Below, piece after piece: positions 1 to 21,583 of a DNA stretch of 21,583 bases. Each line of letters opens with the position of its first letter. Within the stretch, counting starts at the first letter, position 1. Source of the DNA: a virus; UHGV virus genome UHGV-0131581. The stretch is one strand, 5' to 3'. The notes below the pieces were generated by a model. It made no database searches. It saw nothing but the letters and a program-made list of their open reading frames with translations, and was not told the DNA's origin. A program made the position numbers and the translations under genes.

Positions 1-2
1 CG

Positions 3-131
3 CTGAAACTCTTTCTCAAGCATGGGCGGGTCAAGGTCGAGCTGGGTATTTGCCGAGGTAAGGCCCTGCACGACAAGCGAGATTCCCTGAAGAAGAAAGC
101 CATGCGCCGCGACCTTGAAAGGGGCGCCTGA
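3..131 (+). CDS. 3' end of an SmpB-like (tmRNA-binding protein) gene, 5'-truncated by the window edge
   Basis: Frame starting at nt 3 is open to TGA at 129-131 and translates ...[40 protein letters not shown]. The G-x-x-x-GK-x-x-HDKR-x-x-(L/I)K pattern and basic tail match the SmpB C-terminus as I recall it for E. coli (…[25 protein letters not shown]…). From memory only. Confidence 0.4.
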
Positions 132-144
132 TTTATGGTATAAT
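115..144 (+). promoter_or_regulatory. sigma70-type promoter with extended -10 (TTGAAA, 18-nt spacer, TGgTATAAT)
   Basis: TTGAAA at 115-120 and TGGTATAAT at 136-144, overlapping the stop of the upstream ORF; a GGAG Shine-Dalgarno lies about 12 nt before ATG 183. Confidence 0.5.
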
Positions 145-182
145 GCCGAAACATATCCAATACAGAGGAGTAAGATAAGACT

Positions 183-1193
183 ATGTCGATGATGAAAGGT
201 TTCTCGAACGCGTTTCGGATTCCGGAGCTGCGAAAGAAAATTCTGATTACGCTCGGACTCGTGTTCGTGTGCCGCCTCGTGTCGCAGATTCCGACCCCAG
301 GCGTTGACTGGCGTGCCCTTCAGCAGGTGATTGAGACGGCGCGGCAGAATTCTGCCGGTGGCGGGTTGATTGACTGGCTTAGCGTCTTTACTGGTGGTGC
401 TCTCGGGCAGTGCGCAATTGGCTTTCTGTCCATCTGGCCTTACATCTCGGCGCAGATCGTGATTCAGCTTCTTTCGTCTGTCATTCCGTCGCTTCAGAAG
501 TTGAAGAAGGATGGTGAATCTGGACGCCAGCAGCTTGCGCAGATTACACGTTATCTGACGATTGTGCTCTGCGTGGTTCAGTCGTGGGGCATTGCGACGA
601 TGCTCAGCCATCCGGGAGCTCTCGGTCAGGCCTTTGCGGGTGTGAATCTTGTCGTCAATCCTGGGCTTGGGTTCCATCTGATGACGGTCATTGGTATGAC
701 GTCTGCCGCGCTTTTTGTCATGTGGCTTGCTGATCAGATTACGACGTTTGGCGTTGGTAATGGTGCGTCTCTGATTATTATGGTTAACATCACGTCGCGC
801 CTTCCGGACGCATTGATTAGTGCCTGGGAACGTTACTTTGGTTTGGCCGGTGTTCAAGCCTCGGCTCCCATTGCTGAATTGCCCGTGCTGATTGGGTTCT
901 TCCTGCTCGTTGTAATGGGTACGGTGATGCTGACTCAGGGTGTGCGCACAATTGGATTATCGCTCCCGGATTGTTTATTGCTGAAGGCCACAAGGATAAC
1001 GTGCCTGGTAGTCGGTTTTGCTGTGAATGCGGTGCGCGTGAGTGGGACGTTCAGAAATGACCAGCATCTTATTTATCTGGGTATTGTCCGCAGGCCAGAT
1101 GCAACTAGCGGCATCAGAAACGTTTTACTCGATGGAGGCGTGCCAGTCAGCGGCACGCGCCGCGGAGAACGCACACTTCCTGTTTCAGGGTGA
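183..1193 (+). CDS. SecY-like translocon homolog; SecY homology covers about the first 255 residues (nt 183-950), C-terminal ~80 residues unrelated (truncated, fused or decayed)
   Basis: Translation carries SecY signature blocks: FTGGALGQCAIGFLSIWPYISAQIVIQLL, KKDGESGRQQLAQITRY, VMWLADQITTFGVGNGASLII (E. coli SecY: [67 protein letters not shown]). After about LTQGVR no frame shows convincing SecY similarity. ORF is 336 aa versus about 440 for SecY. Confidence 0.6.
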   Translation: MSMMKGFSNAFRIPELRKKILITLGLVFVCRLVSQIPTPGVDWRALQQVIETARQNSAGGGLIDWLSVFTGGALGQCAIGFLSIWPYISAQIVIQLLSSVIPSLQKLKKDGESGRQQLAQITRYLTIVLCVVQSWGIATMLSHPGALGQAFAGVNLVVNPGLGFHLMTVIGMTSAALFVMWLADQITTFGVGNGASLIIMVNITSRLPDALISAWERYFGLAGVQASAPIAELPVLIGFFLLVVMGTVMLTQGVRTIGLSLPDCLLLKATRITCLVVGFAVNAVRVSGTFRNDQHLIYLGIVRRPDATSGIRNVLLDGGVPVSGTRRGERTLPVSG

Positions 1194-1260
1194 CAAGCCC
1201 AACGATTCGGAGGTACGCGCTATCTGCTCACCTAAGCGACTTGGTAAACAGGAGAAGTGA
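1057..1260 (+). CDS. Small protein with N-terminal hydrophobic segment, overprinted on the 3' end of the SecY-like ORF
   Basis: ATG 1057 in the +1 frame relative to the SecY-like ORF; MTSILFIWVLSAGQMQLAAS looks like a signal or TM segment; stop TGA 1258-1260 abuts the next gene's RBS. No strong RBS; could be spurious. Confidence 0.3.
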   Translation: MTSILFIWVLSAGQMQLAASETFYSMEACQSAARAAENAHFLFQGDKPNDSEVRAICSPKRLGKQEK

Positions 1261-1262
1261 TT

Positions 1263-1442
1263 ATGGTACAGAGATACTTATTCCAGGGTGGTTTTGTAAC
1301 CCCGTGTGATGAAGGACACTGGGTCTTATATAACGATTATGTGAAACTAGAAGCCGAGTTACAGAAATACAAAGACCAGTTCCCGGATTACGTCGAGTGC
1401 GCGAACTGCGGATCAATTACACATGTGGAAGGGGTGGAGTGA
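1263..1442 (+). CDS. Small Cys-containing hypothetical protein (59 aa, possible zinc-ribbon)
   Basis: ATG 1263 preceded by AGGAGAAG (1250-1257); Cys at PCDEGH and CANCG; stop overlaps the next start (TGATG). Confidence 0.5.
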   Translation: MVQRYLFQGGFVTPCDEGHWVLYNDYVKLEAELQKYKDQFPDYVECANCGSITHVEGVE

Positions 1443-1735
1443 TGTCTCTTGCAACTGACATCCTGGAACGAAGCGGCCTTGCGCCGCTGTCACCGAGAGC
1501 TAAAACACAGATATACAAGCGTCGCCGTAATGCGCTGTACCCTGAGATTCAGGCCAGGCGCAAAGCTGTCCGCGCCTGCGGATTCCAGAACGGTAAGGCC
1601 GTGAATCTCGGTGAGTTCAAAACACAGGAACGTGCGGCTATAGCTAATCGGCTATTTAATTACTGGAAATCGCTGGGATACGATGATATTCCAACGAAAC
1701 CGCAGAGACGACAATACATCTGGCGTCATAAATAA
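1442..1735 (+). CDS. Hypothetical basic protein (98 aa)
   Basis: ATG 1442 overlaps the upstream stop by 1 nt (translational coupling); Arg/Lys-rich. The track's longer ORF from 1397 is treated as an N-terminal over-extension. Confidence 0.5.
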   Translation: MSLATDILERSGLAPLSPRAKTQIYKRRRNALYPEIQARRKAVRACGFQNGKAVNLGEFKTQERAAIANRLFNYWKSLGYDDIPTKPQRRQYIWRHK

Positions 1736-1765
1736 ACCGTTATTAAGATAATTCCTAACCGTGCT

Positions 1766-1805
1766 ATCCTCCAGTTACTGCATACTTAATACGCACCTGG
1801 AGGAT
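1766..1805 (+). promoter_or_regulatory. Stem-loop sequestering the holin Shine-Dalgarno
   Basis: Perfect 9-bp inverted repeat ATCCTCCAG (1766-1774) / CTGGAGGAT (1797-1805) with a 22-nt loop; the 3' arm contains GGAGGA, the RBS for the TTG start at 1811. Confidence 0.5.
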
Positions 1806-1810
1806 TCATC

Positions 1811-2119
1811 TTGGATAAATTTACTGAAACAGTGACAGGCTGGCTTCTCGCCGCCGCGCTAGCCGGAGGGGTTATCGGACTACGACAACATAAGTCTGTT
1901 ATTTCCGGCCCTATCGACGGATTCTGCTTTATCGCAACTGGCTTCACCTGCGCCGTATTTGGTGCACCTCTCGCAGCTCAATGGTTTGGCATCACGGGCG
2001 ACCGTGAAATCGCTGGCCTGGGCTTTATCATCGCTGTTCTCTGGATGCCTATCTATTCCCGTCTCTCCAGTATCGTTGCCGGAGAATACATCGCACGTCG
2101 AGGAGGCACAGATGAATGA
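1811..2119 (+). CDS. Holin-like membrane protein (102 aa, TTG start)
   Basis: Small protein with hydrophobic helices (WLLAAALAGGVIGL, FCFIATGFTCAVFGAPLAA, GLGFIIAVLWMPIY) and charged C-terminus, immediately upstream of the endolysin; GGAGGA RBS 7 nt before TTG. Confidence 0.55.
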   Translation: MDKFTETVTGWLLAAALAGGVIGLRQHKSVISGPIDGFCFIATGFTCAVFGAPLAAQWFGITGDREIAGLGFIIAVLWMPIYSRLSSIVAGEYIARRGGTDE

Positions 2120-2384
2120 GTTATTCTGGTTCGGCGGTATGCTGGCCATCGGGGGCACATCGCTATTTAATGTATATCACCCCAGCGTTGACGACGGGTT
2201 ATTCGGTCGTGTGCTCTATATCCTGACCGCTATCGTCTGCGCTGCCGGATGTATCCACCTGTTACAGGGCAGCATGTCATCGACGCTGCCTGAAACATTA
2301 ATCACATTAGTTGCGCTGCGTCAGATTCGTCAGGCGTGGCTGTCATACGGAGGACATAAGCGTGTCTCGAAATATTTCAGATAA
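2112..2384 (+). CDS. Second holin/antiholin-like membrane protein (90 aa, 2 predicted TM)
   Basis: ATG 2112 preceded by AGGAGG (2101-2106); hydrophobic segments FWFGGMLAIGGTSLF and VLYILTAIVCAAGCIHLL; overlaps both neighbours. The track ORF from 1959 is treated as an over-extension. Confidence 0.5.
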   Translation: MNELFWFGGMLAIGGTSLFNVYHPSVDDGLFGRVLYILTAIVCAAGCIHLLQGSMSSTLPETLITLVALRQIRQAWLSYGGHKRVSKYFR

Positions 2385-2850
2385 TGGGTTGCATTTCACC
2401 GCTGCATTTGAGGGATTCCGTGGAACTGCGTATCGTGCTACACCGAGCGAGAAGTACCTGACTATTGGGTACGGTCATTACGGGCCGGACGTGACTCCAG
2501 GCAAGACCATCACCCAAGGACAAGGCCTCCTGTTACTGAACCGTGATATGGCTAAGGCCGTAGCTGCGGTTGATGCGGCAGCACACCATTCATTGACACA
2601 GGCGCAGTTCGACGCCGTGTGCGACCTGGTCTATAACGCAGGTGCGGGTGTTATCGCGGCTACTACCGGCACCGGTAAGGCACTGCGCTCCGGTGATACC
2701 GCGACGTTACGGACCAAGCTGTCGCTGTTCATTAACCAGAACGGTAAACCATTACTTGGTCTGCGTCGCCGTACCGCTGGTCGCCTGGCACTGTTTGGCG
2801 GTAAACCGTGGCAAGAGGCGGAGGCTATTGGGCGCGCGGTGAAAGGTTGA
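2362..2850 (+). CDS. Endolysin, glycoside hydrolase family 24 (T4/P22-type lysozyme)
   Basis: GLHFTAAFEGFRGTAYRATPSEKYLTIGYGHYG and QFDAVCDLVYNAGAG ... RRRTAGRLALF are typical GH24 lysozyme blocks. Probable GTG start at 2362 with GGAGGA at 2349-2354; track start 2311 is less likely. Confidence 0.85.
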   Translation: MSRNISDNGLHFTAAFEGFRGTAYRATPSEKYLTIGYGHYGPDVTPGKTITQGQGLLLLNRDMAKAVAAVDAAAHHSLTQAQFDAVCDLVYNAGAGVIAATTGTGKALRSGDTATLRTKLSLFINQNGKPLLGLRRRTAGRLALFGGKPWQEAEAIGRAVKG

Positions 2851-2914
2851 CACCTAAGACCAATCTGACGATACTTAAATCACCTCCTGTTCCATCCCTC
2901 TACTCTCCAGTTTT

Positions 2915-2948
2915 ATCCCGGCCCTGACCCAGCCGGGATTTTTTTTAT
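2915..2948 (+). terminator. Rho-independent terminator after the endolysin gene
   Basis: ATCCCGGC (2915-2922), 9-nt loop, GCCGGGAT (2932-2939), then T8. Confidence 0.7.
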
Positions 2949-2968
2949 CTATTTTCTGTAATGACTAG

Positions 2969-2997
2969 TTGACTATTACTCTTACACCAATTATATT
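2969..2997 (+). promoter_or_regulatory. sigma70-type promoter (TTGACT, 17-nt spacer, TATATT) driving the small-ORF cluster
   Basis: TTGACT at 2969-2974 and TATATT at 2992-2997. Confidence 0.55.
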
Positions 2998-3104
2998 TAC
3001 TTCATCGATAACGAGAACGGAGTAGAGAAGATGAGTAACTTCCATAACGAACATGTGATGCAGTTCTACCGCAATAATCTGAAAACTAAAGGAGTGTTTG
3101 GAAA

Positions 3105-3254
3105 ATGAAAATCACAGATATCGAGGCATTCGAAGACGCACAACTGATGGCACGTATTGCCGTTAGTAACCTGGGTGGAAACATTCCTGCGGAGTGGTTC
3201 TGGTCCGCAGCGATGAAGGCGCTTAAAGCAGCTTATGCAGGAGAGAAGAAATGA
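3105..3254 (+). CDS. Small hypothetical protein (49 aa)
   Basis: ATG 3105 preceded by AAAGGAG; translates [49 protein letters not shown]; stop overlaps next start (ATGA). Below the ORF-track length cutoff. A 25-codon ORF (3031-3108) upstream is also coupled by ATGA. Confidence 0.45.
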
Positions 3255-3409
3255 GCGAACAAGGCCCAGCAAGCCAGCCATTACGTGTAGGCCTTAAAGT
3301 CAACCACACCCCGTTCCCGACACGCGAGGAACTAATGAAACGTAACAGTTTCCCGGGGCCGGACAAGAACAAGTATCTCAATCGCATGTGGGGAGAGCGT
3401 AAAGAATGA
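3251..3409 (+). CDS. Small hypothetical protein (52 aa)
   Basis: ATG 3251 overlapping the upstream stop; translates [52 protein letters not shown]; stop overlaps ATG 3406 (ATGA). Confidence 0.4.
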   Translation: MSEQGPASQPLRVGLKVNHTPFPTREELMKRNSFPGPDKNKYLNRMWGERKE

Positions 3410-3603
3410 CTGACCGTGAATACGAAAAGATGATGGTAGAGGCCGTTAACGGCGGCGTAGACATCGGTAACGTGATGCACGTCCTGAATACTAAAATCGC
3501 GGTAGCTGAACAAATGGTGGAGTCGCTTTACGAGACACGCCGTGAACTTATCAACCGCTTCAACCTGAACAAAGTCCCGGGCGATGGATATGAAAGCGCC
3601 TGA
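3406..3603 (+). CDS. Small hypothetical protein (65 aa)
   Basis: Track ORF; ATGA coupling with the upstream gene; same strand and spacing as the neighbouring small genes. Confidence 0.5.
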   Translation: MTDREYEKMMVEAVNGGVDIGNVMHVLNTKIAVAEQMVESLYETRRELINRFNLNKVPGDGYESA

Positions 3604-3772
3604 ACCAGTAGTTATCGATGGCGTCCTGTGGAAACCCTACTCGGTTAACCACATCGACGCCGACGGAAAGAGGTTCAGCTTCTACATTTTTGCAATTAGC
3701 CGTGAGCACGCCGCCTGTGTGGTCGACGATATACGAGAAACGGCGTGGCTTGGTGACGAGATAGTGGGGTGA
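3584..3772 (+). CDS. Small hypothetical protein (62 aa)
   Basis: Track ORF overlapping the 3' end of the previous gene; part of the coupled small-gene run. Confidence 0.45.
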   Translation: MDMKAPEPVVIDGVLWKPYSVNHIDADGKRFSFYIFAISREHAACVVDDIRETAWLGDEIVG

Positions 3773-3776
3773 GAGT

Positions 3777-4058
3777 ATGGCACGTACTGTTTCCGCGAGA
3801 TTCACTGATATTGAATCCGCTATAGAAGAAGCCGTTTATTGTAGATTTTGCAACCCCTCCGCGGTACATAACTACGGAGTTATTGTTAAATATGGCAAGT
3901 TTGAGGTTAGAAGGGTGCGCGCCGACCGTCCATACGAGTTTTTATGGACAACAGAAAGCCTCATCCCGCGGTGCCACATTTACACAAGCGGTGTACATAC
4001 TATTTTTGTAGACCTTAACAAGAAAGATATTACCGTCACTAAAGGAGAGACAAATTGA
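3777..4058 (+). CDS. Small hypothetical protein (93 aa)
   Basis: Track ORF; GAGAG just upstream of ATG 3777; stop overlaps next start. Confidence 0.5.
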   Translation: MARTVSARFTDIESAIEEAVYCRFCNPSAVHNYGVIVKYGKFEVRRVRADRPYEFLWTTESLIPRCHIYTSGVHTIFVDLNKKDITVTKGETN

Positions 4059-4291
4059 TTACCAGCATCCCTAAACTGATTGAAAAGTACGGAAATATGT
4101 CGGAGACTTGCCGACAAACCGGTATCTGCGAGATGACGATTGCGAAGTACAGCAAAGACGTTGATTGCGAGCGCCACGTAATTTATAACAACCGTCTGAT
4201 GACGCACGTTAAGACAAGCCCGGTGTTATTCACGCGCCGGGGTATCACTAAAACTGAGCAACGCATTGCTAAAGAGGAGAGCAGGGAATGA
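4055..4291 (+). CDS. Small putative DNA-binding protein (78 aa, HTH-like segment)
   Basis: SETCRQTGICEMTIAKY resembles a helix-turn-helix recognition unit; coupled to both neighbours. Confidence 0.45.
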   Translation: MITSIPKLIEKYGNMSETCRQTGICEMTIAKYSKDVDCERHVIYNNRLMTHVKTSPVLFTRRGITKTEQRIAKEESRE

Positions 4292-4470
4292 TTGAGTTTT
4301 TGAAGGCACTTGATGCCGCGGGCAACCTGGTATTTTGGCTGGCCTTTTTCGTTGTGCTGATAAAACAACCGACTTTGTTTAACAGTCTTCCTGGCCATCT
4401 GTGGTGGCCTATGTTTTTAGGCATGGGGGTAACAGGAGTGGCAGGCGTCCTGTTGTGGTTTTTCAAATGA
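4288..4470 (+). CDS. Small membrane protein (60 aa, two hydrophobic helices)
   Basis: LVFWLAFFVVLI and WWPMFLGMGVTGVAGVLLWFF; GGAGAGCAGGGA upstream of ATG 4288. Confidence 0.5.
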   Translation: MIEFLKALDAAGNLVFWLAFFVVLIKQPTLFNSLPGHLWWPMFLGMGVTGVAGVLLWFFK

Positions 4471-4582
4471 GACTACTAATCATACCAAACGCCTGGGCTA
4501 TTGCCGTAGCTAACGACCACTACGGCGGCGATGGTAAAAGAGCACCTCGACACGGCCTATATAATTGATTGGAGAGCGAGAG

Positions 4583-4798
4583 ATGAAAGATATGGAACCC
4601 TTCAAGTGGAACCGCTCCGGAATACCACAACACGGCGAATACCCGGAACCGTATAAAAAGGTCGACGTGATAACAAGAAGCAAAGGACGAGATAAAAGTA
4701 TTAACTCCGGACAAGCGTACTGGAGCGGGTATAAGTGGCAGGGGCTTGATGGCTTTAAGATAGGATATTCCCGTGTAATACGCTGGATTGAATATTGA
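4583..4798 (+). CDS. Hypothetical protein (71 aa)
   Basis: ATG 4583 preceded by GGAGAG (4571-4576); the track's TTG 4565 start is treated as an over-extension. Confidence 0.45.
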   Translation: MKDMEPFKWNRSGIPQHGEYPEPYKKVDVITRSKGRDKSINSGQAYWSGYKWQGLDGFKIGYSRVIRWIEY

Positions 4799-4801
4799 TA
4801 C

Positions 4802-4825
4802 AAGCCCTCTACGGAGGGCTTTTCT
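4802..4825 (+). terminator. Rho-independent terminator
   Basis: AAGCCCTC (4802-4809), loop TACG, GAGGGCTT (4814-4821), then TTCT. Confidence 0.65.
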
Positions 4826-4879
4826 GTACATCCCGCCCAATCCCCTTATATAATCCATTTAGACGCGTAGGGCGCGTCT
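4825..4879 (+). promoter_or_regulatory. Promoter-like element (TGTACA, 18 nt, TATAAT at 4849-4854) followed by a perfect 7-bp hairpin (4861-4879) upstream of the terminase small subunit gene
   Basis: -10 TATAAT read directly; AGACGCG-TAGGG-CGCGTCT palindrome at 4861-4879. Confidence 0.4.
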
Positions 4880-4919
4880 GGTGCGCTCTGATGGTCAGAC
4901 GCATATGCAAGGGGATTCT

Positions 4920-5465
4920 ATGAAGCTGAAACTTAAGCAGCCATCTCCAGAGGTGGTGCAAGCTGCACATGAAGAAGCTGTTAGCGCAAACCGTCGCCGT
5001 AAACGGCCACGCGGTAAACAGAGCCTTTATCAATCATCCCGTAATTCCGCTGCGTTGTGGGACCCGGACTATTGTGACGAATTGATTCGTTTCTTCGACC
5101 GCACGTCATGGGAACTTGTGCCTACGTCTAAGGGCGACGAACGCCCGCTGATTCAGGATAAGCCACCGTCACTGGCCCGCTTCGCCTTACATATCGGCGT
5201 CACTATCCCGATTATCAAGCTGTGGCTGCGCGAGATTCCCGCATTTGCAGAAGCCTATGAAACGGCGCAGGCACTGGAAGAGGCATACTTCACTGAGACA
5301 GGCGCGGTGGGCATATCCGCTACGTTTGCCGCTGCGAAGCTAGGTCTTGGCAAAGAGAAACCGGTTGAATCCACCGAAGAAACAGCACCGACTGAGATTA
5401 TTTTCAGTGTCGCAGAGCCTGTAGGTAAAATCGTAACAACGAACATGGGCGAGGTAGAGGAATGA
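4920..5465 (+). CDS. Terminase small subunit (putative)
   Basis: Immediately upstream of and ATGA-coupled to the large terminase gene; basic N-terminus and HTH-like PSLARFALHIGVTIPIIKLWLREIPAFAEAYE; AAGGGGA RBS before ATG 4920. Track GTG start 4881 is possible but less likely. Confidence 0.5.
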   Translation: MKLKLKQPSPEVVQAAHEEAVSANRRRKRPRGKQSLYQSSRNSAALWDPDYCDELIRFFDRTSWELVPTSKGDERPLIQDKPPSLARFALHIGVTIPIIKLWLREIPAFAEAYETAQALEEAYFTETGAVGISATFAAAKLGLGKEKPVESTEETAPTEIIFSVAEPVGKIVTTNMGEVEE

Positions 5466-6712
5466 GTATTCAGCTATCCGCCCCGCAGGCACTGTTCCTG
5501 AATTGCGATAACAAATACAAGGCCTATGTCGGTGGCTTCGGCAGCGGCAAGACATTTGTTGGCTGTCTGGACCTGCTTACGTTTATGCTCAAGCACCCCG
5601 GTACGCGCCTGGGCTACTTCGGCCCGACCTATCCAGCTATCCGCGACATCTTCTACCCGACATTCGAGGAGGCGGCGAACCTGCTCGGGCTCGATGTGCT
5701 GGTTAAATCCGGCGACAAAGAAGTCGTGGTTACTCGTGGTAAGACGGTGCTCGGTACGGTTATCTGCCGTTCGATGGATAACCCAGGTTCTATCGTTGGT
5801 TTCAAAATCGCGGCTGCGGTCGTGGATGAACTCGATGTATTGAGTCGTGAGAAAGCTGAGCTGGCATGGAACAAAATTGTTGCCCGTATGCGTCTTGTTA
5901 TTCCTGGCGTAACTAACCACATCTCTGTAACCACGACGCCGGAAGGGTTCAAGTTCGTCTTTGCCAAGTTCAAAGATAACCCGACACCGAGTTACTCAAT
6001 GGTGCAGGCTTCAACACACGAGAATGCGCGATTCCTGCCGCCGGATTACATTAGCTCGCTGACAGAGACTTACCCGGCGCAACTGATTAACGCGTATCTG
6101 AATGGTGAGTTCGTCAACCTGACCTCCGGCAGCGTGTATTACGCATACGACCGCCACAAACATCGCAGCAAAGAGACAATTCAACCGGGCGACACGCTGT
6201 ACATCGGCCAGGACTTCAACGTTACTAAGAACGCCAGCGCCGTATATGTGCAACGTAAAGACGGCTGGCACGCGGTGGCAGAACTGAAAGGACTGTTCGA
6301 TACGCCAGATACTGTGCGCGTAATTACCGAGAAGTGGAAGTCGCAAGGCCACCGCATCGTCGTTTATCCCGACGCCAGCGGCAAGAACCGCAAAACCAAC
6401 TCGGCATCAATCTCCGATATTGCATTACTCCAGCAGGCCGGCTTCGATGTTCGCGCTAAATCCGCCAACCCCCCGGTTAAAGACCGTGTTTTAGCCGTGA
6501 ATACCGCACTGGAAAAAGGTAAGCTGTGGGTTAACGACCACTTATGCCCTGAGATAGCTAAGACGCTGGAGCAGCAGGCATACGACGATAACGGGGAGCC
6601 ATCCAAAGATGGCATCATCGACCATATGGCGGATGCTCTCGGCTATCCTGTAGTTTACGAGATGCCAGTGGTCAAACCAGTAATCAACATCCCGGTGACT
6701 TTCGCACTTTAA
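5462..6712 (+). CDS. Terminase large subunit
   Basis: Walker A-type motif VGGFGSGKTF near the N-terminus; 416 aa; positioned directly before the portal gene. Confidence 0.85.
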   Translation: MSIQLSAPQALFLNCDNKYKAYVGGFGSGKTFVGCLDLLTFMLKHPGTRLGYFGPTYPAIRDIFYPTFEEAANLLGLDVLVKSGDKEVVVTRGKTVLGTVICRSMDNPGSIVGFKIAAAVVDELDVLSREKAELAWNKIVARMRLVIPGVTNHISVTTTPEGFKFVFAKFKDNPTPSYSMVQASTHENARFLPPDYISSLTETYPAQLINAYLNGEFVNLTSGSVYYAYDRHKHRSKETIQPGDTLYIGQDFNVTKNASAVYVQRKDGWHAVAELKGLFDTPDTVRVITEKWKSQGHRIVVYPDASGKNRKTNSASISDIALLQQAGFDVRAKSANPPVKDRVLAVNTALEKGKLWVNDHLCPEIAKTLEQQAYDDNGEPSKDGIIDHMADALGYPVVYEMPVVKPVINIPVTFAL

Positions 6713-6724
6713 GAGGATTATTCA

Positions 6725-8206
6725 ATGTTAACTATGAACGGTCAGAATCAGGGTGTTAAGACAAAACACCGGGAATGGCTGCATCACTTCAATAAATGGC
6801 AGAAGGTACGCCACGCGCTGGAAGGCGACCTTATTCGCTATCTGCGCAACGTCGGGAAGAACGAGCCGGACCAGAAATACGCAGACCAGCGCCAGGAAGA
6901 ATATGAGAACGGCGCTATCTGCTACAACTTCACGAAACGTACCCTGGCTGGGATGGTCGGCAGTGTCATGCGCAAAGACCCTGAACAGATTATTCCTACT
7001 GAAATGGAGTACCTGTTACGCAATGCCGACGGTTCTGGTGTCGGGTTGTGGCAGCACGCGCAGGATACGCTGATGGAGATTGACTCGGTAGGCCGTGGCG
7101 GGTTGCTGGTTGATGCGCCAGAGACCGCCGCGGCAACGGCAGCCGAACAGAACGCTGGATTATTAAACCCGGTCATCGCATTCTATACCGCAGAGAACAT
7201 CATCAACTGGCGACTGACACGCGTAGGTTCAGTGAACCGTGTGACTATGGTCGTGCTGCGTGAGGCATGGGAATACTCAGAACCGGGTGCGGAGTTCGAA
7301 ACCAAGTTTGGCGAGCAATACCGCGTCCTTGACCTGATTGACGGTCGTTATCGCCAGCGAATATATCGTTTCGATGCCGAAGGCGGCGCACAGGATGAAG
7401 TGATCGAAATATTCCCGGAACTCGGAGAACAGTTGCGCGGCAAAATCCCCTTCACGTTTATCGGGGCGAGCAACAACGACGCTACTATTGACGATGCGCC
7501 TTTGCTGCCGTTGGCTGAACTTAATATCGGACATTTCCGCAACAGCGCGGACAATGAGGAGTCCAGCTTCGTTGTAGGCCAACCCACTCTGTTCATCGCC
7601 CCAGGCGAGAACATGAGCATGGAACAGTGGAAAGAAGCCAACCCTCACGGCGTACGCATGGGGTCGCGCTCGGGTCACAACATCGGTTACGGCGGCAATG
7701 CGTTTCTGGTTCAGGCGGAGGAGAACAACCTCGCTAAGCAGAACATGCTGGATAAAGAGAATCAGGCAATCCAGATTGGCGCGCAGCTTATCACCCCGAC
7801 GCAGCAAATCACCGCTGAATCGGCCAGACTGCAACGCGGCGCCGACACGTCTGTTATGGCGACAATCGCTCGTAATGTAAGCATGGCGTATACAGATGCG
7901 TTGCGCTGGGTTGCTGCGATGCTTGGATTGCGTGAAGACACCGAGATTGAGTTCAAACTGAACATGGAGTTCTTCCTGCAACCGATGACCGCGCAGGACA
8001 GAGCGCAGTGGATGGCAGATATTAACGCGGGCCTGTTACCGGCCACCGCTTATTACGCGGCATTGCGCAAGGCCGGTGTAACTGACTGGACAGATGAGGA
8101 CATTCAGAATGCTATTGAGGATGTCCCTTTGCCGTTAGGTGCTGTTACTCAGGTAGCAGGAGAGATTCCGCAGGCGGCGCAGCAACAAGACGCCGCTCAG
8201 CAGTAA
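6725..8206 (+). CDS. Portal protein
   Basis: 493-aa protein directly downstream of the large terminase and upstream of the head-morphogenesis gene; AAGAGGA RBS; acidic Gln-rich C-terminus. Assigned by size and synteny, not motif. Confidence 0.7.
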   Translation: MLTMNGQNQGVKTKHREWLHHFNKWQKVRHALEGDLIRYLRNVGKNEPDQKYADQRQEEYENGAICYNFTKRTLAGMVGSVMRKDPEQIIPTEMEYLLRNADGSGVGLWQHAQDTLMEIDSVGRGGLLVDAPETAAATAAEQNAGLLNPVIAFYTAENIINWRLTRVGSVNRVTMVVLREAWEYSEPGAEFETKFGEQYRVLDLIDGRYRQRIYRFDAEGGAQDEVIEIFPELGEQLRGKIPFTFIGASNNDATIDDAPLLPLAELNIGHFRNSADNEESSFVVGQPTLFIAPGENMSMEQWKEANPHGVRMGSRSGHNIGYGGNAFLVQAEENNLAKQNMLDKENQAIQIGAQLITPTQQITAESARLQRGADTSVMATIARNVSMAYTDALRWVAAMLGLREDTEIEFKLNMEFFLQPMTAQDRAQWMADINAGLLPATAYYAALRKAGVTDWTDEDIQNAIEDVPLPLGAVTQVAGEIPQAAQQQDAAQQ

Positions 8207-8242
8207 GTATGCTTATAGCTCCGAAAGGGGCTTTCTTATAGT

Positions 8243-9319
8243 ATGCTATTAACTTTAGCGCCACAGGGTTTATCTATGAGCTTACTTACATCCCTAATCA
8301 GCCACCAGATATGGCTGCAACGCACCGCATCCGGTGAAGTGAAAGACCTTGCGCCGTTTCTTCAGGAAATGCGGGACGAAATCAAACGGCAGGTGCTGTT
8401 ATTCGGTGACGACGGGCGAAGCACCGCGCGACTAAATAAACTGTTACGCGACCTTGAAGAAGCATTAACAGGACTTACTGGTGACTGGCGGACAAAGCTG
8501 ATAGAAGACCTCAAAGAACTGGCAGCGTACGAGGCTGAGTGGAACGTAAAGACTCTGACCACTAACGTAAATGGGGAATTTGTTACGCCTACTGCCGAGC
8601 AAGTGTGGGCCGCCGCCGAGTTTCAACCTCTGGCGTTGAACGACAAGCCTGTTGACTTCACTAAGCTGATGGACGGCTGGGGTGAAACAGAAGTCGCGCG
8701 CCTTGTAACCGGCGTTAAGATGGGTTTCGTACAAGGTCAAACCACACGGCAGATTGTTAAAAGCGTAGTCGGCGCGGGCGGACTGGCCGACATCTCTGAG
8801 CGCAACGCAGCTACGGTAATACGTACTGCGCTGTCTCACGTGTCCAACGAAGCCCGTAACGAGACGTACCGCCAGAACGACGACATCATCGAGAAGTACG
8901 AGTGGGTGTCAACGCTGGACAGCCGTACCAGTACGATTTGCAGAGCCAGAGACGGAATGACATGGGAAATTGGTAAAGGGCCGATGCCTCCAGCCCATCC
9001 GAATTGTCGGTCGTGCACGGCCCCGGTAATCAGTTCAGAGTTCGACTTCCTCGATAAAGGCGCAAAACGTGCGGCTAAGGGTGCGGACGGCGGTACTCAG
9101 GTAAGCGCGGACACCACTTACTACGAGTTCCTGAAACAACAACCGGCATGGTTTATTGATGAAGCTCTCGGCCCGGTTCGCGGTAAGATTTTCCGCAACA
9201 GCGGTATATCGCCGGAAGAGTTTCGCGTAATATCTGTAGATGGTTTCGGGAATCCGCTGACACTTAAGCAGATGGCGGAACTCGATAAACGTGTTGCTGA
9301 TTATCTGAAAGGGGATTAA
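8243..9319 (+). CDS. Head morphogenesis protein (Mu F / SPP1 gp7-like minor head protein)
   Basis: ATVIRTALSHVSNEARNETYRQ ... WVSTLDSRTSTICRARDGMTW ... PPAHPNCRSCT matches the Mu-F-like domain pattern; position after portal. Start could be ATG 8243 or ATG 8276. Confidence 0.75.
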   Translation: MLLTLAPQGLSMSLLTSLISHQIWLQRTASGEVKDLAPFLQEMRDEIKRQVLLFGDDGRSTARLNKLLRDLEEALTGLTGDWRTKLIEDLKELAAYEAEWNVKTLTTNVNGEFVTPTAEQVWAAAEFQPLALNDKPVDFTKLMDGWGETEVARLVTGVKMGFVQGQTTRQIVKSVVGAGGLADISERNAATVIRTALSHVSNEARNETYRQNDDIIEKYEWVSTLDSRTSTICRARDGMTWEIGKGPMPPAHPNCRSCTAPVISSEFDFLDKGAKRAAKGADGGTQVSADTTYYEFLKQQPAWFIDEALGPVRGKIFRNSGISPEEFRVISVDGFGNPLTLKQMAELDKRVADYLKGD

Positions 9320-9780
9320 TGATGGGCTTTTTCAAAGTAACTGACGTACCGTCGCGTCGCGTAGTCCAGTACGCCCGCGTGTCTGGCTCCGGCGAGAACG
9401 TGGTGTTTATTGAAGACGAAAGTGTACTTGGCACACCGGTAGATGATATGCCGTTTGCGGATAAAACCGGTATTGCGCTACCGGCCGCGGGTATGCTTTA
9501 TGAGATTCCGTATCTGGCGGACGCTGGCGACGTGTATTTCTCTGCGCAACCGCAGGACGCTGAACTGGTAGACGGAAGCGCGGTAATCACGGTTGAAGTT
9601 AAGGCGGGTAAAGCACCGTATGCTCTGACCTGGTACAAAGACGGAAAGGAAGTGGTTAATGCGCCAGAAGAGGCTTTGTCTCTGACGGTTAATGCGGTAG
9701 GTGAATACTTCGTGAAAGTTACTGATGCCGGTGGTGTAGAGGCCGTGAGTAAAGCGGCGAATGTCACTAAGCCAGAATAA
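9319..9780 (+). CDS. Structural protein with C-terminal Ig-like domain
   Basis: YALTWYKDGKEVVN ... GEYFVKVTDAGG resembles an I-set/Big-type Ig fold; ATGA-coupled to the head morphogenesis gene. Confidence 0.5.
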   Translation: MMGFFKVTDVPSRRVVQYARVSGSGENVVFIEDESVLGTPVDDMPFADKTGIALPAAGMLYEIPYLADAGDVYFSAQPQDAELVDGSAVITVEVKAGKAPYALTWYKDGKEVVNAPEEALSLTVNAVGEYFVKVTDAGGVEAVSKAANVTKPE

Positions 9781-9784
9781 TGCG

Positions 9785-9805
9785 AAGCCCCGGAAGGGGC
9801 TTTTT
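9785..9805 (+). terminator. Rho-independent terminator
   Basis: AAGCCCC-GGAA-GGGGCTT followed by TTT. Confidence 0.75.
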
Positions 9806-9842
9806 AGTGCCTGTGATTATTCCAGTTATTCCTCTCAATTGT

Positions 9843-9900
9843 AAATGTTGGAATAAACTATTCGAATAGTTGACTTTTCACTAAAAATGTGCTAAGCTCC
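9843..9900 (+). promoter_or_regulatory. Promoter region with conserved upstream motifs (ATGTTGGAATAA and GAATAGTTGAC) and TTGACT -35-like element
   Basis: TTGACT at 9871-9876; the two motifs recur at 10611-10640 upstream of the scaffold gene. Confidence 0.45.
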
Positions 9901-10078
9901 ACCTGAGCTTGTGAAGTATGAACAAGCGACCGCGGCGCGGGCAGGTAACGGAGCGGGACGTAAGTCCTGAGTGTAGTTACGCTGACGCGTTCGGAAGGGC
10001 CATACTCTATTGCTTGTGTAAAAAGTAACTGGTTTACTGAGATTACGCCGTTTCTATGTTTAAATGATAAGGACTAGC

Positions 10079-10108
10079 GCCCCGCTTTAAGGCGGGGCTT
10101 TACTTATC
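10079..10108 (+). terminator. Terminator- or attenuator-like hairpin upstream of the spanin genes
   Basis: GCCCCGC (10079-10085), 6-nt loop, GCGGGGC (10092-10098), then TTTACTTAT. Confidence 0.4.
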
Positions 10109-10122
10109 GAGAAAGGAGAAAC

Positions 10123-10509
10123 ATGAATCTTAAAGCAACTGTCGTAGCGGGAGCATGTTTCATCATCCTGTTATATGCGCACGGCTACTATCAATACCGC
10201 ATCGGCTGGAACGAAGGCCGGGCGAATCTCGTTTCGCAGCAACAACAGAAAGCGCAGGCTGAGTTAGCAAAGAAAACACAACGGCAGCAGCAGGACGAAT
10301 CGAAGGCCGCAGCCGCTGATAACGAAGGCAAGACGAAATCAGAGGTGATTACCCGTGAAGTCGTTAAGTACATTAAAACGCCTGGTCGCAGCGTGTGCAC
10401 TTTTGACCCTGAGCGCGTGCAGCTCAAGTCCCGAGCCGTCGCGAATGCCAATTCCATCCCCGGATACGACGATGATGCAGTCGCCGTGCAAACTGGCCCC
10501 GCCAAGTAG
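10123..10509 (+). CDS. i-spanin (Rz-like inner-membrane spanin subunit)
   Basis: N-terminal TM helix (VVAGACFIILLYAHGYY), Gln/Ala/Lys-rich coiled-coil region, AAGGAG RBS, and a lipoprotein gene in its +1 frame. Confidence 0.65.
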   Translation: MNLKATVVAGACFIILLYAHGYYQYRIGWNEGRANLVSQQQQKAQAELAKKTQRQQQDESKAAAADNEGKTKSEVITREVVKYIKTPGRSVCTFDPERVQLKSRAVANANSIPGYDDDAVAVQTGPAK

Positions 10510-10618
10510 CGACGCCGATGAGGATTTGGCTATCGACGTTCAGAACGCAGAATGCGTACGGCAACTGAGGCTGAAAGTGTTCATGTTGCAGGATTACGTG
10601 AGGAATATTCTGGAATAG
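10355..10618 (+). CDS. o-spanin (Rz1-like outer-membrane lipoprotein), overlapping the i-spanin gene in the +1 frame
   Basis: MKSLSTLKRLVAACALLTLSAC: signal peptide with lipobox L-S-A-C, followed by a Pro-rich mature region (SSSPEPSRMPIPSPD); extends past the Rz stop (overlapped architecture). Confidence 0.65.
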   Translation: MKSLSTLKRLVAACALLTLSACSSSPEPSRMPIPSPDTTMMQSPCKLAPPSSDADEDLAIDVQNAECVRQLRLKVFMLQDYVRNILE

Positions 10619-10674
10619 TTGCCTTGCATGTTGGAATAATTTATTCTTGACATGTAAATCCGGGTGGCCCGGAT
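10611..10674 (+). promoter_or_regulatory. Second copy of the conserved motif pair plus TTGACA and an 8-bp hairpin, upstream of the scaffold gene
   Basis: GAATAGTTGCC (10613-10623) and ATGTTGGAATAA (10629-10640); TTGACA 10647-10652; AATCCGGG-TGG-CCCGGATT at 10656-10674. Confidence 0.45.
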
Positions 10675-10700
10675 TCCAACGTCCAGGGGACATACTGACT

Positions 10701-11402
10701 ATGAATCGTTTTTTACGTTATCCGTTCCAGGAAGAAGCTGGGGTAGAAGATAAAGCTGGTGGCGGTGACGCGCCGAAAATGTTCACCGCTGAAGAAGTTC
10801 AGGTGCTGATTGAGAAAGAAGTTGCCGGGCTTAAGGCCAATCAGGAAGCATTGCTGGCGGAGAAGAAAGAAGCCGCTCGCAAAGCAAAAGAAGCCGAAGA
10901 AGAACGGCAGCGCGCGCATCAGGAGGCGTTAAAAGCCGCTGGTAAGATGGACGAGTTCGAAAAAACGATTCGTAGCCAGTATGACCCGGTGCTAGCCGAG
11001 AAAGATGGTCGCATCTCCAGAATGGCGGAGCGCATCCTCGGCAGCGAACGTAAAGCGGTGCTAGGCTCTTTCGCGGGCGACTTTATTACCCCGGAAGCGG
11101 TGGACATTCTTGCACCGTTCGTTAGGACTGAGTTTGAAGGCGATGATGTGGTTACTAAGTTTGTTGGTGCAGACGGTAACGTAATCACGACTGACCCTGA
11201 ACAGTTCCGCAAATACCTGCGCGAACACAAAGCGTTTTCGCATTTGATTAAAGCAAATGCAGCTTCCGGCGGCGGGGCTTCCGGTGGCAAAGGCGGCGGG
11301 GCCGCACCAGCGTTTAAAGACATGAGTGAATCGGAGCGTTTGGCTCTGTATAAATCGAACCCTGCCGAATTTGAACGGCAACTTAAAGCCCTGAGGAAAT
11401 AA
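10701..11402 (+). CDS. Scaffolding protein (putative)
   Basis: Acidic, Ala/Glu/Lys-rich coiled-coil protein directly upstream of the major capsid gene; ATG 10701 preferred over the track's TTG 10647. Confidence 0.55.
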   Translation: MNRFLRYPFQEEAGVEDKAGGGDAPKMFTAEEVQVLIEKEVAGLKANQEALLAEKKEAARKAKEAEEERQRAHQEALKAAGKMDEFEKTIRSQYDPVLAEKDGRISRMAERILGSERKAVLGSFAGDFITPEAVDILAPFVRTEFEGDDVVTKFVGADGNVITTDPEQFRKYLREHKAFSHLIKANAASGGGASGGKGGGAAPAFKDMSESERLALYKSNPAEFERQLKALRK

Positions 11403-11404
11403 TA

Positions 11405-12454
11405 ATGGCAATTACCACTATCGGCGATATCGTAACTGGCAACATCCCGGTCCTTGCGTCTTATATGACAGAGGACCCGGTAGAAAAAACCGCGTTCTTC
11501 CAGTCTGGTATTCTTACCCCGACTCCATACGCTGCCGAGATTGCCCGAGGCCCGTCCAACGTCGCTAATATTCCTTTCTGGAAAGCGATTGACACCTCTA
11601 TCGAGCCTAACTACTCGAACGACGTATACCAGGACATCGCTACCCCGCGTAATGTGCAGACCGGTGAGATGATGGCGCGCGTTGCGTACCTGAACGAAGG
11701 CTTTGGCCAGGCAGACCTGACGGTTGAACTGACCAGCGAGAATCCGCTGCAATCCGTGGCTTCTCGTCTTGATAACTTCTGGCAGCGCCAGGCACAACGT
11801 CGTCTTATTGCTACCGCGCTCGGTCTGTACAACGACAACGTAGCCGCTACCGATGCTTACCACGAGCAGAACGACATGGTTATCGACGTGTCTGCTACTC
11901 TGGGCTTTGACGCAGGCGCATTCATCGACGCTACCCAGACTATGGGTGATGCGCTGATGGACAACGGCGGTGAAGTGCTGGGCGCTATTGCGATGCACAG
12001 CTTCGTTTATGCTCAGGCGCGTAAGCAGCAGCTTATCGACTTCATCAAAGACGCCGACAACGACACCCTGTTCGCCACCTACCAGGGTTACCGTGTGATT
12101 GTTGATGACAGCATGACCGTGGTCGGAACTGGCCCGAGCCGCAAGTTCATCTCTATCATCTTCGGCAACGGTGCTATCGGTTACGGTGAAGGCAATCCGT
12201 CTAACCCGCTGGAATACGAGCGTGAAGCGTCTCGTGGTAACGGTGGTGGCGTTGAAACCCTGTGGACCCGCAAGACTTGGTTGCTGCATCCTCTGGGCTA
12301 CAGCTTCACCAGCGCGGTAATCACCGGTAACGGCACCGAGACTACCCCACGCTCTGCCTCCTGGCAGGACCTGGCGAACGCCTCCAACTGGAACCGCGTG
12401 GTTGACCGTAAGCACGTACCGATTGCCTTCCTGGTAACTGGTGTAGGTGCTTAA
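11405..12454 (+). CDS. Major capsid protein
   Basis: 349-aa protein immediately after the scaffold gene and followed by a strong terminator, the usual high-expression capsid arrangement. Assigned by synteny. Confidence 0.7.
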   Translation: MAITTIGDIVTGNIPVLASYMTEDPVEKTAFFQSGILTPTPYAAEIARGPSNVANIPFWKAIDTSIEPNYSNDVYQDIATPRNVQTGEMMARVAYLNEGFGQADLTVELTSENPLQSVASRLDNFWQRQAQRRLIATALGLYNDNVAATDAYHEQNDMVIDVSATLGFDAGAFIDATQTMGDALMDNGGEVLGAIAMHSFVYAQARKQQLIDFIKDADNDTLFATYQGYRVIVDDSMTVVGTGPSRKFISIIFGNGAIGYGEGNPSNPLEYEREASRGNGGGVETLWTRKTWLLHPLGYSFTSAVITGNGTETTPRSASWQDLANASNWNRVVDRKHVPIAFLVTGVGA

Positions 12455-12470
12455 GGTTAAGTTATAATCG

Positions 12471-12494
12471 AGAGGGACTTCGGTCCCTCTTTTC
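12471..12494 (+). terminator. Rho-independent terminator after the major capsid gene
   Basis: AGAGGGAC (12471-12478), loop TTCG, GTCCCTCT (12483-12490), then TTTC. Confidence 0.75.
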
Positions 12495-12513
12495 ATTTAC
12501 TAAGAGGTAAATT

Positions 12514-12768
12514 ATGGCTAAGACCGGAAAGGGCTTACCGCGCAGCCTTGAGAACACCGATTTCAGCAGTGTTGTGCCAGAAGCAACGGCAGAAACCGCT
12601 GGGCTGGTTAAGAAAGGCGCCGCGGTAACTGACATCGGCTCGCAAACTGTTACTGGTGAAGAGGCCGCCGCAGTTGCTACGTCCGCGCAGACTGCGGTTA
12701 ACGCCGTAGGTACTAAACTAAACGCACTTCTGGCGCAACTCCGCGCCGCCGGTGTAATCGAATCATAA
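12514..12768 (+). CDS. Small Ala-rich hypothetical head-associated protein (84 aa)
   Basis: AAGAGG RBS; located between the capsid gene and an Ig-like protein gene. Confidence 0.4.
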   Translation: MAKTGKGLPRSLENTDFSSVVPEATAETAGLVKKGAAVTDIGSQTVTGEEAAAVATSAQTAVNAVGTKLNALLAQLRAAGVIES

Positions 12769-12778
12769 GGGGATTAAA

Positions 12779-13132
12779 ATGGTTGATGTAATCAAACGTC
12801 GTATTACCGGTGTTTCTGACGACTCTCCCGCCGACGGCCAGGTTGAAATCGACATGGCAAATATCGCGCCAGCATCTTTTTCTACCGCGCTTGCTGCTAC
12901 TACCGCTGTTACTGCACCTAACGCGTTAACCCTTACCGTTGTGGCGACCGGTGGGCTGGCGCCTTATTCCTATCAGTGGTTCAAGGATAACAACGCCATC
13001 TCAGGCGCTACAGCGGCTACGTACACCAAAGCCACCACTGTTGCATCTACCGATTCTGGTACGTATAAAGTGGTTGTTCACGATGTGTATGGTAATATTA
13101 TCTCCAGTAGCTCCGTAGTAACTGTATCTTAA
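12779..13132 (+). CDS. Ig-like domain protein (possible capsid decoration)
   Basis: YSYQWFKDNNAISGATAATYTKATTVASTDSGTYKVVVHDVYGN is an Ig-like (I-set/Big-type) pattern; AAGGGGA RBS. Confidence 0.5.
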   Translation: MVDVIKRRITGVSDDSPADGQVEIDMANIAPASFSTALAATTAVTAPNALTLTVVATGGLAPYSYQWFKDNNAISGATAATYTKATTVASTDSGTYKVVVHDVYGNIISSSSVVTVS

Positions 13133-13168
13133 TGCAACGGCCCTTCGGGGCCGTAATAAGGAAAGGTC

Positions 13169-13348
13169 ATGGCAGATAATTACGTAATCCGCGAAAAGTA
13201 CACCCACGTTGATGTTGTCGACGGTCAGGTGATGCCGGTTCGCGGTGTTGTAGAAGCGGGTGAACTGGTTGCGACCCAACCGGACAGCGAAGAAGCGCAC
13301 AACAACGGCGGTGGTGTTAAGCGTCGTCGCCGTAAGTCAGAGGAATAA
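13169..13348 (+). CDS. Small hypothetical protein (59 aa)
   Basis: ATG 13169 preceded by AAGGAAAGG; translates MADNYVIREKYTHVDVVDGQVMPVRGVVEAGELVATQPDSEEAHNNGGGVKRRRRKSEE; below the ORF-track cutoff. Confidence 0.4.
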   Translation: MADNYVIREKYTHVDVVDGQVMPVRGVVEAGELVATQPDSEEAHNNGGGVKRRRRKSEE

Positions 13349-13351
13349 TTT

Positions 13352-13864
13352 ATGCCGCTAATCGTGGAAGATGGGTCAATAGTACCTGGCGCTGACAGTT
13401 ACGTTAGTCTGGCTGACGCCCGCGCGTTAGCGGCTAATTATGGTCTTGAGCTGCCGGAAGACGATACCGCGGCAGGGGTGGCCTTGCGCAACGGCGCTAC
13501 TTATGTCGGGCTTGCAGAACCGCAGATGTGCGGTCGTCGTGTATCCGCAGAGCAGTCTCTTGCGTACCCGCGAACCGGCGTAACGCTAAATGGGTTCCCT
13601 GTAGCAAACAATGTCATTCCGAAGCAGATAATTCTTGCGCAGGTAATCGCCGCCGTTACATATGGCGCAGGCACCGAAGTGCGCGCCAACTCAGACGGTC
13701 GTTCCGTGCAGACGGAGCGTGTAGAGGGTGCAGTAACGGTGACATACTTCAACAACGGCAACAGTGGTGCTACGACCTCGATCACCGCTGCGGACGACGC
13801 TTTACGCCCGCTACTGTGTGGCGGACTTAACAATGGCTTCTCATTTAACGTGTACCGGGGTTAA
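13352..13864 (+). CDS. Putative head-tail connector/adaptor protein
   Basis: 170-aa protein between head and tail genes; AGAGGAA RBS. Function inferred from position only. Confidence 0.35.
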   Translation: MPLIVEDGSIVPGADSYVSLADARALAANYGLELPEDDTAAGVALRNGATYVGLAEPQMCGRRVSAEQSLAYPRTGVTLNGFPVANNVIPKQIILAQVIAAVTYGAGTEVRANSDGRSVQTERVEGAVTVTYFNNGNSGATTSITAADDALRPLLCGGLNNGFSFNVYRG

Positions 13865-13866
13865 AA

Positions 13867-14484
13867 ATGGCGAAGACTAAGACAGAGATGTTTACCCTTA
13901 TAGGTGCTAACCTTCCTGATAACACCACCGGACTTATTACCCCCGCCGCATTGCGTGAAGTAATGACACAGATGGCGGACTCGCCTATTTACGCCACTCC
14001 TGGGGTGAAAGAGGTTGAAGTTCTCCGCGCCGCGTCGACCGTGGTACAAGCGCCTACCGCAGTAGATACAGCATTGCAGTTAACTTTCGGCTCTGCTCAG
14101 GGTAGCGCATCTGACCCGGTAATGATTAATGCCGCCGGGCTGGTTACGTTCAACACCGCGGGTAACTACGCCGTTCGCATCAAGTTACAGGCTGGGCGCA
14201 CGGGTGCTAGCGGCACGTCTATCCTGTTATCGCGTATTCTTCTGAACGGCGCTCAGTACGGCTCGCCAGCAGCTACTAAACTGGTAAGTGCCGACACCAC
14301 AATCCCGATTGAGTCCCGCGTTGTTATTAACCCAACCGCGGGCCAGACGTTTGCCGTTCAGATTATGCGGGATAGTGCTGGAACTAACTTCGGCGGCGTA
14401 TACCCGCAAGCGGCTACGGTAACCGCATGGGGTACCGCCCCGTCAGCACTACTGGTTATTTCGAGACTGGAGGCCGCCGGATGA
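13867..14484 (+). CDS. Hypothetical structural protein (205 aa)
   Basis: Tightly packed in the head-tail joining block; stop overlaps the next start (ATGA). Confidence 0.4.
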   Translation: MAKTKTEMFTLIGANLPDNTTGLITPAALREVMTQMADSPIYATPGVKEVEVLRAASTVVQAPTAVDTALQLTFGSAQGSASDPVMINAAGLVTFNTAGNYAVRIKLQAGRTGASGTSILLSRILLNGAQYGSPAATKLVSADTTIPIESRVVINPTAGQTFAVQIMRDSAGTNFGGVYPQAATVTAWGTAPSALLVISRLEAAG

Positions 14485-14840
14485 GCACCACTTTCAGTAA
14501 ACGTATGCAAGGCGTTGGTACGCGCCTGCTAACCAAATTTGGTAGCACGGTATCTCTGATTCGCGCTGGCTCGAAAGTGTGGGATGAAGTTCTTGGTGAG
14601 TACGTCTGGTCTGCTAATGAAGTGTTGCCGTTGAAGGCGGTTCCGGTTCCGGTAAACGCGGGGCTGATAAACGGTACGACGATTCGGGCGGGCGACATGA
14701 TTGTTAAAGCCGATTGCAGTGTCGTTCCTAAGATGGAAGACAAGGTGCAATTCGGCGGCGAGCAATGGTCTGTCGTAGCTATTGAGAAGAAGATGGTTAA
14801 CGACGACGCCGTGACCTACTTTATTCAGGTGAGAAAATGA
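14481..14840 (+). CDS. Putative head-tail joining protein (120 aa)
   Basis: ATG 14481 with GGAGG RBS; the track's 14427 start is treated as an over-extension; ATGA coupling on both sides. Confidence 0.4.
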   Translation: MSTTFSKRMQGVGTRLLTKFGSTVSLIRAGSKVWDEVLGEYVWSANEVLPLKAVPVPVNAGLINGTTIRAGDMIVKADCSVVPKMEDKVQFGGEQWSVVAIEKKMVNDDAVTYFIQVRK

Positions 14841-15232
14841 GTTTCGCGCTTGATGTCTCTAAGTTCGTGGAAAAGGCGAAGAAGAATCCCGAGAAGGTTA
14901 TGCGCCAGGTGTCTATCAAGCTGTTTTCCGCTATCATAAAGGCGACGCCAGTTGATACTGGTCGTGCGAGAAATAACTGGTTTGCGTCAGGCAGTACCCC
15001 GTCGCAGGAAACTACGACCTACGGCGCACCGCAAGGGACGGCTACTATACAGCGTGTTACTGCGGTTATAAACACCGCTACAGACTGGGGCGAGTTCACA
15101 CTTACCAATAACCTGCCGTATATACAGCGGCTTGAGTATGGCTGGTCGCAACAGGCCCCACAAGGTATGGTAAGGACTAATATATCGCGTTTCCAGCAAC
15201 TCATTAACGAAGAAGCCAACAAGGTGAAATGA
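14837..15232 (+). CDS. Putative neck/tail-completion protein (HK97 gp10-like by position)
   Basis: 131-aa protein in the conserved slot before the tail terminator and major tail genes; ATGA coupling. Confidence 0.35.
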   Translation: MSFALDVSKFVEKAKKNPEKVMRQVSIKLFSAIIKATPVDTGRARNNWFASGSTPSQETTTYGAPQGTATIQRVTAVINTATDWGEFTLTNNLPYIQRLEYGWSQQAPQGMVRTNISRFQQLINEEANKVK

Positions 15233-15645
15233 TGGGCTACTTTGAGGACTTAACAAAAGCGTTTGATGTTCCGCTGGTAGCCTTCGGAAACACCAACGGC
15301 ATCAAGGTTGCGCTTGAAAATATCGACGCGCCGACGTCTACCGATACACCGTATCTGGCGAGTTACATGTTGCTGGCGGATACCGAGCAGGCGGATTTGT
15401 TCTTCACAGAACAACGCGCTGGTGTCTATCAGGTCGACATTAACTACGCATCGGTGAAGGGTAGCGCGCCAATCAATAAAATGGCAGACTTACTTAACAC
15501 GGCGTTTAAAGCAGGTAAGTCATTTTCACGTAACGACATCTGCGCCGAGGTTCAATCGGTTAGCCTGGGGCCGCTGATTGTAGAAAACGGATGGGCCAAA
15601 CGACCATTGTCAATTAACTTTATTGCATTCACCAAGAGGCTGTGA
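15229..15645 (+). CDS. Putative tail terminator protein
   Basis: 138-aa protein immediately upstream of and coupled to the major tail protein gene. Position-based. Confidence 0.35.
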   Translation: MMGYFEDLTKAFDVPLVAFGNTNGIKVALENIDAPTSTDTPYLASYMLLADTEQADLFFTEQRAGVYQVDINYASVKGSAPINKMADLLNTAFKAGKSFSRNDICAEVQSVSLGPLIVENGWAKRPLSINFIAFTKRL

Positions 15646-16814
15646 ATATGGCTACAACTCCTTTTAAGGGCGCGAATACCGCGCAATTCTATGTGGCGGA
15701 AGTGACCCCGGGCGTAACACCTGATAACCCGGTCTGGTCGCCGTTGCGCAACACAGGCGGTGTTCCCGCCGTTACCCGCGACACGCTGGCCTCCAACGAA
15801 CTGGACGGCAGCCGTGAAACTACATCCATCCGCACCGGTAACAGGCAGGTTAGCGGGGAATACGCAATTGAGCTTAGCTCGAAAAGCCAGGACGACTGGC
15901 TGGCTGGCGCTTTAGGCTCTACGTGGCAGTCAGGGGCTTCTCTGTCAGGGTTATCGATTACCGTTGCACCGGCGGGTAAGACGTTCACCCGTGCTGATGG
16001 TAGCTTTATTACCGACGGCGTTGAAGTGGGCGACCTGATTGCGTTTACCGACTTAACGGGCGACAACGCTAAGCCGTTTATCGTTACTGCGGTAGAGGCA
16101 CTGGCGGTAACAGGTGCAGGTATCCAGCACACTCTTACCGCGGAGACTGTCACTACCGCGGCCAAAACTGGAGATAAACTGGAAACCGGTAACCAATGTA
16201 AGACGTTCTCTATTCTCACCTGGTACAAAGGCCAGTGCGGAGGGGCCAGTGTATATACGCTGACCAAAGGCGTTGAAGTTTCGGGTTTTACCGTTGAACA
16301 GGCAGTTAATGCGATGGTAACTGGCAGCTTCCCGTTCATCGGTCGCAGTCAGGAGATTCTCACCGAGCAGCCGTCCGGTTCCGACTTCTCTTCCGTTACG
16401 TTTGGTGACGAGCCGTTCTCCTCGGTTGACGTTTCTGTGTTCGATGGGTCTACGCCGTTGCGTTGCGACAGTCTGACCATCACTAACGACAACAGCGCGT
16501 CCGCACAGTTCGAACTCGGCAACACTAACGTGGCCTTTGTGGAACGTAGCCGCGCAGCTAACACATTCTCTATCTCCGGCAAACTGTACGACATGGCTAT
16601 GATTCAGAAGTTTATCAACGAACAGCAGGTAGAGATTAACTCTATTCTGGCTGGGGTAAACGGTGCTATGTCTTTCAGTTTGAAACGCGCAGAGCTTACG
16701 GCGGTTACGCCAGAGATTGGCGGACCTGAGTCAATCACTCAGTCCATTGAAGGACAGTCCACAGGCAATCAATATCAATCATCTATCGTAATTCAACGTA
16801 TTAGTTACGCGTAA
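15642..16814 (+). CDS. Major tail protein
   Basis: 390-aa Thr/Ser/Gly-rich protein preceding the chaperone and tape-measure genes and followed by a strong terminator. Synteny-based. Confidence 0.6.
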   Translation: MNMATTPFKGANTAQFYVAEVTPGVTPDNPVWSPLRNTGGVPAVTRDTLASNELDGSRETTSIRTGNRQVSGEYAIELSSKSQDDWLAGALGSTWQSGASLSGLSITVAPAGKTFTRADGSFITDGVEVGDLIAFTDLTGDNAKPFIVTAVEALAVTGAGIQHTLTAETVTTAAKTGDKLETGNQCKTFSILTWYKGQCGGASVYTLTKGVEVSGFTVEQAVNAMVTGSFPFIGRSQEILTEQPSGSDFSSVTFGDEPFSSVDVSVFDGSTPLRCDSLTITNDNSASAQFELGNTNVAFVERSRAANTFSISGKLYDMAMIQKFINEQQVEINSILAGVNGAMSFSLKRAELTAVTPEIGGPESITQSIEGQSTGNQYQSSIVIQRISYA

Positions 16815-16816
16815 GG

Positions 16817-16840
16817 AAAAGGCCCCGAAAGGGGCCTTTT
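16817..16840. terminator. Bidirectional rho-independent terminator between convergent genes
   Basis: AAAAGGCCCC-GAAA-GGGGCCTTTT: a GC stem with GNRA-type loop flanked by A-run and T-run, so it can terminate from either direction. Confidence 0.8.
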
Positions 16841-16841
16841 C

Positions 16842-17072
16842 TTACTCATCAATATTGCTTCGGTATTCCCGCAACTTCTCCAGACTTTCAATTGCTTCTG
16901 CTAAGTCGGTTACGGTGTCCTTGTGCCCACGTAAACCCATGCACAATAGCTTCTTCAATGCGTGCTGTAACGCCGGGTCGCGGATGTCGAAGGCGCGCAG
17001 CACATCGTAAACGTCTACGGTCATAGTGCTGCCGTGAGTGTTTGTCATTGTGCGGTTGTATTTTGAAGTCAT
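16842..17072 (-). CDS. Small hypothetical protein (76 aa)
   Basis: Minus-strand ORF ATGA-coupled to the HNH gene; contains DVYDVLRAFDIRDPALQHALKKLL. I do not recognise the family with certainty. Confidence 0.5.
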   Translation of the reverse strand: MTSKYNRTMTNTHGSTMTVDVYDVLRAFDIRDPALQHALKKLLCMGLRGHKDTVTDLAEAIESLEKLREYRSNIDE

Positions 17073-17542
17073 TTTCCGTGCCTCTCAGTAAAGTCTTTCT
17101 TTTCTTTGTAAAAACATTCTGCATATCTCACGGCGTCTTCTTTTTGGTCAAAACGCTTGGCTATCCTATTCCCGTTATATTGAATTTGAACGACCCATTT
17201 ACCGTTATATGTTTTACTAACCCCGGTAACACCAGACGAGTTATCCCTGCGCTTTGCTGCATTTTTGCAGTTTATGTGCCGGTCGCACAGTCGAAGATTC
17301 TCTATACGGTTATCGCTTTTCACACCGTTTATATGGTCAATCTCCTTGCCTTCTGGTATAGCTCCGTTAAACATTTCCCATATAATTCTGTGGGCGAATG
17401 TCATTTTTGATCCTAGTTTAGTTCTTACATATCCGCGGTGGTCAACGTACCCTACTTTACGTCCTTTCGGGTACTTAGGGTTTACGCTGTCCTTAGCGTA
17501 AAGATTCCCGTTTTCGTATTCGTAAACGTTATTCCATGTCAA
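17069..17542 (-). CDS. HNH homing endonuclease with AP2-type DNA-binding domain
   Basis: YVDHRGYVR ... IDHINGVKSDNRIENLRLCDRHINCKN (HNH_3-type core) followed by SGVTGVSKTYNGKWVVQIQYNGNRIAKRFDQKEDAVRYAECFY (AP2-like). Confidence 0.85.
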   Translation of the reverse strand: MTWNNVYEYENGNLYAKDSVNPKYPKGRKVGYVDHRGYVRTKLGSKMTFAHRIIWEMFNGAIPEGKEIDHINGVKSDNRIENLRLCDRHINCKNAAKRRDNSSGVTGVSKTYNGKWVVQIQYNGNRIAKRFDQKEDAVRYAECFYKEKKDFTERHGK

Positions 17543-18678
17543 TTTATACCCCCTATCATTTCTGGTGATATTGTGAGGCGTGCCACCTCCCCATATTCTG
17601 CACTATATGTTATCACGTTAGCACTACGGCCAGACATCCAACCCCCTCGCGATGCGTAAGCATCTTTCGCCGCCAGGGTGCGGTGCTGTTCGACTACCAT
17701 ATTACGGCTCTCTACTAGTTTCTGATGATGTAGATGGCCTACATGGGCGTAACTGTATGTGCTTTCACCGAAAGCCTTACGGAATTTAGAAATCATTACT
17801 GACTCTATGGCATCGAATCTCGCACGGTGTCCGTGGTGCATGAACAGCGTAGTTTTTCCATGCTGAACCATCTTGTATACGTCGGGGGAGGTGTCCACAA
17901 ATACGCGAGGTTCGTTGTCATACAATGTGCAGAACATTTCGGCAAGCCATACGGAGCCGACAGGGTCGTGGTTACCTTGGACGATTAAAAGTTTGACTGT
18001 GTGATGTTTAACCAGAGCCATATCAACAACACGGCGTACCATACGAATCATGTAGCGGACCAGTTTCTGATAGCGCGTATCCGCGTCTAACACATGACGT
18101 GACTCAGGTGTAACGGCATCCAGACTATCGAAGTGCGCGAAATCCCCCAGCAGGTTAATAACTCCTGTTCCTGCGTCCGGCGCTTTCTGAAACGCCGCGT
18201 CGAACCATCGAGAGAACAGGTCTTCCGCGATTTTCATATCCCAGTCGTCGCCGCTCTCGTCGGCCCAGGCCAGCATACCGAGATGGAAGTCAGATACCGT
18301 GTAAAGATTGAGTAGTTTATCGTCACGTTTGGCCCGAACGGCTTTAACAGGCGCAACCGGCGTAATCTCTGACTTCATGCCCTCAATTACGGCTTTCATC
18401 AACTCAACCTGACGTTCGGCATCGGTGTCTGTCTTAACCCATTGCAACTTAGTGTTGCCGAACTCGTCTACCAGTGACGACGTCCCTTTAATCTTGTAAC
18501 CGTCTGGTACAAGGTGGCTAACGTCACGCCCGTGGCCCACACCTTTCTTTGCCAGCTTCGCTTTACGGATACGAATAACTCGGTCTGAGATGCCGTATTT
18601 ACGGGCTATATCTATATTCTTCACCCCGGCGTTCAATTCTTCCTGTAATTGTTCGTCGGTTATTTTCTTCCGGGCCAT
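17539..18678 (-). CDS. HTH domain fused to calcineurin-like metallophosphoesterase (379 aa)
   Basis: N-terminal ~45 aa HTH-like (ITDEQLQEELNAGVKNIDIARKYGISDRVIRIRKAKL). Phosphoesterase motifs in order: SDFHLG (D-x-H), LLGDFAHFD (GD..D), VQGNHDP (GNHD), FMHHGH, HVGHLHH (GHxH). GAGGAAG RBS. Confidence 0.75.
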   Translation of the reverse strand: MARKKITDEQLQEELNAGVKNIDIARKYGISDRVIRIRKAKLAKKGVGHGRDVSHLVPDGYKIKGTSSLVDEFGNTKLQWVKTDTDAERQVELMKAVIEGMKSEITPVAPVKAVRAKRDDKLLNLYTVSDFHLGMLAWADESGDDWDMKIAEDLFSRWFDAAFQKAPDAGTGVINLLGDFAHFDSLDAVTPESRHVLDADTRYQKLVRYMIRMVRRVVDMALVKHHTVKLLIVQGNHDPVGSVWLAEMFCTLYDNEPRVFVDTSPDVYKMVQHGKTTLFMHHGHRARFDAIESVMISKFRKAFGESTYSYAHVGHLHHQKLVESRNMVVEQHRTLAAKDAYASRGGWMSGRSANVITYSAEYGEVARLTISPEMIGGIN

Positions 18679-18743
18679 GCTTACTTCCTCGTGTTTAGGA
18701 TTTGTCCTATTTAACCACAGTGCATTCCTTTAAATAAAGGCGA

Positions 18744-19070
18744 CTATTTACTTTCCACGCCTATCGCCCATCCAGTCATTACCATTTGCAGACGAGTAGC
18801 TGTTAGTAGGCTGTAAAACGCGTCCCCGTTTTTCTCTACCGAACGTATTACCGAGTATGTTACGGCTTGTGCAGGTAGACCTGATTTACCAACCTCTACG
18901 GCAGCCTCACATTCACGAACTGTAGAGTCCTTAAATGCCTTTACAATAGTAGGGTCGGCTTTTTCAAGCACGCCAGAAGTCATAAGAACAGACTCACTAA
19001 ATACCTGTTCGCACGGAGACCCAAAAGCGGCAAAAGACATAAACCCCAGAGCTAATACTAATTTACGCAT
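18744..19070 (-). CDS. Secreted/periplasmic hypothetical protein (108 aa, N-terminal signal peptide)
   Basis: MRKLVLALGFMSFAAFGS: basic N-terminus plus hydrophobic core, no lipobox; GAGGAA RBS; first gene of the minus-strand operon. Confidence 0.5.
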   Translation of the reverse strand: MRKLVLALGFMSFAAFGSPCEQVFSESVLMTSGVLEKADPTIVKAFKDSTVRECEAAVEVGKSGLPAQAVTYSVIRSVEKNGDAFYSLLTATRLQMVMTGWAIGVESK

Positions 19071-19087
19071 AATTATTTCCTCAGTAA

Positions 19088-19222
19088 GTTACAGGTGAAT
19101 AGTACCCTATTATATTGGGGTGTGCAAGTAGTGTGCTAGAATAAGTTTGCGCCTAGTGTCGCACACGAAAAGCGGGTGGTTCCCGTCTGGCGCATTTCCC
19201 TTAACCTGTAACCTCTTAACCA
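19088..19222 (+). promoter_or_regulatory. Divergent promoter/operator region between the minus-strand island and the tail chaperone gene
   Basis: GTTACA (19088-19093), 17 nt, TATATT (19111-19116); GTGTGC direct repeats at 19120 and 19131 with inverted copy GCACAC at 19162-19167; TTAACC-TG-TAACC-TC-TTAACC at 19199-19222. Confidence 0.35.
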
Positions 19223-19234
19223 AAGGATTAAAGA

Positions 19235-19651
19235 ATGAAACTTTCTGATTTCTATTTTGCGGACCGCCATGCTGTAGGCACTAAAATGCCTATCCTTCTG
19301 CCGAGTGGTAAAGACTCCGGTGAATGGCTGCAGGTCATCGGCCCTGATTGTGACGCGGGTGTTCGTGCGGGCCGCGCCTACACAACGGCAATTCGACGCC
19401 TTACGGAAGAACTTGCGCCATTAGATAAAGAGTGCGAGGCGCTGAATAACTGGGCACGTTATAACGATGAGAAGGGCTGGCGGGTGATGGACCTGAACAA
19501 GCAGCTTGCCGTGGAAATCGTCACCGGTTGGTCATTCGACGAACCGTTCAGCAAAGAGGCGCTGGCTAACCTGTTTGACCAGTACAGCGGGTTGGCAGAA
19601 GCCGTAGTTAAGCACCACACCGATAGCCGCGAGAAACTCTCGGAAAAGTAA
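19235..19651 (+). CDS. Tail assembly chaperone (G-like)
   Basis: 138-aa acidic protein in the conserved slot upstream of the tape measure gene, with an overlapping -1 frame ORF downstream. Confidence 0.55.
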   Translation: MKLSDFYFADRHAVGTKMPILLPSGKDSGEWLQVIGPDCDAGVRAGRAYTTAIRRLTEELAPLDKECEALNNWARYNDEKGWRVMDLNKQLAVEIVTGWSFDEPFSKEALANLFDQYSGLAEAVVKHHTDSREKLSEK

Positions 19652-20013
19652 AAGCGCTGTATGAATTTGCGCAATGGTGTTTTGTTGACCGTCACAAACG
19701 TAAGCAATTTGACGACATCGCGGCAGGCCACCAGGCGGCTTTGATTGCAATGGGCGTGATTAAAGAACCGCAGATGAAAGAAACGACGGGGCCAGAATGC
19801 CCCGTTTCTCTTATCGACGTGTTCGAGAAATACCGTGCCATTAAATTCCTACAGCGCGAAACAGATGATACTATCGTTATAATCCCGCGCGATGCGCTCA
19901 AATGGCAAGATTTGGTAGCGTTTCGTGATGTCGCCGGTTACGGCATAAGTTTGTTCGAAGCCGAGGTTATCATGGGCTTAGACGGAATATTTGAGGGCAG
20001 AGAAGATGGCTGA
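19627..20013 (+). CDS. Probable -1 frameshift extension of the tail assembly chaperone (GT-like product)
   Basis: The -1 frame is open from 19627 to TGA 20011-20013, overlaps the zero-frame stop (19649-19651), and ends 8 nt into the tape measure gene. Candidate slip at GGAAAAG (19642-19648). Confidence 0.4.
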   Translation, partial: PRETLGKVKALYEFAQWCFVDRHKRKQFDDIAAGHQAALIAMGVIKEPQMKETTGPECPVSLIDVFEKYRAIKFLQRETDDTIVIIPRDALKWQDLVAFRDVAGYGISLFEAEVIMGLDGIFEGREDG

Positions 20014-21583
20014 TACGGCTTCCCTAATTGCCAGAGTAAAAACAGAAGGTGCTGACGTAGCTGCCAAACAGCTTGACGCTATGGCTGCATCCGCAGACCG
20101 GGCGGACACATCCGTAAATAAACTAACGCCGGATGTTAATAAAGTTAACACCGCCACATCCAAAGCGGCCTCTGACGGTTTCGCTAAGTTCCGTAACGCC
20201 GCCGGGCAGGTGGGCTTCCAGGTGCAGGACATGGTTGTCCAGTTGCAGTCCGGTACGTCCGCATTCGTAGCAATCGGACAACAAGGTTCTCAGCTTGCGG
20301 GTGCTTTCGGCCCTGGTGGTGCGGTGCTTGGGGCTGTAATTGCTCTTGCGTCAGCTATCGGCGGCGTCTTGTACAAATCGCTAACAGAGGCGGAGGGGAG
20401 TTCAAAAGACCTCGAAGCCGCGCAGAAACAGTTAAAAGACACCTTCCAGCAAACAGCATCTGGCTCTCTCGAACTGACAGACGGCCTCATCCAGCTTACC
20501 CAAATCAGCCGAGAAGCGGCGGAGACTCAGCTTGCTCTGGCTAAGGCTAACGCAGACCTTATCGCGCAGCAAACAGCTAAAGCCGTTCGAGAGGACGCAG
20601 AATCATGGGAGACATGGAAAGCATCCACGGCATCGGCTATTAGCCAGTATGATGCGCTGGTCTCTAAGGGCGCGGATGTAGGCGACACGTTAGAAAAACT
20701 AGGCGGCACTTACGAGGGCAACATCGTAGGTGTCAACATGCTGGCACAGAATATCGCGGAGCTTAGCAGTAAGTTCGGGGTTAACCGCGGCCAGGCCCTG
20801 GAGATGATAGCGGCGCAGAGCGCGTTCAATAAAGAGCCGACCGCTGAGAATGCCCGTCGCATCGCCGATGTGTTTACCGACTGGCTGGGTAACACAAAAC
20901 AATTGAACCCGGAGCTTATCCGCCTTACCGATAATGCCAACAAGAATGCCACGGCACTGGAGAACGCTGAGAAGTCGGCAAACGCCGCGGCGGAGGCCCA
21001 AAAGAATCTCGGTCGTAACGTCAACTCAACGACGCAGAGATTCCAGGAACAGAACGAAGCTATCGTTAAGAACCAGCAAATCGCCATCTTAAGCGACCGT
21101 GAGCGCATCCGGGCGCAAGCTGAACTTGATAAGCAGGCGTTTGCTAAACGTGAAGCTGTCACCAAAGAACAGATAGCCGCGTATAACGCCGCCCGTGACG
21201 CGGAAGCGCAGCAAGACATCGCCCGCATCGACAAGACCGAGAAAGAGAAGGCAGACCGCGAGGCTAAATCGAATGAGAAACGCCTGGCGGCGCAAGCCAA
21301 ACGTGAAGAAATGGCGGCTGAACGACAGAAAAAAGCGGCGGAAGATTTCCTGGCTACTGTCGACCGCACAACCGGAGACGAAATTTCACGTATTACAGCG
21401 GCAGAAGAACAGAAACTGGCGAAACTTGAGGAGTTCAACCGCGCAGGAACGATAAGCCAGCAGCAATACGAAAACGCCAAAACTCAAATTATGCTCACAG
21501 CCGAGCAGGCCAGACAGGAAGAACTGGATAAGAAAAGAAAAGAAGCCCAGGAGAAGCAGCAGAAAGGCGACGACTTCATGGCT
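20006..21583 (+). CDS. Tail tape measure protein, N-terminal part (3'-truncated by the window edge)
   Basis: ATG 20006 opens a frame that runs uninterrupted to the window end (526 codons); Ala/Lys/Glu/Gln-rich coiled-coil with an early hydrophobic segment (AFVAIGQQGSQLAGAFGPGGAVLGAVIALASAIGGVLY). Confidence 0.75.
   Translation, partial: MADTASLIARVKTEGADVAAKQLDAMAASADRADTSVNKLTPDVNKVNTATSKAASDGFAKFRNAAGQVGFQVQDMVVQLQSGTSAFVAIGQQGSQLAGAFGPGGAVLGAVIALASAIGGVLYKSLTEAEGSSKDLEAAQKQLKDTFQQTASGSLELTDGLIQLTQISREAAETQLALAKANADLIAQQTAKAVREDAESWETWKASTASAISQYDALVSKGADVGDTLEKLGGTYEGNIVGVNMLAQNIAELSSKFGVNRGQALEMIAAQSAFNKEPTAENARRIADVFTDWLGNTKQLNPELIRLTDNANKNATALENAEKSANAAAEAQKNLGRNVNSTTQRFQEQNEAIVKNQQIAILSDRERIRAQAELDKQAFAKREAVTKEQIAAYNAARDAEAQQDIARIDKTEKEKADREAKSNEKRLAAQAKREEMAAERQKKAAEDFLATVDRTTGDEISRITAAEEQKLAKLEEFNRAGTISQQQYENAKTQIMLTAEQARQEELDKKRKEAQEKQQKGDDFMA

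Follow-up and report, generated by a model that had tools for sequence, protein, structure and literature searches.

A candidate -1 frameshift on A_AAG, next to the stop codon, in the tail assembly chaperone gene of a K1H-like Kagunavirus and its relatives

How is the second of two overlapping tail genes translated when it has no evident start codon of its own and the overlap contains no canonical slippery heptamer? The question is raised by the 3' part of a 21,583-nt stretch of viral DNA (UHGV-0131581; the whole of this stretch is here called the window). The window corresponds to the structural-gene part and tail module of a K1H-like Kagunavirus (Guernseyvirinae), and bases 19100-20100 are 96-97% identical to those of the Escherichia phages EF2-1, fFiEco02, NTEC3 and K1H, and of about 30 others. 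Judging from these relatives, the host is probably E. coli. No tRNA genes were found within the window. The features relevant to the present study are listed in Table 1.

Table 1. Features of the tail chaperone locus and its surroundings, in window coordinates.
Feature	Coordinates	Strand	Remarks
Tail tube gene	15642..16814	+	Pfam PF18906 Phage_tube_2, E=1.4e-38
G-like tail assembly chaperone ORF, zero frame	19235..19651	+	138 aa; stop TAA 19649-19651
Overlap, zero and -1 frames both open	19627..19651	+	25 nt; a shift must fall within it
Putative shift site G_GAA_AAG	19642..19648	+	A_AAG core 19645-19648; NNA_AAG invariant in relatives
T-like extension, -1 frame	19648..20013	+	121 aa; GTA (19648-19650) to TGA (20011-20013)
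Zero-frame stop TAA	19649..19651	+	Adjoins the shift codon on its 3' side; possible 'shifty stop'
GCGCTG hexamer (Ala-Leu in the -1 frame)	19654..19659	+	5 nt past the shift codon; synonymous sites conserved
Tape measure protein gene, 5' part	20006..21583	+	Runs off the window; phrog_1538, E=2e-109; annotated as tape measure in relatives

The zero-frame chaperone ORF ends with CTC TCG GAA AAG TAA. The -1 frame is shut by a TAG at 19624-19626 and is then open from 19627 to its TGA (129 codons including the stop), and the start of the tape measure gene (ATG at 20006) overlaps the end of this frame and its stop within ATGGCTGA. A preliminary description, made from the letters and their open reading frames, had the -1 frame opening 25 nt before the zero-frame stop; this agrees with our count when the whole stop is included, the overlap being 22 nt when counted to the first base of the stop. 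The order of tube, chaperone and tape measure genes is kept but their adjacency is not, since four minus-strand ORFs (16842-19070, a 2.4-kb cluster) lie between the tube and chaperone genes.

Both frames belong to recognized chaperone families. The first ORF matches Pfam PF08748 Phage_TAC_4 (E=1e-08) and the -1 ORF matches PF23812 Phage_TAC_18 (E=1e-17), both above the curated cut-offs. The 259-position profile phrog_15027 ('tail assembly chaperone') is matched by the two in succession, the first ORF aligning with positions 1-138 (E=2.6e-65) and the -1 ORF with positions 137-259. As this profile spans both ORFs with the junction at positions 137-139, the proteins behind it must have been fusions with this same joint. 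A match to phrog_313 likewise indicates chaperone homology. A search for homologous proteins returned relatives of the G domain only (at most 65% identity) with no match to the T part, and deposited fusions were found by exact cluster look-up. The fusion predicted for the window, join(19235..19648,19648..20013), is a protein of 259 aa with the junction ...REKLSEK/VKALYEF... (the slash marks the join).

In an AlphaFold model of this fusion the G domain is confident, residues 11-130 having pLDDT 81-95, and the junction at 138/139 is crossed by one helix (residues 120-147). The T part has low confidence (pLDDT 37-73), being poorly modelled because the alignment had only five full-length rows. Foldseek searches of BFVD gave fold matches to full-length, fused 'tape measure chaperones' of the unrelated phages Seurat, CcrColossus and Sansa. 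Against the PDB, Foldseek gave a weak match to the HK97 chaperone 2ob9 (E=0.35), and a PDB sequence search gave nothing meaningful.

Database annotations already include a frameshift at this locus, which is of an ordinary kind. The ORF19A/19B pair of phage K1H is the same gene pair with the same junction, the DNA of the window being about 96% identical to K1H and fFiEco02 over 19100-20100. Joined CDS features are present in the RefSeq records of K1H (ADA82316.1, ORF19A/B) and K1ind1 (ADA82368.1, ORF21A/B), and in those of the Salmonella phages Shemara and Shelanagig (Texas A&M Center for Phage Technology), where the product is named 'tail assembly chaperone frameshift product'. The fusions that we predicted from the DNA of these four phages are the same, letter for letter, as the deposited joined-CDS proteins, and the 259-aa fusion of the window is identical to YP_010749005.1 of phage fFiEco02. 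The joined-CDS records are annotations, not experiments, and we found no experimental demonstration of the fusion protein for any member of this phage group in the published work searched. Many sister records carry instead a stand-alone second ORF that starts at a CTG, a TTG or an internal ATG, and in the genome note on phage Shashou no frameshift was called, as a canonical slippery sequence was lacking (PMC6776780). Two points had escaped the preliminary description: that curated GenBank records already annotate the frameshift, and that in nearly all lineages no gap separates the stop codon from the shift codon.

When the overlap (19627-19651) was scanned codon by codon, no X_XXY_YYZ heptamer was found, and the sole in-frame Z_ZZN tetramer before the stop is the A_AAG within G_GAA_AAG. 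The preliminary description of the site thus proved right in all its details. A search of phage records by tblastn with the hypothetical fusion matched 502 of them, from Salmonella Jerseyvirus, Cornellvirus, Kagunavirus, Serratia, Shewanella and other phages; among the matches listed, an evenly spaced sample, all of those that covered both halves did so in two pieces, one in each of two frames, down to about 50% identity. Together with the Pfam and PHROG matches, this bears out the chaperone-extension arrangement that had been proposed at the outset. The junction was then compared in a set of 93 sequences (46-100% identity in G), drawn from 12 annotated records and 80 IMG/VR loci and representing 58 distinct contexts and 26 lineage clusters (at least 85% identity over the C-terminal 60 residues of G).

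The motif NNA_AAG is present in 93/93 sequences and 26/26 lineages. The codon before AAG is GAA in 63 sequences, GCA in 19, GTA in six, AAA in two, and TCA and GGA in one each, so that its third base is always A, even in the four-fold degenerate GCA, GTA, TCA and GGA; in these genes the background use of GCA and GTA is 22% and 25%, respectively. The last lysine codon is always AAG, though AAA is the commoner lysine codon in the same genes (57%). The base preceding the upstream codon varies (G, C or A). Unlike the single A_AAG in the 25-nt overlap of the window, which taken alone could be there by chance, the invariance of NNA_AAG among the relatives exceeds what chance would be expected to give, as judged by this comparison of sequences. 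Canonical heptamers occur at the same position in only three of the 93 sequences: A_AAA_AAG in two (L037 and L038) and G_GGA_AAG in one (L078). Further afield, CGA_AAG followed by a -1 ORF is found close to the 3' end of the G gene in a distant relative, Serratia phage Tlacuache (29% identity). When IMG/VR was scanned for AAAGTARNNGCGCTGTA, 120 matches were obtained, 51 of which were homologues and the remainder lacked the G/T layout. The one look-alike of the extended motif (L097) was set aside, as it lies in an ordinary gene with a product that starts MGFFPKKVKALYDF.

The stop codon adjoins AAG in 25 of the 26 lineages, the exception (L036) reading GCA AAG TTA TAG. In every case the stop used is TAA or TAG. 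TGA does not occur there, although it would keep the -1-frame valine codon synonymous (GTG) and although it ends 11 of 27 ORFs in the window.

The extent of the -1 opening in relatives ranges from 10 to 208 nt. In two of them (L050 and L052) a TAA in the -1 frame leaves an opening of 10 nt, which holds C_GCA_AAG_TAA only, and here a tRNA on GCA would have no -1-frame pairing. The preliminary description had singled out GGAAAAG, with AAG re-pairing as AAA, as the only slippery-looking sequence, and this has held: A_AAG is invariant, and the flanking upstream codon and base are variable. It had left the choice between a single-tRNA slip and an unusual site, and of these a slip of one tRNA-Lys is favoured by the two short openings. 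Taken together, the invariant A_AAG, the variable codon and base before it and the 10-nt openings point to a single tRNA-Lys slip, and we infer that the slip is ribosomal and involves one tRNA. In the window itself a tRNA-Glu could shift from GAA to GGA while keeping two Watson-Crick pairs and a central G.U pair. Re-pairing of the upstream tRNA cannot be essential, because it is not conserved in relatives.

The same observations bear on a second possibility, that a -1 shift occurs elsewhere in the 25-nt overlap (e.g., at GAG_AAA_C or CTC_TCG), adding one or more -1-frame residues before the lysine. The overlap formally allows it, and in many lineages the -1-frame codon before AAA is GGN, specifying glycine. 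Against this, no re-pairing is possible at those positions, and the upstream overlap is unconserved in both sequence and length, being cut down in the two relatives just described to C_GCA_AAG. The -1 codon before AAA specifies G, R, V, S or K in different lineages and is likewise unconserved. A shift outside A_AAG is, in our estimation, very unlikely.

Whether the frame beyond the junction is read at all was examined over the 33 codons that directly follow it, in 70 distinct sequences. In the -1 frame the entropy at codon positions 1, 2 and 3 is 0.68, 0.60 and 1.35, pN/pS is 0.41 as against 1.4 in the other two frames, and stops are found in 0/70 sequences. These 33 codons show the pattern of a -1-frame coding sequence under purifying selection. 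Wherever the downstream sequence was captured the -1 ORF is intact (117-122 aa), with a single exception of 47 codons in a K1ind1-like group, and in relatives it always abuts the tape measure gene. An unexpressed or decaying remnant would hardly show this coding signature, the intact ORF (the 47-codon case apart), the membership of Pfam and PHROG families and the constant position against the tape measure gene, and such a reading has next to no probability in our view.

A more substantial alternative is that T is made as a separate protein, either by reinitiation at CTG 19657 after the TAA or from an independent start at TTG 19741 or ATG 19750. The near-cognate CTG, 5 nt past the stop, is conserved in 24/26 lineages against a background of 29% and could in principle support termination-reinitiation, and the Jerseyvirus branch has TTG at the position of the CTG, with AGGA before it. 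Stand-alone second ORFs are annotated in the records of Bas71, SETP7, SETP13, EF2-1 and Tsm2, and PHROG 4557 collects such ORFs (118 aa). Yet a separate T would leave unexplained why the base before AAG is always A at four-fold degenerate sites and why AAG itself is found in 26/26 lineages, and the canonical heptamers at the junction of some lineages make sense only with a frameshift. One lineage (L012) has CTC in place of the CTG, and its next start codon is 12 codons further on. Comparison of the relatives revealed no conserved ATG, GTG or TTG near the junction. In most lineages the first of these is an ATG about 34 codons in (near +101), without a Shine-Dalgarno (SD) sequence, and seven sequences have none within 130 nt; a start at that ATG would leave out 34 residues that are conserved and subject to purifying selection. 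Most lineages lack any SD-like sequence, and annotators have picked at least four different starts, which indicates that none is evident. The possibility that the downstream frame has its own start, raised in the preliminary description as the outcome opposed to a frameshift, has thus been mostly answered by the lack of a conserved ATG, GTG or TTG and by the selection on the -1 frame, with the conserved near-cognate CTG as a caveat. Overall, we regard separate synthesis of T as unlikely, though less so than the other alternatives considered here.

One further alternative concerns the transcript rather than the ribosome. RNA polymerase slippage on the A run of GGAAAAG, adding one A to some transcripts, would give an identical protein, since AAG and AAA both specify lysine. 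The run has only four A residues, and three in the lineages with GCA, GTA or TCA, whereas efficient transcriptional slippage in bacteria has been described for runs of about nine A or T (PMC5009743), and we regard polymerase slippage here as extremely improbable.

The best explanation for the locus, and one that we hold with considerable confidence, is a ribosomal -1 shift on A_AAG. In this mechanism, a small share of the ribosomes translating the chaperone gene would slip back one base at A_AAG, the last sense codon, with tRNA-Lys moving from AAG (19646-19648) to AAA (19645-19647). The next codon would be GTA, specifying valine, and reading would continue in the -1 frame to 20013, giving the 259-aa G-T fusion beside abundant 138-aa G. 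A slip of tRNA-Lys in the A site or in the P site would yield the same protein. The abutting stop may contribute by leaving the A site empty, with slow binding of release factor giving the P-site tRNA-Lys time to slip. By analogy with gpG and gpGT of phage lambda, the G part common to both products would be expected to bind the tape measure protein and the T part to bring in the tail tube protein; the fusion would probably be needed for tail assembly. The choice of codon is consistent with published work: a Z_ZZN tetramer is the smallest sequence that serves as a -1 site, and E. coli has a single tRNA-Lys for both AAA and AAG (PMC5009743); in that species no tetramer is more prone to shift than A_AAG (PMC4066793).

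What might stimulate such a shift is less clear, as neither a conserved 3' structure nor a 5' SD-like element was found at the junction. RNAalifold applied to 40 diverse junctions gave a consensus of -0.33 kcal/mol, in which three pairs are invariant and none shows covariation. Single-sequence folds were made for the window and three relatives; in the window the 118 nt and the 58 nt downstream fold no better than their shuffles (MFE z = +1.3 and +0.24, respectively). Folding of the 3' sequences of 76 relatives gave a median z of about 0. In two relatives (L050 and L066) hairpins of -17 to -20 kcal/mol are possible from GCGCUG, and these are not better than dinucleotide shuffles. Of 76 relatives, only 14 carry an SD-like 4-mer upstream of the site, and the window has none. 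The downstream stimulatory structure that the preliminary description had suggested looking for was therefore not seen, either as a conserved fold in RNAalifold or as a significant one in the z-scores over 76 relatives.

What is conserved at the junction instead is the abutting stop and the GCGCTG hexamer. In the hexamer the alanine codon is GCG in 26/26 lineages (background 32%) and the leucine codon is the CTG discussed above; the tyrosine, phenylalanine and alanine codons neighbouring the hexamer are fully randomised. No conserved pairing partner was found for GCGCUG, and its pairing probability is 0.74, as compared with 0.68 with shuffled tails. It is conceivable, but on balance doubtful, that the stimulator is non-structural, consisting of the abutting UAR stop (an empty A site, with tRNA-Lys on AAG) together with a sequence-specific contact of GCGCUG in the mRNA channel of the ribosome. 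If this is true, the Guernseyvirinae would have conserved a -1 frameshift stimulator of a type not described before. As an alternative to a stimulator, a very low level of fusion may suffice. In E. coli reporters, Z_ZZN tetramers without a stimulator gave 0.147% against a background of 0.112%, and the IS3 pseudoknot was needed to bring A_AAG to 5.6% (PMC4066793).

These results have a practical side and a mechanistic one. About 500 records from Guernseyvirinae and related phages are split between those with a joined frameshift CDS and those with a second ORF given arbitrary starts, and an annotation rule that fits 26/26 lineages is to join the two frames at NNA_AAG/GTA. For the study of recoding, the locus offers a natural, strongly conserved but bare A_AAG without detectable RNA structure, to be set against the near-background activity of such tetramers in reporters, and it provides a simple system for asking whether an adjacent stop, with a short sequence downstream, can do the work of a pseudoknot.

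Among known systems, the closest in function and layout is the G/GT arrangement of phage lambda, an example of the frameshift in tail chaperone genes that is conserved among dsDNA phages (Levin 1993; Xu, Hendrix and Duda 2004; both as cited in PMC5009743). By this analogy the locus is the lambda arrangement without its canonical heptamer. The two share a pair of overlapping ORFs just before the tape measure gene, a -1 extension without its own start, and the expectation of a low-level fusion beside abundant G; and the shift would use tRNA-Lys on AAG, the second codon of the lambda heptamer G_GGA_AAG. Unlike lambda, the upstream codon is GAA rather than GGA and is variable in relatives, no X_XXY_YYZ heptamer is present, no other codon stands between the shift codon and the stop, and the tube gene is not adjacent, the minus-strand cluster intervening. 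The dnaX gene of E. coli has a 5' SD-like element and a 3' hairpin. It shares the use of tRNA-Lys on AAG, and its exact heptamer, A_AAA_AAG, recurs in two relatives (L037 and L038), but unlike the present site it has a full heptamer, is stimulator-containing (PMC4066793), and yields shifted and unshifted products in a ratio of 1:1 (as given in the account of dnaX in PMC5009743).

The position of the stop recalls the 'shifty stop' sites, on which Weiss reportedly worked in 1987 and of which CUU_UGA of prfB is an example. The likeness lies in a stop codon directly 3' of the slipping codon, as found in 25/26 lineages. At such sites the tRNA in the P site slips more readily because a stop codon occupies the A site, as in the case of antizyme (PMC5009743). 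Programmed cases of this type are best known as +1 shifts; the shift here would be -1, and in one lineage (L036, AAG_TTA_TAG) the adjacency is lost.

The nearest parallels to the shift site itself are the tetra- and hexanucleotide sites (Licznar 2003 and Sharma 2014, as cited in PMC5009743 and PMC4066793). Natural users of Z_ZZN or NNA_AAG include IS3 (A_AAG), IS1222 (G_CGA_AAG) and cdd of B. subtilis (A_CGA_AAG) (PMC5009743, PMC6815119), and the CGA_AAG of phage Tlacuache is the same hexamer as in the last two. What is shared with these elements is the minimal motif, the movement of tRNA-Lys from AAG to AAA, and a variable upstream NNA that need not re-pair. In reporters the A_AAG of IS3 depends on a 3' pseudoknot, whereas at the present junction the stop follows directly and neither a structure nor an SD-like element was found. 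On the sequences compared, the putative shift site of the K1H-like phages and their relatives falls within this known tetramer and hexamer class, without the usual stimulator of that class.

A few relatives carry a textbook heptamer at the identical junction position, reached from the minimal shift site of the chaperone pair through one base change in the upstream codon: A_AAA_AAG in the related loci L037 and L038, and G_GGA_AAG in L078. A single lineage, L036, has a stop that does not abut the AAG codon; its positions 1621–1640 read GCA AAG TTA TAG, and the -1 frame there continues as K V I A L Y, with GTT as the Val codon.

The stop codon of G, the 138-aa chaperone ORF, is TAA or TAG at every junction. 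Across the window (19649–19651) and its equivalents in L001–L092, TAG occurs 64 times, TAA 29 times and TGA never, even though TGA would leave the -1-frame Val synonymous (as GTG). Among the ORF stops of the window, TGA accounts for 11 of 27 and TAG for only two. The codons for Asp, Glu or Ala in the -1 frame may be the source of the TAG excess among the G stops.

Downstream of the shift codon, at a distance of 5 nt, lies the hexamer GCGCTG (19654–19659), in which the synonymous positions are fixed. Its first codon is GCG in all 26 lineages, against a background of 32%, and its second is CTG in 24 of the 26, against 29%, while the codons on either side of the hexamer are randomised across lineages. 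Neither a pairing partner nor a known motif that would account for this conservation was found. A terminator-like hairpin lies further into T, the -1-frame extension, and is made of the codons for a conserved G-P-E-C-P motif; at 137 nt from the shift site, it is too distant to serve as a frameshift stimulator.

Public annotation of the second ORF is inconsistent. At least four different starts have been assigned to it in GenBank records (compared in L001, L003, L004, L006, L007, L009, L011 and L012), among them a CTG 5 nt past the stop, a TTG in that same position and an ATG some 34 codons inside the ORF, and the product is named either hypothetical protein or tail assembly chaperone. A homologous-protein search with the fusion as query returned only 28 relatives of the G domain, with identities of at most 65%, and no matches to the T domain. 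Exact protein look-up gave clusters of 95–632 members, in which the identical fusion is grouped with 138-aa G proteins and T fragments of 64–119 aa.

Upstream of the pair is a cluster on the opposite strand. The spot occupied by its HNH gene is mosaic, since phage K1H instead encodes polynucleotide kinase and an ATP-binding protein there. The divergent intergenic region that follows contains promoter-like hexamers on both strands (plus, 19088–19116; minus, 19099–19072), and because of these sequences the chaperone and tape measure genes are probably under their own promoter. In the record of the relative Bas71, a 30-aa minus-strand ORF is annotated in the equivalent region.

Features at and around the chaperone pair (window positions unless stated)
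Feature	Position	Strand	Details
Four-ORF cluster	16842–19070	minus	between tail tube gene and chaperone gene
ORF, 76 aa	within 16842–19070	minus	
HNH_3 endonuclease, 157 aa	17069–17542	minus	E = 2.4e-21
Metallophosphoesterase-like exonuclease, 379 aa	17539–18678	minus	
ORF, 108 aa	18744–19070	minus	phrog_14165
Divergent intergenic region, 164 nt	19071–19234		between minus-strand cluster and chaperone gene
Terminator-like hairpin	19785–19806		inside T coding region; 8 pairs, 6 G-C, T-rich tail
Heptamer junctions of L037, L038, L078	near 1609–1615 of each locus		

A distant homologue (29% identity) is found in Serratia phage Tlacuache (L093), where the G-like gene ends in GGC CGA AAG GGT CGG AAA TAA (1612–1632 of the locus) and is followed by a -1-frame ORF with an annotated GTG start; a frameshift is not annotated in the record. 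The CGA_AAG in this sequence is the hexamer of IS1222 and of Bacillus cdd.
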